Source: Candidatus Avispirillum sp. (lineage in GTDB: Bacteria > Bacillota > Clostridia > Oscillospirales > CAG-272). Taken from it: a DNA stretch of 64,000 nt. The notes beneath the pieces are model-generated. The model saw only the letters and a program-made list of their open reading frames with translations, made no database searches and had not been told where the DNA came from. The stretch is from positions 219 to 64,218 of the forward strand of contig JAZUGU010000039.1 of assembly GCA_045641325.1 (NCBI GenBank). The letters are read 5' to 3'. Position 1 is the first letter of the stretch, and each line of letters begins with the position of its first letter. This document shows positions 1 through 64,000 of the stretch, piece after piece. A program made the position numbers and the translations under genes.

Positions 1-1168
1 CGGCGTTGCCGCATATATCAAGGAGACCGGCGACAAGTCCATCCTTGACGATATGGTGCCCTTTGATAACGACGAATCAAAAGCCGCACCCATGCTGGAG
101 CACTTAAAACGCTCCTTCGATCACGTGACCAATAATTTAGGTCCTCACGGTCTGCCCCTTATCGGTCACGCAGATTGGAACGACTGCCTGAACCTTAACT
201 GCTTCTCCGAAACACCCGGCCAGTCCTTCCAGACCGCATCCAACAGAGAGACCGGAGACGTGGCTGAATCCGTGTTCATCGCAGGTATGTTCGTTTCCGT
301 CGCCCCCGATTATATCGCCATGTGCGAGATGAAGGGCAAATTCGACGAAGCGAAAGCGGCAAAAGCGGCGGCAGACAAAATGTACGATGCCGTCATGACC
401 GCAGGTTGGGACGGCGAGTGGTTCGTCCGCGCATACGATGCATTCGGCAACAAGGTCGGAAGTCACGAGTGCGAAGAGGGCCAGATATTCATCGAGCCCC
501 AGGGCTTCTGCATCATGGGCGGCATCGGCGTCAAAGAGGGATATGCCGAAAAAGCACTTGATTCCGTTATCGAGAGACTTGATACCAAATACGGCATCGT
601 CCTCAATAATCCTCCCTATACCAGATATCACGTGGAGCTGGGCGAGATTTCCTCCTATCCTCCGGGATATAAGGAAAACGCAGGTATCTTCTGCCACAAT
701 AACCCCTGGATATCCATTGCCGAAACCGTTATCGGACGCGGTAACCGTGCGTTTGAGGTATATAGAAAGACCTGTCCCGCATACCTTGAGGACATCAGCG
801 AGATCCACCGCACCGAGCCCTACGTATATTCGCAGATGATCGCAGGTAAAGACGCGGTCCGCCACGGCGAGGCGAAAAACTCGTGGCTCACGGGTACCGC
901 CGCATGGACGTTCTATAATATTTCCCGCTATATTCTCGGAGTTATGCCCGAGTATGACGGACTGAGAGTCGATCCCTGCATCCCCGATACCATGAAAGGA
1001 TTTACCGTCACGAGAAAATTCCGCGGCGGCGAGTTTGAGATCAAGGTCGATAATACGTCGGGTGTCTGCAAGGGCGTGAAGTCCGTGGTAATCGACGGAA
1101 AAGCGATCGACGGAAATCTTATCCCGCCCATGCAGGGTAGGCACACAGTTGAAGTAATAATGGGTTAA
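1..1168 (+). CDS. GH94 cellobiose/cellodextrin phosphorylase, C-terminal part (5' end lies outside window)
   Basis: Frame 2 is open from the window edge to TAA 1166-1168. Motifs [39 protein letters not shown] and SWLTGTAAW are typical of the GH94 catalytic domain. Confidence 0.85.
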
Positions 1169-1175
1169 TGATAAT

Positions 1176-1212
1176 GAAGCGTCCGCCGCCGTGCGGACGC
1201 TTCAATTATTTT
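1176..1212 (+). terminator. Intrinsic terminator after the GH94 gene
   Basis: GC-rich hairpin gaagcgtccgc/gcggacgcttc followed by a T-rich tail. Confidence 0.6.
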
Positions 1213-1222
1213 ACAAAAACAC

Positions 1223-1251
1223 TTGACATTATAAATACAAAATGGTATAAT
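1223..1251 (+). promoter_or_regulatory. Sigma-A type promoter for rpsF-ssb-rpsR
   Basis: TTGACA, 17 nt spacer, TGgTATAAT (extended -10). Confidence 0.55.
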
Positions 1252-1338
1252 GACTCGCGAACGGGTTTTTTGCCCGTCTCTCTGCCGACGAAAAATCCAC
1301 AATGTCGTCGGCCGAAAGTCCATAGGGAGGTGTAAAAT
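1252..1338 (+). promoter_or_regulatory. Structured rpsF 5' leader (possible S6:S18 autoregulatory leader)
   Basis: Two hairpins (acggg...cccgt; gccgacga...tcgtcggc) lie between the promoter and the GGAGG RBS. The family assignment is an inference only. Confidence 0.3.
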
Positions 1339-1650
1339 ATGGAGAAGCTTATGAACTCTTATGAAACCTTGTTCATCATCGACGCAACTCTGTCCGACGA
1401 GGAGATCAAGGCCCTTACGGAAAAGTTCACTGCTCTGATCGCAGAAAACGGAACCGTAGGAGAAGTCAATGAGTGGGGCAAGCGCAGACTCGCTTATCCT
1501 ATCAATGACAAGAATGAGGGATACTACGTTCTCGTCAACTTCGAAGCTGACGGCGAGTTCCCCGCAGAGCTGGAGCGTATCTTCGGTATCACCGAAGGCA
1601 TCATGCGTTCCATCGTGATCCGCCACGAAGACAAAAAAGCACAGGCTTGA
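1339..1650 (+). CDS. rpsF: 30S ribosomal protein S6
   Basis: YETLFII...WGKRRLAYPI...GYYVL signature. GGAGG lies 8 nt upstream. Canonical rpsF-ssb-rpsR order. Confidence 0.95.
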   Translation: MEKLMNSYETLFIIDATLSDEEIKALTEKFTALIAENGTVGEVNEWGKRRLAYPINDKNEGYYVLVNFEADGEFPAELERIFGITEGIMRSIVIRHEDKKAQA

Positions 1651-1683
1651 TAGACAGGTAATATTATAAGAGAGGATATAGTA

Positions 1684-2163
1684 ATGGCTAATTTCAATTT
1701 CAATAAAGTAATCATCGGCGGCAGACTTACTGCTGACCCCGAGCTGAAGACCACTCCTTCCGGAATATCCGTAACGTCCTTCACCGTAGCCGTCAATCGC
1801 AGATTCGGCGGAAAGAGCGGAGAGGATACCCAGGCTGATTTCTTCAACGTAACTGCATGGAGAAACACGGCTGAGTTCGTAACGAGATATTTTAAAAAGG
1901 CAAGCTCTATCTGCGTTGTGGGAACTTTGCAGAACAGAAACTGGACCGATCAGAACGGCGTAAAGCATTACGTTACCGAGATCGTAGCTGATGAAGCACT
2001 TTTTGTTGACGCCAAGAGCGAGAGCCCTGCGGCAGTCAGAGAAGCGGCAAATGCGCCCTACATCCCCGAGTCTTATAATTCCCCTGCATACGCAACACCT
2101 GCTGATCAGGCTTCGGCACCGAAGTTCGAGGAGATCAGCGATGATGAAGATCTGCCCTTCTGA
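1684..2163 (+). CDS. ssb: Single-stranded DNA-binding protein
   Basis: N-terminal OB fold ([16 protein letters not shown]...FFNVTAWR) and acidic C-terminal tip DDEDLPF. Confidence 0.95.
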
Positions 2164-2213
2164 CAGGCAGCAAAACCAATTATTTAAAATTTAACGGAGG
2201 TTTCATTAGAAAC

Positions 2214-2546
2214 ATGGATACAGATATGACTGTTTCAACAGAAGAAGTTGTCGAACAGCCCGCAGCGGAAGTAGCTGAAGCTCCCGCAGAAGAATCCGCC
2301 AGAGCGGAAAGAAGACCTAATCCCAGAATGAACAACCGCAGAAGAAAAAAGGTTTGTATTTTCTGTGAGGATAAGATCGACTATATTGACTACAAAGATA
2401 CCGCAAGACTCAGAAAGTTCATTTCCGAGCGTGGTAAGATCCTGCCCCGCAGAGTAAGCGGCGCGTGCGCAAAGCACCAGAGACAGGTAACCGTGGCTGT
2501 TAAGAGAGCAAGAGTAGTTGCTCTTCTCCCCTACATCAGCGACTAA
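2214..2546 (+). CDS. rpsR: 30S ribosomal protein S18 with about 38-aa acidic N-terminal extension (start uncertain; alternative ATG at 2328)
   Basis: [17 protein letters not shown]...[12 protein letters not shown]...ALLPY core. GGAGG lies 13 nt upstream of 2214. Confidence 0.9.
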
Positions 2547-2582
2547 TCAAATTGCATCATACAGCGCAGAGCGCTGAAAAAA

Positions 2583-2611
2583 GAAAACGTGTTTTCACGT
2601 TTTCTTTTTTT
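2583..2611 (+). terminator. Intrinsic terminator of the rpsF operon
   Basis: Hairpin gaaaacgtg-tttt-cacgttttc followed by T7. Confidence 0.7.
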
Positions 2612-2766
2612 GCTGTCGGCGACGTAGGTGCTCGCAGTAGGAAACAACAGCTTCGCCCCTCCCTCACCGATTCTGCATCTGTATGACACAATTTTATGAT
2701 ATGGAAACTTGATTTCGGTTTACTTATCGTATATAATGATATAGAAAATGAGAAAAGGAGAAATCT

Positions 2767-3288
2767 ATGGCACAGCTTTTAATGCGTTGGACAAATGACG
2801 GTACACCCGCAAAGTTTCCCGAGCTTCCGGAAATTATGACCGTTGAAAGAATAAATGAGCGTGAAAACGGCGTCGACGAATGGCTCGATATAGTGCAGTA
2901 TGACCTTGCAGAGGAGCCTGCGACACACGCTTTTTATAAAAAGCTCATGACGGATTTTCCCGGTTATGAGGAAGATAAATGCTATATTTTCTGCCTTGAC
3001 GGCGAACCCGTTGCCACCACCTGCGTTATTTGCAATAAGGAAACCAAAGAGGGCTATATCCATATGGTAGGTTCAAAGCCCGAGATCAGAGGACGGGGCA
3101 TCGGCAGATTGATGAATGACTTTTCCATAGCCGTCATCAAAAGCGAGGGTATGGAAACTGCCCACCTGACCACGGATGACTGGCGGATACCTGCCATCAA
3201 AAGCTATCTCAGATCGGGCTTCGTTCCCGATGAATCCACGGATGATTATAAGGAACGCTGGGCGAAGATAAGAGAAATAATCGGATAA
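2767..3288 (+). CDS. GNAT family N-acetyltransferase
   Basis: Acetyl-CoA binding-type motif IRGRGIGRLM in a roughly 170-aa protein. RBS aaaggag. Confidence 0.7.
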   Translation: MAQLLMRWTNDGTPAKFPELPEIMTVERINERENGVDEWLDIVQYDLAEEPATHAFYKKLMTDFPGYEEDKCYIFCLDGEPVATTCVICNKETKEGYIHMVGSKPEIRGRGIGRLMNDFSIAVIKSEGMETAHLTTDDWRIPAIKSYLRSGFVPDESTDDYKERWAKIREIIG

Positions 3289-3318
3289 AAAGAGTCCCGT
3301 AATCACGGGGCTCTTTTG
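3289..3318. terminator. Bidirectional hairpin between convergent genes
   Basis: agagtcccgt-aatc-acggggctct flanked by A-run and T-run. Confidence 0.5.
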
Positions 3319-4011
3319 CTATTTTTCTATAAGCTCCGAAACGGTGACGAATTCATATCCCTCTGCAAGGAGTCCGGGTATCACCGCCCGCAGTGCATCC
3401 GGGGTGGGGGATTTTCCGCCCACATAATCGTGAAACAGTATGATCGAGCCGTCTTTCGTATTGGAAAGCACGTTCTTCTTTATTTCCGAAACCGGAGTGT
3501 GCGCCCAGTCACGGGTGTCCACTGACCACAGTATGATCCGGTACCCGTTCCCGGCGGCATATCCGGTCACCGCATCGTTGAAAGAGCCGCCCGGCGGGCG
3601 CAGAAGCGCGGTCTTGTACCCGAATTTTTCATTCAGTGCTTTGCCGAAATCACCGACCTCCCGCTCCATTTCCTCACGGTCGGCTTTAAGAAGTGATTTG
3701 TGGTTCAGAGTGTGGTTTCCTATCTCATGTCCTTCTGCGATCTCCCGCTCGATCAGCTCCGGGTAAAGGTCAACGTTTTCACCGATAACGAAAAACGTGG
3801 CTTTTATGCCGTAGTCTTTCAGAATGTCCAGTATCTCATCCGTGTTTTTCGGATGCGGTCCGTCGTCGAAGGTGAGAGCGATCATTTTTCTTCCGGTCGA
3901 GCATGATTTGATGATCTCACCGTTTTGAGCAGCGGATGCCTCCGCAGAAAAGAAAACAGAAAATATCACGGTGAAAACGGCACATAAACATATTGCGGAT
4001 CGTTTCATCAA
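3319..4011 (-). CDS. Secreted polysaccharide deacetylase (NodB/CE4 family)
   Basis: Signal peptide, LTFDDGPH and GNHTLNH motifs. Confidence 0.85.
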   Translation of the reverse strand: MMKRSAICLCAVFTVIFSVFFSAEASAAQNGEIIKSCSTGRKMIALTFDDGPHPKNTDEILDILKDYGIKATFFVIGENVDLYPELIEREIAEGHEIGNHTLNHKSLLKADREEMEREVGDFGKALNEKFGYKTALLRPPGGSFNDAVTGYAAGNGYRIILWSVDTRDWAHTPVSEIKKNVLSNTKDGSIILFHDYVGGKSPTPDALRAVIPGLLAEGYEFVTVSELIEK

Positions 4012-4790
4012 AGCTCATCCGGCAGGGCAAATCTGAAGCCCATGCTCCTCCATTCATCAATAAGATCGCCGAGTATCTCCGCATTGGTGGCGGACGTCGG
4101 GTGGAGAAGAATTATCTCACCGTTGTGGGTACCGGAAAGCACCTTTTCCTTTGCCGCCGCAGGGGACATCTGAGCTGTGTTATCCCAATCCGCATAGGCA
4201 AAGCTCCAGAAAAGCGTTTTGTATCCCATTTCATCAGCCCATTTCAGATTTTCCTCGGAAAAGCGTCCCTCCGGCGGACGGTAGAATTTTCTGCATTCCA
4301 CACCGATTGCGGAGCAGTCATCCTCAAGCCGTTTCAGTTCAGCCTCAAAATCTTCACGGCATTCTTTTGACATATCGTGATGCTGCGCGGTGTGATTACA
4401 TACAAAATGCCCCTCACGGTCCATACGTTTCACAATATCGGGGAAATCCTTCGTCATGTGCTCAAGTATAAAAAACGTGCCGCAAACGTCCTTTTCTTTC
4501 AGAACGTTCAGTATTTTTTCAACGTTTCCGTTCTCATATCCCGCATCAAATGTCAGATATATCACCTTTTCCCGGTCATTCCAGTCGGAATGAGCTTTGT
4601 CGCAGTAATACCCGCCGTGTCCTTCAATAAATGAAAACTGCGTGTCTGCTGCCGGCTGCCTGTGCTCTTTGTTGTGACAGCAGTACCAGCTGAACCCGGA
4701 AGCAGCACAGGGAACTGTCAGCAAAACCGCAATTAAAGCGGCAAATAATGTCTTTCTCATGTTTTTTACCTCCTCTTGTATTTTGAACAA
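4008..4790 (-). CDS. Polysaccharide deacetylase, PdaA-like (CE4 family)
   Basis: Signal peptide, YLTFDAGYENG and CNHTAQHHD motifs. ATGA overlap with the downstream deacetylase. Confidence 0.85.
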   Translation of the reverse strand: MFKIQEEVKNMRKTLFAALIAVLLTVPCAASGFSWYCCHNKEHRQPAADTQFSFIEGHGGYYCDKAHSDWNDREKVIYLTFDAGYENGNVEKILNVLKEKDVCGTFFILEHMTKDFPDIVKRMDREGHFVCNHTAQHHDMSKECREDFEAELKRLEDDCSAIGVECRKFYRPPEGRFSEENLKWADEMGYKTLFWSFAYADWDNTAQMSPAAAKEKVLSGTHNGEIILLHPTSATNAEILGDLIDEWRSMGFRFALPDEL

Positions 4791-4901
4791 AAAAGATGCC
4801 CGGACACGTTGAAAAAAATACCGAAGAAATTTTCAAAAAAATGTTGCAAAAGCAAAACTATTGTGATAGAATACTAAAGGTCGACCGGTCGAAAAGAATA
4901 T

Positions 4902-4977
4902 AGGGGTGTAGTTCAGTTGGTAGAACGGCAGTCTCCAAAACTGCATGTCCAGAGTTCGAGTCTTTGCGCCCCTGCCA
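4902..4977 (+). tRNA. tRNA-Trp (anticodon CCA)
   Basis: Cloverleaf folded by hand. Acceptor aggggtg/cgcccct, anticodon loop ctCCAaa, T-loop ttcgagt, encoded CCA. Confidence 0.95.
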
Positions 4978-4980
4978 AAA

Positions 4981-5010
4981 AATCACTTGCTAAAGCAAGT
5001 GATTTTTTTA
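4981..5010 (+). terminator. Intrinsic terminator after tRNA-Trp
   Basis: aatcacttgc-taaa-gcaagtgatt followed by T7. Confidence 0.7.
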
Positions 5011-5174
5011 TCCGAGCCGCAGGCTTTGTATATCACCCGCCTTATGGCGGTATAGCATAACGGCTTTAGCCGTGTACTTGGCGGAATACTCGCAAATGCT
5101 TTGTGCGTTTTCCGTAATCTTGATTTATCCCTTTATCTGTGGTATAATCGAAAATAGTCCATTTCCCGGAGAAA

Positions 5175-5876
5175 ATGATGAAAAAACACGTTCTTTACAG
5201 CGAAGCAACATATTTCATAGGAATAATTCTCATAGTTATCAGCGTTGTGCTGACGGAAAAAGCAGATTTCGGAATGTCCATGGTCGTTGCCCCCGCATAT
5301 CTTCTGTTCCGCTGGATAAATCCCATGTGGAGCGCTTTTACCTTCGGCATGGCTGAATACTGCTTTCAGGGTGCGCTACTTGTACTTATGATAATCATAC
5401 TGCGGAAATTCCGCGTCAGCTATCTGTTCGCATTCGTCACGGCTGTATTTTACGGATTTGTCCTTGACGGCGGAATGCTCCTCGGCTCTTTTCTCCCCTG
5501 CGATGCTGTGTGGCAGAGGATACTGTATTTTGCCGTGGGCGTTCTCAATTGCGCCGCAGGCGTTGCCATGGTGTTCCGCACCTATTTCATGCCCGAGGTG
5601 TATGACTATTTCGTAAAAGCAGTTGCGGAAAATTTCAATTTCAGTATCAGCGTTTTCAAAACCGTGTACGATTGCATCAGCTGTATCGTCAGTATCGCCA
5701 TGAGTTTTGCCGTGTTCGGTATGTGGAAATTTGTCGGCATCGGCATCGGCACGGTTGTATTTGCACTTATCAACGGATTTCTTATCGGCAGATTTTCAAA
5801 GCTTTACGATAAACTGTTTATTTTCAAGGACGCTCTGCCGTGGCGGACGTTCTTTACCGGGGAGGAAAGACTGTGA
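5175..5876 (+). CDS. Integral membrane protein (about 6 TM, YczE-like); function unknown
   Basis: Hydrophobic segments throughout. Extended -10 promoter upstream. Family call is tentative. Confidence 0.7.
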   Translation: MMKKHVLYSEATYFIGIILIVISVVLTEKADFGMSMVVAPAYLLFRWINPMWSAFTFGMAEYCFQGALLVLMIIILRKFRVSYLFAFVTAVFYGFVLDGGMLLGSFLPCDAVWQRILYFAVGVLNCAAGVAMVFRTYFMPEVYDYFVKAVAENFNFSISVFKTVYDCISCIVSIAMSFAVFGMWKFVGIGIGTVVFALINGFLIGRFSKLYDKLFIFKDALPWRTFFTGEERL

Positions 5877-6643
5877 CGGATTATGCGATCGAAAGAGAAA
5901 AATGTTTAGAAACCGCAAACGAAACGGTAAAGGAACTGATAGAGAGAAGATCCGTGAGAGCCTTTGAAAAAAAGGATATCCCGGAGGACGTAAAAAAAGC
6001 CATCCTGCTCGCATCAGCTGAGGCCCCCTCTGCCGGATGTCAGCAGCTTTATACGATAATCGACGTGACTGACAAAAGCCTTCGTGAAAAGCTTTCCGTC
6101 ACCTGTGACAATCAGCCTTTCATTGCGGAAGCACCCATGGTGCTCATTTTCTGCGCCGATTGCAGAAAATGGTATGATGCATTCACAGAGGCGGGATGTG
6201 AACCGAGAACCCCCGGAGCGGGTGATATCCTTCTGGCTGTAACCGATGCGGCGATAGCCGCACAGAATTCCGTGTGCGCCGCATGGAGCATGGGTATCGG
6301 CTCCTGCTATATCGGCGATATATTGGAGCAGTACGAAAAGCACAGAGAAATGCTCCGTCTGCCCGATTACGTGATCCCCGCCGTTATGGTGGTGTTCGGC
6401 TATCCCACGGAACAGCAGAAAAACAGAAAGAAGCCCGAAAGGGCGGCAATGGAATATGTAGTTTCCGAAAACACATACCCGGAAAGAAGCGGAGAGGATT
6501 TCCGCAGGATGTTCGATGAGCGCAGAGGCAATCAGACCTATGACGATTGGATGAGAAAGTTCTGCGACAGAAAATTCAATTCCGATTTTTCAAAAGAAAT
6601 GACACGCTCCTGCGAAGAATACCTGAAACAGTTCAATAAATGA
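5873..6643 (+). CDS. Nitroreductase family protein
   Basis: RRSVRAF motif and FMN-nitroreductase-like core. GTG start overlaps the upstream stop (GTGA) behind GGAGGAAAG. The ORF-track start at 5840 lies inside the upstream gene. Confidence 0.85.
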   Translation: MTDYAIEREKCLETANETVKELIERRSVRAFEKKDIPEDVKKAILLASAEAPSAGCQQLYTIIDVTDKSLREKLSVTCDNQPFIAEAPMVLIFCADCRKWYDAFTEAGCEPRTPGAGDILLAVTDAAIAAQNSVCAAWSMGIGSCYIGDILEQYEKHREMLRLPDYVIPAVMVVFGYPTEQQKNRKKPERAAMEYVVSENTYPERSGEDFRRMFDERRGNQTYDDWMRKFCDRKFNSDFSKEMTRSCEEYLKQFNK

Positions 6644-6645
6644 TA

Positions 6646-6685
6646 AAAGCCGGCAGAAATTTCTGCCGGCTTTATATTATTTTTA
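6646..6685 (+). terminator. Intrinsic terminator
   Basis: agccggcagaa-at-ttctgccggct followed by a T-rich tail. Confidence 0.7.
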
Positions 6686-6694
6686 TAAAATGTA

Positions 6695-6723
6695 TTCAAA
6701 TCCGGAAAGGATTATGGTATAAT
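6695..6723 (+). promoter_or_regulatory. Sigma-A type promoter of the STAS operon
   Basis: TTCAAA, 17 nt spacer, TGgTATAAT. Confidence 0.55.
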
Positions 6724-6771
6724 ACCATTGGAATATTGTTAAAAGACAATGCTTAAGACCGGGAGGCTAAT

Positions 6772-7068
6772 ATGAATATTATTAAAAGCGGCGAAAACAA
6801 TGCTCTCACGTTTGCCATCGAGGGCAGACTGGATACCAATACCGCACCTCAGCTTGAGGCGGAGCTTGCGGGCGCACTTGAGGGTGTGACAGAACTGGTA
6901 TTTGATTTTGAAAAGCTGGAATACATATCTTCTGCGGGACTCCGCGTCATACTGTCCGTCCAGAAAGAGATGAAAAACAAGGGTACCTTTGTGATCAGAA
7001 ACGTCTGTGACGGTATTATGGACGTATTTGAAATAACCGGATTTTCCGATATTCTGACAATAGAATAA
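6772..7068 (+). CDS. STAS domain protein (anti-sigma-factor antagonist family)
   Basis: 98 aa. [12 protein letters not shown]...[13 protein letters not shown]...[10 protein letters not shown] matches the SpoIIAA/RsbV-type STAS pattern, including the serine position. Confidence 0.85.
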
Positions 7069-7082
7069 AAAAGGCGGGAATT

Positions 7083-7841
7083 ATGGAAAAATCATACCAT
7101 ATCGGCTTTGACGAGGGCCACGGCGCGCGCTATGCCATCCTTCCCGGAGATCCCGGAAGAGTGGAAGAAATAGCCGGCTATCTCGATAATCCCGGATTCC
7201 ATTGCAGACAGCGTGAATATACCACATGGCTCGGAGAGCTTGAGGGCGAAAAGGTACTGGTCATGTCCACCGGTATGGGAGGTCCTTCCACGGCGATCGG
7301 CGTGGAGGAGCTTTACAGGACCGGTGTGGATACCTTTATTCGTGTGGGCACGTGCGGCGCAATGCAGAAGGAGATCGTCGGAGGCGATATAGTTATCGCA
7401 ACCGGTGCCATTCGCATGGAGGGAACCACGAAAGAATACGTTCCCATAGAGTTCCCCGCAGTAGCCGATCTTGACGTGGCGAATGCTCTCGTCGGTGCGG
7501 CGAAAAAACTGGGGCATACTCATTATGCGGGTGTTGTGCAATGTAAAGATTCGTTCTACGGACAGCATGACCCGGACCGTATGCCCGCAGGCTATGAGCT
7601 CAACGAAAAGTGGAACGCATGGATCATGGCAGGATGCCTCGCATCCGAAATGGAGAGCGCCGCTCTCTATATCGTGTCATCCGTTCTTCGCGCCAGAGCC
7701 GGGGCGGTTTTCTCCGTCGTGTGGAACCAGGAAAGAGCAAAGCTCGGTCTTTCCAACCCCGAGATCCACGACAACAGCCGCTCCATTTCCACAGCTGTGG
7801 AAGCAATCAGAACACTGATACTCAAAGATAAAGCAGAATAA
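7083..7841 (+). CDS. udp: Uridine phosphorylase
   Basis: [34 protein letters not shown] and EMESAAL motifs are collinear with Udp/PNP-UDP family 1. Confidence 0.9.
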
Positions 7842-7854
7842 ACGAGGTCGATCA

Positions 7855-9027
7855 ATGAACTATACCGCAGAAAACGAAATACTGACTCTTTTCCTTTCCG
7901 GCAGGGTGGATTCTTCCAACTCCGATGCCGTATGCGCGGATGCAGAAAAAATCATCGCGGAAAATGCGCACACCGCTCTGGTGATAGATGCAGGCGAGCT
8001 TGAATATATCTCCAGCGCAGGACTCAGAGTCATTCTCAGAATAAGAAAAAGCGAGCCCACGCTCCGGATCATTAACGTTACCTCGGATATTTACGAGATA
8101 TTCGAAATGACGGGATTTTCCGAAATGATCCCCATCGAAAAAGCATATAAAGAGCTTTCCGTTGACGGATGCGAGATCATAGGCGAGGGCGCAAAGGGAA
8201 TAGTGTACCGTTATAACGACGATACGATCGTCAAAGTGTATAAGAATGCGGACAGCCTTCCGGACATACAGAACGAAAGAAAACTTGCAAGATGTGCATT
8301 CGTGCTCGGTATCCCCACAGCCATGTCTTACGATATCGTAAAAGTGGGCGAAAGCTACGGCTCCGTTTTCGAGCTTCTTTCCGCAAAGTCTTATTCCGAG
8401 ATGCTCGTGATAGATCCCGATAACCGTGATAAATATATTTCGGATTGTGTTGAGCTTCTTAAAAAGATCCACAGCACAAAGGTGAAAGCTGACGATATGC
8501 CCGATATGAAGATATTCGTCAGAGACTGGCTGAAAACCGCATCTCCTTTCCTCGAAAAAGACGATGCCGAAAAGCTTTCACGCCTTATAGAAGAGACACC
8601 CGATACAAGCACGATGCTCCATTGCGATTTCCATACGAACAATGTCATGAACCAGAACGGGGAAACGCTTCTCATCGACATGGACACGCTCAGCCACGGA
8701 CATCCTGTATTCGAGCTTGCCAATATGTACATAACGTACGTGGGCTTTGGAGAGCACGATCCGTCGATGGTCGAGAAGTTTCTGAAACTGCCCTATGATA
8801 CGGCAAAGTATATCTGGGACAGATCAATTGCTCTGTATCTCGGCACGGAAGACAAGGAGAAAATCGCCGTGGTGGAGAACAAAGCCAAGCTTATCGCATA
8901 CCTCAGGCTGGCCCGCCATTTTGCCCGCCGCGGAGACAGTATAAACGAAAAGGAACGTGAAACCATAAAATATGCCGCAGGGCGTATAAGAGAACTTATA
9001 GACGGTATAGATACCCTTGATTTCTGA
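7855..9027 (+). CDS. STAS domain fused to APH/choline-kinase-fold phosphotransferase
   Basis: Residues 1-95 are STAS ([23 protein letters not shown]). The rest has a kinase-like N-lobe (GEGAKGIVYR...VKVYK), a catalytic loop HCDFHTNNVM and LIDMD. Confidence 0.85.
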   Translation: MNYTAENEILTLFLSGRVDSSNSDAVCADAEKIIAENAHTALVIDAGELEYISSAGLRVILRIRKSEPTLRIINVTSDIYEIFEMTGFSEMIPIEKAYKELSVDGCEIIGEGAKGIVYRYNDDTIVKVYKNADSLPDIQNERKLARCAFVLGIPTAMSYDIVKVGESYGSVFELLSAKSYSEMLVIDPDNRDKYISDCVELLKKIHSTKVKADDMPDMKIFVRDWLKTASPFLEKDDAEKLSRLIEETPDTSTMLHCDFHTNNVMNQNGETLLIDMDTLSHGHPVFELANMYITYVGFGEHDPSMVEKFLKLPYDTAKYIWDRSIALYLGTEDKEKIAVVENKAKLIAYLRLARHFARRGDSINEKERETIKYAAGRIRELIDGIDTLDF

Positions 9028-9040
9028 AAGGAGAAATAAC

Positions 9041-9367
9041 GTGAAGCTTATAACCGCAATAATCAACAAAAGAGATTCCGGAGAAGTATGCCATTCTCTT
9101 TCCGAGGCGGGATACTACTTTACGAAAATCGCCACCTCCGGAGGCTTCCTCAGTTCGGGAAACGTAACGCTTCTCATCGGTACAGAGGATGAGAAGGTGG
9201 AGGGTGCCCTCGAGATCATCAGAAAGAATTCCGCGCAGAGAGTGGAGGCAGTCCCCGATGCATCCTACGGCGAGTCCGTCTCCTTCATTTCTCCGTCCCC
9301 CGTAACGGTTCCGGTAGGCGGCGCCACGGTGTTTGTGACTGACGTGTACCATTACGAAAAAATGTAA
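9041..9367 (+). CDS. darA: Cyclic-di-AMP receptor, PII-like (DUF970)
   Basis: KLITAII...FTKIATSGGFLSSGN...GGATVFV is collinear with B. subtilis YaaQ/DarA as I recall it. GTG start 9 nt after aaaGGAG. Confidence 0.9.
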   Translation: MKLITAIINKRDSGEVCHSLSEAGYYFTKIATSGGFLSSGNVTLLIGTEDEKVEGALEIIRKNSAQRVEAVPDASYGESVSFISPSPVTVPVGGATVFVTDVYHYEKM

Positions 9368-9373
9368 GGTGCG

Positions 9374-10051
9374 ATGGAACAGGAAAGAAAGTTCATCCCC
9401 AGATACAGCGGCACTCTACGAAGTCATATGCTTGACGTTCCCGCATCCATATACCAGTGCAGCGGCATCAGCATTTTCGGCAGGAGGATCAAGTCACTTG
9501 TGTTTTCCACCGATGTAGCCATAATCAAGAATATAAATACGGATGCCGTGATAGCGGTCTATCCGTTCACCCCTCAGCCCTCCATTTCGTCGGCGATAAT
9601 ATCTGTTGCCGATGCTCCCGTTTTTGTGGGCGTCGGCGGAGGCCTCACCTCAGGTGAAAGATCGGTGCGCCTTGCCGCGGAAGCGGAGGACAGTGGCGCT
9701 TTCGGCGTTGTGGTTAACGCCCCAATGCCCCCGGAAATCATCGAGAGGATCAAAAAGGTCGTGGATATTCCGGTGCTGGCAACGGTCGTCTCCGAAAAGC
9801 AGGATATCGATGACAGAATAAGTGCAGGTGCTGATATCCTTAACGTGTCCGCTGCTCTGAATACTCCCGCCGTTGTGGAGAGCATCAGAAAAAAGCACCC
9901 GGATATCCCTGTTATCGCCACCGGCGGCAATACTGATGAGACCATTCTCAGAACTATTGCTGCGGGGGCGAATTCCATAACTTATACCCCTCCGGCAAAC
10001 GGCGAACTGTTTGCCAAAACCATGGCAGAGTACAGGAAAAGATACGATTGA
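9374..10051 (+). CDS. TIM-barrel (phosphate-binding barrel-like) protein, function unknown
   Basis: Alternating beta/alpha pattern with VGVGGG and IATGGN glycine loops. Lies 6 nt after darA. Confidence 0.6.
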   Translation: MEQERKFIPRYSGTLRSHMLDVPASIYQCSGISIFGRRIKSLVFSTDVAIIKNINTDAVIAVYPFTPQPSISSAIISVADAPVFVGVGGGLTSGERSVRLAAEAEDSGAFGVVVNAPMPPEIIERIKKVVDIPVLATVVSEKQDIDDRISAGADILNVSAALNTPAVVESIRKKHPDIPVIATGGNTDETILRTIAAGANSITYTPPANGELFAKTMAEYRKRYD

Positions 10052-10052
10052 A

Positions 10053-10616
10053 ATGCAGAAAAAGAACAGGCTGAAACTGATATCAGAGCTTCTTCTGACC
10101 TTCATGAAAATCGGTGCTTTCACCTTCGGCGGCGGATATGCAATGATACCGCTGATACAGAAGGAGACCGCCGAGAAGAAAGGCTGGATCAGCGAGGAGG
10201 ACATACTTGACGTCGTGGCGATAGCGGAGTCCACTCCGGGACCGCTTGCGATAAATACCGCAACCTTTGTCGGATATAAGACGTGCGGCTTTTTCGGTGC
10301 CCTCGCCGCCACCTTCGGCGTGGTCTTCCCGTCGTTCATGATAATTTTCATAATATCTTTTGTGCTCCGCCAGTTTGAAAGCCTGCAGGCTGTGAAATAT
10401 GCTTTCTTCGGCATCCGTGCCGGCGTGCTGGCGCTCATATTAAAGGCACTTTGGTCAATGTATAAAAAGTGCCCGAAGGGTGCGGTATCATACGTGATCA
10501 TGGCACTCAGCTTCGCGGCGGCGACGTTTCTTGATATAAACGTCCTCTGGATCATAATAGGATGTGCCCTCATCGGGCTCGTTTCCTCCGTTATCATGAG
10601 GAGGAAAAACGTATGA
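10053..10616 (+). CDS. Chromate transporter (ChrA) family half-protein 1
   Basis: FTFGGGYAMIPLIQ and ESTPGPLAIN motifs. Multi-TM. Confidence 0.85.
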   Translation: MQKKNRLKLISELLLTFMKIGAFTFGGGYAMIPLIQKETAEKKGWISEEDILDVVAIAESTPGPLAINTATFVGYKTCGFFGALAATFGVVFPSFMIIFIISFVLRQFESLQAVKYAFFGIRAGVLALILKALWSMYKKCPKGAVSYVIMALSFAAATFLDINVLWIIIGCALIGLVSSVIMRRKNV

Positions 10617-11185
10617 TATATATCATCCTTTTCTGGACGTTCTTCAAGATCGGTGCTTTCACTTTCGGCGGCGGTTATGCAATGCTCCCGCTTATCCAGT
10701 CGGAGGTCGAAAGGATGGGCTGGATAGGGAATGCCGAGCTCATCAATTTCGTAGCCGTCAGCGAAAGCACACCGGGTCCGTTTGCTGTCAATATTTCCAC
10801 GTACGTGGGCAGAACAGTCGGCGGATTTTTCGGGGCTGTCAGCTCAACACTCGGCGTGGTAGTGCCGTCCTTCGTCATTATCCTCATCGTCGCACGGTGC
10901 TACGAAAGATTCAAGGAAAGCAAAACGGTAAAGGGCGTTATGTCGGGCCTTAAACCCGCCGTTATCGGGCTTATCGGCTCGGCGGTAGTTTCCGTTGGCA
11001 AGACGGTGCTCTTTCCCGCAGGCGTGTCGCTTTCCGTTTTCACGTCTCCCGCATTCTATATTTCTGTCGGAATAACGGCATTGTCGGTGTTCCTGTCTTT
11101 CAAAAAGACACATCCCATACTGATAATCCTTCTTTCCGCGGCAATAGGTATCGCCGCAGGATACGGATTACAACTCCCAATATAA
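10613..11185 (+). CDS. Chromate transporter (ChrA) family half-protein 2
   Basis: FTFGGGYAMLPLIQ and ESTPGPFAVN motifs. ATGA overlap with half 1. RBS gaggagg. Confidence 0.85.
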   Translation: MIYIILFWTFFKIGAFTFGGGYAMLPLIQSEVERMGWIGNAELINFVAVSESTPGPFAVNISTYVGRTVGGFFGAVSSTLGVVVPSFVIILIVARCYERFKESKTVKGVMSGLKPAVIGLIGSAVVSVGKTVLFPAGVSLSVFTSPAFYISVGITALSVFLSFKKTHPILIILLSAAIGIAAGYGLQLPI

Positions 11186-11188
11186 AAC

Positions 11189-11222
11189 GAAAAAGCCGCC
11201 CGGCAGGGCGGCTTTAGTATTT
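11189..11222. terminator. Bidirectional terminator (STAS operon / asnA)
   Basis: aagccgccc-ggca-gggcggctt flanked by A-run and T-run. Confidence 0.7.
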
Positions 11223-11225
11223 GTT

Positions 11226-12233
11226 TTACAGAAGCTTGATTCCAGCTTCAGCGCATTTTTCAACGGTTTCGCTGTCCCAGATGCTTGATTGAACCTCACC
11301 GATGTGAGCACAGCCCATCATCAGCATACACAGTCTGGACTGACCGATACCTCCGCCGATAGTAAGGGGAAGTTCGTCGTTTAAAAGCATCTTGTGGAAG
11401 GGAAGAGACCTGCGGTCATTGCACCCTGCGGCAGTAAGCTGGCGGTCAAGGGATTCCGCATCTACACGGATGCCCATGGAGGATATCTCAAGCGCACGTC
11501 CCAGCGTGTCATCCCAGAAGAAAATGTCGCAGTTCAGCTCCCAGTCGTCATAGTCGGGAGCTCGGCCGTCGTGAGGCTTGCCGGAACGCAGAGTCTTTCC
11601 TATCTGCATGATGCAGGCAGTCCTGTGATCTTTAAGATATGCGCTCTCCTTTTCGGAAGACGTCATATCGGGATACATATCCTCAAGCTCCTGCGTCGTG
11701 ATGAACGAAACGTCCGGGGAAAGATCGGTGGTCAGCTGAGGATAGCGTACACGAAGTCTGTCGTTGGTTCCGCATATGGCATTTACGATGGAACGGACGA
11801 TGAGCTTCAGATAATCGAGATTGCGGTTCTCACGGGTGATTATCTTCTCCCAGTCCCACTGGTCAACGTATATGGAGTGGATGTTGTCCAGATCCTCATC
11901 ACGCCGGATAGCATTCATGTCCGTGTAAAGACCGTTGCCAACGCTGAAATTGTAACGCTTCAGAGCGAGACGCTTCCATTTTGCGAGAGAATGTACGACC
12001 TGCGCATCGGCACCGATGGCAGGCACGTCAAAGGAAACCGGGCGCTCATAGCCGTTGAGGTTATCGTTAAGGCCGGAGGATTCCGTGACGAAAAGAGGCG
12101 CGGATACACGCTTCAGATTGAGAGCGTTCGCAAACTCGTCCTGGAAAGTATTTTTGATATATGCGATGGCACGCTGAGTGTCATATTCGTCAAGAACGGC
12201 CTTGTAGCCGTCGGGAATATATATCTTGTTCAT
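11226..12233 (-). CDS. asnA: Aspartate--ammonia ligase
   Basis: MNKIYIPDGYK...RVSAPLFV...GGGIGQSRLCM signature. ATG at 12233 is preceded by GGAGG. The ORF-track start at 12293 is upstream of the RBS. Confidence 0.9.
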   Translation of the reverse strand: MNKIYIPDGYKAVLDEYDTQRAIAYIKNTFQDEFANALNLKRVSAPLFVTESSGLNDNLNGYERPVSFDVPAIGADAQVVHSLAKWKRLALKRYNFSVGNGLYTDMNAIRRDEDLDNIHSIYVDQWDWEKIITRENRNLDYLKLIVRSIVNAICGTNDRLRVRYPQLTTDLSPDVSFITTQELEDMYPDMTSSEKESAYLKDHRTACIMQIGKTLRSGKPHDGRAPDYDDWELNCDIFFWDDTLGRALEISSMGIRVDAESLDRQLTAAGCNDRRSLPFHKMLLNDELPLTIGGGIGQSRLCMLMMGCAHIGEVQSSIWDSETVEKCAEAGIKLL

Positions 12234-12260
12234 ATGAAAACCTCCGCTGCGGATAGGGGA

Positions 12261-12289
12261 ATTATACCATACCGATACAAAATTGTCAA
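12261..12289 (-). promoter_or_regulatory. Sigma-A type promoter of asnA
   Basis: Minus strand TTGACA, 17 nt spacer, TGgTATAAT. Confidence 0.55.
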
Positions 12290-12383
12290 ACAAAATTTAA
12301 AGTGTGATCCGACATGAATTGCCGTGTGTTGACAATTAACAGTAAAAAAAGGAATATAATTGCTATTTTTGTCATATAAAGTC

Positions 12384-12412
12384 TTGAAAATGTATTTAAT
12401 ATATAGTATAAT
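12384..12412 (+). promoter_or_regulatory. Sigma-A type promoter of xpt
   Basis: TTGAAA, 17 nt spacer, TATAAT. Confidence 0.55.
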
Positions 12413-12442
12413 AAATTATAAATTTTCTTGTGTGAGGATAAG

Positions 12443-13015
12443 ATGAAGCTTCTTGAGGATCGTATAAAGAAAGACGGCATCGTCAGCGAGGGCGATGTGC
12501 TCAGCATCTCAAGCTTTCTCAATCATCAGATGGATATAGGTCTTCTCTGCGAGCTCGGACGTGAGTTCGAGAGGCTTTATCACGGAGAAAAGATCACCAA
12601 GATCCTTACCATAGAGGCATCCGGTATCGGCATCGCCTGTATTGCGGCACAGTATTTCGGCGTCCCGGTGCTTTTTGCAAAAAAAGGCCGCACCGATAAT
12701 ATCAGCACGGACGTGTATGCGACCAAGGTGTATTCGTATACCCACAAAAAAGAATACGGCGTAGTAGTATCTAAGGAATTTCTCAAAAAGGACGACAGAG
12801 TCCTCATCATCGACGACTTTCTTGCGACCGGTAACGCAGTAGTGGCACTTGCAGATCTGTGCCGCCTTGCGGGATGTGAGATCGCAGGCGTGGGTGCCGT
12901 CGTTGAAAAAAGCTACCAGAACGGCAGAGCACTGCTTGAAGAGATGGGCCTGAGAGTCGAGTCTCTCGCACGCATCAAATCCATGAGCGTGGAAAACGGC
13001 GTAGAATTCCTGTGA
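12443..13015 (+). CDS. xpt: Xanthine phosphoribosyltransferase
   Basis: MKLLEDRIKKDG..., PRPP motif VLIIDDFLATGN, about 190 aa. Confidence 0.9.
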   Translation: MKLLEDRIKKDGIVSEGDVLSISSFLNHQMDIGLLCELGREFERLYHGEKITKILTIEASGIGIACIAAQYFGVPVLFAKKGRTDNISTDVYATKVYSYTHKKEYGVVVSKEFLKKDDRVLIIDDFLATGNAVVALADLCRLAGCEIAGVGAVVEKSYQNGRALLEEMGLRVESLARIKSMSVENGVEFL

Positions 13016-13091
13016 TACTGCTTTTCATTTCCGGTTTTTATCGGGATTTTTTCCCGAAAAAATAAATTAATTTATTCGGAGGTATATCCCC

Positions 13092-14360
13092 ATGAACAGA
13101 AGAATTCTTTCCGTTCTTCTCGCGCTGGCTATGGTATTCACCATGCTCGCATTCGCTTCCTGCGGCAATGAGGCTGCACCTGAAGACAGCGAAAAGACCA
13201 CAGACACAACCGATGCAGCTCCTTTCAAGGCAGTTGAAAAGGCTGACCTCAAGATCGGTCTTATCACTCTTCACGATGACTCTTCCACCTACGACAAGAA
13301 CTTCATCGACGCTATGTACGCTGCTCTCGAGGAGCTCGGCATCGATAAGTCCCAGCTCGTTCTCTACACCGGCATCGCCGAGACCGAGGACTGCTACAAC
13401 AAGGCAAAAGACTGTGTAAACCAGGGCTGCCAGGTAGTATTCGCTGATTCCTTCGGTCATGAGGACTTCATGATCCAGGCTGCTATCGAGTTCCCCCAGG
13501 TTCACTTCTGCCACGCAACCGGCACGAAGGCTCACTCTGTCAACTATGACAACTTCTCCAACGCGTTTGCCGCTATCTACGAAGGCAGATACGCTGCAGG
13601 TATCGCTGCAGGTATGAAGCTGAACGAGATGATCGAGGCTGGCAAGATCACTGCAGAGCAGGCTGTTATGGGCTACGTTGGCGCATACACCTATGCAGAA
13701 GTTATGTCCGGATACACCTCCTTCTACCTTGGCGCGAAGTCCGTATGTCCTACCGTCACCATGAAGGTTAAGTTCACCGGTTCCTGGTATGACACCGATA
13801 AGGAAAAGGCAGCTGCAGAGGCTCTCATTTCCGAGGGCTGCGCACTCATTTCCCAGCACGCTGACTCCTACGGCGCTCCCGAGGCATGCGAGGCAGCAGG
13901 CGTTCCCAACGTTTCTTACAACGGCTCTACCATCACTGCGGGTCCCAACACCTACATCGTATCTTCCAAGATCAACTGGACTCCTTACTTCAAGTACATG
14001 ATCGAGACCACCATGGCAGGCGGCGTTATCGATAACGATTACACCGGCACCGTTGAGAGCGGTTCCGTCGAACTTCTCGAGGTAAACGAAGCTGTTGCAG
14101 CTGAGGGCACCCAGGAAGCTATCGACGAAGCTCTTGCAGCATTCAAGGCTGGCACTCTCCATGTATTCGATACCGAGACTTTCACCGTTGCAGGTGAGAA
14201 GCTCGAGTCCTACATGGCTGACGTTGATACTGATGAAGCATTCGAGAAGGACACCGAGGTTATTGCTGACGGTTACTTCCACGAGTCCGAGTTCCGTTCT
14301 GCTCCTTACTTCGACGTTGAGATCGACGGTATCGAGCTTCTGGACCGTAACTACGGCTGA
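13092..14360 (+). CDS. BMP-family (PnrA/Med-like) nucleoside-binding lipoprotein of ABC transporter
   Basis: Lipobox LAFASC and BMP-like core (GLITLHDD...GYVGAYTYAEV...SQHADS). Confidence 0.9.
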   Translation: MNRRILSVLLALAMVFTMLAFASCGNEAAPEDSEKTTDTTDAAPFKAVEKADLKIGLITLHDDSSTYDKNFIDAMYAALEELGIDKSQLVLYTGIAETEDCYNKAKDCVNQGCQVVFADSFGHEDFMIQAAIEFPQVHFCHATGTKAHSVNYDNFSNAFAAIYEGRYAAGIAAGMKLNEMIEAGKITAEQAVMGYVGAYTYAEVMSGYTSFYLGAKSVCPTVTMKVKFTGSWYDTDKEKAAAEALISEGCALISQHADSYGAPEACEAAGVPNVSYNGSTITAGPNTYIVSSKINWTPYFKYMIETTMAGGVIDNDYTGTVESGSVELLEVNEAVAAEGTQEAIDEALAAFKAGTLHVFDTETFTVAGEKLESYMADVDTDEAFEKDTEVIADGYFHESEFRSAPYFDVEIDGIELLDRNYG

Positions 14361-14375
14361 TTTGCAAACAGAATT

Positions 14376-14419
14376 GATAGCAAAGCGGGAATTCCCGCTT
14401 TGCTATCTTGTCTTTTTTT
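14376..14419 (+). terminator. Strong intra-operon hairpin/attenuator between the binding-protein and ATPase genes
   Basis: 14-bp perfect stem gatagcaaagcggg-aatt-cccgctttgctatc followed by ttgtcttttttt. Confidence 0.65.
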
Positions 14420-14445
14420 ATAAAAATCTATTCTGAGGAGTCAAG

Positions 14446-16044
14446 ATGGAAAAAGAAATAGCTCTCGAACTCCGTAATATTACTAAAAGATTCGGAACAA
14501 AGGTTGTCGCAAATAAAAACGTCAGCCTCACAGTATATAAAAATGAGATACTGTCTCTTCTGGGTGAGAACGGCTCCGGAAAGACAACGCTTATGAATAT
14601 GATCTCCGGCATCTATTTCCCCGATGAGGGCGAAATACTTGTAAACGGAGAGCCTGCCGTTATTGCCTCCCCTGCGGACGCATATAACTATAAGATCGGA
14701 ATGATCCATCAGCATTTCAAACTGGTGGAAACCTTTACCGCCGCCGAGAACATCATTCTCGGAAACGGTGAAAAATATAAACTGAAGAACGTAAATGCCC
14801 GTGTTTCCGAAATTGCGGCGAAATACGGTTTTGATATAGACCCCAAAAAGAAAATACATGAAATGTCTGTTTCCGAGAAACAGACCGTTGAGATAATCAA
14901 AGCGCTGTACAGAGGTGCGGATATCCTTATTCTGGACGAGCCCACCGCAGTGCTGACACCTCAAGAGATCGAGAAGCTGTTTGATGTGCTCCGCCGTATG
15001 AGAGATGACGGAAAAGCCGTTATCATCATCACCCATAAGCTCAACGAGGTGCTTGAGATATCCGACCGTGTCACCATTCTCCGTAAAGGCGAGTACATCG
15101 GTACCGTGCAGACAGCCGAAACCGATGAAAAAGAGCTCACGGAAATGATGGTCGGCAAAAAAGTGGACCTGAAGATCGAGCGCATAGATATCGAAAAGAA
15201 AAAGCCCCTTCTCGAGATCCGTGATCTCACCGTTAAATCCGATGCCGGGAACATTGCCATCAATAACGTCAGCTTCTATATCAGAGGCGGAGAGATCCTC
15301 GGCGTTGCGGGAATTGCAGGATGCGGACAGAAAGAACTCTGCGAGGCTATTGCCGGACTGAGAACTCCCGAAAGCGGACATATAATGCATAAGGGCGAAT
15401 CCATTGTAGGCCTGCCCGCAAGAGAGATCATCAAAAAGGGAATATCCATGAGCTTCATTCCCGAGGACCGTCTGGGAATGGGACTGGCTCCGTCCTTCTC
15501 CATGACGGACAACATGATGCTCAAAACGTATAACGACGGGATCACTCCTTTCGTGAACCGCAGAAGCGCACGTCAGAGAGCCCAGGCACTCATTGAAAAG
15601 CTGGGTATCGTCACTCCCTCAACGGAAACTCCCGTCCGCCGTCTATCCGGAGGTAACGTACAGAAGATCCTGGTCGGCCGTGAGATCGAATCCGGCCCCA
15701 ACGTTATCGTAACAGCATACCCGGTAAGAGGTCTTGATATCAATTCCTCATATCTTATTTACGATATTCTCAATGAGCAGAAAAAGAATGACGTCGGCAT
15801 TCTCTTCGTAGGCGAAGACCTTGACGTTATGCTGTCCCTCTGCGATAAGATCCTGGTCCTCTGCCACGGCGAGGTAATGGGCGTTGTCCATGCCAATAAG
15901 ACCACTAAAGAGGAGCTCGGCCTTATGATGACCGGATCTCTTGACTTAAAGCAGGAAAAGGAATACGGTAAAGCAAAAGACTCCAACCTTACCGAAGAAC
16001 AATGGAACGAAGCCAATGAGATCGCTGAAAAGGAGGACGAATGA
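14446..16044 (+). CDS. ABC transporter ATP-binding protein, duplicated ATPase (nucleoside/sugar type)
   Basis: Two ABC cassettes: GENGSGKTT...LILDEPT and LSGGNVQK.... Confidence 0.9.
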   Translation: MEKEIALELRNITKRFGTKVVANKNVSLTVYKNEILSLLGENGSGKTTLMNMISGIYFPDEGEILVNGEPAVIASPADAYNYKIGMIHQHFKLVETFTAAENIILGNGEKYKLKNVNARVSEIAAKYGFDIDPKKKIHEMSVSEKQTVEIIKALYRGADILILDEPTAVLTPQEIEKLFDVLRRMRDDGKAVIIITHKLNEVLEISDRVTILRKGEYIGTVQTAETDEKELTEMMVGKKVDLKIERIDIEKKKPLLEIRDLTVKSDAGNIAINNVSFYIRGGEILGVAGIAGCGQKELCEAIAGLRTPESGHIMHKGESIVGLPAREIIKKGISMSFIPEDRLGMGLAPSFSMTDNMMLKTYNDGITPFVNRRSARQRAQALIEKLGIVTPSTETPVRRLSGGNVQKILVGREIESGPNVIVTAYPVRGLDINSSYLIYDILNEQKKNDVGILFVGEDLDVMLSLCDKILVLCHGEVMGVVHANKTTKEELGLMMTGSLDLKQEKEYGKAKDSNLTEEQWNEANEIAEKEDE

Positions 16045-17144
16045 TGAAGACTAAACAGAAAACTCATGAGCCCCTTTTCCACGTAACGAAAAACGATGCG
16101 ATGCCCGTTAGCAAGTCCCTTGCCATCCGTGCACTTGCCGTCGTTGTCGCACTCATTATCGTCGGTATCCTCAGCGTTATCCTTATAAAGGAAAATCCGC
16201 TCAACATCTATAAAGCATTGTTTACCGGTGCCTTCATCGACGTGTGGACGCTTCTCCAGAACATAGCGCTCCTGCTCATGTTCGGCCTTGCGGTCATTCC
16301 TCCCTTCAAAATGAAGTACTGGAATATGGGAGCAAACGGACAGGTACTCGTGGGATGCCTTGCAGCGATAGCATGCATGAAATTCATCCCCGCATCATTC
16401 CCCCAGCTGTCCGATACAGTGATCATTATAATCATGATAGCTGCAAGTATTCTTGCCTCGGTTATCTGGTCCATTATCCCCGCGTTCTTCAAGGCGTATT
16501 TCAACGCAAACGAAACGCTTTTCACACTGATGATGAACTACATAGCGATTGCAGTTGTCGATTGCTTCGTGTTCAACTGGGATAAGAGCGGATCGGGAAA
16601 TATCGGTATCGTAAACCTTCTTACAAGAAGAGCATGGATCCCCACGGTTTATAATAACTACCTGCTTTCCGTTATAGTGGCAGTGGTGTTCACCGTGATC
16701 ATGTTCATCTATATGAGATATACCAAGCACGGCTTTGAGGTCGCTCTCGTCGGTGAAAGCGTGAATACCGCAAAGTACGTCGGTATCAACGTTAAAAAGG
16801 TTATCATCAGAACACTGGTATTCAGCGGTGTTATCTGCGGTGTGCTCGGCGTGCTTTACGCAGGTGCGATATCGCATACGGTAAATACCGCGGTAGGCGG
16901 CCTCGGATTCACGGCGATCCTGGTGGCATGGCTCGCAGGATTTGATCCTCTTGCAATGCTGTTCACGGCATTCTTCGTCGTGTTCCTCAATTCCGGAGCG
17001 GAAAACGTTTCCGTCGTGTTCCAGCTCAACAGTAACGACTATGCAAACATAGTCGTGGGAATTATCTTCTTCTGCGTCATCGGATGCGAATTCTTTATCC
17101 GCTACCGTATCATGCTGAATAAGAGCGGCAACCGCAATAACTGA
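16041..17144 (+). CDS. ABC transporter permease
   Basis: Multi-TM. ATGA overlap with the ATPase gene. Confidence 0.85.
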   Translation: MMKTKQKTHEPLFHVTKNDAMPVSKSLAIRALAVVVALIIVGILSVILIKENPLNIYKALFTGAFIDVWTLLQNIALLLMFGLAVIPPFKMKYWNMGANGQVLVGCLAAIACMKFIPASFPQLSDTVIIIIMIAASILASVIWSIIPAFFKAYFNANETLFTLMMNYIAIAVVDCFVFNWDKSGSGNIGIVNLLTRRAWIPTVYNNYLLSVIVAVVFTVIMFIYMRYTKHGFEVALVGESVNTAKYVGINVKKVIIRTLVFSGVICGVLGVLYAGAISHTVNTAVGGLGFTAILVAWLAGFDPLAMLFTAFFVVFLNSGAENVSVVFQLNSNDYANIVVGIIFFCVIGCEFFIRYRIMLNKSGNRNN

Positions 17145-17158
17145 AAGGAGAGAGTGCG

Positions 17159-18118
17159 ATGTTAACAACGATCATAGTAAACGCTATCCGTATGGGCACG
17201 ATCTTTCTTTTCGGATGTATCGGTGAGATCCTTACGGAAAAAGCAGGTAACTTAAACCTCGGTATCCCAGGCATCATGTGTATCGGTGCAACCGGCGGCG
17301 GCCTTGCGGTGTCACTGTATGCCGGTCATACGGCAGAGCCCAATTCCGCGATCCTCGTTATCCTTTCAGTCCTGTTCACAATGGTGTTCGCAGGTCTTGC
17401 AGGCCTTCTGTATTCGTTCCTCACGGTTTCGCTCAATGCTAACCAGAACGTTACCGGCCTTACAATGACGACCTTCGGCGTAGGCTTCATGAAATTCTTT
17501 TCCAAGAGGATCTACGACCAGAAGCTGTTCGTGTCCGTAAGCTATTGCTTCAAGAATCTGCTCGGTATGGACGGTAAAAAGGATGCCTTTTCGCAGATAT
17601 TCCTCAGCCACGGCGTTCTCGTGTATCTCGCCATCATCCTTGCGATCCTCGTAGCGCTGTTCCTAAATAAAACGAAATACGGTCTGTATCTCCGTGCCGT
17701 GGGCGAAAGCCCCGCAACGGCAGACGCCGACGGTATAAACGTTAAAAAGTATAAGTATGCATTCATAACTCTGGGCTCTGCCATCGCAGGTCTCGGCGGT
17801 CTGTATTATATTATGGACAGAAGCGCGGGAACACAGTTTGCGGAAGCGGCGATCGATTCCTTCGGCTGGCTGGCGGTTGCACTTGTAATTGCCTCTGTCT
17901 GGAAGCCTTTGTTCGCGATTGTAGGCTCATTCATTTTCGGCGGCCTTTCCATCATGGATGCACAGCTTACAACCCTGTCCCTGGCACAGCAGAAGCTGTT
18001 CGCAATCGTTCCGTTCCTTATCACGGTCATAGTGCTTATCGTGGTAAGTATGCTGAAGCTGAAAGACAATCAGCCTCCCGCATCTCTCGGCCTTCCTTAT
18101 TTCCGAGAGGACAGATAA
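17159..18118 (+). CDS. ABC transporter permease
   Basis: Multi-TM. Second permease of the BMP-type system. Confidence 0.85.
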   Translation: MLTTIIVNAIRMGTIFLFGCIGEILTEKAGNLNLGIPGIMCIGATGGGLAVSLYAGHTAEPNSAILVILSVLFTMVFAGLAGLLYSFLTVSLNANQNVTGLTMTTFGVGFMKFFSKRIYDQKLFVSVSYCFKNLLGMDGKKDAFSQIFLSHGVLVYLAIILAILVALFLNKTKYGLYLRAVGESPATADADGINVKKYKYAFITLGSAIAGLGGLYYIMDRSAGTQFAEAAIDSFGWLAVALVIASVWKPLFAIVGSFIFGGLSIMDAQLTTLSLAQQKLFAIVPFLITVIVLIVVSMLKLKDNQPPASLGLPYFREDR

Positions 18119-18121
18119 AAG

Positions 18122-18158
18122 AAAAAAATCCCCCCGACCGAGTCGGGGGGATAATTTT
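18122..18158. terminator. Bidirectional terminator
   Basis: A7-cccccgac-cgag-tcgggggg-ataatttttt. Confidence 0.7.
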
Positions 18159-18920
18159 TTATATGGTTTCCGCAAAAGCGGCGATGCAGGAACCGAGCCT
18201 CGCATATCCGCGGTCGTTCATGTGTGCCTGATCTGCATACTGGGGATAAGGTGCTACGTATTCCTTTGAAGGATCGTAATCCGGATTGATCGCAACGGGG
18301 GAGTTTGCATATATCTTCCATGTAAACTTGCCGATGCCGCTGGTGTGCCACAGATCACAGCAGGGAAGATTGTATTCTCCCGCAATGGTCTTTATGAGGT
18401 CAGCCATGGTCTCAAGGCTGCGGCCGCTCCCCTTGGGGAAGTCCTCGTATCCGTCGGAGTCTATCCAGTCATATTTTCCGGGACAGTGAGGAGCGGCTAT
18501 CATCACACGGCAGTCGAGATTATCTACCTTGTCGAGCATAGCGTACAGATGTTCGATAACGTATGCATATTTGCCTCTCAGAGTATTTTGATGGGGGAAC
18601 ATATCACCGCGCTCCCCATATTCCATGTGGCGCTCATTGTATGCCCCGAGGATTATGATGAGGTCAGCCCATTCGACCTCTTCATATGAAAGGGGCTTGA
18701 AGGGGCCCGTGCATCCGGTGAAAGGATCGTACTGCATATCGCCGCCGATAAGGGCATCGTATGCACCCAGTCCGTCTATCATATCAATAAGGCCGATGCC
18801 GCCGTATGCGTGTGTCTTTATGTTCGCACCGGTACGGCGTGCAAACTCTTTCTGCCAGCGGCCGTCGGAGGTGATACTGTCACCCATAACGAGAACGTTT
18901 TTATTCTGCCATTTGCTCAT
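18159..18920 (-). CDS. SGNH/GDSL family hydrolase
   Basis: N-terminal VMGDSIT block and C-terminal DQAHMN (D-x-x-H) block. Confidence 0.75.
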   Translation of the reverse strand: MSKWQNKNVLVMGDSITSDGRWQKEFARRTGANIKTHAYGGIGLIDMIDGLGAYDALIGGDMQYDPFTGCTGPFKPLSYEEVEWADLIIILGAYNERHMEYGERGDMFPHQNTLRGKYAYVIEHLYAMLDKVDNLDCRVMIAAPHCPGKYDWIDSDGYEDFPKGSGRSLETMADLIKTIAGEYNLPCCDLWHTSGIGKFTWKIYANSPVAINPDYDPSKEYVAPYPQYADQAHMNDRGYARLGSCIAAFAETI

Positions 18921-19023
18921 AATATTACCTGCCTTTCTTTACCAATATTATCACAAAGAAGCCCGCTTGTAAAGGATGATTTTCACATGAATCAAAAAGA
19001 AATCGCAATATCACTTTTTCTGT

Positions 19024-19052
19024 TGATTTTGAGCGAGTAAAGTAGTAAAATG
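19024..19052 (+). promoter_or_regulatory. Candidate promoter of the sensor phosphatase gene
   Basis: TTGATT, 17 nt spacer, TAAAAT. Confidence 0.45.
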
Positions 19053-19080
19053 TAATAAGAACACGAGGAAGGAAACTGAT

Positions 19081-21915
19081 ATGAGCGTATATATCCATCT
19101 GTTGATTCTGGCTTTGTTTCCGGTAGCTTTCTCCGTAATTTTCTATTTTCTCAAAAGGAAAACACCGTTCGGAAGGCTGCCGTACGCCGTACAGCAGATC
19201 ATAATAGGAATAGTCTTCGGCGCAATAGCTGTGATCAATACCGAATTCGGAGTTGACGTGGGCGGAGCCACCGCAAACGCAAGAGATGCTGCCCCCCTCT
19301 GCGCCGGATTCATTTTCGGCGGTCCTGCCGGTATCATCGCCGGCGTTATCGGCGGTGTTGAACGCTGGTTTGCCGCATATTGGGGAGCAGGTGCCTATTC
19401 TCAGGTAGCCTGTTCTGTTTCCACGTTTCTCGCCGGTCTGTATGCCGCATTCCTCAGAAAATTCATGCTGGACAACAGGCGTCCTACGTGGGGATTCGGT
19501 GCCGCTACCGCTGTCGTTATGGAAATCATTCACATAACGGTCCTTGTGCTGACACATATTTCAGACCTGTCACGCGCATTTGACATAGTAAAGATCTGCA
19601 CACTCCCCATGGTCGTGAGCAATGCGGTGGCCGTGATGCTTTCCATCGTTGCGATAACGCTTTACAGTGCAAAGGCACATAAAAGCACCATAAGATATAA
19701 AAAAATATCGCAGCAGGTGCAGGCATGGCTTCTGGTCTGCGTCGTGCTCGCTTATTTTTTGACCACTCTGTTCGTATTCAGCCTCCAGACACAGACCGCA
19801 ATTTCCGACACCAAGAAAATGCTTTCGCTGAATCTTGCCGATGTCAAAGAAGACGTTATCAACACGTCCAATGAAAATCTTCTGAGAATAAGCCGTAAGA
19901 TCACCGTCGAGGTCAATAATAACCCCGATGTGGATCTGGAACTTCTCTGTGATAAATATGACGTTTCCGAGATCAACATAGTCAATACTTCAAATAAGAT
20001 CATAGTTTCAACCAATCCCGATTACGTGGGATTTGATATGATGTCCGGCAGTCAGTCTGCTGAATTTTCCGTGCTGAATAAAACAGAGCAGGAATGGGTG
20101 CAGAACTATTTGCCGACAACGTACGACCACAGCGTGTCCATGAAGTACGCGGGAATATCCATGGCAGGAAAGGGTTTTGTCCAGGTCGGATATAATGCGG
20201 ATAAATTTCAGGACGACCTTGCGATCCAGGTAAAGGGAAAAACCAAAAACCGTCACGTCGGAAACGACGGATATATGCTTATCGCCGATGACAGCAATGT
20301 GATCGTCAGCGCACCGTCAAAGCTTCTCGGCAAAGACGTCGTGGACGTTGTTGACATCAGTGAGGAATCTTCCTCTGATCTTTTCAAGCAGACGGTCAAC
20401 AGAGTAAAATCATACTGTATGTACACCAAGTCCGAAGGATTCACAATTATCGGTGTAGTCCCGGAAAGCGAGGTATTCTATACCCGTGACATAATGTCGT
20501 ACATCAATTCCTTTATGGAAGTTCTCGTATTTGCCTTTCTGTTCTTCTTCGTATATATGCTGATCAAAAAGCTGGTCGTTGATAAGATACGTATCGTCAA
20601 TGACAGCCTCGGAAGAATTATCGAAGGAGATATGGATGTTACCGTCAACGTCAGATCAAGTGATGAATTCTCATCTCTTTCCGATGATATAAACAGTACC
20701 GTCACAACGCTTAAGCATTATATTGACGAAGCTGCAACAAGGATTGACAAGGAGTTGGAATTTGCAAAGAACATCCAGCATTCCGCTCTGCCTTCCGTAT
20801 TCCCCGCATATCCTAATATAAAAGAGTTCGATATCCATGCGGCAATGGATACCGCCAAGGAAGTCGGCGGAGATTTCTATGATTTCTATCTTCTCGGTGA
20901 AGATAAGCTGGCATTTCTTATAGCTGACGTGTCAGGCAAAGGAATACCTGCGGCCATGTTTATGATGACCGCAAAGACCATGATTAAGAATTTCGCCGAA
21001 TCCGGTCTCGGAGTGGATGAGGTGTTCACCCGCGCCAATGAAAAGCTTTGCGAGGGCAACGATGCCGGTATGTTTGTTACGGCATGGATGGGCATACTGG
21101 ATATAAATACGGGCCACGTGACCTTTGCAAATGCGGGACATAATCCTCCTCTCATATACAGGAAAGGCTCAGGCTACGAGTATCTGAAATCCCGTGCGGG
21201 ATTTGTTCTTGCCGGAATGGACGGCGTAAAATATAAGCTTCAGGAATTTGATCTCTGTCCGGGTGACAAAATATATCTGTATACTGACGGCGTGACGGAA
21301 GCGACAGATAGTGAAAGCAAACTGTACGGCGAAGACAGACTGCAAAGGCTTCTCAATGCGAATACCGAAGACAGCCCCCAGGAATGTCTCAACAGAGTAC
21401 GCCGTGATATAGATGTATTTGTGGGTGAAGCCGAACAGTTTGATGATATAACCATGCTGTCCGTAGCTTTCAACGGAACGGAAAAAGGCGGTGCTGACGA
21501 TATGGAAATAGAAGAAAGAGTTTTTCCCGCAGAGGACGGCGCGCTGATGACGGCTACTTCATTTCTTGAAGAAAAGCTGGAGGAATGCGGCGCATCTATG
21601 AAGACGGTGATGCAGCTTTCCGTAGTTCTTGAGGAACTGTTCGTCAACGTGGCGCATTATGCATACCCGGATGAAAAAGGAACTCTTTCTCTCGGGCTCG
21701 GCTTTGACGTGAATACAAGGAATTTCATCATGAGATTTACCGATGAGGGAATACCGTTCGATCCATTGGCCAAGGAAGACCCGGACGTTACTCTGTCAGC
21801 CGACGAAAGAAATATAGGCGGTCTGGGGATCTTTATGGTCAAGAAGACAATGGACAGCGTAGAGTACGAGAGAACGGACGGCAAAAACGTACTCACTCTC
21901 AAAAAGACGATATGA
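19081..21915 (+). CDS. Membrane sensor: LytS-type 5TM domain + extracytoplasmic domain + HAMP + PP2C/SpoIIE phosphatase + RsbW-type GHKL kinase domain
   Basis: N-terminal TM bundle with ARDAAPLCAGFIFGGPAGIIAG. A second TM at about aa 480. PP2C motifs GGDFYDF, IADVSGKG, LYTDGVTEA and DDITML. C-terminal N-box EELFVNVAHYAY, G1 DEGIPFDP and G2 GGLGIFMV. Confidence 0.85.
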   Translation: MSVYIHLLILALFPVAFSVIFYFLKRKTPFGRLPYAVQQIIIGIVFGAIAVINTEFGVDVGGATANARDAAPLCAGFIFGGPAGIIAGVIGGVERWFAAYWGAGAYSQVACSVSTFLAGLYAAFLRKFMLDNRRPTWGFGAATAVVMEIIHITVLVLTHISDLSRAFDIVKICTLPMVVSNAVAVMLSIVAITLYSAKAHKSTIRYKKISQQVQAWLLVCVVLAYFLTTLFVFSLQTQTAISDTKKMLSLNLADVKEDVINTSNENLLRISRKITVEVNNNPDVDLELLCDKYDVSEINIVNTSNKIIVSTNPDYVGFDMMSGSQSAEFSVLNKTEQEWVQNYLPTTYDHSVSMKYAGISMAGKGFVQVGYNADKFQDDLAIQVKGKTKNRHVGNDGYMLIADDSNVIVSAPSKLLGKDVVDVVDISEESSSDLFKQTVNRVKSYCMYTKSEGFTIIGVVPESEVFYTRDIMSYINSFMEVLVFAFLFFFVYMLIKKLVVDKIRIVNDSLGRIIEGDMDVTVNVRSSDEFSSLSDDINSTVTTLKHYIDEAATRIDKELEFAKNIQHSALPSVFPAYPNIKEFDIHAAMDTAKEVGGDFYDFYLLGEDKLAFLIADVSGKGIPAAMFMMTAKTMIKNFAESGLGVDEVFTRANEKLCEGNDAGMFVTAWMGILDINTGHVTFANAGHNPPLIYRKGSGYEYLKSRAGFVLAGMDGVKYKLQEFDLCPGDKIYLYTDGVTEATDSESKLYGEDRLQRLLNANTEDSPQECLNRVRRDIDVFVGEAEQFDDITMLSVAFNGTEKGGADDMEIEERVFPAEDGALMTATSFLEEKLEECGASMKTVMQLSVVLEELFVNVAHYAYPDEKGTLSLGLGFDVNTRNFIMRFTDEGIPFDPLAKEDPDVTLSADERNIGGLGIFMVKKTMDSVEYERTDGKNVLTLKKTI

Positions 21916-22304
21916 ACGCAGTAGAGGTCGCCGCGGCACTGATATGGGATAACGGCAGGTTTATGATCTGTCAGAGACCTCCGCACAAGGCAAGAGGCAT
22001 GCTCTGGGAATTCGTGGGAGGAAAACTTGATCCGGGGGAAACCGGAGAGGAAGCTCTTATCCGTGAATGCATGGAAGAACTGGGCGTTACGGTATCACCC
22101 GAAAGCGTATTCTTCGACGTGATACACAAGTACCCGGATATCACGGTGCACCTTACCGTGTATAAAGCAAGCATTGCAAACGGAACACCGAGGCTTCTTG
22201 AACATAACGATATCAGATGGATCAAGCCTTCTGAAATACCGCAGTATGAGTTTTGTCCGGCGGACGTAGAAATTCTTGAAAAAATAACTGAACTGTACAG
22301 CTGA
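21912..22304 (+). CDS. NUDIX hydrolase (MutT-like)
   Basis: Nudix box GGKLDPGETGEEALIRECMEELGV. ATGA overlap with the upstream gene. Confidence 0.85.
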   Translation: MNAVEVAAALIWDNGRFMICQRPPHKARGMLWEFVGGKLDPGETGEEALIRECMEELGVTVSPESVFFDVIHKYPDITVHLTVYKASIANGTPRLLEHNDIRWIKPSEIPQYEFCPADVEILEKITELYS

Positions 22305-22305
22305 T

Positions 22306-23835
22306 ATGAAATATATTGTATGCCGCAACTATGAGTGGCTTTATCCCGATGTTACCGAATACAAAACAGCCTCCGAAAAAGCTGAATTTTCAGCCCTTTC
22401 CGGAGGATATGCCGCTTTTCAGATTTTTTTGTCGGAGGTGTCCGGCGAAAAGATCACCGTCAAATGTGACGGAGCGGAAATATATGAAGAGCTTGCGATA
22501 CCGGTGGAATCAAATCCCGGCTTTGAAAAGCCTTCAGAGCACTTTCCCGAAAGGATCGCGCCGTTCTGCGTGTACGATTGCCTGAAAACATATGACGGCG
22601 CTGTAACGCCTCAGAACGGGATAGCCGCATTATATGTATCTATAAAAGTGCCGGATAATAAATCGGAAATCAACGGAAATGTTGAGATCACCGACGGAGA
22701 AGATACTGCCGTTGTCCCGTATAAGATCAGCGTTAAGGGAAAACTGCCCGAGGAAACGCTGAAGATCGTTATGGATATGGGACTGTGGAACATTTATAAG
22801 TACCACAATGTAAAGAGTCCCGAAGAATACCTTGAACTTGAAACGAAGTATCTTAAGACGTTGAGAAGACAGCACCAGAACAGGCTGTACGTCCATGCGG
22901 TCATCTCAAAACAGCGTCATGTACTGAGAAGCAAGGATTTCGAGGAATTCGACAGATACGTTGAAAAAGCCCTTTCCATGGGATTCAAGTCATTCCATCT
23001 CGGCGGCGTTGGATTCAGACGTTCATGGACGGCAGGGGACATCCTCGTCAGCGGGATGGACTCCCGAAGCGATGAGGCGAAGGAATACCTTGCGAAAATC
23101 TTAACATCCCTTCGTGAACACCTGAGGGAAAAGGGCTGGCTCTCCGGGGATATGTTCTCTGTGGGTATTGCCGATGAGCCCAACGACCTGAACGCCGAAA
23201 CATATAAAGAGCTTGCGGCAACAGTACGAAGCATCATCCCCGAAATAAAATTGTATGATGCGATCTCCAATGCACCCATAGACGGTGCGCTGGACATCTG
23301 GGTACCCCGCAGCGACGAATACGAAAATAACAGAGAAGTATTCGAGAAGAGAAGGGAAAAGGGCGGAGAGATCTGGCAGTACGTCTGCCTGTACCCCAGA
23401 GAGGGCGGATACGTGAACAGATTCATGGATATTCCGCTTCTTTCCACAAGGTATATGTATTGGGGAAATTATCTTTACGATCTGAAAGGCTATCTGCATT
23501 GGACAGTCAATGATTACCAGGATAACTCCGATCCGTTCAGCGTGAGCTGTTCGGCGCACGTAAATGCCGATTCGGTCAGCATTCTGCCTCCCGGCGACGA
23601 TAAGCTTATCTACCCGGGAAAAGACGGACCGTGGATGTCCGTAAGGCTTGAGAATCTGCGTGAAAGCGCCGAAGAATTCGAAATGCTGAAGATCATAGCA
23701 AGCCGCGATAAAACGGTCGCTGATGAGCTTTGCAGGCGTGGTCTCCGCCGTTTCAACGACGCGGAATACGATCCCTGCAAATTCGGACAGCTCCTTGAAG
23801 ATATCTTCACCGAATATGAAAAGACCGAAGCGTAA
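22306..23835 (+). CDS. DUF4091-like (GH123-related?) protein, function uncertain
   Basis: 509-aa cytoplasmic protein. The C-terminal region YVCLYP...RFMDIP...LHWTVN resembles DUF4091 from memory only. Confidence 0.55.
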   Translation: MKYIVCRNYEWLYPDVTEYKTASEKAEFSALSGGYAAFQIFLSEVSGEKITVKCDGAEIYEELAIPVESNPGFEKPSEHFPERIAPFCVYDCLKTYDGAVTPQNGIAALYVSIKVPDNKSEINGNVEITDGEDTAVVPYKISVKGKLPEETLKIVMDMGLWNIYKYHNVKSPEEYLELETKYLKTLRRQHQNRLYVHAVISKQRHVLRSKDFEEFDRYVEKALSMGFKSFHLGGVGFRRSWTAGDILVSGMDSRSDEAKEYLAKILTSLREHLREKGWLSGDMFSVGIADEPNDLNAETYKELAATVRSIIPEIKLYDAISNAPIDGALDIWVPRSDEYENNREVFEKRREKGGEIWQYVCLYPREGGYVNRFMDIPLLSTRYMYWGNYLYDLKGYLHWTVNDYQDNSDPFSVSCSAHVNADSVSILPPGDDKLIYPGKDGPWMSVRLENLRESAEEFEMLKIIASRDKTVADELCRRGLRRFNDAEYDPCKFGQLLEDIFTEYEKTEA

Positions 23836-23849
23836 GCTTCGGTCTTTTA
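23823..23849. terminator. Bidirectional terminator (DUF4091 gene / clpX)
   Basis: accgaagc-gtaa-gcttcggt followed by cttttat. Confidence 0.6.
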
Positions 23850-23854
23850 TCGAT

Positions 23855-25120
23855 TTATGCTCTTTTTTTGATTATTTTCGGTGCGGCATTGTCCGTTATG
23901 CATTTCGGAGTGATATGCACTTCAGCCACGTCATCTCTTGAGGGAATGTCGTACATAATGCCGGTCATGTGCTCTTCAAGAATAGAACGCAGTCCGCGTG
24001 CACCGGTGTTGCGCTCTATTGCCTGCTTTGCGATCGCCGCGAGAGCTTTTTCTTCGAATTTGAGCTTAACGCCGTCCATCTCAAACAGCTTTTTGTATTG
24101 ACGTGTGAGAGAATTGCGGGGCTCTTTCAGAATGCGTACAAGGGCGTTTTCATCAAGATTTTCAAGGCCCACAATGACCGGAAGTCTGCCGACCAACTCG
24201 GGAATAAGACCGAATTTCACAATATCGTGCGCGGTCACGTCCTTGAAAACGGAGGATGATTTCTTTTCTTCTTTGGTCTGTACTTCTCCGCCGAATCCCA
24301 TTACGGAATTGCCCTTACGCTGTTCAATGATCTGATCAAGCGTGTCGAATGCGCCGCCGCAGATGAACAAGATGTTCTCGGTATTGATCTGTATGAACTC
24401 CTGATTGGGATGCTTTCTGCCGCCCTGAGGAGGAACGTTTGAAACAGTGCCCTCAAGTATCTTCAGCAGAGCCTGCTGAACGCCCTCGCCGGAAACGTCA
24501 CGGGTGATGGAACGGTTTTCGCTCCTTCTGGATATCTTGTCGATCTCGTCAATATAGATGATGCCGTGCTCTGCGGCTTCCACGTCATAGTCAGCCGCCT
24601 GGATAAGACGAAGAAGAATGTTTTCAACGTCCTCGCCAACGTATCCTGCCTCCGTAAGTGTCGTTGCATCGGCAATGGCGAAGGGAACTTTCAGAGTCTT
24701 CGCCAGAGTCTGCGCGAGAAAAGTTTTTCCCACACCGGTGGGACCGATGAGAAGCACGTTGCTTTTCTGTATCTCAACATCATCGTTGTCTTCTTCTCTG
24801 GATTTCTGCTTTTTATCCTTGTAAAGAAGACGCTTGTAATGGTTGTATACGGCAACGCTGAGCGATATTTTCGCCTCATCCTGCCCGATCACGTATTCGT
24901 CAAGAGACGCTTTGATCTCAGCGGGGCGGGGAAGATTATCGGCTGAAAGCTGATAATCGCTGTCAGATACTGCCGTGCTGTCGTATATAAGCTCGTTGCA
25001 GACCTCGATACAGTTGTCGCAGATGTAAACTCCGGTAGGGGAGGGTATCAGAAACGATACCTGATTTTCGCATCTGCCGCAAAAGGCACAGCGCCTTTTG
25101 TTGTCATTCATTTCTGCCAT
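23855..25120 (-). CDS. clpX: ATP-dependent Clp protease ATP-binding subunit ClpX
   Basis: Zn-finger CAFCGR...CDNC, Walker [17 protein letters not shown]. Confidence 0.95.
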
Positions 25121-25126
25121 AAAGGT

Positions 25127-25708
25127 TTATCTCTTTTCAATTACTTTGTCCACAAGGCCGTAGTTCATAGCCTCTTCAGCCGTGAGGAAATTGTCACGGT
25201 CGGTGTCTCTGATGATTTCATCAAGGGGACGTCCGGTATTTTTCGCAAGGATCTCATTGAGCTTTGCTTTTGTCTTTATGATGTGGTCTGCATGGATCTT
25301 TATATCGGAGGCCTGACCCTGCATACCGCCGAGAGGCTGGTGGATCATGATCTCGCTGTTGGGAAGAGCAAACCTCTTGCCCTTGGCACCGCTGGAAAGC
25401 AGGAATGCACCCATGGATGCGGCCATACCGATGCAGGTGGTGGAAACGTCACACTTGATGAAGTTCATGGTATCGTAGATAGCAAGACCTGCGGAAACGC
25501 TTCCTCCGGGGCTGTTGATGTAAAGGCAGATATCCTTGTCGGGGTCCTGTGCCTCAAGGAAGAGGAGCTGAGCTACCACGAGAGACGCGGTAACGTCATT
25601 GACCTCGTCTGCAAGAAATACTATTCTGTCGTTGAGAAGTCTCGAATAAATGTCATAGGCTCTTTCGCCTCTGCTGGTCTGTTCGATAACGGTCGGTACT
25701 AATGCCAT
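25127..25708 (-). CDS. clpP: ATP-dependent Clp protease proteolytic subunit
   Basis: [11 protein letters not shown] active-site Ser context, IMIHQPLGG. Confidence 0.95.
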
Positions 25709-25734
25709 AATAATTATATCCTTTCTGTAAGTTA

Positions 25735-25770
25735 AGATAAAATTACCGCCGCCGTAAGGCAGCGGTAATT
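25735..25770 (-). terminator. Hairpin between tig and clpP (partial terminator)
   Basis: Minus strand attaccgctgcc-ttac-ggcggcggtaat followed by tttatctt. Confidence 0.5.
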
Positions 25771-25777
25771 CAGTTTT

Positions 25778-27307
25778 TTATTCAGCCTTTTCCGCTTTCT
25801 TTGCGGGAGCTTTTTTTGCTGCGGGCTTCTTTGCGGCAGGCTTCTTCTCGGCGGTTTCGCCTTCAGCCTTCTTTGCGGGAGCCTTCTTTGCAGCGGGCTT
25901 CTTCTCGGCGGTCTCGCCTTCAGCCTTCTTCGCGGGAGCCTTCTTTGCAGCAGGCTTCTTTTCCTCTGCGGGCTTCTCAGCCGCAGCCTCTGCATCGTCC
26001 TTCTTGGCTGCTGCTTTCTTTGCGGCGGGTTTCTTGATAACTGCTGCTGCCTTTACAAGATCAACTGCCTTTTTGACCTTGAGATCAGCGGCAATATCTT
26101 CGGATGCAACTGCTTCACGAACCTTATCGGCTTCCATGCCGTAAGCTTCGGCAAGACGGTTATATTCAGCATCAACGTCCTCGTCGGTGGCGGTGACGTT
26201 TTCAAGCTCTGCGATCTTCTCAAGTGCGAGGCGGGTCTTAACCTGCTTCTCAGCCTGGGGACGGAGCTGCTCACGGAGCTGATCCAGATTCATGCCGGTG
26301 TACTGGAAGTATGTCTTGAGGTCCATACCCTGCATGCGGAGTCTGGTGTCATAGTCACGTACGTAGTTCTCGGTCTCAGCCGTGAACATTGCCTCGGGAA
26401 TGTCTGCGTCAAGCTTTTCGATAAGAGCTTCAATGAGCTGACCCTCAACATCGGAATCAGCGGCATCTTCTTTTCTCTTTGTGATTTTTGCCTTAACGTC
26501 TGCCTCATATTCAGCAAAGGTGTCAAAATCGGAAACGTCACGTGCAAACTCATCGTCAGCAGCGGGAAGCTCCTTGAGTTTCAGCGCGTTGAGCTTGGTC
26601 TTGAAAGTAGCTTCCTTGCCTGCCAGCTCTTCTGCGTGATATTCGGTGGGGAAGGTAACAACAACGTCGAACTCATCACCGATGTTGTGACCTACGATCT
26701 GCTCTTCAAATCCGGGGATGAACTGACCGGAACCGAGGATGAGGTCATAGCCCTCGCCCTTGCCGCCGTCAAATGCCTTGCCGTCAACAAAGCCTTCATA
26801 GTCGATGTTTGCGGTATCTGCGATCTTTGCGGCACGGTCCTCAACGTCAACCATTCTTGCGTTGCGGTCACGAACTCTGTCGATCTCAGCCTTAACTTCA
26901 GCGGCGGTGGTCTTCTCGACCTTTCTGGTAACTTCTATACCCTTGTAGCCCTCGATCTTGACTTCGGGCTTTACGTATACCTTAACAACGAGGACAACGC
27001 CGTTCTCGTCAACGGTCTCAACGTCAAACTCGGGCTGGCCGACAACTTCAAGTGCGGACTCTTTAACAGCCTCTTCGTATGCATCGGGAATAAGATCGTT
27101 GATAGCGTCTTCATAGAATACGCCCTTGCCGTACATCTTTTCGATGATGGAGCGGGGAGCCTTGCCTTTTCTGAAGCCGGGTACCGTGATATTCTTTGCC
27201 TGTCTTCTGTAAACCTTGTTTACAGCGGCACCGAATGTCTCGGCGTCAATGCCGATCTTCAGCTCGTAAAGATTTTTTTCGATAAGTTTGGATGAATTTA
27301 AGCTCAT
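25778..27307 (-). CDS. tig: Trigger factor with about 80-aa Lys/Ala/Pro-rich C-terminal tail
   Basis: N-terminal ribosome-binding GFRKGKAP motif and FKBP-like middle domain. The tail is KKPAAKKAPAKKAEGETAE repeats. Confidence 0.93.
   Translation of the reverse strand: MSLNSSKLIEKNLYELKIGIDAETFGAAVNKVYRRQAKNITVPGFRKGKAPRSIIEKMYGKGVFYEDAINDLIPDAYEEAVKESALEVVGQPEFDVETVDENGVVLVVKVYVKPEVKIEGYKGIEVTRKVEKTTAAEVKAEIDRVRDRNARMVDVEDRAAKIADTANIDYEGFVDGKAFDGGKGEGYDLILGSGQFIPGFEEQIVGHNIGDEFDVVVTFPTEYHAEELAGKEATFKTKLNALKLKELPAADDEFARDVSDFDTFAEYEADVKAKITKRKEDAADSDVEGQLIEALIEKLDADIPEAMFTAETENYVRDYDTRLRMQGMDLKTYFQYTGMNLDQLREQLRPQAEKQVKTRLALEKIAELENVTATDEDVDAEYNRLAEAYGMEADKVREAVASEDIAADLKVKKAVDLVKAAAVIKKPAAKKAAAKKDDAEAAAEKPAEEKKPAAKKAPAKKAEGETAEKKPAAKKAPAKKAEGETAEKKPAAKKPAAKKAPAKKAEKAE
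25839..25962. repeat. 57-nt tandem repeat (2 copies + partial) inside the tig 3' end
   Basis: Units start at 25839, 25896 and 25953 (partial), differ at a few positions and encode PAAKKAPAKKAEGETAEKK. Confidence 0.85.
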
Positions 27308-27361
27308 GGTTTTTGCCTTTCTCCTGTGCTTTTTACTTTATATCAAAAATTGCCTTTCAAT

Positions 27362-27390
27362 ATAATACTAAACTTTTTGTAAAATGTCAA
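27362..27390 (-). promoter_or_regulatory. Candidate tig promoter
   Basis: Minus strand TTGACA, 17 nt spacer, TATTAT. Confidence 0.5.
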
Positions 27391-27463
27391 CAATTTTCGG
27401 GTAAAAACTTTGTTGTATTTAATAATCGGATGGCTTTTCGGTGAAAAAACGGATTACAGAATG

Positions 27464-28189
27464 TCAATAATCAAGAGGCATGGTTATCATCGGGATGAAA
27501 TCAAGAAAATCAGCGGATATGAGAGTCATTGAAATTCCGTCCGTCACCGTAGTACGCGGAATGTAATAATTGCCGTGTATATGGCCGAAATAGCAGTTGG
27601 TAACGCCGTATTCTTTCATCGTTTCGATGAATTCACCGCATCTGAAATCACCGAAAACGGGAGGAAAGTGAAAATATACGAGGATCGGTTTGCCGGATAC
27701 GTCCTGAAGCTTTTTCGCGTCTGAGAGGCTCAGCTTCAGCCGTCCGTTCTCTCTCGCCACGATCTTTTCGTAGTCGGCATTTTCTTTCAGCTGCATTTTT
27801 TCTTCAACGTACCAGCCTCTTGTGCCTGCAATTATGTAATCTTCCGTCTCAAAAGCATTGTTGAAGAGAAAATCTACGGTTTCAAATCCGTTTTCAGCTT
27901 TGAAAGTTTCAAGCTTTGCCTGCGTGGGCCACCAGTAATCGTGATTTCCCTTGCCGAGTATTTTTCTTCCGGGGAGGGCTTCGATGAATCTGAAATCCTC
28001 GATCGCCTCGTCAAGGTCGATCGCCCATGAAATATCTCCGGCAACGATCACCGTATCTCTGTCGGTCACAACGGCACGCCAGCGTTTGTCGATTTTTGCG
28101 GTATAATCCGTCCACCTTGCTCCGAATTTGTCCATGGGCTTTCCCGATGTCAGAGAAAGGTGAAGATCGGCTATTGAAAATAAAGACAT
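27464..28189 (-). CDS. Metallophosphoesterase (calcineurin-like) family protein
   Basis: ADLHL, AGDIS, GNHDYWW and GHIHG motifs. Confidence 0.8.
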   Translation of the reverse strand: MSLFSIADLHLSLTSGKPMDKFGARWTDYTAKIDKRWRAVVTDRDTVIVAGDISWAIDLDEAIEDFRFIEALPGRKILGKGNHDYWWPTQAKLETFKAENGFETVDFLFNNAFETEDYIIAGTRGWYVEEKMQLKENADYEKIVARENGRLKLSLSDAKKLQDVSGKPILVYFHFPPVFGDFRCGEFIETMKEYGVTNCYFGHIHGNYYIPRTTVTDGISMTLISADFLDFIPMITMPLDY

Positions 28190-28190
28190 A

Positions 28191-29675
28191 TCAGTTTCTG
28201 AAGATAAAGTCAGCCATGGCGGCGGGCTCTATCGTATCGGAGAAGCGGATGGGAAGCGTGAGTGTCTCCGTAAGGGGACGGGGGGCTTTCGTACCGCTTA
28301 TATTCTCAAGCTTTTCAAGGATCTTGCCGGGTTCTGTGCTGTCTGCGGGATCACCGAGGCTCTTGCACACGTCTGCGGCAAACTTGTAGGGGCTTGCGGT
28401 GGATGCGATAACCGTCACAGTTTCGTCCCCGGATATCTGTCTGTATTCATCAAGACATCCTATGGCAACAGAGGTGTGAGTATCGGCAAGATACTTATCA
28501 CCGTCAAACGTTTTTTTGATTACCTTTGCGGTCTCCTCCTCGGGACAGCAGAATCCCGCAAATACGGAGCTGATTTTCAGAAGCACGTCGTCGGAAACGG
28601 TGTAGCATCCGTTTTCCGCAAGCTCTTTCATATAGCCTGCCGTTTTTTCCGGACCTGCGATGAGGTAAAGAAGACGTTCAAGATTCGAGGAAATCAGTAT
28701 ATCCATCGAGGGAGACATCGTCTTATAGAAGTCTCTGTTCCTGTCATATGTTCCGGTGCGGATGAAATCGGTAAGAACACAGTTTGCGTTGGATGCACAG
28801 ATGAGACGCTTCACGGGCAGCCCCATTTCCTTTGCAATATAAGCGGCAAAGATGTTGCCGAAATTTCCCGTGGGAACACATATGTTGATCACGTCACCGT
28901 TTGAGATCTTACCCATATTGATGAGATCGCAGTACGCGGAAACGTAGTATACAATCTGAGGTGCAAGTCTGCCCCAGTTGATGGAGTTCGCGCTGGAAAA
29001 GAAGAAACCTGCGTCATCTGCTTTTTTCGCAAGATCTGCATCTGCGAAAATGGCCTTGACACCGTTCTGCGCATCATCAAAGTTGCCGAAAACTGCGGCA
29101 ACGTTCACGTTTTCGCCCTTCTGTGTAGTCATCTGCATTTTCTGCATCTGGCTGACACCGTCGTTGGGAAAGAAAACAGTAATGTCAACGCCGGGAACGT
29201 CCCTGTATCCCTCAAGTGCGGCCTTTCCCGTATCTCCGGAGGTAGCCACGAGGATGTGCGCGCGCTTCTTTTCTCCGGTCATTTCAAGTGCCGAGGAAAG
29301 AAGCCGGGGCATTATCTGGAGAGCCATATCCTTGAACGCGCAGGTGGGACCGTGCCAAAGCTCGAGTGAATATTTTTCTTTGCCTATGTCGCAAAGCTGT
29401 GCGGCACCGCCGGGAAATCTTTCTTCGGAGTAGGCCTCCGTACAGTCCTTCATAAGCTTTTCCTTATCGTAATCCGTAAGGAAAAGGGAAAGGATCTCGC
29501 ATGCTCTTGCCTCATAGGGAAGAGTGCGGAGCTTTTCGATATCATCGGCTGACAGCTGAGGGATGCTTTCGGGCATGTAAAGGCCCTTATCGGGCGCGAG
29601 GCCCTTTTTGATCGCTTCAGCGGAGCTGACTTTTACCGGTGCGGCGGATGTGTCTCTGGTGCTTACGTATTTCAT
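28191..29675 (-). CDS. thrC: Threonine synthase
   Basis: PLP-lysine context PTCAFKDMALQ. About 494 aa, long-form ThrC. Confidence 0.93.
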   Translation of the reverse strand: MKYVSTRDTSAAPVKVSSAEAIKKGLAPDKGLYMPESIPQLSADDIEKLRTLPYEARACEILSLFLTDYDKEKLMKDCTEAYSEERFPGGAAQLCDIGKEKYSLELWHGPTCAFKDMALQIMPRLLSSALEMTGEKKRAHILVATSGDTGKAALEGYRDVPGVDITVFFPNDGVSQMQKMQMTTQKGENVNVAAVFGNFDDAQNGVKAIFADADLAKKADDAGFFFSSANSINWGRLAPQIVYYVSAYCDLINMGKISNGDVINICVPTGNFGNIFAAYIAKEMGLPVKRLICASNANCVLTDFIRTGTYDRNRDFYKTMSPSMDILISSNLERLLYLIAGPEKTAGYMKELAENGCYTVSDDVLLKISSVFAGFCCPEEETAKVIKKTFDGDKYLADTHTSVAIGCLDEYRQISGDETVTVIASTASPYKFAADVCKSLGDPADSTEPGKILEKLENISGTKAPRPLTETLTLPIRFSDTIEPAAMADFIFRN

Positions 29676-29693
29676 AAATATTCCGGTGTGCCG

Positions 29694-30086
29694 TCATCTA
29701 TGAACGGCGTTCTCCATATGTAAGATTTTAAGTACTTTGTAATCCTCGCATTGCGGGCTTATATATACCTCGACGACGTCTATTCTCGGTATAAGTCCGG
29801 AAATGCTTTCACGGTTCTTTTTAAGATATTGCTCTGCGGCGGATATCAGCTTCATCTGCTTTCGGCGGTCAACAGCGGCGGCAGGCCTGCCGAAACGGTG
29901 ATATGTGCCGGGGAATTCTTTTCTTGTTTTAACCTCGACAAATACTATATTCCTGTCGTTCTTTACGATAATATCGGTTTCAAGATGACCGCAGCGAACG
30001 TTTCTGCCGATGATTTTGTAGCCTTTCCCCGCGAGAAAGGCGGCGGCGCTTGCTTCGCCTTTTCTTCCGGTTTCTTTACTGTCCAT
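29694..30086 (-). CDS. YraN family (UPF0102) endonuclease-like protein
   Basis: GRKGEASAAAFL...YKIIGRN...GELDII-type core (ETDIIV...VFVEVKTR). Confidence 0.85.
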   Translation of the reverse strand: MDSKETGRKGEASAAAFLAGKGYKIIGRNVRCGHLETDIIVKNDRNIVFVEVKTRKEFPGTYHRFGRPAAAVDRRKQMKLISAAEQYLKKNRESISGLIPRIDVVEVYISPQCEDYKVLKILHMENAVHR

Positions 30087-30726
30087 CGGAATTGCGTTTT
30101 TTCAAAGCTTCTTCAAGCTTATCACGGTCTCTCTCGAGGAAAGAAAGAAAAGATTTTCTGTGGCAGGGGCTGGGACCGAATTCGTAAACGGCCAGCTTGT
30201 GATCCTTAGTCGGATAGCCCTTGTGCTTGGAAAAACCGTATTGAGGATACAATTCGTCAAGCTCCATGCACATTCTGTCCCTGGTCACCTTTGCGAGGAT
30301 CGAAGCCGCGGCGATCGACTGGGATATTGCATCGCCTCCGATAACGGCTTTGGCGGGGATCTGAAATCCACGGTCGATATTTCCGTCAACGAGGACGAAA
30401 TCAGGCCTCACGGAAAGACCGTCAATAGCACGGCGCATAGCCTGCAGGGAAGCGTTGAGAATGTTTAGCTCGTCTATCTCTTCCGGGGTGGAAAGGGCAA
30501 CGCTCCAGGCAATTGCTTTTTCCGTGATCTCGAAATACAGCTTTTCACGTTTTTTTTCGGTGAGCTTTTTGGAATCGTCAAGTCCTTCGATCACGATGCC
30601 CGCGGGCAGGATGCAGGCTCCGGCGACAACAGGACCGGCAAGCGGTCCGCGTCCGGCTTCATCCGTGCCGCATATGATCTTATATCCCGCACTGCGGAAC
30701 TGTTCTTCAAATGAAAGATCGAGCAT
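30076..30726 (-). CDS. rnhB: Ribonuclease HII
   Basis: GTDEAGRGPLAGPVV and DDSKKL motifs. Confidence 0.93.
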   Translation of the reverse strand: MLDLSFEEQFRSAGYKIICGTDEAGRGPLAGPVVAGACILPAGIVIEGLDDSKKLTEKKREKLYFEITEKAIAWSVALSTPEEIDELNILNASLQAMRRAIDGLSVRPDFVLVDGNIDRGFQIPAKAVIGGDAISQSIAAASILAKVTRDRMCMELDELYPQYGFSKHKGYPTKDHKLAVYEFGPSPCHRKSFLSFLERDRDKLEEALKKRNSDGQ

Positions 30727-30727
30727 T

Positions 30728-31588
30728 TCAAGGCCTTTCCAATGTAATTCTTCCTATTTTGCAGTTTCTGAACTCTTCGAGAAGCATAAGAGCCGTTCTT
30801 TCCGTGTTTATATCTCCGCCGGAAACGAGGAATCCGCGCTTCTTGCCGACGGCGCAGAGCAGGTCGTATGCATCGAGCTCTGATACCTCGGCCTCCGCAA
30901 GCTTATAACGCTCACAGAATAACTGCGGATAAAGCTCAAGAAGTCTTTTTGCAAGTATCATACCGAGCTCTTCGGTATCGAGAATGGCGTCCTTGATGGC
31001 GCCGGTGGCGGCAAGATTTTCTCCTGTCAGCCTGTCCTCAAACTTGGGCCAGAGAACTCCTGGCATATCGAGAAGCTCAAATCCCTGGTTGGTAGTGACC
31101 CATTGCTTGTTGAGAGTCACACCCGGGCGGTTTTCAACTTTCGCTTTCTTCTGACCGGAGAGCTTGTTCACAAGAGAAGATTTTCCTACGTTGGGAATAC
31201 CGACGACCATGGCGCGCAGCTTTTTTCCCGCCATGCCTTTTTCTTCAAATTTTTTGATTTTATCGTCAAGTATCTCTCTCACGGATGAGCCGATTCTGTT
31301 GAAATTCTCTCCTGTAATGCAGTCTACTGCAAGAGCACGGATATTTCTCCCTGCATAATGGGATATCCATTCCTTTGTAGCCGCAGGATCGGCAAGAGAG
31401 GCCTTGTTGAGAAGGACAAGAGAAGGCTTCTGTCCGATGAGATCGGCGATCTCCGGGTTCTTTGAGCTTTGTGGTATCCTTGCATCAAGGAGCTCAATGA
31501 TTATATCTACATTTTTCAGGTTTTCTGCGATCAGCCGGCGTGTTTTCGCCATGTGACCGGGAAACCACTGTATCTGTTGTGATGGCAT
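30728..31588 (-). CDS. rbgA: Ribosome biogenesis GTPase A (YlqF/RbgA)
   Basis: QWFPGHMAK and circularly permuted G motifs (NKASL...GIPNVGKSS). Confidence 0.93.
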   Translation of the reverse strand: MPSQQIQWFPGHMAKTRRLIAENLKNVDIIIELLDARIPQSSKNPEIADLIGQKPSLVLLNKASLADPAATKEWISHYAGRNIRALAVDCITGENFNRIGSSVREILDDKIKKFEEKGMAGKKLRAMVVGIPNVGKSSLVNKLSGQKKAKVENRPGVTLNKQWVTTNQGFELLDMPGVLWPKFEDRLTGENLAATGAIKDAILDTEELGMILAKRLLELYPQLFCERYKLAEAEVSELDAYDLLCAVGKKRGFLVSGGDINTERTALMLLEEFRNCKIGRITLERP

Positions 31589-31591
31589 TTT

Positions 31592-32599
31592 TTATTTTCC
31601 GGTATAGGGATTCTTAAAGGCAGTGATGCTTCCTAAGGGGAGTACTCTGAAATACGCTTTTCCGAAAATACAGCGCTCATCCACAAGCCCCACACGGCTG
31701 TCTCTGCTGTCTGTGGAATTGTTTCTGTTGTCTCCCATAACAAATACGTAACCCTCGGGTACGACAACGGTCTGCTCGCCGATCCGATTTTGATAGGGCT
31801 CTTTTTTTATAAAGCTCTGGTCGAGCCGGCGCACCTCTCCGTCTGCACCGGTCACGCTTACCGTGCCGTCGATGGATATACGGATCGTTTCTCCGCCTAC
31901 CGCCATGACTCTTTTTACAAGCGGATTGCGGAGCTGCTCTGTGGAGAGAGAAGTGTTTTGCAGAACAACAATATCACCGACGGCAGGCTCATAGAACAGA
32001 TCGGAAACCAACAGATATTCACCGTTCTGCAATGTGTCGTTCATGGATTTGCCGTCAACTCTCGTGAGCCTTGCAACAAAAGAGAAAAACACGATTATGC
32101 ATGCCATGCAAATAGTGAAGACCTCGAGAAAATCGAAGAACCAGTCGACCACCTTCCGTGCTTTCACATCTCCGGTGAGCTTATCCGTGTCAATAGCTTC
32201 TGCTTCCTCGGATTCGGGTTTTTCTGCCTCCAGCTCCTCGAAAAGGCTGTCGAGAGAGTCATATCCCTCAAGCAGATCGTTGTTCCGGTCGGCGATCTGA
32301 ACGTCCGGTATCTGCTCGAAAACTTCTTCCTCGGGGGAGAAAACTTCGGGCATGATATCCTCGGGCTCCTCTATGGGAGCTTCCTCCGCGGTTGCGGTTT
32401 CCTCCGGATTTTCCGCAGCTGCTTTTGGAACCGGAACCGAACTGCGATGCGGATCAGTCATACCGAGAGCAATATTGCGTTCTTTGTTTTCTGTCTCGAT
32501 CGTTTTTTCAAGCTCTTCCGGCGACATATCGTATTCATCCGGAAAATATCCTTTCAGCGAGGAATATATGTCTTCGTTTTTGTTATTCTTGTTGTCCAT
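31592..32599 (-). CDS. lepB: Signal peptidase I with about 150-aa acidic N-terminal extension
   Basis: GKSMNDTL (Ser box), VKRVMAVGGE (Lys box) and GDNRNNSTDSR. The N-terminal region is Glu/Asp/Pro-rich. Confidence 0.85.
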   Translation of the reverse strand: MDNKNNKNEDIYSSLKGYFPDEYDMSPEELEKTIETENKERNIALGMTDPHRSSVPVPKAAAENPEETATAEEAPIEEPEDIMPEVFSPEEEVFEQIPDVQIADRNNDLLEGYDSLDSLFEELEAEKPESEEAEAIDTDKLTGDVKARKVVDWFFDFLEVFTICMACIIVFFSFVARLTRVDGKSMNDTLQNGEYLLVSDLFYEPAVGDIVVLQNTSLSTEQLRNPLVKRVMAVGGETIRISIDGTVSVTGADGEVRRLDQSFIKKEPYQNRIGEQTVVVPEGYVFVMGDNRNNSTDSRDSRVGLVDERCIFGKAYFRVLPLGSITAFKNPYTGK

Positions 32600-32880
32600 A
32601 CTGTGCCTTTCTTTGCCAATTTAAGGTCATCGCATTACACATTAATTCAATATATTCTAACATAACGGCAAGCGATTTACAACCTTTTTACTATATGTTT
32701 TTCAATAATCAAAGGGAAAATATAAGTGAAATCCCGATATTTTCAAAAAATCTCGAAAAAAATGAAAAAAACACTTGCAAAACCGAAATGAATGTGGTAT
32801 TATACCCGATGTATGAGATTGTTCGCTGAGGCACCCTCTCAGGCTGATGCGACGCTTTTATTTTAATCAGGAGGATGAAA

Positions 32881-33144
32881 ATGCCTAACATTAAAAGTGC
32901 AAAAAAGCGCGTAAAAGTTACTGCAGTTAAGACTCTTCGCAACAAGATGTTCAAGAGCCAGATGAAGACTACTATCAAGAAGTTCTATGCAGCAGTAGAA
33001 AGCGGCGACAAGGCAGCAGCTGCAGAAGCTTATAAGGCAGCAGTTGTTATTATCGACAAGGCAGCAGCTCGCAACGTTATCCATAAGAACGCTGCAGCTC
33101 ACAAGAAGAGTCAGTTCACTCTGGCACTTAACAAGCTTGCTTGA
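32881..33144 (+). CDS. rpsT: 30S ribosomal protein S20
   Basis: MPNIKSAKKRVK... and AGGAGG 7 nt upstream. The ORF-track start at 32875 overlaps the RBS. Confidence 0.93.
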   Translation: MPNIKSAKKRVKVTAVKTLRNKMFKSQMKTTIKKFYAAVESGDKAAAAEAYKAAVVIIDKAAARNVIHKNAAAHKKSQFTLALNKLA

Positions 33145-33159
33145 CAAACTAACGAATAA

Positions 33160-33200
33160 AAAGCACCGATGCCATGCTCCGGCGATCGGTGCTTTTTATT
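33160..33200 (+). terminator. Intrinsic terminator after rpsT
   Basis: agcaccgat...atcggtgct followed by ttttatt. Confidence 0.6.
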
Positions 33201-33223
33201 AATTAAAAAATGTGAAATCGTAC

Positions 33224-33252
33224 TTGACAAAGCAAAAATGATAGGGTATAAT
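33224..33252 (+). promoter_or_regulatory. Promoter of tRNA-Val
   Basis: TTGACA, 17 nt spacer, TATAAT. Confidence 0.55.
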
Positions 33253-33263
33253 GTAAAAGCTTT

Positions 33264-33340
33264 GAGGGTGTAGCTCAGCTGGTTAGAGTGTCTGCTTGAC
33301 ATGCAGAAGGTCGGTGGTTCGAGTCCACTCATCCTCACCA
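33264..33340 (+). tRNA. tRNA-Val (anticodon GAC)
   Basis: Hand-folded cloverleaf. Acceptor gagggtg/catcctc, anticodon loop ttGACat, T-loop ttcgagt, CCA encoded. Confidence 0.93.
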
Positions 33341-33341
33341 A

Positions 33342-33368
33342 AATCCGTCCTTTCGGGCGGATTTTTTA
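33342..33368 (+). terminator. Intrinsic terminator after tRNA-Val
   Basis: atccgtcc-tttc-gggcggat followed by T6. Confidence 0.65.
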
Positions 33369-33413
33369 TTATATCCAAAAGGTTATTGTAAAATTCTGAC
33401 GAAAGTGATATAA

Positions 33414-34934
33414 TTATAGGTGAAGTTTGCCGCCGAGGAACAGAATTCCCGCATAAGCAGCGCAGAAAACGGCAATTTCCGCCGGAGTTCCGCCGATATA
33501 TATCCTGCTTGTGACCGTCTTAAGAATAATACACAGCAGTGATGCCGTGACTGCCGGACGGACAAACCATGAAATGCCGAATTTCAGCCCGGTCACGGAG
33601 ACCGTTTTGCCGATACTGAGAGCGGCGTTGATACATTCTGATGAATATATACATACAATATAACCGATAACACCCATTCTCGGCACGAGAAGAGTAACGA
33701 TTATAAGGCTGAGAGTGGCATCGAGAATATTCACCTTCATGCAGTATAACTGTTCTCCCATTCCCTTGAGGATGGAGTCCACGGTAGTATCAAGATACAT
33801 GATCGGAACGAGAGATGCAAGTATCACGATGTACTTTCCCGCATCCGCATTTCCGTACACGGAAATGCCCAGCCCGCTGCCGAATGTGAGAAATACTGCC
33901 GCGGCACCGATTGAAAATGCAAGACAGAATCTGACCGCGCGTTCTGCGGTATCCGCTATTTTATTCTTGTAGCCGAGTACGGAAAGCTCCGACAATTCGG
34001 GTATCAGCAGAGAAGAAAATGCACTTGTCACGGAGGACGGGAAGAGTATCAGAGGTAATGCCATTCCCTGAAGGATGCCGTATGCTGAAAGCGCCGATGC
34101 CGGATCCGCTCCGAATTTTCTGAGACCTTTCGGTATGGCAATGTGCTCGGCACAGGTCAGTCCCTGCCGTACGTATGATCCGAATGCCACGGGCAGAGCG
34201 ATCCCGCTGACACTTTTTATGCTTTCGCTCACGGTTTTCGTCTTTTCGTCGGATATCTTTCCGTCTGTTTTTATACGGTCTGTAATATACAGTACGAATG
34301 ACGTTATCATTGATAATGCTTCCGCCGCGGCAGATCCGCCGACCACGGAAAGACATGCGTATTCAACTCCGTTCGGAGCGATGATGACAAGTGCCGCAGA
34401 GGTCAGCGTGATTTTGATGAATTGCTCTGTGATGGAGACTGCCGCATTTTTGTATATTTTCCGCAGTCCCGTGAAGTAACCGGCGAGCGCAGATGACACC
34501 GCGATCGGTATCAATGCAACGGAAAGAACTCTCAACGAGGAAACGGTCCTTATGTCGCACAGCACGTTTCGTCCGATCACGCCGGACAGAGAATAGAGCA
34601 GAGTCCCCGAAACACCGCCGAAAAACAGAGAATAGATACAGCATCCCGCCATGTCGCGCCGAAGTACGCTTCGTGTTTTGCGGGCGCTGTACTGTTTTGC
34701 TTCGCATAAAGCGAGGCTTTCGGATGTTATGCGGACTGCCGCCAGATTCACCCCGGAAACGGCAAGCGTTACGGCAAAAGTATATACGCTCATAACGAGC
34801 GTGAAAAGGCCGACAGCCTCTGTCCCGATCTTTCTGGTGACGTATGCATTGAAGCTTACGGTCACCGCCCTTATCACAACAGATACAACCGATAGTAACA
34901 CTGCGTTCAGAATATATTTTTTTTGCCTGTCCAT
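33414..34934 (-). CDS. spoVB: Stage V sporulation protein B-like MOP/MurJ-family flippase
   Basis: 506 aa, about 14 TM. N-terminal region (ILNAVLLSVVSVVIRAVTVSFNAYVTRKIGTEAVGLF) is typical of SpoVB/polysaccharide-biosynthesis proteins. Confidence 0.7.
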   Translation of the reverse strand: MDRQKKYILNAVLLSVVSVVIRAVTVSFNAYVTRKIGTEAVGLFTLVMSVYTFAVTLAVSGVNLAAVRITSESLALCEAKQYSARKTRSVLRRDMAGCCIYSLFFGGVSGTLLYSLSGVIGRNVLCDIRTVSSLRVLSVALIPIAVSSALAGYFTGLRKIYKNAAVSITEQFIKITLTSAALVIIAPNGVEYACLSVVGGSAAAEALSMITSFVLYITDRIKTDGKISDEKTKTVSESIKSVSGIALPVAFGSYVRQGLTCAEHIAIPKGLRKFGADPASALSAYGILQGMALPLILFPSSVTSAFSSLLIPELSELSVLGYKNKIADTAERAVRFCLAFSIGAAAVFLTFGSGLGISVYGNADAGKYIVILASLVPIMYLDTTVDSILKGMGEQLYCMKVNILDATLSLIIVTLLVPRMGVIGYIVCIYSSECINAALSIGKTVSVTGLKFGISWFVRPAVTASLLCIILKTVTSRIYIGGTPAEIAVFCAAYAGILFLGGKLHL

Positions 34935-35006
34935 ATGATTCCCCCGAAGAATATTCGGTAAATCATATGCATGTTTCTCGCATTTCTGAACAGGAAAGGA
35001 GGCAGC

Positions 35007-35969
35007 ATGAAGAACGTATTAAAAACTGTTACCGTCATTCTCATGGCGGTTTTGCTGGCGTTCAGCTCAGTGCTGCTCGTTTTCTCGCAGACGGTGTACG
35101 GCAGGAAAGCTCCCGAAATAACTGTTGAAACCACTTCTGATACAACAGATGAGATCACAACTGAGATCACGACAGAACCGATCCTGGAAGAGCCGGTGTG
35201 CCCACCGTTTGAAATAGTAGATATCAGGGGCGGAGATCCCCTGTGCGATCATACGTGGCCAAGCTGGATAGATATGGTGCCGCCGTCTGTCGGAAAAGTC
35301 GGTACGGGCATCAGCTACTGCCCGCTGTGCGGCGCGGTACAGAAAAAAGTGCTTGAAGCGCTTCCCGACCCGGATGAACGGTTTGTGATCGACGGTGTGG
35401 AAAACATCCTCCAGAATCCCGACCTTCCCAATGGATGTGAGATCGTTTCACTTTCGATCGTACTGAATTATATGGGCGTGGAAACAGACCCGGTGAAGCT
35501 TTCAGATGAATATCTGCCGAAGGGATTATTCTGGTACGATTCCCCTTACGAGAAATATATCGGCGATCCCAAGGGGAACGGTACCGGCTGTTATGCGAAG
35601 TGCATCGCGGATACTGCTAACAGATATCTGAAAGACAAAGGCTCCGATCTTGTGTGCTACAACATCAGCGGAAAAAGCTTTGACGAACTGGAAGAGTACG
35701 TTGATGATGGCGTGCCCGTCATTGTATGGGGAACTGTGTTTATGGACTGTGATCCCACGGTGTGCTACTCATACTGGTACGGGGATGACGTGGTCACCTG
35801 GTATTCCCATTCGCATTGCCTTGTGATGATCGGCCATTCAGCGTATACATACGTGTTTGCAGACCCGCTATGCGGCATAACCAATTACTCCAGAGAAGAC
35901 GTTGAAAAAAGCTACGAGCAGGAATTCATGCAGGCTTGCATAATAATTGATCCGGAAACGAAGAATTAA
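35007..35969 (+). CDS. Membrane-anchored C39-like (Peptidase_C39_2) cysteine peptidase domain protein
   Basis: N-terminal TM, Thr/Glu-rich linker, 4-Cys cluster. Candidate catalytic Cys in LPNGCEIVSLS and His in SHSHCLVMIG. RBS aaaGGAGG before ATG 35007. Confidence 0.7.
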   Translation: MKNVLKTVTVILMAVLLAFSSVLLVFSQTVYGRKAPEITVETTSDTTDEITTEITTEPILEEPVCPPFEIVDIRGGDPLCDHTWPSWIDMVPPSVGKVGTGISYCPLCGAVQKKVLEALPDPDERFVIDGVENILQNPDLPNGCEIVSLSIVLNYMGVETDPVKLSDEYLPKGLFWYDSPYEKYIGDPKGNGTGCYAKCIADTANRYLKDKGSDLVCYNISGKSFDELEEYVDDGVPVIVWGTVFMDCDPTVCYSYWYGDDVVTWYSHSHCLVMIGHSAYTYVFADPLCGITNYSREDVEKSYEQEFMQACIIIDPETKN

Positions 35970-35979
35970 GATAAAAACA

Positions 35980-36015
35980 AAAGAAAGGCGCTCCGTCAGG
36001 AGCGCGTCTTTTATT
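35980..36015. terminator. Bidirectional terminator (peptidase gene / gap)
   Basis: gcgctcc-gtca-ggagcgc flanked by A-rich and T-rich runs. Confidence 0.6.
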
Positions 36016-36022
36016 GCTTTAA

Positions 36023-37072
36023 TTAGTCAGCGAGGTTAGCGAGATCAAGCTCTGCGAAGTACTTGATTGTACGAACCATCTGGCTGGTGTAGGAGTTCTC
36101 GTTGTCGTACCAGGAAACTACCTGAACCTGGAAGAGATCGTCACCGATCTTGGAAACCATGGTCTGAGTAGCATCGAACAGGGAACCGTATCTCATACCG
36201 ATAACGTCGGAAGAAACGATGGGCTCTTCATTGTAACCGAAGGACTCGGAAGAAGCAGCCTTCATAGCGGCGTTGATACCGTCAACGGTAACGTCAGCAC
36301 CCTTAACAACAGCGGTGAGGATGGTGGTGGAACCGGTGGGAACGGGAACTCTCTGAGCGGAACCGATCAGCTTGCCGTTCAGCTCGGGGATTACGAGACC
36401 GATAGCCTTTGCAGCACCGGTGGAGTTGGGAACGATGTTTGCAGCACCTGCACGTGCACGGCGGAGGTCACCCTTTCTGTGGGGGCCGTCCAGGATCATC
36501 TGGTCGCCGGTGTAAGCGTGGATGGTGGACATGATACCGCTCTGGATGGGAGCGTAGTCGTTAAGAGCCTTAGCCATGGGAGCGAGGCAGTTGGTGGTGC
36601 AGGATGCAGCGGAAATGATCTGATCCTCTGCGGTAAGAGTCTCGTTGTTTACGTTGTAAACGATGGTCTTAAGATCATTGCCTGCGGGAGCGGAAATAAC
36701 AACCTTCTTCGCACCTGCGTTGATGTGTGCCATGGACTTCTCCTTAGAGCAGTAGAAGCCGGTGCACTCGAGAACAACGTCAACACCGATCTGTCCCCAG
36801 GGGAGATCTGCAGCGTTCTTCTCGCTGTAAATGGTGATCTTCTTGCCGTCAACTACGATGTAGTTCTCGCCTGCCTCAACAGTGTGAGCGCCTTCACCGA
36901 TCTTGCCGCAGTAACCGCCCTGAGCGGTATCGTACTTGAGAAGGTGAGCGAGCATCTTGGGATCGGTAAGGTCGTTGATTGCAACAACTTCATAACCCTC
37001 TGCGCCGAACATCTGGCGGAATGCGAGACGGCCGATACGACCGAAACCGTTAATAGCAACTTTTACTGACAT
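36023..37072 (-). CDS. gap: Glyceraldehyde-3-phosphate dehydrogenase (type I)
   Basis: INGFGRIGR and [10 protein letters not shown] active-site motifs. Confidence 0.95.
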
Positions 37073-37316
37073 TTTGATTTCCTCCGAAATTTATATAATT
37101 TATTTTTGGAACGAAATTAAGGGAAGCTTTCACTTCCATACCACACTATATTGTAAACCAAATCTGAATAACTTACAAGCGGAAAATTCAAATTAATTCA
37201 AAATTTCCCATTTTTACAAAATAGTGATGTTTTCAATAAAACTATATGTGCAAACTGACTCTTATCCGGTCGGTCGATTCATCTCAAGTGAATAACTCCC
37301 GCTTTGAGATACCGTG

Positions 37317-38675
37317 TCAGTTTTTGAGCGCCTGAAGGGGGGCGGGGATCCTGCCGCCGCGGGATATGAACTTCGAGGGAGACTTTGCACGGTTGATATC
37401 CATGACCGGGCCGCTTCCCAGAAGTCCGCCGAATTCAAGCTCATCTCCGACGTTCTTGCCTATCGCGGGGATGATACGGACTGCGGTCGTCTTGGAGTTC
37501 ACCATACCGATGGCAGCCTCATCCGCAATCACTGCAGATATCACATCTGCGGGTGTGTCGCCGGGAATAACTATCATATCGAGACCGACGGAGCATACGG
37601 AGGTCATTGCCTCAAGCTTCTGGATAGAGAGATCGCCGTTTCTTGCCGCATCTATCATACCGGCATCCTCTGATACGGGTATGAATGCGCCGGAAAGACC
37701 GCCTACGTTGGAGGAAGCCATCACGCCGCCCTTTTTGACGGCATCGTTGAGAAGCGCAAGCGCGGCGGTAGTGCCGTGGATACCGCACACCTCGAGACCC
37801 ATTTCCTCAAGGATGTGGGCAACGGAGTCACCTACGGCGGGAGTGGGTGCAAGAGAAAGGTCAACGATACCGAAAGGAACGCCGAGCTTTTCGGATGCAA
37901 CGGTGCCCACCAGCTGGCCCATACGTGTTATTTTGAAAGCAGTCTTTTTAATTACGTCCGCTATCTGGTTCAGATCTGCATCCGGACACTTTGTGAGTGC
38001 CGCACGGACAACACCGGGGCCTGATACTCCGACGTTTATGACGCAGTCCGGCTCACCGACACCGTGGAACGCTCCCGCCATGAAAGGATTGTCCTCCGGA
38101 GCGTTGCAGAATACTACCAGCTTTGCGGGACCGATACAGTTCCGGTCTGCCGTCAGTTTTGCCGATTCCACAACGATCTTTCCCATCATGGCAACGGCAT
38201 CCATGTTTATACCGGCTTTGGTCGTGCCCACGTTAACGGAAGAGCAGACGAGCTCGGTTTCCGCGAGTGCTTCGGGAATTGAAAGGATCAGTTCACGGTC
38301 GCCGTGAGAAAAGCCCTTATGAACGAGAGCGGAGTATCCGCCTATGAAATTGACGCCTATCTCATGCGCCGCACGGTCAAGCACTTTTGCGTACTTTACC
38401 GGGTCTCCGCCGGATGATGCCACGAGCATGGATATGGGAGTGACAGATACACGCTTGTTGATTATCGGTATGCCGTACAGCCTTGATATGTCCTCTCCGG
38501 TCTTCACCAGATCACCTGCCAGACGGCAGATCTTTTCATACACCTTTCCGCATGATCTGTCTATGTCTGTGTCACAGCAGTCAAGCAGGGAAATACCCAT
38601 TGTTATGGTCCTGATGTCCAGATTATCATCCTGGATCATGTGGACCGTTTCCATTATGTCTTTGATATTAAGCAT
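37317..38675 (-). CDS. UPF0210 (DUF711) family protein
   Basis: [34 protein letters not shown]-terminus is typical of UPF0210. 452 aa from ATG 38675, 4 nt after the ACT gene stop. Confidence 0.85.
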
Positions 38676-38679
38676 TATT

Positions 38680-38949
38680 TCAGATCCTGTGCATAGAGTT
38701 GAAAATGTCTTCGTGCATAAGGTTGATCTGCATATTGATCTCTTTTGCAAGACGGTCAAGATCGCCCTTGAGGCTCATGAAATCACATTTTTCGTGTGAA
38801 ATATCAACCAGCATTACCATAACGAACATGTCCTGAAGAACGGACTGGGTAACGTCAAGGATATTTGCATAATTCTCACTGCATTTGGTGCTGACTTTCG
38901 CAAGGATACCGAAGTTGTCCTTGCCGATAACAGATACTATCGCTCTCAT
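38680..38949 (-). CDS. ACT domain protein (UPF0237 family)
   Basis: [20 protein letters not shown]... and the conserved pairing with UPF0210. Confidence 0.85.
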
Positions 38950-38957
38950 TATGTACC

Positions 38958-39884
38958 TCAGATATTGATGATTTTTTCGCCGTCAAAGAGAAGAAGGCCG
39001 AGACCGCATCCGGCGCTGTTTCCGGCTTTAAGCCAGTCGGCAAAACGCCTCTGCATATCTGTATCGCGGGGGAGGGCATCGGCATTACCGTCCCAATCCT
39101 TATTGTACAGTCTCCAGCAATCGTGGAAGCCGGCGTCGCCCCAGCTTGCCGTGATTTCAAAGCAACGCTGGAACTTCATGACGTTGGAATCGGGAGCGAG
39201 GAACTTTTCCATATCGCGGAAGAGAAGCCAGGAGGAACACTCCGTAACGAGAATGCCGTTCTGCATATACTCGGTTCCCTTGAAGAATTCGTATGCTTTT
39301 TTCAGCGATTCGGCCACGGATTCCCCGGTCAGTCTGCCGGAAGAAGGAATGTGGAGCTGAAGCGCTCTGCTCTTGTCACGGATGAGCTCAAGTCCGAATT
39401 TCGTGTAGGGCTCATTGGTGGCAAAGTATGCGGAATGCTCATACTGAAGCCTGCCCAGAGCAAATCTGTCGAGGCAGAAGAACAGGTCAAACCAAAATGC
39501 AACGAATGAACCCCAGATACCGTGCATTTTGTAGCACTCCATCAGCTTGTAACGAAGATCGAGCATGCTTTCACGCCATACGCCGTCGTCAATCCCGTTC
39601 TCACGGTACAGTTCTCTCAGGTGCTTTGAAAGACAGCAGTATATAAGTAGCTCTGCCGCATATGTATGAACTCCTGCATCGGCAGTAACTGAACGTACTG
39701 CGCCGAGCATTTCGTCAAAGTTTATTCTTCCTCGCTCGGCCGCCTCGTATGCCGTGATGTACTTTTCAAATACTCGGCGTGTGCTTTCGCACGCCATAAG
39801 TCTGTCGTAATCGGCAAGAAGCGATAAGGAAGCCTCTGCGGGGTATTCACAAAGCTCAAAAAAGTGTTCAAGATAATCTCTCAT
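38958..39884 (-). CDS. Hypothetical protein (possibly DUF5596/acyltransferase-like), first gene of the ACT-UPF0210 operon
   Basis: 308-aa ORF on the same strand, 8 nt upstream of the ACT gene. I recognise no confident motif. Confidence 0.6.
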   Translation of the reverse strand: MRDYLEHFFELCEYPAEASLSLLADYDRLMACESTRRVFEKYITAYEAAERGRINFDEMLGAVRSVTADAGVHTYAAELLIYCCLSKHLRELYRENGIDDGVWRESMLDLRYKLMECYKMHGIWGSFVAFWFDLFFCLDRFALGRLQYEHSAYFATNEPYTKFGLELIRDKSRALQLHIPSSGRLTGESVAESLKKAYEFFKGTEYMQNGILVTECSSWLLFRDMEKFLAPDSNVMKFQRCFEITASWGDAGFHDCWRLYNKDWDGNADALPRDTDMQRRFADWLKAGNSAGCGLGLLLFDGEKIINI

Positions 39885-39983
39885 GGCACACCTGTCCTTT
39901 TATCGTAACGATTACATTTATTATAAAACACGTGCCGGAAAAAATCAATAGGCGAGAAAATAAAAGAAAAATAAAAAAACCTA

Positions 39984-40012
39984 TTGACATTCCCCGAGAG
40001 GGGTGATATAAT
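39984..40012 (+). promoter_or_regulatory. Promoter of the infC-rpmI-rplT operon
   Basis: TTGACA, 17 nt spacer, TATAAT. Confidence 0.6.
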
Positions 40013-40157
40013 AGCGGAGCAAAAAGAAGAAGAACGTACTCCGTTCTCACCGTGCCGCAAGGGCGAGCATCGGTTCAATAAAGCTGTTCACCCATAGGGT
40101 GTAGTTTTGTGCGGAGTATGCTCCGCACTTTTTATTTATTAACGGAGGTGCACAACT
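40013..40157 (+). promoter_or_regulatory. L20-leader-like attenuator (leader with terminator hairpin 40109-40135)
   Basis: About 145-nt leader ends in tgcggag-tatg-ctccgca plus ctttttattt, immediately before the infC RBS. The position matches the L20-dependent attenuator known in Bacillus. Confidence 0.5.
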
Positions 40158-40751
40158 ATCAGCACTAAAGAACTTCTTATCAATGATGATATCCGTGCAA
40201 AGGAAGTCCGCCTTCTCAATGAAGACGGCGACCAGATGGGTATCATGAGCCTCAGCGAAGCAAAAAGCTATGCCGAGGACAAGGGGGTAGATCTCGTATG
40301 CATCGCTCCTCAGGCCACTCCTCCCGTATGCCGTGCCATGGATTACGGTAAGTACCGCTATGAGCAGGACAAACGTGAAAAGGAACAGAAGAAAAAGCAG
40401 CAGGTCGTTGAAGTCAAAGAGGTACAGCTTTCATGCCGTATCGATAAGCACGATTTCGACACAAAAGCCGCACGTGCCATCAAGTTTCTTAAAGAGGGCA
40501 ACAAGGTCAGAGTATGTCTGCGCTTCAAGGGCAGAGAAATGGCTCACCAGGATCTGGGCCGTGAGGTCATCGCAAAGTTCAAAGAGGCATGCGAAGAATT
40601 TTCCACTATGGATAAGAAGCCCACTCTCGAGGGCCGTCAGATGACGATGTTTCTTGTGCCGATAAAAGCATCCGCCAAAAAGCAGGAGAAGGCAGAAAAG
40701 CCTGCGGCTGAAGAAACAGCTCCCGCAGCAGAGCCCGTATCCGAAGAATAA
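40158..40751 (+). CDS. infC: Translation initiation factor IF-3 (non-AUG ATC start)
   Basis: ISTKELLINDDIRAKEVRLL... is conserved IF-3 N-terminus upstream of the first ATG (40236). An in-frame stop at 40140 leaves only ATC 40158, 9 nt after GGAGG. Confidence 0.9.
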   Translation: MSTKELLINDDIRAKEVRLLNEDGDQMGIMSLSEAKSYAEDKGVDLVCIAPQATPPVCRAMDYGKYRYEQDKREKEQKKKQQVVEVKEVQLSCRIDKHDFDTKAARAIKFLKEGNKVRVCLRFKGREMAHQDLGREVIAKFKEACEEFSTMDKKPTLEGRQMTMFLVPIKASAKKQEKAEKPAAEETAPAAEPVSEE

Positions 40752-40806
40752 GCTTACTTTTTGCGGAGAGATCCGCTAATACACAATACCGAAAGGAATT
40801 ATAACA

Positions 40807-41010
40807 ATGGCAAAGATCAAGATCAAATCTCACAGAGCATCTTGCAAGCGCTTCAGCGTAACCGGTACCGGCAAGGTTAAGATGCATCATTCTTCCCACC
40901 GTCACAACCTGAGCACAAATAAAACTCAGAAGCAGAAGAGACGTCTCCGTGGCGCTGATATGCTCAGCCCTGCAATGGAAGCAAACGTCAAGAGACTTAT
41001 TTTGAAATAA
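40807..41010 (+). CDS. rpmI: 50S ribosomal protein L35
   Basis: MAKIKIKSHRASCKRF... Confidence 0.95.
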   Translation: MAKIKIKSHRASCKRFSVTGTGKVKMHHSSHRHNLSTNKTQKQKRRLRGADMLSPAMEANVKRLILK

Positions 41011-41052
41011 TCTCCATCGGAGAATTCTTAGGATTGAGAAAGGAATAGAGAA

Positions 41053-41406
41053 ATGGCAAGAGTAAAAGGCGCTATGATGACGCGCAAGAGAAGAAATAGA
41101 GTTCTTAAAGCAGCGAAAGGTTACTGGGGTTCCAAATCCAAGCACTTCAAGATGGCTAAACAGGCCGTAATGAAGAGCGGTAACTATGCATACATCGGCA
41201 GAAAACAGAAGAAGAGAGATTTCAGACAGCTGTGGATCGCACGTATCTCTGCACAGGCAAAGGTATGCGGCATCAATTATTCTCAGCTTATGCACGGCCT
41301 CAAGAAGGCAGGCATCGATCTGAACAGAAAGATGCTCTCTGAGATCGCAATATCCGATAAGGAAGCTTTTGCAGCTCTCGTAGAGAAGGCAAAGGCAGCG
41401 CTTTAA
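41053..41406 (+). CDS. rplT: 50S ribosomal protein L20
   Basis: [26 protein letters not shown]... Confidence 0.95.
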
Positions 41407-41419
41407 TCAAGATAATGAA

Positions 41420-41452
41420 GAACCCCACGTGCACGCACGTGTGGGTTCTTTT
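41420..41452 (+). terminator. Intrinsic terminator after rplT
   Basis: gaaccccacgtg...cacgtgtgggttc followed by tttt. Confidence 0.6.
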
Positions 41453-41476
41453 ACGTGCAAACGAATTGAGGGTATT

Positions 41477-42262
41477 ATGGGAGAAACATACATTTCATCA
41501 CGGACTAATCCTACCGTTGTAATGCTTGCTTCGCTTCAGTCCAAAAAGGGCAGATGTGCGAACGGACTGTATCTGTGCGAGGGCAGAAAGCTCTGCGCGG
41601 AGGCGGCAGGACGGTGCACAGTCCGCTATACGGCTGTGAAAGAAAGCTGTGATACGGAAGACCTGCGTGCCATCGCATCAAAGGCAGGCGGGGAACTGAT
41701 CGTGCTGTCTGACGGGGCTTTTGACAAGATTTCCTCCGATACGTCGCCCGACGGCCTTATATTTGCGGTCGAGATGCTCGAAAACAATGGCTTTGCCGAA
41801 AACGGCGAAACGGTGTTTGCTCTTGAATGTGTAAGAGACCCCGGCAACGTGGGTACGGTCATCAGAACTGCGGCGGCGTTCGGTATAGACAGACTTATCC
41901 TTGCCGATTGTGCCGATATATACAATCCCAAAACCGTGCGTGCTTCCATGGGCGCTCTTTTCAAAATGAAGTTCACCGTCTGCGGTGAACTGGACGAAAT
42001 AATTCCGATGCTGAAAAAACAGGGCAGACGTGTTATTTCTACTGCGCTTGCAGGCGATTCAATGTCACTTTCGAAAACAGTCCTTCATCCCTCCGACTGT
42101 ATTATTGTGGGAAATGAAGGCCACGGAATAAAAGAAGAAACCGTTCGGATTTCGGACGGAACGATGATAATACCGATGACGGATAAAACCGAAAGCCTCA
42201 ATGCGGCAACTGCCTCTGCAGTGCTTCTCTGGGAAATGGGAAAAGTCATCGGAAAACTGTAA
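41477..42262 (+). CDS. TrmH/SpoU family RNA 2'-O-methyltransferase
   Basis: VRDPGNVGTVIRTAAAFG, IVGNEGHGI and LNAATASAVLLWE motifs. The ORF-track start at 41429 lies inside the rplT terminator. Confidence 0.85.
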   Translation: MGETYISSRTNPTVVMLASLQSKKGRCANGLYLCEGRKLCAEAAGRCTVRYTAVKESCDTEDLRAIASKAGGELIVLSDGAFDKISSDTSPDGLIFAVEMLENNGFAENGETVFALECVRDPGNVGTVIRTAAAFGIDRLILADCADIYNPKTVRASMGALFKMKFTVCGELDEIIPMLKKQGRRVISTALAGDSMSLSKTVLHPSDCIIVGNEGHGIKEETVRISDGTMIIPMTDKTESLNAATASAVLLWEMGKVIGKL

Positions 42263-42271
42263 GGACAGCTT

Positions 42272-43576
42272 ATGACCGATAATCGTAAATACTGGTTGTG
42301 GATGTCACATTCATGCGGGCAGGGAAGCCGGTCTGCCGTGGATATTTTAAGATTCTACGGTTTTCCCGAGCATGTGTACGAATCCACTCCCGATACAATC
42401 AGAAAAGACGTAAAAGGTATAGACAACAAGGTGCTTGCCCGCCTTGGCAGAAAATCGCTTCTCGAAGAAGAGGACATAATAAGATGGTGCGATAATAACG
42501 GCGTCACTATCCTTACTCCGGACAGGGAAGAATATCCCAAAAGCCTTCTGAATCTTAAGGATGCACCGTTGGTGCTGTACGTTCTCGGAGAAATCCCCGA
42601 CTTTGATAATTATATGTCGTGTGCTGTCGTAGGTACAAGGACCATGTCCGATTACGGCAAGAAAATGGCATATAAGATCGGCGCGGGACTTGCTGACGGC
42701 GGATCAGTTATCATAAGCGGTCTTGCCCTCGGAGTTGACGGAATGGCGATGGCTGGTGCCATAGAAGCCGGAGGAAAATGTGTCGCCGTCCTCGGATGCG
42801 GTATTGACGTGGTATATCCGAGAGAGCATGAAGCACTCCTCAGGAAAGTGCTTGACAGCGGCGCGGTGATAACGGAGTACGCTCCGGGCGTTTCGCCGCT
42901 CGGACAGCATTTCCCGGTAAGAAACAGGATAATCAGCGGACTCAGCCGTGCGGTATGCGTCGTCGAAGGCAATATGTCCAGCGGATCGCTTATTACGGCA
43001 CGCCATGCATTGTATCAGGGAAGAAGCGTTTACGCAGTCCCCGGCGCTGTGGGTGAGCCCGGATCCGAAGCTCCGAATTTCCTCTTGAAGCAGGGCGCAC
43101 AGATTGTTACTAAAGCTGACGATATCCTTGAAAATTATGAATTCATATACCCGCATACACTGAGACTTGATTCATCCGTGCCCCATATATCCCCCGATGA
43201 GGCTGCAGCAGATTACAGAGTTGCGGCACGTGGCGGAAAAAAGAGAACAGCGGAGAAAAAACATCCGGAAAAGAAAGAAGCACCTGCCGAAAAGCCCTTT
43301 CCGGAGCTTGAGGAAAACAAAAAAGTCAAGCACATTGATATCGGTTCTCTCGGCCCGGACGAACGTAAAGTATTTGATTTCATGAAAGACGACGTGCCGA
43401 TGGTCACGGAGGAGATCGCAAAATGCGGGCTTTCCATGTCGCAGATAATGGTCTCTTTGACTATGCTTGAAATCGCCGGCGCAGTCGAAGCCGGAGCCGG
43501 AGGATACTATCTTAAAAGAGCTGCCGATTACGGCGGCGATCCGGAATATATAACCGAAGATGACGACGGCTTATAA
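42272..43576 (+). CDS. dprA: DNA-processing protein DprA (Smf) with Lys/Glu-rich linker and C-terminal winged-helix-like region
   Basis: AVVGTRTMSDYG, SGLALGVDGMAMAGA and FPVRNRIISGLS motifs. Confidence 0.9.
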   Translation: MTDNRKYWLWMSHSCGQGSRSAVDILRFYGFPEHVYESTPDTIRKDVKGIDNKVLARLGRKSLLEEEDIIRWCDNNGVTILTPDREEYPKSLLNLKDAPLVLYVLGEIPDFDNYMSCAVVGTRTMSDYGKKMAYKIGAGLADGGSVIISGLALGVDGMAMAGAIEAGGKCVAVLGCGIDVVYPREHEALLRKVLDSGAVITEYAPGVSPLGQHFPVRNRIISGLSRAVCVVEGNMSSGSLITARHALYQGRSVYAVPGAVGEPGSEAPNFLLKQGAQIVTKADDILENYEFIYPHTLRLDSSVPHISPDEAAADYRVAARGGKKRTAEKKHPEKKEAPAEKPFPELEENKKVKHIDIGSLGPDERKVFDFMKDDVPMVTEEIAKCGLSMSQIMVSLTMLEIAGAVEAGAGGYYLKRAADYGGDPEYITEDDDGL

Positions 43577-43592
43577 AATTTTCAATTTATTA

Positions 43593-43621
43593 TTGAATTC
43601 GTAAACGATTGTGTATATAAT
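43593..43621 (+). promoter_or_regulatory. Candidate topA promoter
   Basis: TTGAAT, 17 nt spacer, TATAAT. Confidence 0.5.
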
Positions 43622-43655
43622 ATTGAAATGAAAAATCAGAGGAGGACAGAATAAT

Positions 43656-45908
43656 ATGTCAAATCTTGTAATAGTGGAGTCTCCTGCAAAAGCGAATACG
43701 ATCAAAGGCTATCTCGGTCACAATTATAAAGTGGTCGCTTCGAAGGGCCACGTAAGAGACCTGCCTAAATCTACAATAGGAATAGATATCGATAACGATT
43801 TCGAGCCTCACTATATAAATATCAGAGGCAAGGGAGATCTTATCAAAGAACTGAAAAAAGAAGCATCCAAGGCTGACAAAGTCTTTCTCGCAACGGACCC
43901 TGACCGCGAGGGCGAAGCTATTTCATGGCACCTTGCGGGAACTCTGGGTATCCCGCTTGAAAAGGCAAAAAGGATCACCTTTAACGAAATAACCAAAACA
44001 GCGATCAAGGAAGCGATAAAAGCTCCCCGCTCCATAGATATGGATCTGGTCAATTCACAGCAGACCAGAAGAATACTGGACCGTATCGTTGGCTATAAGC
44101 TTTCTCCTTTCCTTTGGAAAAAAGTAAGAAGCGGCCTTTCCGCCGGACGTGTTCAGTCTGCTGCAACGAAAATCATCGTTGAAAGAGAAAACGAGATCAG
44201 AGCATTTGTCCCCGTTGAATACTGGACTGTTGACGCAGTTCTCGAAACTGCAAAGGGTAAGGAGCTTACCGCCCGTTTCTACGGAAAAACCGCAGAAAAA
44301 ACAAAAATGGAAGTTTCAGACGGCAAGACTGCCGAGACTATATGCTCAAGTGTCCGCGGCAAGGATTTCAAGGCTGTCGAAGTGAAAAAGGGAACGAAGG
44401 TAAAATCCCCCGCACCGCCCTTTATCACGTCTACTCTCCTGCAGGAAGCATCCAGAAAACTCAATTTCCAGTCTCAGCGCACCATGCGTGTTGCGCAGGA
44501 GCTATATGAGGGTATCAACCTCGGTTCAGACGGCGGAGTACAGGGTCTTATCACTTACATGAGAACCGACTCTCTGAGAATCGCCGTAGAGGCGCAGTCT
44601 GCCGCAAAGGATTATATTCTTGAAAAATTCGGCGATAAGTTCTATCCCGCGTCCACCAGAGTGTATAAGTCCGAAGCAAACGCTCAGGACGCTCACGAAG
44701 CTATCCGTCCTTCTTCCATGAAGCTGGAGCCTGCAAAGGTAAGACGTCACCTGACGCCCGACCAGTACAAGCTTTATAAGCTCATCTGGGACAGATTCGT
44801 GGCAAGCCAGATGGCAAATGCGGAGCTTGATACCGTATCTGCCGATTTCGATTGTGCCGGATATCTGTTCCGTGCAAGCGGCTATTCCGTAAAATTCAAC
44901 GGATATATGGCAGTTTATGAGGAATCTACCGATGAGAAAAACGAGGAGGGCGCAAAAAAGCTTCCTGCCATCACAGAAGGCGAAATGCTGAACGGTAAGA
45001 ATGTGGAAGCAGCACAGCACTTCACTGAGCCTCCGGCAAGATATACCGAAGCTACTCTCATCAAATTCCTCAAGGAAAAGGGAATAGGCAGACCCTCCAC
45101 TTATACGCCTATCATTACGATCATCATATCGAGAGGATACGTTGCCCGTGACGGCAAATCTCTCTATCCCACGCCTCTCGGAGAAGTGACCACCAAGCTT
45201 ATGGCAGAGCATTTCCCCGACATCGTTGACTATAAGTTTACCGCAGATATGGAAGACAGACTCGACCATATCGAAAAAGGCGGCGAGGAAATGATCAGCG
45301 TGCTCAGCGGCTTCTATAACGGCTTCAGCAAGGAGCTTGATGCAGCAATGGAATCTGTTTCCAAAGATGATATCGAGGTGCCCGTTGAGGAAACCGACAT
45401 TATCTGCGATAAGTGCGGAAGCAAAATGATCGTAAAGAACGGCCGCTTCGGCAAATTTGCGGCTTGCCCCAACTATCCTACCTGTAAGAATACCAAGCCT
45501 CTCGTCAAAAAAGATACTGAAGCGGCGCAGAAAAAACTTGAGGTCGCTCCTACAAAGTGTGAGCTTTGCGGCTCCGATATGGTTCTCCGTACCGGCAGAT
45601 ACGGCTCATTCTATGCCTGCGTAAAATATCCCCAGTGTAAATTCACCAAGCAGAAGGTCAAGGAACTTGGCGTTAAGTGCCCCGATTGCGGCTCCGAGAT
45701 CGTTACCAAGTACGGCAGAAACAAGACCGTGTTCTACAGCTGCTCCAAGTATCCCGAATGTCAGTTCTCCTCATGGGATCTTCCCACCAACGAGAAATGC
45801 CCCGACTGCGGAAAAATGCTTTTCAGAAAGAAAGGCAAAGACCAGCTCGTATGCAAGACCGAGGGATGCGGATATAAGCGTGACGACGTACCTGCAAACG
45901 AAGAATAA
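43656..45908 (+). CDS. topA: DNA topoisomerase I
   Basis: TOPRIM LVIVESPAKA...DPDREGE, active-site region YMRTDS, and several C-terminal CxxC...CxxC zinc ribbons. Confidence 0.95.
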   Translation: MSNLVIVESPAKANTIKGYLGHNYKVVASKGHVRDLPKSTIGIDIDNDFEPHYINIRGKGDLIKELKKEASKADKVFLATDPDREGEAISWHLAGTLGIPLEKAKRITFNEITKTAIKEAIKAPRSIDMDLVNSQQTRRILDRIVGYKLSPFLWKKVRSGLSAGRVQSAATKIIVERENEIRAFVPVEYWTVDAVLETAKGKELTARFYGKTAEKTKMEVSDGKTAETICSSVRGKDFKAVEVKKGTKVKSPAPPFITSTLLQEASRKLNFQSQRTMRVAQELYEGINLGSDGGVQGLITYMRTDSLRIAVEAQSAAKDYILEKFGDKFYPASTRVYKSEANAQDAHEAIRPSSMKLEPAKVRRHLTPDQYKLYKLIWDRFVASQMANAELDTVSADFDCAGYLFRASGYSVKFNGYMAVYEESTDEKNEEGAKKLPAITEGEMLNGKNVEAAQHFTEPPARYTEATLIKFLKEKGIGRPSTYTPIITIIISRGYVARDGKSLYPTPLGEVTTKLMAEHFPDIVDYKFTADMEDRLDHIEKGGEEMISVLSGFYNGFSKELDAAMESVSKDDIEVPVEETDIICDKCGSKMIVKNGRFGKFAACPNYPTCKNTKPLVKKDTEAAQKKLEVAPTKCELCGSDMVLRTGRYGSFYACVKYPQCKFTKQKVKELGVKCPDCGSEIVTKYGRNKTVFYSCSKYPECQFSSWDLPTNEKCPDCGKMLFRKKGKDQLVCKTEGCGYKRDDVPANEE

Positions 45909-47230
45909 TGGATATAAGAATCATCGGAGCAGGGCTTGCCGGCTGTGAAGCGGCATGGCAGGCGGCAAACAGAGGCTGCAGGGTGATCCTTTATGAAATG
46001 AAGCCGGAGAAAAAAACACCGGCTCATTCATATAACGGCTTTGCGGAACTCGTATGCTCCAACTCTCTCAGATCGAACGACGTGACCAGCGGAGTAGGCC
46101 TCCTTAAAGAAGAGCTTCGCAGAATGGGCTCGCTCATTATGGAAGCGGCGGAACAGACCAAAGTTTCAGCCGGAGGCGCACTTGCCGTTGACAGAGTTGC
46201 GTTTTCCGACTATATCACGGAGAAGATCAAAAATCATCCCAATATAGAAGTGGTTTACGGAGAGATCACCGAAATACCCGATGACGGTATCACGGTGATC
46301 GCTACCGGGCCTCTCACATCCGACTCGCTTGCCGGAAAGATCGCAGAGCTTGTTGGCGGCAGAAAGCTGTCTTTCTTCGATGCGGCGGCTCCTATTGTGG
46401 ATTTTTCGTCTGTTGACATGACGAAGGCTTTTTTCGCGTCAAGATATGACAAAGGAACTCCGGATTATATCAACTGTCCTATGAACGCCGAGGAGTATAA
46501 GGCGTTCTATGAGGCCTTGTATAATGCGGAGACCGCACAGCTCCACGACTTTGAAAAAGGCGAAAAGCTTAAGGTCTTTGAGGGGTGTATGCCCGTTGAG
46601 GTCATGGCGAAAAGAGGCGAGGAAACCCTCCGCTTCGGCCCTATGAAGCCGGTCGGAATACATCATCCCGAAACAGGGGAATCTTACTATGCGGTAGTAC
46701 AGCTTAGGCGTGAAAACGAGGAAGGCACCATGTTCAACCTGGTTGGCTTCCAGACTCATCTCACATTTCCCGAGCAGAGAAGAGTATTCCGCATGATACC
46801 GGGTCTTGAGAATGCCGAATTTTTGAGATACGGCGTTATGCACAGAAATACTTTTCTGAATTCTCCCGGTATGCTTTGCCCGGACTACTCCATGAAAGAT
46901 AACCGGGATCTGTTCTTTGCAGGTCAGATGACCGGTGTCGAAGGATATATCGAATCGGCGGCCTCGGGCTTTGTTGCCGGTCTTTCCGCATCGGCAAGAG
47001 CCATGGGAAAAGAGCCGTTCATATTCCCCGATACCACAATGATCGGTGCAATGGCACATTACGTCAGCGAAGGCGGAGAAAACGATTTTCAGCCTATGAA
47101 TGCCAATTTCGGTATCATAGCACATACGGAAGAAAAGATCAAAGGCGGCAAGAAGATAAGATATCAGTTCTACGCCGATCGTGCTCTTAAAGAAATTGAC
47201 GGTATAGTATCCGAAAAAGGTTTGTTATGA
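45908..47230 (+). CDS. trmFO: Methylenetetrahydrofolate--tRNA-(uracil-5-)-methyltransferase TrmFO
   Basis: IIGAGLAGCEAAWQ FAD motif...GQMTGVEGYIESAASG. Confidence 0.93.
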   Translation: MDIRIIGAGLAGCEAAWQAANRGCRVILYEMKPEKKTPAHSYNGFAELVCSNSLRSNDVTSGVGLLKEELRRMGSLIMEAAEQTKVSAGGALAVDRVAFSDYITEKIKNHPNIEVVYGEITEIPDDGITVIATGPLTSDSLAGKIAELVGGRKLSFFDAAAPIVDFSSVDMTKAFFASRYDKGTPDYINCPMNAEEYKAFYEALYNAETAQLHDFEKGEKLKVFEGCMPVEVMAKRGEETLRFGPMKPVGIHHPETGESYYAVVQLRRENEEGTMFNLVGFQTHLTFPEQRRVFRMIPGLENAEFLRYGVMHRNTFLNSPGMLCPDYSMKDNRDLFFAGQMTGVEGYIESAASGFVAGLSASARAMGKEPFIFPDTTMIGAMAHYVSEGGENDFQPMNANFGIIAHTEEKIKGGKKIRYQFYADRALKEIDGIVSEKGLL

Positions 47231-48255
47231 AGATAATCATTGATGCTATGGGCGGCGATAACGCACCCGATGCAATAGTAAAAGGAACAGTCGATGCGGC
47301 TGAAAAATATCCGGACATTTTGATGGTCCTCGTGGGCAGGGAAGCCGAGATCAGAGCTTCTGCGGAAAAGCAGGGAATCTCTCTCAGTTCTGTCAGAATA
47401 GTGAACGCAGAGGAAGTCATAACAATGGAGGATAATCCTGCAGAGGCGTTCAGAAATAAAAAGGACTCATCCATGTGTGCGGGTCTCAGAATGCTGAAAG
47501 AGAATGACGGTGACGTGTTCATTTCCGCGGGAAGTACCGGTGCTCTCATTTTCTGCGCTACAATGACGGTGAGACGCCTTCCCGGCGTTGACAGGCCCTG
47601 CCTCGCGGCGGTACTGCCTTTTGAGAATCCTACGATGATACTCGATTCCGGCGCAAATATCGAGGTGAAGCCCGAATATATGGCGCAGTGGGCTTTGCTC
47701 GGAAGCATTTATTATAAAAAACTGTTCGGCAAAGAGTATCCCGCGGTGGGCCTTCTCAACAACGGCGCCGAGGAAACAAAAGGAACTCACCTTCAAACCG
47801 AAACCTACGAGATCCTGAAGGAAATGAAAAATATCAATTTTGCCGGAAATATCGAGGGCAGATATGTTCCTTACGGCAGATGCGACGTCCTGCTGTGCGA
47901 CGGCTTTACAGGAAATATTCTCCTGAAATATACGGAGGGTATTGCCAAAATGTTTATGGGATGCCTGAAGGATACTCTGTATAAGAGCCCGGTCAATAAA
48001 TTTGCCGGACTTATGATACAGAAGGATCTGAACGGTATAAAGGAAAAGTTCAATTATAAGAACTACGGCGGAGCTCCCGTCATAGGCCTTTCAAAGCCGG
48101 TATTCAAGGCACACGGCAATTCCGATGCCAATTCTTTTGCAAATGCATTAGGGCAGGCTGTCAGCTTCATCAGAGGCGGTGCAGGAGCAGAGATACAGGG
48201 CGCTTCCGAATATCTCAAGAAAATGAAAGAAGAAAGGAAAGCGGAAAATGTCTGA
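47227..48255 (+). CDS. plsX: Phosphate acyltransferase PlsX
   Basis: IIDAMGGDNAP...ISAGSTGA motifs. Confidence 0.93.
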   Translation: MKIIIDAMGGDNAPDAIVKGTVDAAEKYPDILMVLVGREAEIRASAEKQGISLSSVRIVNAEEVITMEDNPAEAFRNKKDSSMCAGLRMLKENDGDVFISAGSTGALIFCATMTVRRLPGVDRPCLAAVLPFENPTMILDSGANIEVKPEYMAQWALLGSIYYKKLFGKEYPAVGLLNNGAEETKGTHLQTETYEILKEMKNINFAGNIEGRYVPYGRCDVLLCDGFTGNILLKYTEGIAKMFMGCLKDTLYKSPVNKFAGLMIQKDLNGIKEKFNYKNYGGAPVIGLSKPVFKAHGNSDANSFANALGQAVSFIRGGAGAEIQGASEYLKKMKEERKAENV

Positions 48256-48976
48256 AACAGTTCTTCCTCTTGACCGATCCGACCTTGAAAAGAAAATCGG
48301 ATATTCTTTCAAAGATAAATCACTGATCGATGAAGCGCTGACTCACTCTTCATACGTCAACGAGCACAGAAATACAAATGAAGAATGTAACGAAAGACTT
48401 GAGTTTTTCGGTGATTCCGTCCTTTCTGTGATAGTATCAAAATATCTGTTTTCAAAATACACCTCAAGACAGGAGGGCGATCTGACCAAAATCCGTGCAG
48501 CTGTCGTTTGCGAAAAAGCACTTGCGAAGTACGCAAAGGAAATTGATCTCGGAGATTATCTCAGAATGGGTAACGGCGAGGAGAAAAACAACGGCCGTCA
48601 CCGTGCATCAATAACGTCCGATGCTTTTGAAGCAGTTCTTGCGGCAATGTATATAGACACGGGATACGACGCCCGTCGGGTGGGAGAATTTCTTATGCCG
48701 TTCGTGCTGAACGAAATAGACGATCTCAAAACCGGCGAGTCTTTTGTCGATTATAAAACTGCACTTCAGCAGATAATACAGCAGGCTGACGGCGAGAAAC
48801 TGCAGTATGACGTAATAGGTGAAGAAGGCCCCGATCATGAAAAAATATTCACAGTTGAGGCAAAGCTCAATTCAAATGTGATAGGTGTGGGAAAAGGACC
48901 TTCCAAAAGAGCGGCGGAGCAGAATGCCGCAAAAGAAGCACTGAGCCTTTTCGGCTCTGACGGTAAAACCGAATGA
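48248..48976 (+). CDS. rnc: Ribonuclease III
   Basis: NERLEFFGDSVL signature and a C-terminal dsRBD. Confidence 0.93.
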   Translation: MSETVLPLDRSDLEKKIGYSFKDKSLIDEALTHSSYVNEHRNTNEECNERLEFFGDSVLSVIVSKYLFSKYTSRQEGDLTKIRAAVVCEKALAKYAKEIDLGDYLRMGNGEEKNNGRHRASITSDAFEAVLAAMYIDTGYDARRVGEFLMPFVLNEIDDLKTGESFVDYKTALQQIIQQADGEKLQYDVIGEEGPDHEKIFTVEAKLNSNVIGVGKGPSKRAAEQNAAKEALSLFGSDGKTE

Positions 48977-49989
48977 AAGAAAAAAAGCATATCAATATAC
49001 CGATATTCGTTCAACATATGGGCTGCCCGAATCAATGCGTGTTCTGTGATCAGCACGCAATTTCGGGCGCCCATTCTTTTGATTTGTCGAAAGTGCGCAG
49101 CGATATCGAAACCGTTTTATCAACGGCGGGAGACCGCGTATGCGAAATAGCGTTCTTCGGCGGCTCGTTTACCGGCATAGACAGAAAACTGATGATAAGC
49201 CTTCTGGACATAGCTCAGGAATACGTTGATGACGGCCGTGTGACCGGTATCCGGATGTCCACGAGGCCTGATTATATATCGCAAGAAATCACGGAAATAC
49301 TGCATAAATATACAGTATCGCAAGTTGAACTCGGCATACAGAGCTTTTCCGATAAGGTGCTTGAAATGAGTCGGAGAGGACATAATTCCGAAGCAAGCTA
49401 TAAAGCCTGCAGGCTTCTGAAAAGTGAGGGCTTTTCGTTTGTGGGACAGATGATGACGGGCCTTCCCGGAGCAGATGCCGCATCCGAAACCGAAACTGCA
49501 CAGATCATATGCAGCGAAGGTGCGGACGGCTCGAGAATCTATCCTTGCATTGTATTCCGCAATACCCCTCTTGCAAAAATGACGGAATCCGGGGAGTATG
49601 TGCCGATGACTGTCGATGAAGCTATTGAGCGCAGCGCGCGTGTTCTGCGCGTCTTTATTGATAACGGAGTACCGTGCCTTAAAATAGGCCTTCACGAATC
49701 CGAAAATCTCCATTCGGAAAGCACATATTTTGCAGGCCCCAACCACCCGGCACTCGGCGAAATGATACGGGGAAAAGTATATCTCGACATGATACTGGAT
49801 GAACTGGGCCGCATGGATGCAAGAGGCAAAACTCTTGAAATAAATGTACCCTCCGGAGCGGTTTCGTCGGTAATAGGTCAGCATAAAGTAAATAAAACGT
49901 TAATTCTGGAAAAATCAGCGGCAAAATACGTGAAAATCCTTGAAAAAAATGACTTAAAGGAATATAATATATCTATTAGGATTAATTAA
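48973..49989 (+). CDS. Radical SAM protein (ELP3-like family)
   Basis: CPNQCVFCDQ CxxxCxxC cluster near the N-terminus. ATGA overlap with rnc. Confidence 0.8.
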   Translation: MKEKKHINIPIFVQHMGCPNQCVFCDQHAISGAHSFDLSKVRSDIETVLSTAGDRVCEIAFFGGSFTGIDRKLMISLLDIAQEYVDDGRVTGIRMSTRPDYISQEITEILHKYTVSQVELGIQSFSDKVLEMSRRGHNSEASYKACRLLKSEGFSFVGQMMTGLPGADAASETETAQIICSEGADGSRIYPCIVFRNTPLAKMTESGEYVPMTVDEAIERSARVLRVFIDNGVPCLKIGLHESENLHSESTYFAGPNHPALGEMIRGKVYLDMILDELGRMDARGKTLEINVPSGAVSSVIGQHKVNKTLILEKSAAKYVKILEKNDLKEYNISIRIN

Positions 49990-50011
49990 AAATAGGAAAG
50001 GGAGGACTACC

Positions 50012-53000
50012 GTGTATTTAAAAGCACTGGAACTTCATGGATTCAAATCCTTCCCGGATAAAACAGTATTGCATTTTAATCCCGGCTCAACTGTCATCGT
50101 CGGACCCAATGGCAGCGGCAAATCAAATATAACCGATGCAATGAGATGGGTGCTGGGTGAAATATCTACGAAGAACATCCGCGGATCAAAAATGGAAGAC
50201 GTCATATTCGTCGGAGCAGACGGTCACAGACCCATGAGCTTCGCCGAGGTCTCCATCACCTTTGACGATTCCGAGCTTCCGAGAAAGCTCAACTGTCCTT
50301 ATGAAGAGGTCACTGTAACAAGACGTTATTACAGAGCAGGCGAAAGTGAGTACTTTATAAACCGTAAGCCCTGCCGTCTTAAAGATATCCATGAGCTGTT
50401 CATGAATACCGGCATCGGCCGTGAGGGATATTCCATCGTCGGGCAGGGAAAGATCGCGGAGATCATCTCAAAAAAGAGCGAAGACAGAAGAGGTATATTC
50501 GAAGAAACAGCCGGAATTTCAAAGTACAGATATCAGAAAAACGAGTCTGAAAAGAAGCTTCGTGAGACAGAAGACAATATGACCCGTGTTCTTGATATTT
50601 TCAGCGAGATCGAGTCGCGCGTCGGGCCTCTCGAAAGAGAAGCGCAGAAGGCGAGAAAGTACCTCGACCTTTATGAAGAAAAGAAAAAATATGAGATTTC
50701 CGTATGGTTGTTTGACATTGATAAGCTGAGAGTCGATGTTGATAAATTCTCCACAGAGGTGAGAAGAACAGCCAACGAACTCGAAATGGTCGAAGATGAC
50801 GAGAGAAGTCTTGAAGGTCAGTATGAGAGACTTTTTGAGGCATCCCAGGAAAACAGACAGGCTGCGAGCGTCCTTTACGACAGAATAAAGGATATCAATA
50901 CGAGAATAAGAGAAGCGGAGACCGAGGCGGCGAATCTTGAAAAGGATATTGCCCATGCCAAGGCTCTTGCCGAGGCTGCCGATACTGCGGCTGAAAAAAG
51001 CCTTGAGGATGAGAAAAGCGAGGCGGAGGTATCTGCTTCATTCAAGAGCAAGGTCGATTCCATCGGAGCAAAGATCGACGAAACCGACAAAAAACTCTGT
51101 GAACTTGAAGAAGTTAAGAAAAAAGCAACAGAGGAAAAGGATCTGCTCGATAAAAAGCTCGCTGATGATTTCGAAAGAATAAGAGAAAAAGAAGCTGAAC
51201 GAGATGAACTGAGAGTCAGACTTGACGTGCTCAGAAACAGCATCAGCGAAAGAAGCGATAAAGAGAGCTCGGTCATTTCCGATGTGGAAAAGTACGAGGA
51301 GAAGCTGGCATCGGTCATTCGTGACATAGAGGACAGCAGAAGCGCTGTCGAGTCATACGAGGCGGCTCTTAAAAAGTCCGATGAAGAAATCGAAAAATGC
51401 GACAGACAGTATCTCTCTCTTTCCGATAAGGCGGCAGGCGTTGAAAGAGAACTCAGTTCTTTCAGAGCGTCCTCCGAAGCACTTCACAGCAGGATCGCCG
51501 CACTTCTGAGAATGCAGGAGCATTTCGACGGATATAATAACAGCGTTAAATTTGTCATGCAGTCTGCATCCGAAGGAAAACTTAAGGGCGTTCACGGACC
51601 TGTCTCCACGCTTGTGAAGGTCAGCGATAAATACACCGTTGCCCTCGAAACCGCATTCGGGTCTAATCTGCAGAATATTGTCGTTGACGATGAAAAGGCT
51701 GCAAAGAATGCCATTTATGCGCTTAAGGAAGCAGGTGCCGGACGTGCAACGTTCTATCCCCTTTCATCCGTAAAGGGACAGTCACGCACGGCGGAGCTTG
51801 AAACTGCCGCAAAGCATCACGGATTCATCGGATATGCGGACGAGCTTCTGGACTGCGATGACAAGTACAGAGAAGTGATTTCCAGTATCATCGGAAGAAT
51901 TGCCGTGTTTGACAACATAGATAACGCGTCTGATGTTGCAAGGAAAAGCGGATGGAAGCTGAGGATCGTCACTCTTGACGGTCAGCAGATCAATATGGGC
52001 GGCTCTTTTACCGGCGGCTCCGTAAGAAGAGATTCCGGCATGCTGTCCCGCAATGCACATATCGACAAGCTGAAAGATGAAAAAGCTGACGTCGATGAAA
52101 AGGCTGAAAAGACCGAAAAGGAACTGAATGAGCTCCGCGGTAAAATGACGGAGATCACCGGCTTCAGACGCGCAGAGGAAGAAAAGGCGAAAATATCCGA
52201 AACTCTCCTGCGTACCGAGCGAGCTCAGCTCGATGAATACGAAGCGACAAAGAGCGTTACTGAAAGCCTTATAGAAGGTCTCCGCGCAGACATGGACAAT
52301 CTCCGCGAAATGGGAGAAAAGGGCGGAAAGGATGCTGAAGCCCTCGAAAAAGAGATCGCGGAAAAACAGTCTGAGATCGATGAGATCGCGGAAATTCGCC
52401 GTGAGACCTATATCACCCGCAACGATGCCGAAGACAAAGCGGCAGAGGCTGACGAAACCGTCGTTTCTCTGAGGCTTGATCTGGCAGGACTTATGAAGGA
52501 TGCGGAAAGCGCCGCAAATTCAGCTATTGAGTCCAGAGAACGTGCCGCTAAATTCAGAGAGGAATCCGAGGCGCACAGAACCGAAGCGGAAAATCTGAGA
52601 TCCGGAGCACGTGATGCCGATACAAAGATCGGTGAGCTCAGAGCTGAATCCGATTCTCTGAGAAAAGAACTTACCGATATCGAAGAACAGAGGTCTTCTC
52701 TTGAAGAGAATAACGTCGAATATGACAGAAAACTCAACGAGAACAGAATAAAGACCAAAGAGATAACCGATAAGAAAGAGCTCGTTCTCCGTGCACATAC
52801 GGCAAACGAATCAAAGCTTGAAAGGCTCAATTCCGAAGTCGATAAGATGACCTCGAAGCTCTGGGATGAATACGAGCTTACGTTTACCGCGGCGGCCGGT
52901 ATCGGATATCCTCAGCTTTCCGCCGAGGAAAGACCTGCGGCGGCAAAGAGAATGAACGAGCTGAAAAATACCGTCAAAGCCCTCGGAAATGTCAACGTCG

Positions 53001-53617
53001 GTGCTATCGACGAGTATAAGGAGCTCAAGGAAAGATACGATTATCTGAAAAATCAGATCGATGATCTTACCAAATCCAAAACAGAACTTGAAGGTATCAT
53101 AGGATCCATAGACGAAGAAATGAAAAAGATGTTCGTCGATGCCTTTGAGAAAATCAATACGTATTTCGGAGAGGTGTTCAGAGAACTGTTCGGCGGCGGC
53201 TCCGCCCATCTTGAGCTTACCGATCCCGAAAACGTGCTTTCCAGCGGCGTTGATATAAAAGTGGCGCCTCCCGGAAAGATGATCAAGAACTTAAGTCTCC
53301 TTTCCGGAGGAGAGCAGGCATTCGTGGCTATTGCTCTGATCTTCGCACTTATCCGTGTGAATCCGTCTCCTTTCTGCATATTCGACGAGATAGAGGCGGC
53401 GTTGGACGAAGTCAACGTGACCAGAGTTGCCAACTACATAAAGCGCTTCTCCAAGGAAATGCAGATAATCATGATCACGCACAGACGCGGAATGATGGAA
53501 ACTGCAAATACCCTGTACGGTGTTACCATGCCGCGGCACGGTATATCCAAGGTGTTTACGCTTGATGTAAACGCAGTAGCCGAAGACAACGCAATAGCCA
53601 AGGAGTTTGTGGAATAA
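50012..53617 (+). CDS. smc: Chromosome segregation protein SMC
   Basis: Walker A GPNGSGKSN, long coiled coils, hinge, LSGGEQA signature and Walker B FCIFDEIEAALD. GTG start after GGGAGG. Confidence 0.95.
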   Translation: MYLKALELHGFKSFPDKTVLHFNPGSTVIVGPNGSGKSNITDAMRWVLGEISTKNIRGSKMEDVIFVGADGHRPMSFAEVSITFDDSELPRKLNCPYEEVTVTRRYYRAGESEYFINRKPCRLKDIHELFMNTGIGREGYSIVGQGKIAEIISKKSEDRRGIFEETAGISKYRYQKNESEKKLRETEDNMTRVLDIFSEIESRVGPLEREAQKARKYLDLYEEKKKYEISVWLFDIDKLRVDVDKFSTEVRRTANELEMVEDDERSLEGQYERLFEASQENRQAASVLYDRIKDINTRIREAETEAANLEKDIAHAKALAEAADTAAEKSLEDEKSEAEVSASFKSKVDSIGAKIDETDKKLCELEEVKKKATEEKDLLDKKLADDFERIREKEAERDELRVRLDVLRNSISERSDKESSVISDVEKYEEKLASVIRDIEDSRSAVESYEAALKKSDEEIEKCDRQYLSLSDKAAGVERELSSFRASSEALHSRIAALLRMQEHFDGYNNSVKFVMQSASEGKLKGVHGPVSTLVKVSDKYTVALETAFGSNLQNIVVDDEKAAKNAIYALKEAGAGRATFYPLSSVKGQSRTAELETAAKHHGFIGYADELLDCDDKYREVISSIIGRIAVFDNIDNASDVARKSGWKLRIVTLDGQQINMGGSFTGGSVRRDSGMLSRNAHIDKLKDEKADVDEKAEKTEKELNELRGKMTEITGFRRAEEEKAKISETLLRTERAQLDEYEATKSVTESLIEGLRADMDNLREMGEKGGKDAEALEKEIAEKQSEIDEIAEIRRETYITRNDAEDKAAEADETVVSLRLDLAGLMKDAESAANSAIESRERAAKFREESEAHRTEAENLRSGARDADTKIGELRAESDSLRKELTDIEEQRSSLEENNVEYDRKLNENRIKTKEITDKKELVLRAHTANESKLERLNSEVDKMTSKLWDEYELTFTAAAGIGYPQLSAEERPAAAKRMNELKNTVKALGNVNVGAIDEYKELKERYDYLKNQIDDLTKSKTELEGIIGSIDEEMKKMFVDAFEKINTYFGEVFRELFGGGSAHLELTDPENVLSSGVDIKVAPPGKMIKNLSLLSGGEQAFVAIALIFALIRVNPSPFCIFDEIEAALDEVNVTRVANYIKRFSKEMQIIMITHRRGMMETANTLYGVTMPRHGISKVFTLDVNAVAEDNAIAKEFVE

Positions 53618-54522
53618 TGGGATTCTTCGATAAACTGAAATCCGGACTTTCCAAGACAAAGGAAGCGGTGTTTTCACAGGTAGACAACGTGGTGAAAAGC
53701 TTTGTCCGGGTAGATGAGGATATGCTCGAAGAGCTTGAGGAGATACTCATCTGCTCCGACATGGGTTTTGAAACTGCGGAGGAGATAATAGACGAGCTTC
53801 GTGAACAGATCAAAGACGACAGGCTGAAAGAGCCTGAGGACGTAAAGGATGCACTTAAAACGATCCTCCGCGGAAAGGTCGGGGACGGCGAGCCGCTGAA
53901 GCTCGATACCGTACCGTCGGTCATTCTCGTTATCGGCGTCAACGGTGTGGGTAAAACCACTTCCATCGGAAAAATCGCCGCAAATCTCAAAGCAGAAGGC
54001 AAAAAGGTCATCGTCGCAGCTGCAGATACGTTCAGAGCGGCGGCAATAGATCAGCTTGAGGTCTGGTGCGAGAGAGCAGACGTGGAACTGATCCGTCAGA
54101 ACGAGGGCAGCGATCCTGCCGCAGTTGTATTCGATGCGGCAGCAGCGGCGAAAAAAAGAGGCGCCGACGTGCTTATCGTAGATACGGCAGGCAGACTGCA
54201 TAATAAGAAGAACCTTATGATGGAGCTTGCGAAGATCGACAGAGTTCTTTCCCGTGAGATGCCCGGTTCATCAAGAGAGACGCTTCTTGTCCTCGATTCA
54301 ACGACAGGACAGAATGCTGTTATCCAGGCAAAGGAATTCAAGGAGAGTGCCGATATCACAGGCCTTATCCTCACAAAACTGGACGGTACCGCAAAGGGCG
54401 GTGCCGTGTTCAGCATTAAGAATATGCTTGACATTCCCGTAAAGTTTATAGGAGTCGGAGAAGGCATCGGCGATATGCAGCCTTTTGATGCTGATATGTT
54501 CGTCAATGCGCTTTTTGAGTAA
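53617..54522 (+). CDS. ftsY: Signal recognition particle receptor FtsY (short form)
   Basis: GVNGVGKTT, DTAGR and TKLDGTAKGG motifs. Confidence 0.93.
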   Translation: MGFFDKLKSGLSKTKEAVFSQVDNVVKSFVRVDEDMLEELEEILICSDMGFETAEEIIDELREQIKDDRLKEPEDVKDALKTILRGKVGDGEPLKLDTVPSVILVIGVNGVGKTTSIGKIAANLKAEGKKVIVAAADTFRAAAIDQLEVWCERADVELIRQNEGSDPAAVVFDAAAAAKKRGADVLIVDTAGRLHNKKNLMMELAKIDRVLSREMPGSSRETLLVLDSTTGQNAVIQAKEFKESADITGLILTKLDGTAKGGAVFSIKNMLDIPVKFIGVGEGIGDMQPFDADMFVNALFE

Positions 54523-54525
54523 GAA

Positions 54526-55200
54526 ATGGAAATAGTACTTGCATCAAGAAACAAGAATAAGATCAGAGAACTTCAGACTATGCTGTCCCAGTACTGCGGA
54601 GACCGTATCAAGGTGCTTTCCCTTGACGATATCGGATATGCGGGAGATATAGAAGAAGACGGCGAAAGCTATGCGGAGAATGCGATAATAAAAGCATCCG
54701 TTCCGGCTTCCATGGGATACATCGGCGTGGCTGACGATTCCGGTCTGTCCGTCGACTGCCTTGACGGCGGCCCCGGCATCTATTCCGCAAGATATGCCGG
54801 AGAGCACGTAACATATGAGGACAATAACGCTTTGCTTCTTAAAACCATGGAAAACGTTCCGGACGGGAAAAGAGGCGCGGCGTTTGTTTCAACGATCGCA
54901 TTGGTCGCCCCCAAGGGCGCGCTCAAGGTCCCCGAAGAGCTGACCGATGAATACCTGACAGAATTTGCAGATAAGAGAAGCGGGAGAAAAACAGACGTGT
55001 TCACCGTAAGAGGCGAGTGCAGAGGAATGATCCTCCGTGAGCTGCGCGGTGAGGGCGGATTCGGTTACGATCCCCTGTTCTATATTCCCGAAAAGGGACT
55101 TACGTTTGCAGAGCTTTCAGCTGATGAAAAGAATGCAATAAGCCACAGAGGCAAGGCTATGAACGCCTTTGCCGAAGAAATCAATAAACTGGCGGAGTAA
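54526..55200 (+). CDS. rdgB: RdgB/HAM1 non-canonical purine NTP pyrophosphatase
   Basis: LASRNKNKIRE...GFGYDPLF...SHRGKA motifs. Confidence 0.88.
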   Translation: MEIVLASRNKNKIRELQTMLSQYCGDRIKVLSLDDIGYAGDIEEDGESYAENAIIKASVPASMGYIGVADDSGLSVDCLDGGPGIYSARYAGEHVTYEDNNALLLKTMENVPDGKRGAAFVSTIALVAPKGALKVPEELTDEYLTEFADKRSGRKTDVFTVRGECRGMILRELRGEGGFGYDPLFYIPEKGLTFAELSADEKNAISHRGKAMNAFAEEINKLAE

Positions 55201-55201
55201 T

Positions 55202-55489
55202 ATGCTTACAAGTAAACAGAGAGCATACCTCAGAAAGCTTGCCAATCCCCTGGATACCATATTCCAGATAGGGAAGAGCGGTATCTCCGGGGATATGCTG
55301 AAAGGAATATCAGATGCGCTCGAGGCAAGGGAACTTATCAAACTGAGGGTGCTTGAAAACAGCGACTATTCGCCCAAAGAAGCGGCGAACGAGATCGCAG
55401 AGAGCCTTAAGTGTGATGTGGTTTCCGTTGTCGGATCACGTTTCGTACTTTACCGTGAAAGTGAGAAAAACAAAAAAATAGAGCTGTAA
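55202..55489 (+). CDS. yhbY: YhbY/CRS1-type RNA-binding ribosome assembly protein
   Basis: LTSKQRAYLRKLAN...IGKSGIS...ELIKLRV pattern. ATG lies 1 nt after the rdgB stop. Confidence 0.85.
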   Translation: MLTSKQRAYLRKLANPLDTIFQIGKSGISGDMLKGISDALEARELIKLRVLENSDYSPKEAANEIAESLKCDVVSVVGSRFVLYRESEKNKKIEL

Positions 55490-56154
55490 TGGAAAAGAAA
55501 ATCATCACAGATACTATGGTGGATGAGCTCCGCCTTGCGGTGAAGCCCTATATGAAAGAAAAAAGGTATTCCCACACGCTGGCGGTCGAAAAAGAGGCGG
55601 CTTTTCTCGGACGGATTTTTCTTCCCGAAAAGCTTAATGCTCTGCGGTGCTCGGCACTTCTGCATGATATAACAAAAAAGTTGGATACAGATGAGCAGGA
55701 ATCCGTGTGCAGGGAGCTTTCCGTTCCGGCGGATGATGAGCTTCGTTCATCCCCGTCCCTCTATCATGCGATAACGGGTGCGGCTCTTGCAAAAAGAGAT
55801 TTCCCGGAATATGCCGACGACGAGATCATTTCCGGTATCCGCTGGCATACGACCGGACGTGCCGGAATGACCATGTTTGAATCCATCATATATCTGGCAG
55901 ACTATATAGAAGAAACACGTACGTTCGAAACCTGCGTTGAGCTGAGAAAGTTTTTTTACGAAAGCATCGCACAGGCAAAAAACGACAAAGAAAAATATAC
56001 GGCTTTTCTTAAAACAATGGTCATGTCGTTTGATATGACTGTCAAAGGTCTTCTTGAAGAAGGGAGACCGGTTGACAGAAATACCGTAGAAGCGAGGGAA
56101 TGCTTTGCGGCGGCCCTCGGGGAATGGAGCAGAAAAAATGAACCAATCCGATAA
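55489..56154 (+). CDS. yqeK: HD-domain protein YqeK (bis(5'-nucleosyl)-tetraphosphatase-like)
   Basis: RYSHTLAV...LLHDITK...HTTG motifs. TAATG overlap with yhbY. Confidence 0.85.
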   Translation: MEKKIITDTMVDELRLAVKPYMKEKRYSHTLAVEKEAAFLGRIFLPEKLNALRCSALLHDITKKLDTDEQESVCRELSVPADDELRSSPSLYHAITGAALAKRDFPEYADDEIISGIRWHTTGRAGMTMFESIIYLADYIEETRTFETCVELRKFFYESIAQAKNDKEKYTAFLKTMVMSFDMTVKGLLEEGRPVDRNTVEARECFAAALGEWSRKNEPIR

Positions 56155-57292
56155 ATTCATCAAAAAAACAGTACCGAGACTGGTGGCGGCACTTGTCGCT
56201 GTCGTAATGGGACTGGCGCTGTTCGTGTTCAACAGATACGTTATCTATAAACCGGACTCGAAGAAGAACAACGATATCAATTTTGTGGTAGATACTACCG
56301 CAGGTGAGGGAGGAGATATCGGTGACATCACGTTCTCCGATACCAGTTTCAATTTCCTTGTCATGGGACACGACAGAATAGCGAGCCTGACTGACGTTAT
56401 TCTCATCATCAACTATGATACTGAGAAACAGCAGGTCACCATGATGCAGTTTCCCCGTGATACTTATTTCAGAATAGACGATTACTACTACCACAAAATA
56501 AACGGCCTGTACAATTACTGCATTTCCGCAGCGGAAGCAGAAGGCGCAAAGGACCCGGAACATGAGGGCCTTCTGAAGACAGCAGAGTATTTTGAAAAGA
56601 ATCTTGCCATAAAGATCCATTACTCCGCGGTAATGGACCTGGACGGATTTGAGGGCATAGTAGAAGCTATCGGCGGCGTTGATATGTACGTTCCCATGAG
56701 AATGTATTACACGGATCCCGGCCAGGTACCTCCGCTGTACATTGACCTGCAGGAGGGCTGGCAGCATCTGGACGGAAATACGGCAGAGCAATTCGTCAGA
56801 TACCGTTACGGCTACGTGACCGGTGACTACGGACGTCAGGATGCACAGAAGCTGTTTATCTCGGCGTTTATTGATAAACTGAAATCAAGCATAACCGATG
56901 CATCAACGGTTACGTCTCTCGCAAAGAACGTCGTCACGTATGTTGATACGGATATAACCGACGCTGATATCGTGTATTTCGGTAAATGCTTCCTCGGTAT
57001 CGGCAAGAGCGATTCGGTGGATATGAAAAACATCAAGATGTTCACCATGCCCGGCAGTGATGCCATGTGGGAAGGCGCTTCAATGTACTGCATGAACAAA
57101 GAGTACACGGCTGAGATCATGAACGAATATTTCAATATATACGACTTTGATATCACCGGCTCCTTTGACCGTGACGGTGTGTTCGTAACTCCTTACGAAA
57201 CGGTGCTTACTCCTATATATTATTCCGATAAGGAATACGCATATTTCAGCGAATATGATGCAAATACCCTCAGAGAGGATGGCTTAAACTAA
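56138..57292 (+). CDS. LytR-CpsA-Psr (LCP) family protein, TM-anchored
   Basis: N-terminal TM, LVMGHDR, FPRDTY and AEQFVRYRYGY...GRQDAQ motifs. Confidence 0.85.
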   Translation: MNQSDKFIKKTVPRLVAALVAVVMGLALFVFNRYVIYKPDSKKNNDINFVVDTTAGEGGDIGDITFSDTSFNFLVMGHDRIASLTDVILIINYDTEKQQVTMMQFPRDTYFRIDDYYYHKINGLYNYCISAAEAEGAKDPEHEGLLKTAEYFEKNLAIKIHYSAVMDLDGFEGIVEAIGGVDMYVPMRMYYTDPGQVPPLYIDLQEGWQHLDGNTAEQFVRYRYGYVTGDYGRQDAQKLFISAFIDKLKSSITDASTVTSLAKNVVTYVDTDITDADIVYFGKCFLGIGKSDSVDMKNIKMFTMPGSDAMWEGASMYCMNKEYTAEIMNEYFNIYDFDITGSFDRDGVFVTPYETVLTPIYYSDKEYAYFSEYDANTLREDGLN

Positions 57293-58365
57293 TGAAAATC
57301 AAGAAGATCACAGCACTTGTTCTTTGCTTTATGATGCTGCTGTCTCTCTTCTCATGTTCGAGAAAATCCGATATAGGCAATACCCCGGATAACAGAACGG
57401 ACAAAGAGGAAAAGCAGGAGAGCGAAAATAAATATAACATCCTTGTCCTCGGTCACGACAGAGCCGCGAATCTCACGGACGTGATGATGATAGTCAGCTT
57501 TGACGTGAAAGAGGGCACCATGGCGATAGTTCAGCTTCCCCGTGATACCTATTTCGAGGCAGACGATTACTATTATCATAAAATCAATGGTCTTTATAAT
57601 TACTTTATCAGCGAATCAAAGGAAGATGACAGCGACGATCCCGAGCTTGAGGGCTGTATCAGAACTGCCAAGTATCTCTCCGATAACCTCGATATAAAGA
57701 TCCATTATTCCGCAGTCATGGATCTCGACGGCTTCGGCGATATAGTCGATGCTATCGGCGGAGTTTATATGTATCTGCCTTATTCCATGTATTATCCCGA
57801 TCCCGCACAGAATCTTCTGATCGACCTGCAGAAGGGCTTCCAGACTCTTGACGGTGATGCGGCAGAACAGTTCGTCAGATTCCGTTACGGCTATATCACC
57901 GGCGACGACGGACGGCAGGATGCGCAGAAAATGTTTATGACCGCGTTCATCGAGAACGCCAAGAATAATATTAACCTTTCCAATGTTGACGACGTCGCAA
58001 GTGCGATTTTCAACAGTGTCAAGACCGATATGAAGCTCACGGATATCGCCAAATTCGGAAAAGCGATGCTGTCCATGGAGCTTTCAAACATCACGATGAT
58101 GTCGTTCCCCGGAGAGTCCACTCTGTGCAACGGTGCTTGGTACTTCGTGATGAACAGAGCTTCTGCGATAGAACTCATGCAGAAGTATTACAACGTTTAT
58201 GAAGACCCGGTAACGGAGGAAACCTTTGATAAGGACAGAGTGTTCTGCAACGAAGATGACCCCGATATGTACGAAACTTATGTAAAACCCGCTGACGAAT
58301 GCGAAACCGTGGAGCACAACGCACAGGACGTGTCCAACGATGATATCGCAATTCCGATGTATTGA
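57292..58365 (+). CDS. LCP family protein, lipoprotein-type signal (paralog)
   Basis: Lipobox LSLFSC and the same LCP motifs. By-eye alignment suggests roughly 55-60 percent identity to the upstream paralog over the core. Confidence 0.85.
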   Translation: MKIKKITALVLCFMMLLSLFSCSRKSDIGNTPDNRTDKEEKQESENKYNILVLGHDRAANLTDVMMIVSFDVKEGTMAIVQLPRDTYFEADDYYYHKINGLYNYFISESKEDDSDDPELEGCIRTAKYLSDNLDIKIHYSAVMDLDGFGDIVDAIGGVYMYLPYSMYYPDPAQNLLIDLQKGFQTLDGDAAEQFVRFRYGYITGDDGRQDAQKMFMTAFIENAKNNINLSNVDDVASAIFNSVKTDMKLTDIAKFGKAMLSMELSNITMMSFPGESTLCNGAWYFVMNRASAIELMQKYYNVYEDPVTEETFDKDRVFCNEDDPDMYETYVKPADECETVEHNAQDVSNDDIAIPMY

Positions 58366-58378
58366 TAAAGGAGATAAA

Positions 58379-58783
58379 ATGGACAATATCATTACCACAT
58401 CCGATGTGAAGCTCAAAGAAAATCCCACTCCCCTTGATATCGCGGAATTCATGGTAAAGATCCTTGATATCAAAAAAGCAAAGGATATCAAGCTTATCCA
58501 CGTTGAGGAGAGAACGATAATCGCAGATTATTATGTTATCTGCACCGGTAATTCTAAAACACAGATATCCTCTCTGGCAGAGGAAGTCGAGTTCCGTCTT
58601 TCCGAGCAGGGAGTTAAAGTCATCCATAACGAGGGCGGCCGCGGAGATACGTGGATCCTTTCCGATTACGGCGCTGTGATCCTGAACGTGTTCAGCGCTG
58701 ATACAAGAGATTATTATAAGCTTGAAAAGCTTTTCAGCGATGAAAACATTGTTGATATTTCCGGAATCCTTACTGAAGAATAA
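58379..58783 (+). CDS. rsfS: Ribosome silencing factor RsfS
   Basis: DIKLIHV...ADYYVICTGNS...WILSDYGAVILNVF pattern. RBS aaaGGAG. Confidence 0.9.
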   Translation: MDNIITTSDVKLKENPTPLDIAEFMVKILDIKKAKDIKLIHVEERTIIADYYVICTGNSKTQISSLAEEVEFRLSEQGVKVIHNEGGRGDTWILSDYGAVILNVFSADTRDYYKLEKLFSDENIVDISGILTEE

Positions 58784-58795
58784 GAGGAAGCACAT

Positions 58796-61198
58796 ATGAG
58801 ATACGATTTTAAAAACATAGAGCCGAAATGGCAGAAAAAATGGGAAGACGAAGGCGCTTTTAAGGCACACGATAACAGCGACAAGCCCAAGTTTTTCGGA
58901 CTTGTCGAGTTCCCTTATCCCAGCGGAGCAGGTATGCACGTAGGCCATATCAAGGCTTATTCCGGCCTTGAGGTCATTTCCCGCAAAAGAAGGATGGAGG
59001 GGTATAATGTCCTTTTTCCCATCGGATTTGACGCTTTCGGCCTGCCTACCGAGAACTACGCAATAAAAACCAATACACATCCGAGAATAGTGACCGATAA
59101 TAATATCGCAAAATTCTCAAGCCAGCTCAAAAGAGTAGGTTTTTCCTTTGACTGGGACAGAGTTGTCGATACCACCGAGGAAGGGTATTATAAATGGACT
59201 CAGTGGATATTCAGAAAAATGTTCGATAAAGGGCTCGTATTCAGAGATAAAGCTCTTGTCAACTATTGCCCCAGCTGTAAGGTCGTCCTTTCCAACGAGG
59301 ATTCCCAGGGCGGTAAATGCGATATCTGTCACAGCGACGTTATCCAGAAGTCAAAGGACGTATGGTATCTGAGGATCACCCAGTACGCCGATAAGCTCCT
59401 TGAAGGTCTGGAAGAGGTCGATTACCTGCCCAACGTAAAAATGCAGCAGGTCAACTGGATCGGTAAATCCACCGGTGCTTTCGTTAATTTCCCGGTAGTC
59501 GGTACCGATGAAAAGCTCACTGTATATACCACCCGTCCCGACACTCTGTTCGGAGTTACTTTCATGGTAATGGCTCCCGAGCATCCCATGCTTGATAAAT
59601 ACGCAGACAAGATCAGAAACTTTGAGGATGTCAAGGCATACAGAGCGGAATGCGCCAAGAAAACCGAGTTTGAGAGAACACAGCTCGTCAAGGATAAGAC
59701 CGGCGTGAAGCTCGACGGTTTCTCCGCGATCGATCCCGTAAACGGTAAAGAGATCCCCGTGTTTATTTCCGACTACGTAATGATGGGATACGGTACCGGC
59801 GCTATCATGGCAGTTCCCGCACACGACCAGAGAGACTACGAGTTCGCAAAGAAATTCGGTGTTGATATCATTCAGGTCATCAAGGGCGGTGACATCAGCG
59901 TCGAAGCGTATGCGGGTGACGGTGAGATGATCAATTCCGATTTCCTCAACGGATATACCAATAAAAAGGACTCTATCGAAAAGATGGTATCCGTTCTTGA
60001 AGAAAAAGGCATCGGAAAGGGCGGCGTCCAGTACAAGATGAAGGACTGGGCATTCAACCGTCAGCGTTACTGGGGCGAGCCTATCCCGATAGTTCATTGT
60101 GATATGTGCGGCATGGTGGGCGTTCCTTATGAAGAGCTCCCGCTCCGCCTCCCCGATATGGAGAATTTCGAGCCCGGTCAGGGCGGTGAAAGCCCGCTGG
60201 CAAAGCTTGAGAACTTCGTTAAGTGCAAGTGCCCCAAATGCGGTGCCGATGCACGCCGTGAAACTGATACCATGCCTCAGTGGGCAGGCTCTTCATGGTA
60301 TTACATGAGGTATATCGACCCTCATAACGACGAGGCTTTTGCAGATTATGACAAACTGAAATACTGGCTGCCCGTTGACTGGTATAACGGCGGTATGGAG
60401 CACGTGACACGTCATATGATCTATTCCCGTTTCTGGCATCATTTCCTTTACGATCTGGGTGTAGTGCCCACCGCAGAGCCTTATGCAAAGAGAACTGCAC
60501 AGGGACTTATCCTCGGCCCCGACGGCGAGAAGATGTCCAAGTCCAAGGGCAACGTAGTTGACCCCAACGACGTTGTTGATGAATTCGGCGCAGATGTTCT
60601 CCGCGTTTACGTTCTGTTCATGGGAGATTATGAAAAGGCGGCTCCCTGGTCCGAGGCGAGTGTCAGAGGCTGTAAGAGATTCCTTGACAGAGTTGCGGGA
60701 ATGACCGAGATCGCAAACGGACACGGTGTTACCCCCGAGCTGGAAAGCCTGTTCCACAAGACGATCAAAAAGGTTTCCTCCGATATTGAAAGCATGAAGT
60801 TCAATACCGGTATTGCCGCTCTCATGACACTTATCAACGAGATATATAACGTCGGTCATCTTACAGTCGATGAGCTGCAGACGTTTGTATCCCTGCTTTG
60901 CCCCTATGCTCCTCATATATCCGAGGAAATCTGGGAAATGACGGGCGGAAAGGGACTGCTTTCTCTCGGAAAGTGGCCCGAGTACGATGAGGCGAAGACT
61001 GTTGACGATACCATCGAGATCGCAGTACAGATCTGCGGCAAGGTGCGTTCCACCATCACCGTTTCCAAAGACATCGGAAAAGATGATGCGATCGCCACGG
61101 CAAAAGCAGATGAGAAGATCGCCGCTATGCTCGAGGGCAAGACCATTATCAAGGAAATTTACGTTCCCGGAAAGATAGTGAACATAGTTGCCAAGTAA
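58796..61198 (+). CDS. leuS: Leucine--tRNA ligase
   Basis: HIGH-type PSGAGMHVGH, KMSKS (GEKMSKSKGN) and the CP1 editing domain. Confidence 0.95.
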   Translation: MRYDFKNIEPKWQKKWEDEGAFKAHDNSDKPKFFGLVEFPYPSGAGMHVGHIKAYSGLEVISRKRRMEGYNVLFPIGFDAFGLPTENYAIKTNTHPRIVTDNNIAKFSSQLKRVGFSFDWDRVVDTTEEGYYKWTQWIFRKMFDKGLVFRDKALVNYCPSCKVVLSNEDSQGGKCDICHSDVIQKSKDVWYLRITQYADKLLEGLEEVDYLPNVKMQQVNWIGKSTGAFVNFPVVGTDEKLTVYTTRPDTLFGVTFMVMAPEHPMLDKYADKIRNFEDVKAYRAECAKKTEFERTQLVKDKTGVKLDGFSAIDPVNGKEIPVFISDYVMMGYGTGAIMAVPAHDQRDYEFAKKFGVDIIQVIKGGDISVEAYAGDGEMINSDFLNGYTNKKDSIEKMVSVLEEKGIGKGGVQYKMKDWAFNRQRYWGEPIPIVHCDMCGMVGVPYEELPLRLPDMENFEPGQGGESPLAKLENFVKCKCPKCGADARRETDTMPQWAGSSWYYMRYIDPHNDEAFADYDKLKYWLPVDWYNGGMEHVTRHMIYSRFWHHFLYDLGVVPTAEPYAKRTAQGLILGPDGEKMSKSKGNVVDPNDVVDEFGADVLRVYVLFMGDYEKAAPWSEASVRGCKRFLDRVAGMTEIANGHGVTPELESLFHKTIKKVSSDIESMKFNTGIAALMTLINEIYNVGHLTVDELQTFVSLLCPYAPHISEEIWEMTGGKGLLSLGKWPEYDEAKTVDDTIEIAVQICGKVRSTITVSKDIGKDDAIATAKADEKIAAMLEGKTIIKEIYVPGKIVNIVAK

Positions 61199-61221
61199 TT
61201 TAGAAAAAATAAAAATAATGC

Positions 61222-61250
61222 TTGACAATTAAGAAAATGTTGGATATAAT
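61222..61250 (+). promoter_or_regulatory. Promoter of rpsU
   Basis: TTGACA, 17 nt spacer, TATAAT. Confidence 0.55.
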
Positions 61251-61310
61251 AATACGGAAGTGCAATAGGGCACTTCGTTACGCGAAAAGCGAAGGGAGGG
61301 AAACAGAATA

Positions 61311-61487
61311 ATGGCAGAGATCAGAGTAAAAGAGAACGAGTCTCTTGACAGCGCGCTTCGTCGTTTCAAGCGTCAGTGCCAGAGATCCGGTATCCAGGCC
61401 GAGCTTCGCAAAAGAGAATGCTATGAAAAGCCCAGCGTAAAGAAAAAGAAGAAGTCTGAGGCAGCAAGAAAGCGTAAGTTCAAATAA
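61311..61487 (+). CDS. rpsU: 30S ribosomal protein S21 (58 aa; absent from the supplied ORF track)
   Basis: My translation is [68 protein letters not shown], promoter and terminator flank it. Confidence 0.9.
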
Positions 61488-61491
61488 TCAA

Positions 61492-61523
61492 AAAGGGCTG
61501 ACCGAGGTCAGCCCTTGATTTTT
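61492..61523 (+). terminator. Intrinsic terminator after rpsU
   Basis: agggctgac-cgag-gtcagccct followed by tgattttt. Confidence 0.7.
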
Positions 61524-61533
61524 AGGTGGTACT

Positions 61534-62481
61534 ATGAAAGTAACATTGCTTGATGCCGCAACACTCGGGGACGATCTCGATCTTTCTCCCCTTGACCGTT
61601 TCGGTGAGGTCATAACTTATCCCACGTCCGCGCCGGATGAGATCGCAGAAAGAATAGGCGATTCGGATTTTGTTATCATCAATAAAACAAAGCTTAATGA
61701 AAAAACACTCGGAGCTGCACCGAATCTGAAGCTTATATGTATCGCCGCTACCGGATACGATAACGTGGATACGGAATATATGAGATCCCGTGGGATCGGT
61801 GTCTGCAACGTGGTAGGGTATTCTACCGACAGCGTGGCACAGCTTACCCTGTCAATGGCGCTGTCCCTTGCCACTCATCTCCCCGAATATAACGGCTTCG
61901 TGGAAAGCGGTGATTATACCGCAAGCGGCAACGCCAACCGCCTCACACCCGTGTTCCATGAGCTTGCCGGGAAAACGTGGGGAATTGTCGGCCTCGGCAA
62001 TATAGGCAAAAAAGTCGCCGTAACCGCAAAAGCTATGGGCTGCCGCGTTATTGCCAATAAGAGGACTCCCGATCCCGATTGGGAATGTGTTGACCTTGAC
62101 ACTCTCTGCAGAACGGCCGACGTTATATCCATCCATACACCGCTTAACGATTCAACCAGAGGCCTTGTGTCGGCAGAGAAGATAGCATTGATGAAAAAGG
62201 ATGCATTGGTCATCAACGTGGCGAGAGGTGCCGTGTGTGACGAAACGGTTCTGTGCGATGCGGTCCGTGAGGGAAGACTGGGAGGAATAGGCGTTGACGT
62301 GTATTCGAAAGAGCCTTTTGATGCAGACAGTCCCTATTATTCCGTCAAGGAAATGCCCAACGTGTGCCTGACTCCTCATATGGCATGGGGCTCGTACGAG
62401 GCAAGAGTGAGATGCCTTGAGGATATGATGAAGAGCATTGATTCATATCTTGCCGGAGAAAGATACTCAAGACTTGTATAA
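61534..62481 (+). CDS. D-isomer-specific 2-hydroxyacid dehydrogenase (glycerate/hydroxypyruvate reductase-like)
   Basis: NAD motif GIVGLGNIGKKVA and catalytic region NVARG...TPHMAW. Confidence 0.85.
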   Translation: MKVTLLDAATLGDDLDLSPLDRFGEVITYPTSAPDEIAERIGDSDFVIINKTKLNEKTLGAAPNLKLICIAATGYDNVDTEYMRSRGIGVCNVVGYSTDSVAQLTLSMALSLATHLPEYNGFVESGDYTASGNANRLTPVFHELAGKTWGIVGLGNIGKKVAVTAKAMGCRVIANKRTPDPDWECVDLDTLCRTADVISIHTPLNDSTRGLVSAEKIALMKKDALVINVARGAVCDETVLCDAVREGRLGGIGVDVYSKEPFDADSPYYSVKEMPNVCLTPHMAWGSYEARVRCLEDMMKSIDSYLAGERYSRLV

Positions 62482-62501
62482 AACCGTGCTTATCGGGAAA
62501 T

Positions 62502-62535
62502 AATACCGTACCAAATGAAAGGTACGGTATTTTTT
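62502..62535 (+). terminator. Intrinsic terminator
   Basis: aataccgtacc-aaatgaaa-ggtacggtatt followed by T5. Confidence 0.65.
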
Positions 62536-63141
62536 ATGAAAGTAAAAATCATTCTTGCTCTCTGTCTGTCATTTCTTATTGCATATTTAACTGTTTCTGT
62601 CGCACCGGTGAACGGTGAAGAAAAAGTGTATTCCGATATGATAAGACTGCACGTTATAGCAAATTCGGATAGCGATGAGGATCAGAATTTGAAATTGCGC
62701 GTTCGTGACAGGATACTTGATGAGATCGAAAAAATCAATGTCAGCGGCAGTAAAGAAGATGCGGAAAATAAACTGAAAGATAGTATTGAAAAAATCGAAT
62801 CTGCGGCACAGGAAGCAGTATATGAAAACGGATATGATTACAGCGTTTCGGCGGAATTGGGATATGAAACGTACCCGGAAAGGGAATATGACGGTTTTGT
62901 TTTGCCCGCAGGGAAGTATACGTCCATGAGAGTGATCATAGGCGAGGGAAACGGACATAACTGGTGGTGCGTATTGTATCCGCCGCTGTGCAGAACTGCG
63001 GCTGAAAAAAGAGAGGACGTATTTGTTGCGGCAGGATTTACGGAGGAGCAGTACAGGATAATAACGGAAACCGGTAAGACGAAATATAAGATCAAATTCA
63101 AAATTCTTGAGCTGTTCGAGGAACTTTTCGAAAGCAAATAA
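62536..63141 (+). CDS. spoIIR: Stage II sporulation protein R
   Basis: Signal peptide plus IRLHVIANSDSDEDQNLKLRVRD and WWCVLYPPLC motifs. The start is uncertain because 62515 lies inside the terminator hairpin. Confidence 0.85.
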   Translation: MKVKIILALCLSFLIAYLTVSVAPVNGEEKVYSDMIRLHVIANSDSDEDQNLKLRVRDRILDEIEKINVSGSKEDAENKLKDSIEKIESAAQEAVYENGYDYSVSAELGYETYPEREYDGFVLPAGKYTSMRVIIGEGNGHNWWCVLYPPLCRTAAEKREDVFVAAGFTEEQYRIITETGKTKYKIKFKILELFEELFESK

Positions 63142-63188
63142 TTAGAAGAAAAAATTGACAAAATAACGAAAAATCTTTAAAATAGTTA

Positions 63189-63217
63189 TTGACAAAGCGG
63201 GCTTGCCATGCTATAAT
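63189..63217 (+). promoter_or_regulatory. Promoter of the tRNA-Met/Glu pair
   Basis: TTGACA, 17 nt spacer, TATAAT. Confidence 0.55.
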
Positions 63218-63229
63218 GGTCAAGCGCGT

Positions 63230-63306
63230 GGCGGAATAGCTCAGCTGGCTAGAGCAATCGGTTCATACCCGATAGGTCGTGGGTTCAAGTCCAACTTCCG
63301 CTACCA
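63230..63306 (+). tRNA. tRNA with CAT anticodon (elongator Met or Ile2; not initiator-like)
   Basis: Hand fold. D-arm gctc/gagc, anticodon loop ttCATac, T-loop ttcaagt, CCA encoded. The fold has a G-U at 1:72 and one G-A mismatch in the T stem. Confidence 0.8.
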
Positions 63307-63308
63307 AA

Positions 63309-63383
63309 GGCCCGTTGGTCAAGAGGTTAAGACACCGCCCTTTCACGGCAGTAACGGGGGTTCGATTCCCCCACGGGTCACCA
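63309..63383 (+). tRNA. tRNA-Glu (anticodon TTC)
   Basis: ggcccgttggtcaag...cTTTCAc...gggggttcgattcccccacgggtcacca. One C-A mismatch in the anticodon stem. Lies 2 nt after the previous tRNA. Confidence 0.88.
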
Positions 63384-63439
63384 ACAAAAAAGACACCGAG
63401 AGGTGTCTTTTTTGTTGCCGTGGGGGAATCGAAAGGGCG
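63368..63439 (+). repeat. 72-nt direct repeat, copy 1 (tRNA-Glu 3' 16 nt + terminator + inverted T-arm copy)
   Basis: Identical to 63581-63652 except one base in the terminator loop (g/c). Confidence 0.9.
63386..63414 (+). terminator. Intrinsic terminator after tRNA-Glu
   Basis: aaaaaagacacc-gaga-ggtgtctttttt perfect 12-bp stem with U tract. Confidence 0.75.
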
Positions 63440-63464
63440 CCCGCATCGCGTAGCGGCGGCAAAC

Positions 63465-63485
63465 ACGCTCCGGTGGAGCGTTTTT
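63465..63485 (+). terminator. Second terminator-like hairpin
   Basis: acgctcc-ggtg-ggagcgt followed by T5 (the T tract begins inside the 3' arm). Confidence 0.45.
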
Positions 63486-63486
63486 A

Positions 63487-63596
63487 GCCCGTTGGGGCTG
63501 CACTGCACGCAGATCAGCACTATGGAAACGCCCGGGAAGAGCCGGGATAAATCCCGGCGTTAACGGTAATAAACGCCGTGCCCCCACGGGTCACCA
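63487..63596 (+). pseudogene. tRNA-Glu-derived element: tRNA-Glu 5' (gcccgttgg) and 3' (cccccacgggtcacca) termini around an unrelated 85-nt core
   Basis: The termini match the upstream tRNA-Glu. The D, anticodon and 5' T-stem sequences are absent. Confidence 0.4.
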
Positions 63597-63652
63597 ACAA
63601 AAAAGACACCGACAGGTGTCTTTTTTGTTGCCGTGGGGGAATCGAAAGGGCG
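63581..63652 (+). repeat. 72-nt direct repeat, copy 2
   Basis: 71/72 identity to 63368-63439, offset 213 nt. Contains a second copy of the terminator (63599-63627). Confidence 0.9.
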
Positions 63653-63697
63653 TTCAATTCACTACCGCACCCCTTCAAGTCCTCACATATTCTCAAA

Positions 63698-63733
63698 ATC
63701 AAAACGAGACAGGCAAAAGCCTGTCTCGTTTTG
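63698..63733. terminator. Terminator of tRNA-Leu (bidirectional hairpin)
   Basis: aaaacgagacaggc-aaaa-gcctgtctcgtttt, a 14-bp perfect stem. Confidence 0.75.
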
Positions 63734-63734
63734 A

Positions 63735-63821
63735 TGGTGCGGGTAAGAGGACTTGAACCTCCACCGAGTTGCCCCGACTAGAACCTGAATCTAGCGCGTC
63801 TGCCAATTCCGCCATACCCGC
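63735..63821 (-). tRNA. tRNA-Leu (anticodon CAG), class II long variable arm
   Basis: Reverse complement is gcgggtatggcggaattggcagacgcgctagattCAGgttctag...ggaggttcaagtcctcttacccgcacca. Confidence 0.93.
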
Positions 63822-63841
63822 ATATCTTAGCGACGAGTGAT

Positions 63842-63870
63842 ATTATATCCTGTTGCGGAATGGTTGTCAA
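63842..63870 (-). promoter_or_regulatory. Promoter of tRNA-Leu
   Basis: Minus strand TTGACA, 17 nt spacer, TATAAT. Confidence 0.55.
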
Positions 63871-63935
63871 CAAGAATTTTTGACTCCGCCGGCCGTGACC
63901 GGACGGAAAAACGCCCTTCATCCGCCCAAGAAAGG

Positions 63936-63975
63936 GAACCGCCTCCTCCCGGAGGAGGAAGCGGCGTTTTTTGTC
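63936..63975. terminator. GC-rich hairpin with T6 tail near the window end (owner gene unknown)
   Basis: ccgcctcct-cccgg-aggaggaagcgg followed by cgtttttt. No upstream plus-strand gene is in view, so it may serve a minus-strand gene beyond the window. Confidence 0.35.
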
Positions 63976-64000
63976 TATTGGCGCTGCAGATGCTGGCGGA

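Follow-up and report, generated by a model that had tools for sequence, protein, structure and literature searches.

A clade-restricted seven-gene operon in Candidatus Avispirillum is probably an evolutionary mosaic that carries a pair of partner-switching genes

Introduction

Do genes that are packed like an operon necessarily form one system? The window, a 64,000-nucleotide stretch of Candidatus Avispirillum sp. DNA to which all coordinates refer, raises this question with seven + strand genes between 6772 and 11185. They encode two STAS domains, an APH-fold kinase, a uridine phosphorylase (Udp), a DarA-like protein, a TIM-barrel-like protein and a pair of ChrA-type half-transporters. A reading made from the sequence alone had joined them in one cassette, in which nucleoside or c-di-AMP status would act through STAS phospho-switching on the ChrA-type transporter.

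Results and Discussion

Organization of the cluster

The cluster begins with a STAS protein of 98 aa (6772-7068) and Udp (252 aa, 7083-7841), which are followed by a STAS-APH-fold kinase fusion of 390 aa (7855-9027), a DarA/PstA-like, PII-like protein of 108 aa with a GTG start (9041-9367) and a TIM-barrel-like protein of 225 aa (9374-10051). Two short-chain CHR-family half-transporters of 187 aa (10053-10616) and 190 aa (10613-11185) close it, the start of the second overlapping the stop of the first (ATGA). The ORF list thus agrees exactly with the seven same-strand genes first described and with their gaps of 14, 13, 13, 6, 1 and -4 nt. For the DarA-like gene, the mechanical ORF list has a TTG at 9017; we used the GTG at 9041 because homologues are 108 aa long and a AAAGGAGA box precedes that position. 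A recognisable Shine-Dalgarno-like box was found at six of the seven starts, the weak one being that of chrN.

Upstream, a strong bidirectional hairpin terminator (6646-6673; 12-pair stem with 7 G-C pairs, T-rich tail on the + strand) ends a nitroreductase gene and isolates the cluster. It is followed on the + strand by a sigma-70-like promoter candidate (6695-6723; TTCAAA-17-TATAAT with an extended -10 TG), which matches at 10 of 12 positions and is a consensus match only. This site had been described as the one promoter, which proved too strong, since our promoter scan also found weaker matches within the cluster (e.g. 10531-10558, 10/12); promoter-like matches amounted to 17 against 9.5 expected in shuffled sequence, about a twofold excess. 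The terminator placed earlier at about 11189-11222 corresponds to a bidirectional hairpin at 11192-11215 (10-pair stem, 7 G-C pairs) common to the cluster and the convergent asnA gene, with the better T-run on the - strand (asnA) and a weak T-tail on the + strand. Two weak terminator-like matches lie inside chrC. Spacing and flanking terminator and promoter-like sites bear out an operon-like architecture, and the cluster is probably a genuine, co-transcribed operon. Given the tight spacing and the start/stop overlap, the seven products would be made together, and a lineage-specific functional link among them may exist.

Predicted products of the seven genes

Profile matches confirmed all the domain assignments made earlier. 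The 98-aa protein (STAS, 55 bits; TIGR00377, 63.9, above the 53.45 cut-off) is a single-domain STAS protein of the anti-sigma-antagonist type whose Ser54 aligns with SpoIIAA S58 and RsbV S56; a phosphorylatable serine is kept in both this domain and that of the STAS-kinase. In the latter (APH 64 bits, STAS 46 bits) the N-terminal STAS domain occupies residues 1-100 and the catalytic motif is intact, with an invariant G-rich loop, K127, E141, HCDxHTNN (256-263) and IDMD (274-277). Its AF2 model (pLDDT 92) has as best PDB folds APH(2''), APH(3'), capreomycin phosphotransferase and MTR kinase (2pul, 2olc), which makes a small-molecule kinase the most likely identity of the C-terminal APH-fold domain. 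Homologues of the fusion make up 678 clusters at 50% identity (E<=1e-30).

Udp passes the TIGR01718 equivalog cut-off (300.5 vs 280.3 bits), and on this assignment is a uridine phosphorylase with a role in pyrimidine nucleoside salvage; further nucleoside-salvage genes, for a PRTase and a Bmp/PnrA ABC transporter, lie beside the cluster at 12.4-18.1 kb. The DarA-like protein matches CdAMP_rec at 106.6 bits and Lmo2692 (4rww), YaaQ (4rle) and PstA (4d3g) with E values of 8e-25 to 3e-18. It retains a TKIATSGGFL motif and falls under the NCBIfam DarA equivalog cut-off (108 vs 140); we regard it as a putative c-di-AMP receptor. The earlier remark that DarA is without a settled target needs an update, GlnR having been reported as a PstA target in S. 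aureus (2026 preprint, PMC13484208). For the 225-aa protein, named 'hydrolase' by NCBI, we found no Pfam family and only sub-threshold TIM-barrel matches; AF2 models it, with moderate confidence (pLDDT 71), as a TIM-like barrel that has generic TIM-barrel matches (TM ~0.5). The protein is highly conserved, at 70-80% identity in many Clostridia and a mean column identity of 79%. The 187-aa and 190-aa CHR proteins match Chromate_transp at 181.9 and 164.3 bits, respectively, and are far under the NCBIfam ChrA/ChrB equivalog cut-offs (79-89 vs 250 bits).

Conserved partners of the STAS-kinase

The neighbourhoods of STAS-kinase homologues were surveyed in 80 species-representative genomes, each scan covering the best 80 of more than 560 matches. 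Within this sample the commonest neighbour was a nucleotide hydrolase, a RelA/SpoT-type HD_4 protein present in 55 of 80 genomes and encoded directly upstream in 53, with a median gap of 14 nt. An RsbW-like kinase domain was found nearby in 42/80, a membrane PP2C phosphatase gene within 5 kb in 36/80 and a single STAS gene in 38/80. The STAS gene lay directly downstream in 31 of the 80 species, and the 98-aa protein of the window is 50-70% identical to the products of these downstream genes. The order varies (STAS-HD_4-kinase, PP2C-HD_4-kinase-STAS, kinase-PP2C-HD_4), and the persistence of the association through several gene orders argues for a functional link among PP2C, HD_4, STAS-kinase and STAS. 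Among the conserved neighbours in these 80 top-ranking genomes, as in the operon, no sigma factor occurred.

The kinase and phosphatase expected for STAS proteins are encoded in the window, fused in a 944-aa membrane protein (19081-21915, + strand) whose gene sits 8 kb downstream of the cluster. Profile matches assign it a 5TMR-LYT region (88.3 bits), a SpoIIE/PP2C domain (178.6) and an RsbW-like HATPase_c_2 domain (75.6). Its best NCBIfam partial match is SiaA, and it is ~50% identical over its full length to the PP2C-RsbW gene that adjoins HD_4, STAS-kinase and STAS genes in other genomes. By homology to these adjacent genes, it would be the input component acting on both STAS domains. The sequence-only reading was right that the cluster contains no sigma factor but had missed this anti-sigma-type kinase and its PP2C phosphatase.

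Could the APH-fold domain itself be the protein kinase for STAS, replacing a GHKL-type anti-sigma kinase in a self-contained phospho-switch? The APH fold is a eukaryotic-like kinase fold, the STAS-kinase has weak NCBIfam matches to the spore-coat kinases CotS and CotI, and the RsbW-like domain is nearby in little more than half of the loci. We nevertheless consider this quite unlikely, since every one of the nearest solved structures is a small-molecule kinase and the HD_4 neighbour is not a protein substrate; moreover, the RsbW-like serine kinase and PP2C are recurrent neighbours and both are in the window, so that a kinase of the classical kind is at hand.

Distribution of the remaining genes

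The other cluster genes do not follow the STAS-kinase. Among the 80 genomes we found Udp near it in one, a DarA-like gene in two (3.5 kb off, on the opposite strand), the TIM gene in none and ChrA in one; DUF970, TIM and split chrA genes thus hardly ever accompany its homologues in this sample. The TIM homologues were sampled likewise, in 80 partly redundant metagenomic loci that ranked best among more than 560 matches, and none of the other six genes was found within 6 kb of them; independent sampling of ChrA neighbourhoods was not possible. In other lineages the TIM homologues (<=78% identity) are solitary genes, and DarA homologues (<=63% identity) occur in five other contexts, including darA-holB-PSP1 and pta-ackA. 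In the loci compared, the gene order is confined to one clade, with homologues scattered elsewhere, and the seven genes were not borne out as one module.

We consider the single cassette very unlikely. The operon-like packing and translational coupling fit it, a six-gene form is kept in a second species, one locus (L071) combines STAS-kinase, STAS and ChrA genes, and a CdAMP_rec gene lies 3.5 kb from the STAS-kinase, within 4 kb in any case, in three further, related genomes (L001, L003, L082). Against this, the full set is absent from all 80 STAS-kinase and 80 TIM loci, the STAS-kinase has other, strongly conserved partners, and close relatives have forms without one or both STAS genes, so that comparative sequence data already largely refute the cassette. 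A second, independent adjacency, of a DeoD-type PNP_UDP_1-family gene with the STAS-kinase in L002, hints at a nucleoside connection.

Stepwise assembly in close relatives

Three forms of the cluster exist in close relatives. L165 has a five-gene form without STAS genes (Udp-DarA-TIM-ChrA-ChrA-asnA, counting up to ChrA), L081 a six-gene form without the small STAS gene (Udp-STASkinase-DarA-TIM-ChrA-ChrA), and the window the seven-gene form with both. Three species-level lineages share the order DarA-like, TIM, ChrA, ChrA, with identities to the window of 79-91% for the DarA-like protein and 80-91% for TIM, and in at least two the STAS-kinase gene occupies precisely the site that separates udp from the DarA-like gene. 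In a comparison of the window with L081, identity is 87-93% for most flanking genes (77% for ChrC, 71% for the nitroreductase) and 73% for the STAS-kinase. Insertion of the STAS-kinase at this point might have been selected rather than neutral.

This conserved order could also mean that the DarA-like protein has as its dedicated role the c-di-AMP-dependent regulation of ChrA/ChrA, TIM or both, with the STAS genes as hitch-hikers. PII proteins commonly regulate transporters encoded beside them, and the analogy with GlnK-AmtB and SbtB-SbtA, where the PII gene stands beside its target, favours such a role, as does the retained GGFL ligand-binding motif. The adjacency of udp would fit the link reported for PstA to thymidine starvation or pyrimidine salvage in Listeria (PMC12802241). 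However, the arrangement is confined to one narrow clade, and with the DarA and TIM homologues scattered or solitary outside it, the pattern is indistinguishable from inherited synteny; we regard this explanation as unlikely.

The operon is thus, in our judgement, probably an evolutionary mosaic of three units, assembled by clade-specific stepwise insertion, and not a dedicated system. In the genomes compared, the STAS and STAS-kinase pair is the only part of the seven genes conserved across bacteria, and the STAS-APH kinase module is the main interest of the locus. The STAS gene (6772) and the STAS-APH kinase gene (7855) would encode the antagonist/output pair of a sigma-factor-independent partner-switching module, which, judging from its homologues, is widespread in Clostridia and so far uncharacterised. 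Here the 944-aa protein would provide the input: its RsbW-like domain may phosphorylate the STAS domains (at Ser54), and its PP2C domain may strip the phosphate upon a membrane signal. The APH-fold domain would then be switched on or off by the phosphorylation of the STAS domains and by the free STAS competing with the fused one. A second unit would be udp, a pyrimidine-salvage gene beside other nucleoside-salvage genes. The third, of the DarA-like, TIM and ChrA/ChrA genes, would make up with udp an older clade-specific block that the STAS-kinase entered first, the small STAS gene being added later.

Comparison with known systems

The proposed module resembles SpoIIAA/SpoIIAB/SpoIIE and RsbV/RsbW/RsbU of Bacillus in its single-domain STAS antagonist with a phospho-serine, its RsbW/SpoIIAB-type HATPase_c_2 kinase domain and its SpoIIE/PP2C phosphatase. 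In contrast to the Bacillus modules, neither the operon nor the set of conserved neighbours in the sampled genomes includes a sigma factor, a single membrane protein carries both kinase and phosphatase, and the presumed output is an APH-fold kinase to which another STAS domain is joined. SypE of Vibrio fischeri likewise unites RsbW-like kinase and PP2C phosphatase in one protein and controls a single-domain STAS protein, SypA, with a non-sigma output (PMC4517449, PMC10120452). SypE has a receiver domain, however, where the 944-aa protein has a 5TMR-LYT membrane sensor, and SypA is without a STAS-enzyme partner, whereas the STAS protein here is paired with the STAS-kinase. In SiaABCD of Pseudomonas aeruginosa, too, a PP2C phosphatase and a kinase act through a small switch protein on an enzyme, the diguanylate cyclase SiaD, and not on a sigma factor (PMC7647112, PMC8457831); SiaC binds its enzyme in trans, while here the APH-fold kinase is covalently fused to the STAS domain.

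The DarA-like protein shares full-length homology, length and the GGFL motif with the DarA/PstA receptors (B. subtilis YaaQ, L. monocytogenes Lmo2692, S. aureus PstA), but its gene is not in the canonical darA-holB arrangement retained by related Oscillospiraceae. B. subtilis YwrA/YwrB (Chr3N/Chr3C), a short-chain CHR pair (Diaz-Magana et al. 2009, J Bacteriol), are like the window pair two adjacent, overlapping genes of ~190 aa with one Chromate_transp domain each, although the window pair is without a chrB-type regulator or chromate context. The PNP_UDP_1-family enzyme beside an APH-fold kinase recalls MtnN/MtnK (MTA nucleosidase and 5-methylthioribose kinase) as a resemblance only: MtnN is a hydrolase, whereas the enzyme of the cluster, a bona fide Udp equivalog, is a phosphorylase, and unlike MtnK, the kinase has a STAS domain and belongs to a family that usually neighbours HD_4, not a nucleosidase.

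Organization of the gene cluster

Seven forward-strand ORFs spanning 6772-11185 form a gene cluster that is real, but a mosaic, and its conserved unit is a STAS protein paired with a STAS-APH kinase, the antagonist and the output of a sigma-less partner switch. All on the + strand, the genes encode a single-domain STAS protein of 98 aa (6772-7068), a uridine phosphorylase of 252 aa (Udp, 7083-7841), a 390 aa fusion of a STAS and an APH-fold domain (STAS-kinase, 7855-9027), a DarA-like protein of 108 aa (9041-9367), a TIM-like protein of 225 aa (TIM, 9374-10051) and two CHR half-transporters of 187 and 190 aa (10053-10616 and 10613-11185). The gaps between them (14, 13, 13, 6, 1 and -4 nt) are the same as those given by the sequence-only reading, and every domain that it had named was borne out by Pfam and NCBIfam. 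We placed the start of the DarA-like gene at GTG 9041, and not at TTG 9017 as in the mechanical ORF list, because the homologous proteins have 108 aa and AAAGGAGA precedes this GTG by 7 nt. A clear Shine-Dalgarno-like box was found at six of the seven starts.

Upstream, a strong hairpin at 6646-6673 closes the nitroreductase gene, and on its 3′ side a promoter-like site follows at 6695-6723 (10 of 12 positions matched, with a TG), while a hairpin of 10 pairs at 11192-11215 is common to the end of the cluster and to the convergent asnA gene. The single promoter-like site and the terminator that had been proposed were therefore both found, but weaker promoter-like sites also occur within the cluster. 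Given these internal sites, and since matches to the promoter consensus were only about twice as frequent as in shuffled sequence, the predicted co-transcription of the seven genes is graded no higher than likely. When we searched upstream of the operon and of solitary TIM genes for a riboswitch or other RNA element (the window and five related loci), only tRNAs passed the Rfam gathering threshold. The window carries five tRNA genes (4902-4974, 33264-33337, 63230-63380 and 63738-63821), the first of which precedes the operon by about 1.8 kb; an upstream tRNA also accompanies the cluster of a six-gene relative (L081).

The STAS protein and the STAS-APH kinase

In the small STAS protein, S54 aligns with phosphorylated SpoIIAA S58 and RsbV S56. 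S53 and S54 are invariant in an alignment of 21 STAS-kinases, and both STAS domains, the free and the fused one, keep the phosphorylatable serine S54. In the 390 aa protein the N-terminal STAS domain is followed by an APH-fold domain (PF01636, 64 bits) whose Gly-rich loop, K127, E141, HCDxHTNN and IDMD are invariant in the 21 homologues; the HxDxxxxN catalytic loop reads HCDFHTNN and the metal-binding Asp is found in IDMD. The AF2 model of the STAS-kinase has a pLDDT of 92, and its best solved-structure matches in Foldseek were APH(2''), APH(3'), capreomycin phosphotransferase and methylthioribose kinase, which are all small-molecule kinases. The specific APH resistance models of NCBIfam were missed (18 vs 600 for APH(2'')-Ie/IVa, 18 vs 325 for APH(6) and 16.6 vs 725 for APH(4)), and TIGR02172, a Fibrobacter paralogous kinase-like family, fell below its cut-off (114.2 vs 228.2 bits). 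The APH-fold domain is most likely a small-molecule kinase. At 50% identity and E<=1e-30 its STAS-fused family falls into 678 clusters, most of them from Clostridia of the gut and rumen.

Genomic neighbours of STAS-kinase homologues

We scanned one genome per species for STAS-kinase homologues and took the best 80 of more than 560 matches (48-63% identity), mostly from Oscillospirales and Lachnospirales MAGs; these loci were searched within a 5-kb radius with the window proteins and with representatives of recurrent neighbours. An HD_4 protein of about 190 aa was present at 55 of these best 80 loci, in 53 of them immediately upstream of the kinase gene, at a median distance of 14 nt. It is a stand-alone RelA/SpoT hydrolase domain resembling small alarmone hydrolases (for example, 7421-7987 of locus L082). 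Also recurrent among the best 80 were an RsbW-like HATPase_c_2 domain, fused or free (42/80), a single STAS protein (38/80, directly downstream in 31) and a membrane PP2C/SpoIIE phosphatase (36/80). The other companions of the kinase in the window were rare or missing within 5 kb at the same 80 loci: Udp was found once, ChrA once, TIM never and a DarA-like gene twice, 3.5 kb away on the opposite strand.

The four-gene association occurs as PP2C-HD_4-kinase-STAS, as STAS-HD_4-kinase-PP2C-RsbW and as kinase-PP2C-HD_4, and because it is kept across several gene orders it bears the signature of a functional module of PP2C/RsbW, HD_4, STAS-kinase and STAS. The pairing of HD_4 with the STAS-kinase appears to be undescribed so far; we found no literature on the STAS-APH fusion, on its HD_4 link or on STAS with a small alarmone hydrolase. 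No sigma-factor family was detected by Pfam and NCBIfam among the seven products, nor among the annotated recurrent neighbour clusters c1, c2, c3 and c5; cluster c4 was taken, on visual inspection, for an ABC transporter.

Two further neighbourhoods were observed. At locus L002 a DeoD-type purine nucleoside phosphorylase gene (9216-9929) lies 46-64 nt downstream of the STAS-kinase, depending on the start codon taken, and is a second, independent adjacency of the kinase family to a PNP_UDP_1 enzyme, the first being Udp in the window. In L082 (4143-7236), and also in L001 and L003, a CdAMP_rec gene seems to share an operon with DUF1854 and a fused ABC exporter and runs divergently to HD_4-STAS-kinase, which makes a different DarA-like neighbourhood near a STAS-kinase.

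A fused sensor kinase-phosphatase in the window

Outside the operon, 8 kb downstream, a single gene (19081-21915, + strand) supplies both the GHKL-type serine kinase and the PP2C phosphatase of a partner switch: its 944 aa product is a fusion of 5TMR-LYT, SpoIIE/PP2C and RsbW-like HATPase_c_2 domains. In other genomes PP2C-RsbW genes adjoin the STAS-kinase, and along its entire length the 944 aa protein shares about 50% identity with their products. Since it carries HATPase_c_2 together with PP2C, the window genome has the classical STAS kinase and phosphatase, and as judged from this homology the protein probably serves as input to the partner switch. The earlier statement that the seven-gene set includes no sigma or anti-sigma factor was borne out for sigma factors; the anti-sigma-type (RsbW-like) kinase, which that reading had missed, is encoded elsewhere in the window.

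Homologues of HD_4, holB and PSP1 were all absent from the 64-kb window. The start of a MutT/NUDIX_4 hydrolase gene (21912-22304, + strand) overlaps the stop of the PP2C-RsbW gene, and another nucleotide hydrolase is therefore coupled to the switch protein in a region without HD_4. An anti-phage defence system was considered and rejected, as PADLOC gave no matches for the seven products or for the 944 aa protein.

The Udp, DarA-like, TIM and CHR genes

Udp passes the TIGR01718 equivalog (300.5 vs a cut-off of 280.3 bits). The DarA-like protein matches CdAMP_rec (PF06153) over its full length (residues 1-107, 106.6 vs 27 bits) and the structures of PstA, DarA and Lmo2692 at E values of 8e-25 to 3e-18, and falls below the NCBIfam DarA equivalog cut-off (108.3 vs 140 bits). 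The GGFL motif, for which a GGFL-to-AAAA mutant serves as a c-di-AMP-binding probe (PMC13484208), is kept in this putative receptor, where TKIATSGGFL aligns with TKLATTGGFL of Lmo2692. DarA homologues of 55-63% identity occur in the canonical darA-holB-PSP1 order, in AP-endonuclease-darA-pta-ackA and in two other contexts. A 2025 paper linked PstA to thymineless death and suggested an unidentified connection to pyrimidine salvage (PMC12802241), for which reason the adjacency of udp and the DarA-like gene is worth noting, and no more. As local metabolic context for udp, a nucleoside-salvage cluster, syntenic in L081 and in a five-gene relative (L165), lies at 12428-18118 (+ strand) with genes for a phosphoribosyltransferase (PRTase, 12428-13015), a Bmp/PnrA-type binding protein (13092-14360), an ABC ATPase (14446-16044) and two permeases (16041-17144 and 17159-18118).

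The CHR pair consists of adjacent single-domain Chromate_transp genes (181.9 and 164.3 bits) that overlap by 4 nt and are predicted to act in transport; both score far below the NCBIfam ChrA/ChrB equivalog cut-off (68-89 vs 250 bits). By analogy with PII proteins, the DarA-like protein may control this adjacent transporter in a clade-specific manner, but the observed pattern is indistinguishable from inherited synteny.

The TIM family (225 aa, 9374-10051 in the window) is a very conserved protein without an assigned role, with a mean column identity of 79% over 20 homologues and 70-80% identity across many Clostridia. It matched no Pfam family and is annotated only as 'hydrolase'; a weak G3P_antiterm match (22.9 vs a cut-off of 27 bits) was not confirmed. 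Its AF2 model, moderately confident overall (pLDDT 71) and poor over residues 43-67, shows a TIM-like barrel of a generic kind that compares with many TIM barrels at a TM of about 0.5 and with no specific family, and a profile search of the PDB gave only weak partial matches (IMPDH, NanE, DHODH and HisF). When its neighbourhoods were searched by tblastn in the best 80 of more than 560 matches (metagenomic, partly redundant, 58-72% identity), none of the other six cluster genes was found within 6 kb of a TIM homologue. TIM is usually alone near housekeeping genes, with an upstream gap of 280-450 nt, and in three further lineages it is likewise a solitary gene among housekeeping genes. A seeming TIM-DarA pair in L178 and L179 was rejected, the 225 aa Pfam-less protein that adjoins darA there being unrelated to TIM (E 0.24).

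Growth of the cluster in close relatives

The seven genes had been read as one undescribed signalling cassette coupling nucleoside or second-messenger status to a transporter. This was not supported: the set was absent from the best 80 STAS-kinase loci and from the best 80 TIM loci (of more than 560 matches each), and the arrangement recurs only in close relatives within the window's own clade, as five-, six- and seven-gene versions. L165, whose TIM is 80% identical, has Udp-DarA-TIM-ChrA-ChrA-asnA without any STAS gene; L081 has nitroreductase-Udp-STAS-kinase-DarA-TIM-ChrA-ChrA-asnA without the small STAS; the window has all seven. In the simplest history, an older Udp-DarA-TIM-ChrA-ChrA block beside nucleoside-salvage genes (PRTase and the Bmp/PnrA ABC transporter, 12.4-18.1 kb) would have received the STAS-kinase first and the STAS gene later. 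When the window is compared with L081, identity is 87-93% for most flanking genes, 77% for ChrC, 71% for nitroreductase and 73% for the STAS-kinases (7855-9027 vs 8001-9173), a pattern that suggests either that the kinase gene evolved more quickly or that it was acquired separately. A horizontal transfer island was rejected, since the G+C of the genes (0.44-0.54) lies on both sides of the window mean (0.484) and synteny with relatives extends into the flanks, the upstream tRNA included. This series of five, six and seven genes is a worked example of operon growth by insertion.

A proposed partner switch and its significance

We propose that the 944 aa sensor kinase-phosphatase would drive the STAS/STAS-kinase switch. 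A signal sensed by 5TMR-LYT would change how strongly the RsbW-like kinase acts relative to the PP2C phosphatase and so determine how far Ser54 is phosphorylated on the free and fused STAS domains; the state of Ser54 may in turn gate the APH-fold domain. Udp, the DarA-like protein, TIM and the CHR pair show no sign of membership in the switch.

It is tempting to speculate that the APH domain acts on a substrate derived from a nucleotide or from ribose, because a RelA/SpoT-type hydrolase commonly adjoins the kinase (directly upstream at 53 of the best 80 loci, of more than 560), because two independent PNP_UDP_1 adjacencies occur (Udp in the window, the DeoD-type enzyme in L002) and because the APH-fold domain resembles methylthioribose kinase. 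When positions are compared, STAS-HD_4-kinase in L048 and L078 stands against STAS-Udp-kinase in the window. A bolder joint reading, which we consider improbable, would have the STAS-APH kinase phosphorylate a ribose-containing small molecule (a nucleoside, nucleotide or alarmone-like compound) with HD_4 as the opposing hydrolase, so that the two would make and break a nucleotide-derived messenger or metabolite as a new, signal-gated pair; in the clade of the window, Udp would have replaced HD_4 and the module would have become co-transcribed with DarA. If true, this clade-specific arrangement would link partner switching to both pyrimidine salvage and c-di-AMP signalling.

As the seven-gene system fails, it does not merit further work as a novel signalling cassette. 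The novelty left is the STAS-APH kinase partner-switch module, of which the window holds a dispersed copy: STAS-fused APH-fold kinases are a large, unstudied family whose partner-switching module also includes a fused PP2C-RsbW sensor and a RelA/SpoT-type hydrolase. To our knowledge partner switches with an enzymatic output are few (SiaABCD, SypE/SypA), and one gating a small-molecule kinase would therefore widen the known repertoire. The clade-specific proximity of a DarA/PstA homologue to udp and an anion transporter also merits testing, since PstA targets are only now emerging.

Comparison with known systems

The switch components of the window share a STAS protein, a kinase and a phosphatase with the SpoIIA/Rsb family. 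However, they differ from it in that no sigma factor or other defined target for the kinase was found among the seven products or the annotated recurrent neighbours. The closest working logic is that of SypE/SypA, where a fused kinase-phosphatase has a non-sigma output (PMC4517449, PMC10120452), and also that of SiaABCD, where a PP2C phosphatase and a kinase control an enzyme (PMC7647112, PMC8457831).

Follow-up and report, generated by a model that had tools for sequence, protein, structure and literature searches.

A STAS domain fused to an APH-fold kinase in Clostridia as the probable enzyme output of a partner-switching-type phospho-switch

The protein encoded at positions 7855-9027 (+ strand) of the 64,000-nucleotide stretch of DNA analysed here (the window) joins an N-terminal STAS domain to an APH-fold kinase without a linker, and the catalytic residues of the kinase are all there. 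We consider it probable that a partner-switching-type phospho-switch has this fusion as its enzyme output: canonical GHKL and PP2C enzymes would set the state of a single serine, Ser54, and so gate a small-molecule kinase; it looks like the output enzyme of a stress switch rather than a novel type of STAS kinase. Partner switching is usually taught as the release of a sigma factor. A STAS-fused enzyme acting as a direct phospho-switch has been shown only recently, in one cyanobacterial glycosyltransferase (All4160), and the STAS-APH family would carry the same logic on a larger scale, in hundreds of species of gut and rumen Clostridia, with a kinase as the predicted output.

The fusion is an open reading frame of 390 aa that starts with ATG and has GAGG 8 nt 5' of the start. 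An earlier note on this DNA had proposed the STAS and APH-fold architecture, and Pfam searches confirmed it, placing a STAS domain (PF01740) at residues 5-99 (E 3.9e-12) and an APH domain (PF01636) at residues 108-309 (E 2.3e-17; 64 bits against a cut-off of 23.2). Using PDB sequence matches of the fused STAS (4hyl, and 1th8 SpoIIAA), an AlphaFold2 model and Foldseek in addition to Pfam, we delimited the STAS domain to residues 1-97 (7855-8145, + strand) and the kinase domain to residues 98-390 (8146-9027, + strand). The model (pLDDT 94.5, pTM 0.81) gave the STAS beta-alpha pattern at residues 1-96 with pLDDT 94-98, and it contained no flexible linker, as STAS strand 94-96 continues into kinase strand 99-101. 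The top NCBIfam match of the fusion was TIGR02172 (Fibrobacter paralogous APH-like proteins) at 114.2 bits against a cut-off of 228.2; judged by this score, TIGR02172 is the closest named family and the fusion is not a member of it.

Ser54 of the fusion (8014-8016) is located at the start of helix 54-66 and aligns with the DSS motif of SpoIIAA. Among 131 diverged full-length representatives of the family, Ser54 was 100% conserved, and G56, L57 and R58 were 98-99% conserved. The profile match, the predicted fold and a phosphorylatable serine at the start of helix 2 assign the fusion, at the level of sequence, to the STAS superfamily of SpoIIAA and RsbV. A second, free-standing STAS protein of 98 aa is encoded at 6772-7068 (+ strand; Pfam STAS E 7e-15), with ISSAGL at residues 52-57 and the Ser54 codon at 6931-6933. 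On the NCBIfam ant_ant_sig profile, with its cut-off of 53.45 bits, the free STAS scored 63.9 bits and the fused domain 48.9 bits, slightly below. A 13-aa block was reported earlier to be identical in the two domains, and 6916-6954 and 7999-8037 do encode the same 13 residues; exactly the nine codon pairs listed at the time differ among the 13 (CTG/CTT, TAC/TAT, ATA/ATC, TCT/TCC, TCT/AGC, GCG/GCA, CGC/AGA, ATA/ATT and CTG/CTC). In related genomes, both STAS lineages share a consensus of 11 residues followed by (I/L)L over this block; the identity is neither chance nor special but simply the consensus of both lineages. Beyond the block, the two window domains share 43% of their protein residues and 54% of their nucleotides, and are therefore best seen as old paralogs that share the best-conserved motif of the family. 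The free STAS of the window shares 50-70% identity with operon-linked free STAS proteins of related loci and 33-46% with their fused STAS domains, values that identify it as the ortholog of the free STAS adjoining the fusion in other genomes. With such divergence, and with orthologs particular to each lineage, a recent duplication or gene conversion of the block was excluded, and purifying selection on the shared motif, as proposed before, was upheld.

The kinase domain carries a Gly-rich loop (GEGAKG, residues 110-115), Lys127 (8233-8235), Glu141 (8275-8277), the catalytic loop HCDFHTNN (8620-8643; Asp258 and Asn263) and the motif IDMD (8674-8685; Asp275), followed by a helical C-lobe. The catalytic motifs are thus intact, as had been claimed from a reading of the DNA, and K127, E141, H256, D258, N263 and D275 were 95-100% conserved in the 131 diverged representatives. 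Its profile match, bilobal fold, HxDxxxxN loop, metal-binding Asp and Lys-Glu pair make the domain a member of the APH / choline-aminoglycoside kinase family. APH-family enzymes phosphorylate sugar hydroxyls. The top Foldseek matches (E ~1e-9) were APH(2''), APH(3'), capreomycin phosphotransferase and methylthioribose kinase, with macrolide phosphotransferases also found; the nearest structures were all small-molecule kinases, at 12-18% identity and TM-scores of 0.45-0.6. Identity at this level points to no particular substrate, and the NCBIfam families of defined function all scored far below their cut-offs. In the model, about six residues separate Asp277 from helix 284-295, so the modelled domain lacks an activation segment. 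Furthermore, no Pkinase family profile matched the fusion in Pfam at E <= 0.01, and the modelled protein does not resemble a Hanks-type Ser/Thr kinase.

In the window, a promoter-like site (TTCAAA-17-TATAAT with a TG extension; 6695-6723, + strand; a consensus match from a pattern scan) lies 5' of the free STAS gene and is preceded by a strong terminator (6646-6673, pattern scan). The predicted transcription unit runs through the free STAS gene, udp, the fusion, darA, a 225-aa TIM-barrel-like gene and two chromate-transporter genes, and ends at a strong terminator-like hairpin (11192-11215, + strand, pattern scan). The uridine phosphorylase gene udp (7083-7841, + strand; TIGR01718 at 300.5 bits, above the cut-off) is located between the two STAS genes, where HD_4 stands in most related loci, and this arrangement is repeated in the closest relative, L081. 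As udp was confined to the window and L081, with a distant instance in L002 and a udp-like neighbour in one of 80 related loci, it was excluded as a conserved partner; DarA was likewise set aside, since it recurs among close relatives only, where shared synteny is possible. The gene at 19081-21915 (+ strand), 10 kb from the fusion, encodes a membrane protein of 944 aa that comprises a 5TMR-LYT sensor, a SpoIIE-type PP2C phosphatase (residues 607-796) and an RsbW-like GHKL kinase (residues 815-942), as determined with Pfam and with NCBIfam matches to RsbW and SiaA. Its counterpart in L053, whose gene immediately precedes HD_4-fusion-STAS, shares 49-50% identity with it. Apart from the fusion, the free STAS and this gene, no further STAS domain or RsbW-like GHKL was found in the window, and the sensor-PP2C-GHKL protein is likely, on these sequence grounds, to be the enzyme pair that acts on both STAS domains. 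The module is scattered in the window, and neither an HD_4 nor a PHP gene was found there. The fusion gene itself is chromosomal and stands in a housekeeping context.

The STAS-APH family was found in at least 589 species genomes and at least 678 clusters at 50% identity, all from Clostridia/Bacillota. Its hosts are gut and rumen Clostridia, and cultured carriers of the module include Coprococcus catus and Flavonifractor sp. An82. We searched the literature for the STAS-APH architecture, for TIGR02172 and for any connection of small alarmone hydrolases with STAS or kinase proteins, and found no paper on the family. To describe its gene neighbourhood, we used the 80 genomic loci that best match the window fusion, a sample that is not unbiased. 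The module seen in related loci consists of a membrane sensor-PP2C(SpoIIE)-GHKL(RsbW-like) protein, an HD_4 alarmone-hydrolase-like gene, STAS-APH and a free STAS. An RsbW-like GHKL was encoded within 6 kb of the fusion in 43 of the 80 loci and a SpoIIE PP2C in 35, mostly as a single sensor-PP2C-GHKL protein directly upstream; the metal-binding motifs of the phosphatase are intact. A free STAS was present within 6 kb in 36 loci (directly downstream in 27), and HD_4 was directly upstream of the fusion in 51. Free STAS, GHKL and PP2C were all absent within 6 kb in 26 loci; several loci, L014 and L039 among them, keep the order HD_4-fusion-STAS with GHKL and PP2C absent within that distance; no free STAS adjoins the fusion in L081. 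By-eye sequence checks of large proteins flanking loci without GHKL or PP2C showed nine of ten to be unrelated surface or metabolic proteins, and the tenth, in L077, has a possible C-terminal GHKL-like domain. GHKL-like domains fused to MatE transporters also recur adjoining the fusion.

The same domains were found covalently joined, as GHKL-STAS-APH, STAS-APH-GHKL, HD_4-STAS-APH, STAS-APH-PHP and Na/H-exchanger-STAS-APH proteins. At 90% identity, STAS-APH-GHKL proteins fall into at least 120 clusters, some of them with contigs as long as 986 kb. In one HD_4-STAS-APH protein (P0243), the serine is gone (ITNAGI) and the STAS domain is retained. In a sister clade in which GHKL is joined onto STAS-APH, a PHP gene similar to nucleotide 3'-phosphatases (TrpH / 3',5'-nucleoside bisphosphate phosphatase-like) replaces HD_4, directly downstream of the fusion in 5 of 7 loci; because the neighbouring SpoIIE protein of this clade lacks GHKL, the GHKL domain appears to have moved within a conserved module. 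Taken together, the gene orders and domain fusions describe a five-part module of sensor-PP2C, GHKL, free STAS, STAS-kinase and phosphoesterase, whose domains have been shuffled among proteins yet kept together, and genomic association points to the RsbW/SpoIIAB-type GHKL and the SpoIIE/RsbU-type PP2C as partners of the fusion. The system is one without a sigma factor: no sigma factor gene was found among neighbour clusters present in at least 5 loci, nor among the window genes scanned over 1-43.6 kb. The fusion should therefore not be filed as an anti-sigma-factor antagonist, a name that NCBI gives to some members, and the public labels 'anti-sigma factor antagonist' and 'ATP-binding protein' are misnomers for this family. 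A role in sporulation (SpoIIAA or a CotS-type spore kinase) was rejected, with weak sub-threshold NCBIfam matches only and no sigF or spoIIAB neighbours, as was anti-phage defence, for which PADLOC gave no match to the fusion, free STAS, sensor or HD_4.

We infer the phosphorylation partners, the direction of regulation and the substrate class as follows. The N-terminal STAS would be the receiver, with Ser54 phosphorylated by the RsbW-like GHKL and dephosphorylated by the SpoIIE-type PP2C, and in this genome both activities would be borne by the single membrane sensor protein at 19081-21915. In the model, STAS packs rigidly on the N-lobe of the APH-fold kinase, which may be switched on or off either according to whether STAS is phosphorylated or through sequestration of STAS by GHKL. 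The free STAS, with the same GHKL/PP2C-facing loop, may compete for or buffer the same enzymes; sharing these enzymes would explain why the 13-aa block has been held identical in both lineages. The target of the kinase would be a small molecule and not STAS, and the phosphoesterase co-encoded in other genomes (HD_4 or PHP) probably reverses the reaction.

The leading idea of the earlier note was instead that the APH-fold domain is itself the protein serine kinase for Ser54, in cis or on the free STAS, in a GHKL-free partner switch. The near-invariance of both Ser54 and the catalytic residues would suit this idea, as would the free STAS adjoining the fusion in 27 of 80 loci, the L014- and L039-type loci, and the rigid packing in the model (pTM 0.81), which could present Ser54 to the active site. 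The premise that STAS proteins are phosphorylated by GHKL kinases only is not absolute, since the Hanks kinase PknD of Mycobacterium tuberculosis phosphorylates the STAS homolog Rv0516c (PMC1847690), a precedent for a non-GHKL enzyme. However, a canonical GHKL and PP2C pair accompanies the fusion in about half of the related loci and is present in the window, GHKL is covalently joined to STAS-APH in the large sister clade, and 44 of the 80 loci have no free STAS nearby. The resemblance to small-molecule kinases, the missing Pkinase match and a model with no activation segment or peptide-binding element also argue against it, and we regard an APH-fold STAS kinase as unlikely. The second alternative put forward at the time, that STAS gates a small-molecule kinase, is favoured by the GHKL/PP2C neighbourhood, the GHKL fusions and the small-molecule-kinase fold.

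A reading without any phospho-switch seems doubtful to us. In it, STAS would be a docking or ligand-binding domain and the kinase would be regulated by localisation or ligand, with STAS either tethering the kinase to GHKL-bearing membrane proteins (the sensor, MatE or ABC transporters) or, in the manner of SulP transporters, binding a nucleotide or anion. The MatE-fused GHKL-like domains beside the fusion are consistent with docking or ligand binding, as are the Na/H-exchanger-STAS-APH fusion, which recalls transporter-linked STAS, and P0243, which kept the domain without the serine. Against it stand the complete conservation of Ser54 in the 131 representatives and a SpoIIE-type phosphatase with intact metal-binding motifs, whose place in the module points to a phospho-serine substrate and would otherwise be hard to explain. 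It is very improbable that the fusion is an ordinary antibiotic-resistance phosphotransferase (for an aminoglycoside, macrolide or peptide antibiotic) with a regulatory STAS and unrelated neighbours. The top structural matches include such enzymes, and NCBIfam gave weak matches to APH(4), APH(6) and APH(2''), but these reached 15.6-24.3 bits against cut-offs of 172.7-725; moreover, the gene is chromosomal, the fusion occurs in hundreds of species, and it is flanked by conserved signalling and phosphoesterase genes instead of mobile elements.

To return to the STAS-gated kinase, we tentatively suggest, as a possibility rather than an expectation, that kinase and phosphoesterase work as a pair, the one writing and the other erasing a phosphorylated nucleotide signal, with its synthesis under the membrane-sensor partner switch. 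This suggestion arises because the kinase pairs with either of two unrelated phosphoesterase families, HD_4 or PHP, and in each of them the characterised relatives take 3'-(pyro)phosphates off nucleotides; the HD_4 of the module resembles small alarmone hydrolases. For the signal, an attractive possibility would be a nucleoside 5'-(poly)phosphate with a 3'- or 2'-phosphate. If true, the pair would bring a new synthetase fold to bacterial second messengers and a class of alarmone-type synthetase that is new and distinct from RelA/SpoT.

The module has STAS, RsbW-like GHKL and SpoIIE/PP2C families in common with the SpoIIAA/SpoIIAB/SpoIIE-sigmaF and RsbV/RsbW/RsbU-sigmaB switches, and it shares the serine position, as ISSAGL of the fusion aligns with MDSSGL of SpoIIAA. 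In contrast to these canonical systems, it has no sigma factor gene among its conserved neighbours, it joins one of its STAS domains to a kinase, and its GHKL and PP2C reside in a single membrane protein. STAS or STAS-like proteins also operate in SypE/SypA of Vibrio fischeri and in HsbA-HsbD, BgrV-BgrR and SiaABCD, the latter three controlling diguanylate cyclases (PMC8256260, PMC8457831). Common to these systems and the present one are a bifunctional or paired Ser kinase and phosphatase that set the STAS state, and an output other than a sigma factor; in the diguanylate cyclase systems, the target enzyme makes a nucleotide signal. There, however, a free STAS binds its target in trans, whereas here STAS is fused to an enzyme of a different fold. 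PknD provides a precedent for a protein-kinase-like fold phosphorylating STAS, but it is a receptor kinase of the Hanks type, has an activation loop, targets Thr2 rather than the canonical serine and carries no STAS fusion, whereas the kinase of the fusion is APH-type. With APH(2''), APH(3'), capreomycin phosphotransferase and methylthioribose kinase, the fusion shares the fold, the HxDxxxxN loop, the metal-binding Asp, the Lys-Glu pair, a helical substrate lobe and the lack of an activation segment; unlike it, these distant relatives have no STAS domain.

The closest precedent for the fusion is All4160, which acts with HenR and Alr3423 in Anabaena PCC 7120: it is an N-terminal STAS-glycosyltransferase under the control of a serine kinase and a SpoIIE-like phosphatase (PMC13555669, 2026). 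Both proteins have an N-terminal STAS with a conserved serine fused directly to an enzyme, and both have a SpoIIE-type phosphatase and an anti-sigma-type serine kinase as partners, identified here by gene neighbourhood and fusion; the fusion would thus match All4160 in architecture and in partners. Neither system involves a sigma factor, and the output is, or here would be, an enzyme activity. The present enzyme is an APH-fold kinase from gut and rumen Clostridia, whereas All4160 is a sugar transferase from a cyanobacterium; a further difference is that a 5TMR-LYT membrane sensor here forms one protein with the serine kinase and phosphatase, and that the conserved components extend to a free STAS paralog and a phosphoesterase (HD_4 or PHP).

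The open reading frame at 7855-9027 of the window (+ strand) encodes 390 aa from an ATG start, with GAGG 8 nt 5' of it. A Pfam search placed a STAS domain at residues 5-99 (PF01740, E = 3.9e-12) and, C-terminal to it, an APH domain at residues 108-309 (PF01636, E = 2.3e-17), so the STAS-kinase architecture described in the earlier note is real. The kinase motifs HCDFHTNN and IDMD lie at 8620-8643 and 8674-8685 (+), respectively. The top NCBIfam match, TIGR02172, reached 114 bits, below its 228-bit cut-off, and every resistance or spore-kinase family that matched scored far under its cut-off. The two 39-nt copies of the 13-aa block, at 6916-6954 in the free-standing 98-aa STAS gene and at 7999-8037 in the fusion (both +), encode the same peptide, and their codons differ at exactly the nine positions listed before. 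The window's free and fused STAS domains share 43% protein and 54% DNA identity. Free STAS genes from 80 related loci were 50-70% identical to the free STAS of the window but only 33-46% to the fused STAS, and the reverse comparison showed the same split. Free and fused STAS are thus two old paralog lineages, which excludes a recent duplication of the block. Because both lineages have one consensus in this region, ending (I/L)L, the block is the most conserved motif of the family, and purifying selection, as previously suggested, was the right reading.

The best 120 matches to the fusion in a collection of 5.8 billion proteins were all ~390 aa long with STAS and APH domains. HMMER, run exhaustively over 50%-identity representatives, yielded 678 clusters at E <= 1e-30, the top 150 of which were nearly all full length, and STAS-APH was found in at least 589 species in a scan with one genome per species. 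The 80 loci, which are the best matches to the fusion protein and not an unbiased sample, came nearly all from Clostridia or other Bacillota of gut and rumen, with carriers in Acutalibacteraceae, Oscillospiraceae, Lachnospiraceae, Flavonifractor and Coprococcus catus; a few STAS-APH records named Segatella copri or Bifidobacteriaceae may be mis-binned contigs. Among 131 diverged full-length representatives, the STAS serine Ser54 was 100% conserved, Gly56, Leu57 and Arg58 98-99%, and Lys127, Glu141, His256, Asp258, Asn263 and Asp275 95-100%, which indicates strong selection on both Ser54 and the kinase active site. In the AlphaFold2 model (117-sequence alignment; pLDDT 94.5, pTM 0.81), STAS strand 94-96 continues directly into kinase strand 99-101 with no flexible linker predicted. 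Between Asp277 and the helix that follows, the model has only about six residues, so the kinase lacks a protein-kinase-type activation segment. Foldseek matches in the PDB were solely small-molecule kinases of the APH family (TM-scores 0.45-0.6, identity 12-18%), namely APH(2''), APH(3'), capreomycin and macrolide phosphotransferases and methylthioribose kinase.

The gene neighbourhood provided the decisive evidence on the role of the fusion. When ORFs of the 80 loci were clustered and scanned against Pfam, a conserved order emerged: a 5TMR-LYT sensor-SpoIIE PP2C-RsbW-like HATPase_c_2 protein, an HD_4 protein of ~190 aa, STAS-APH and a 98-aa free STAS. HD_4 was directly upstream of STAS-APH on the same strand in 51 of the 80 loci; an RsbW-like GHKL domain (43/80), a SpoIIE PP2C (35/80) and a free STAS (36/80) lay within 6 kb, the free STAS directly downstream in 27. 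The HD_4 protein is nearest to small alarmone hydrolases and the RelA/SpoT hydrolase domain (PDB 7qoe, 4yf1, Mesh1). MATE transporters (MatE) that end in an RsbW-like HATPase_c_2, an uncommon joining of a transporter to an anti-sigma-type kinase domain, also recur beside STAS-APH (L031 7002-8741, L087 3231-4964, L083 12264-14018), accompanied in Flavonifractor/Intestinimonas-type loci by an LPG_synthase_C (DUF2156) gene. At L077 7269-10790, a 1173-aa protein adjoining STAS-APH appears from its sequence to be an ABC transporter with binding protein, permease and ATPase in one chain, and its C-terminal tail looks RsbW-like on the same reading (FEEICAMNIIPHS ... YEYSDGENRLVV).

Diverged representatives included GHKL-STAS-APH, STAS-APH-GHKL, HD_4-STAS-APH, HD-CE-STAS-APH, STAS-APH-PHP and Na/H-exchanger-STAS-APH fusions. 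STAS-APH-GHKL (~528 aa) is no artefact but a large clade: clustering at 90% identity gives at least 120 clusters, and many of these lie on long contigs. In seven loci examined from this clade, a free STAS was upstream in six, a SpoIIE protein without GHKL was present in four and a PHP phosphoesterase was directly downstream in five; the PHP protein is nearest to 3',5'-nucleoside bisphosphate phosphatase and RNase RNM/TrpH (PDB 3e0f, 2yb1, 7ug9). The same five functions are kept together across both clades while domains shift between polypeptides, and the phosphoesterase is HD_4 in one clade and a non-homologous PHP replacement in the other. A conserved ~200-aa protein without a Pfam record adjoins the free STAS in the STAS-APH-GHKL clade (L083 4357-4962, L087 781-1365, L089 2903-3508, L068 2750-3343; copies 53-59% identical) and is a possible sixth component. 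Rare STAS-HD_4 fusions of ~300 aa (P0271, P0272, P0273) are encoded directly upstream of STAS-APH, which suggests that the hydrolase can also come under STAS control; in P0271 (L069 5073-5981) the canonical serine position reads ISPDG. Four architectures were each seen in a single cluster representative: the 809-aa Na/H-exchanger fusion P0264, which may be a pseudokinase because its catalytic Asp is replaced (HGSLH), and the putative HD-CE-STAS-APH (P0160, 668 aa), STAS-APH-PHP (P0138, 705 aa) and STAS-APH-YezG-like (P0123, 516 aa) proteins.

In the window, a strong terminator (6646-6673) and a promoter-like site with an extended -10 (6695-6723) precede the free STAS gene. From 6772 to a closing terminator at 11192-11215 the order is STAS, udp, fusion, darA, a TIM-barrel-like gene and two chromate-transporter genes, separated by 13-14 bp or overlapping; the genes around this unit are housekeeping genes of the chromosome. 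Here udp (uridine phosphorylase) occupies the usual HD_4 position, and no HD_4 or PHP gene was found within the window. The closest relative (L081, 73% identity) has the same udp-fusion-darA order and no adjacent free STAS. The darA gene (9017-9367, +; probable start GTG 9041) encodes a DarA/PstA-family cyclic-di-AMP receptor (CdAMP_rec, E = 8e-30) in one transcription unit with the fusion, and in L082, L001 and L003 a DarA gene is found ~3.5 kb upstream, on the opposite strand; this proximity could reflect synteny kept by close relatives or point to a nucleotide-signalling link. A cluster at 12428-18118 (+), assigned to nucleoside salvage via synteny with Pfam-annotated L081 (phosphoribosyltransferase, Bmp-family binding protein, ABC ATPase, two permeases), separates the fusion operon from the sensor gene; with udp included, nucleoside metabolism is the local theme. 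The 944-aa sensor protein (19081-21915, +) carries 5TMR-LYT, SpoIIE (E = 1.8e-52) and HATPase_c_2 (E = 4.5e-21) domains and is an ortholog, 49-50% identical, of the operon-linked L053 protein. As judged from sequence, its PP2C metal-binding motifs (GGDFYD, IADVSGKG, DGVTEA, FDDIT) and GHKL N and G boxes (ELFVN, DEGIPFD, GGLGIF) are intact. It carries the only RsbW-like GHKL found in the window, and no STAS domain was found there beyond the free STAS and the fusion. A 130-aa NUDIX_4 (MutT-like) gene (21912-22304, +) overlaps the sensor stop codon (ATGA), which makes translational coupling of the two genes probable; since the window lacks HD_4 and PHP, this hydrolase might stand in for the module phosphoesterase.

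Architecture, neighbourhood and fusions collectively favour, with reasonable though not high confidence, the reading of the fusion as the enzyme output of a partner-switching-type module. The RsbW-like GHKL and SpoIIE-type PP2C, governed by the membrane sensor, would set the state of Ser54, and the STAS domain, which sits rigidly on the kinase N-lobe, would gate a small-molecule kinase of the APH type. The free STAS, with the same enzyme-facing loop, would compete for or buffer the same GHKL and PP2C, which would explain why the 13-aa block is kept identical in both lineages. The earlier note had preferred the APH domain itself as the STAS kinase. Non-GHKL kinases are able to act on STAS proteins, as PknD phosphorylates Rv0516c (PMC1847690), but the canonical GHKL and PP2C enzymes are present and the fusion kinase resembles a small-molecule kinase, which makes that idea improbable. 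Its alternative, a STAS domain gating a small-molecule kinase, fits the evidence. Because the kinase is paired, by adjacency and by fusion, with an alarmone-hydrolase-like HD_4 or a nucleotide-3'-phosphatase-like PHP, a phosphorylated nucleotide is an attractive, if rather speculative, candidate for the substrate of this gated kinase.

Our literature search turned up no publication that deals with STAS-APH proteins. In public databases, members are annotated as 'anti-sigma factor antagonist' or 'ATP-binding protein', and the former is not supported because the module lacks any sigma factor. Free STAS or STAS-like proteins control diguanylate cyclases (PMC8457831), and SypE, a bifunctional kinase/phosphatase, acts on the STAS protein SypA in a system with an output other than a sigma factor (PMC8256260). 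The nearest precedent is All4160 of Anabaena, in which a glycosyltransferase carries an N-terminal STAS domain; the SpoIIE-like HenR and the serine kinase Alr3423 control it (PMC13555669). Both systems would use a STAS-fused enzyme as output, whereas STAS-APH differs in having a kinase as its enzyme, in its phylum, its much larger scale and its defined five-part module.
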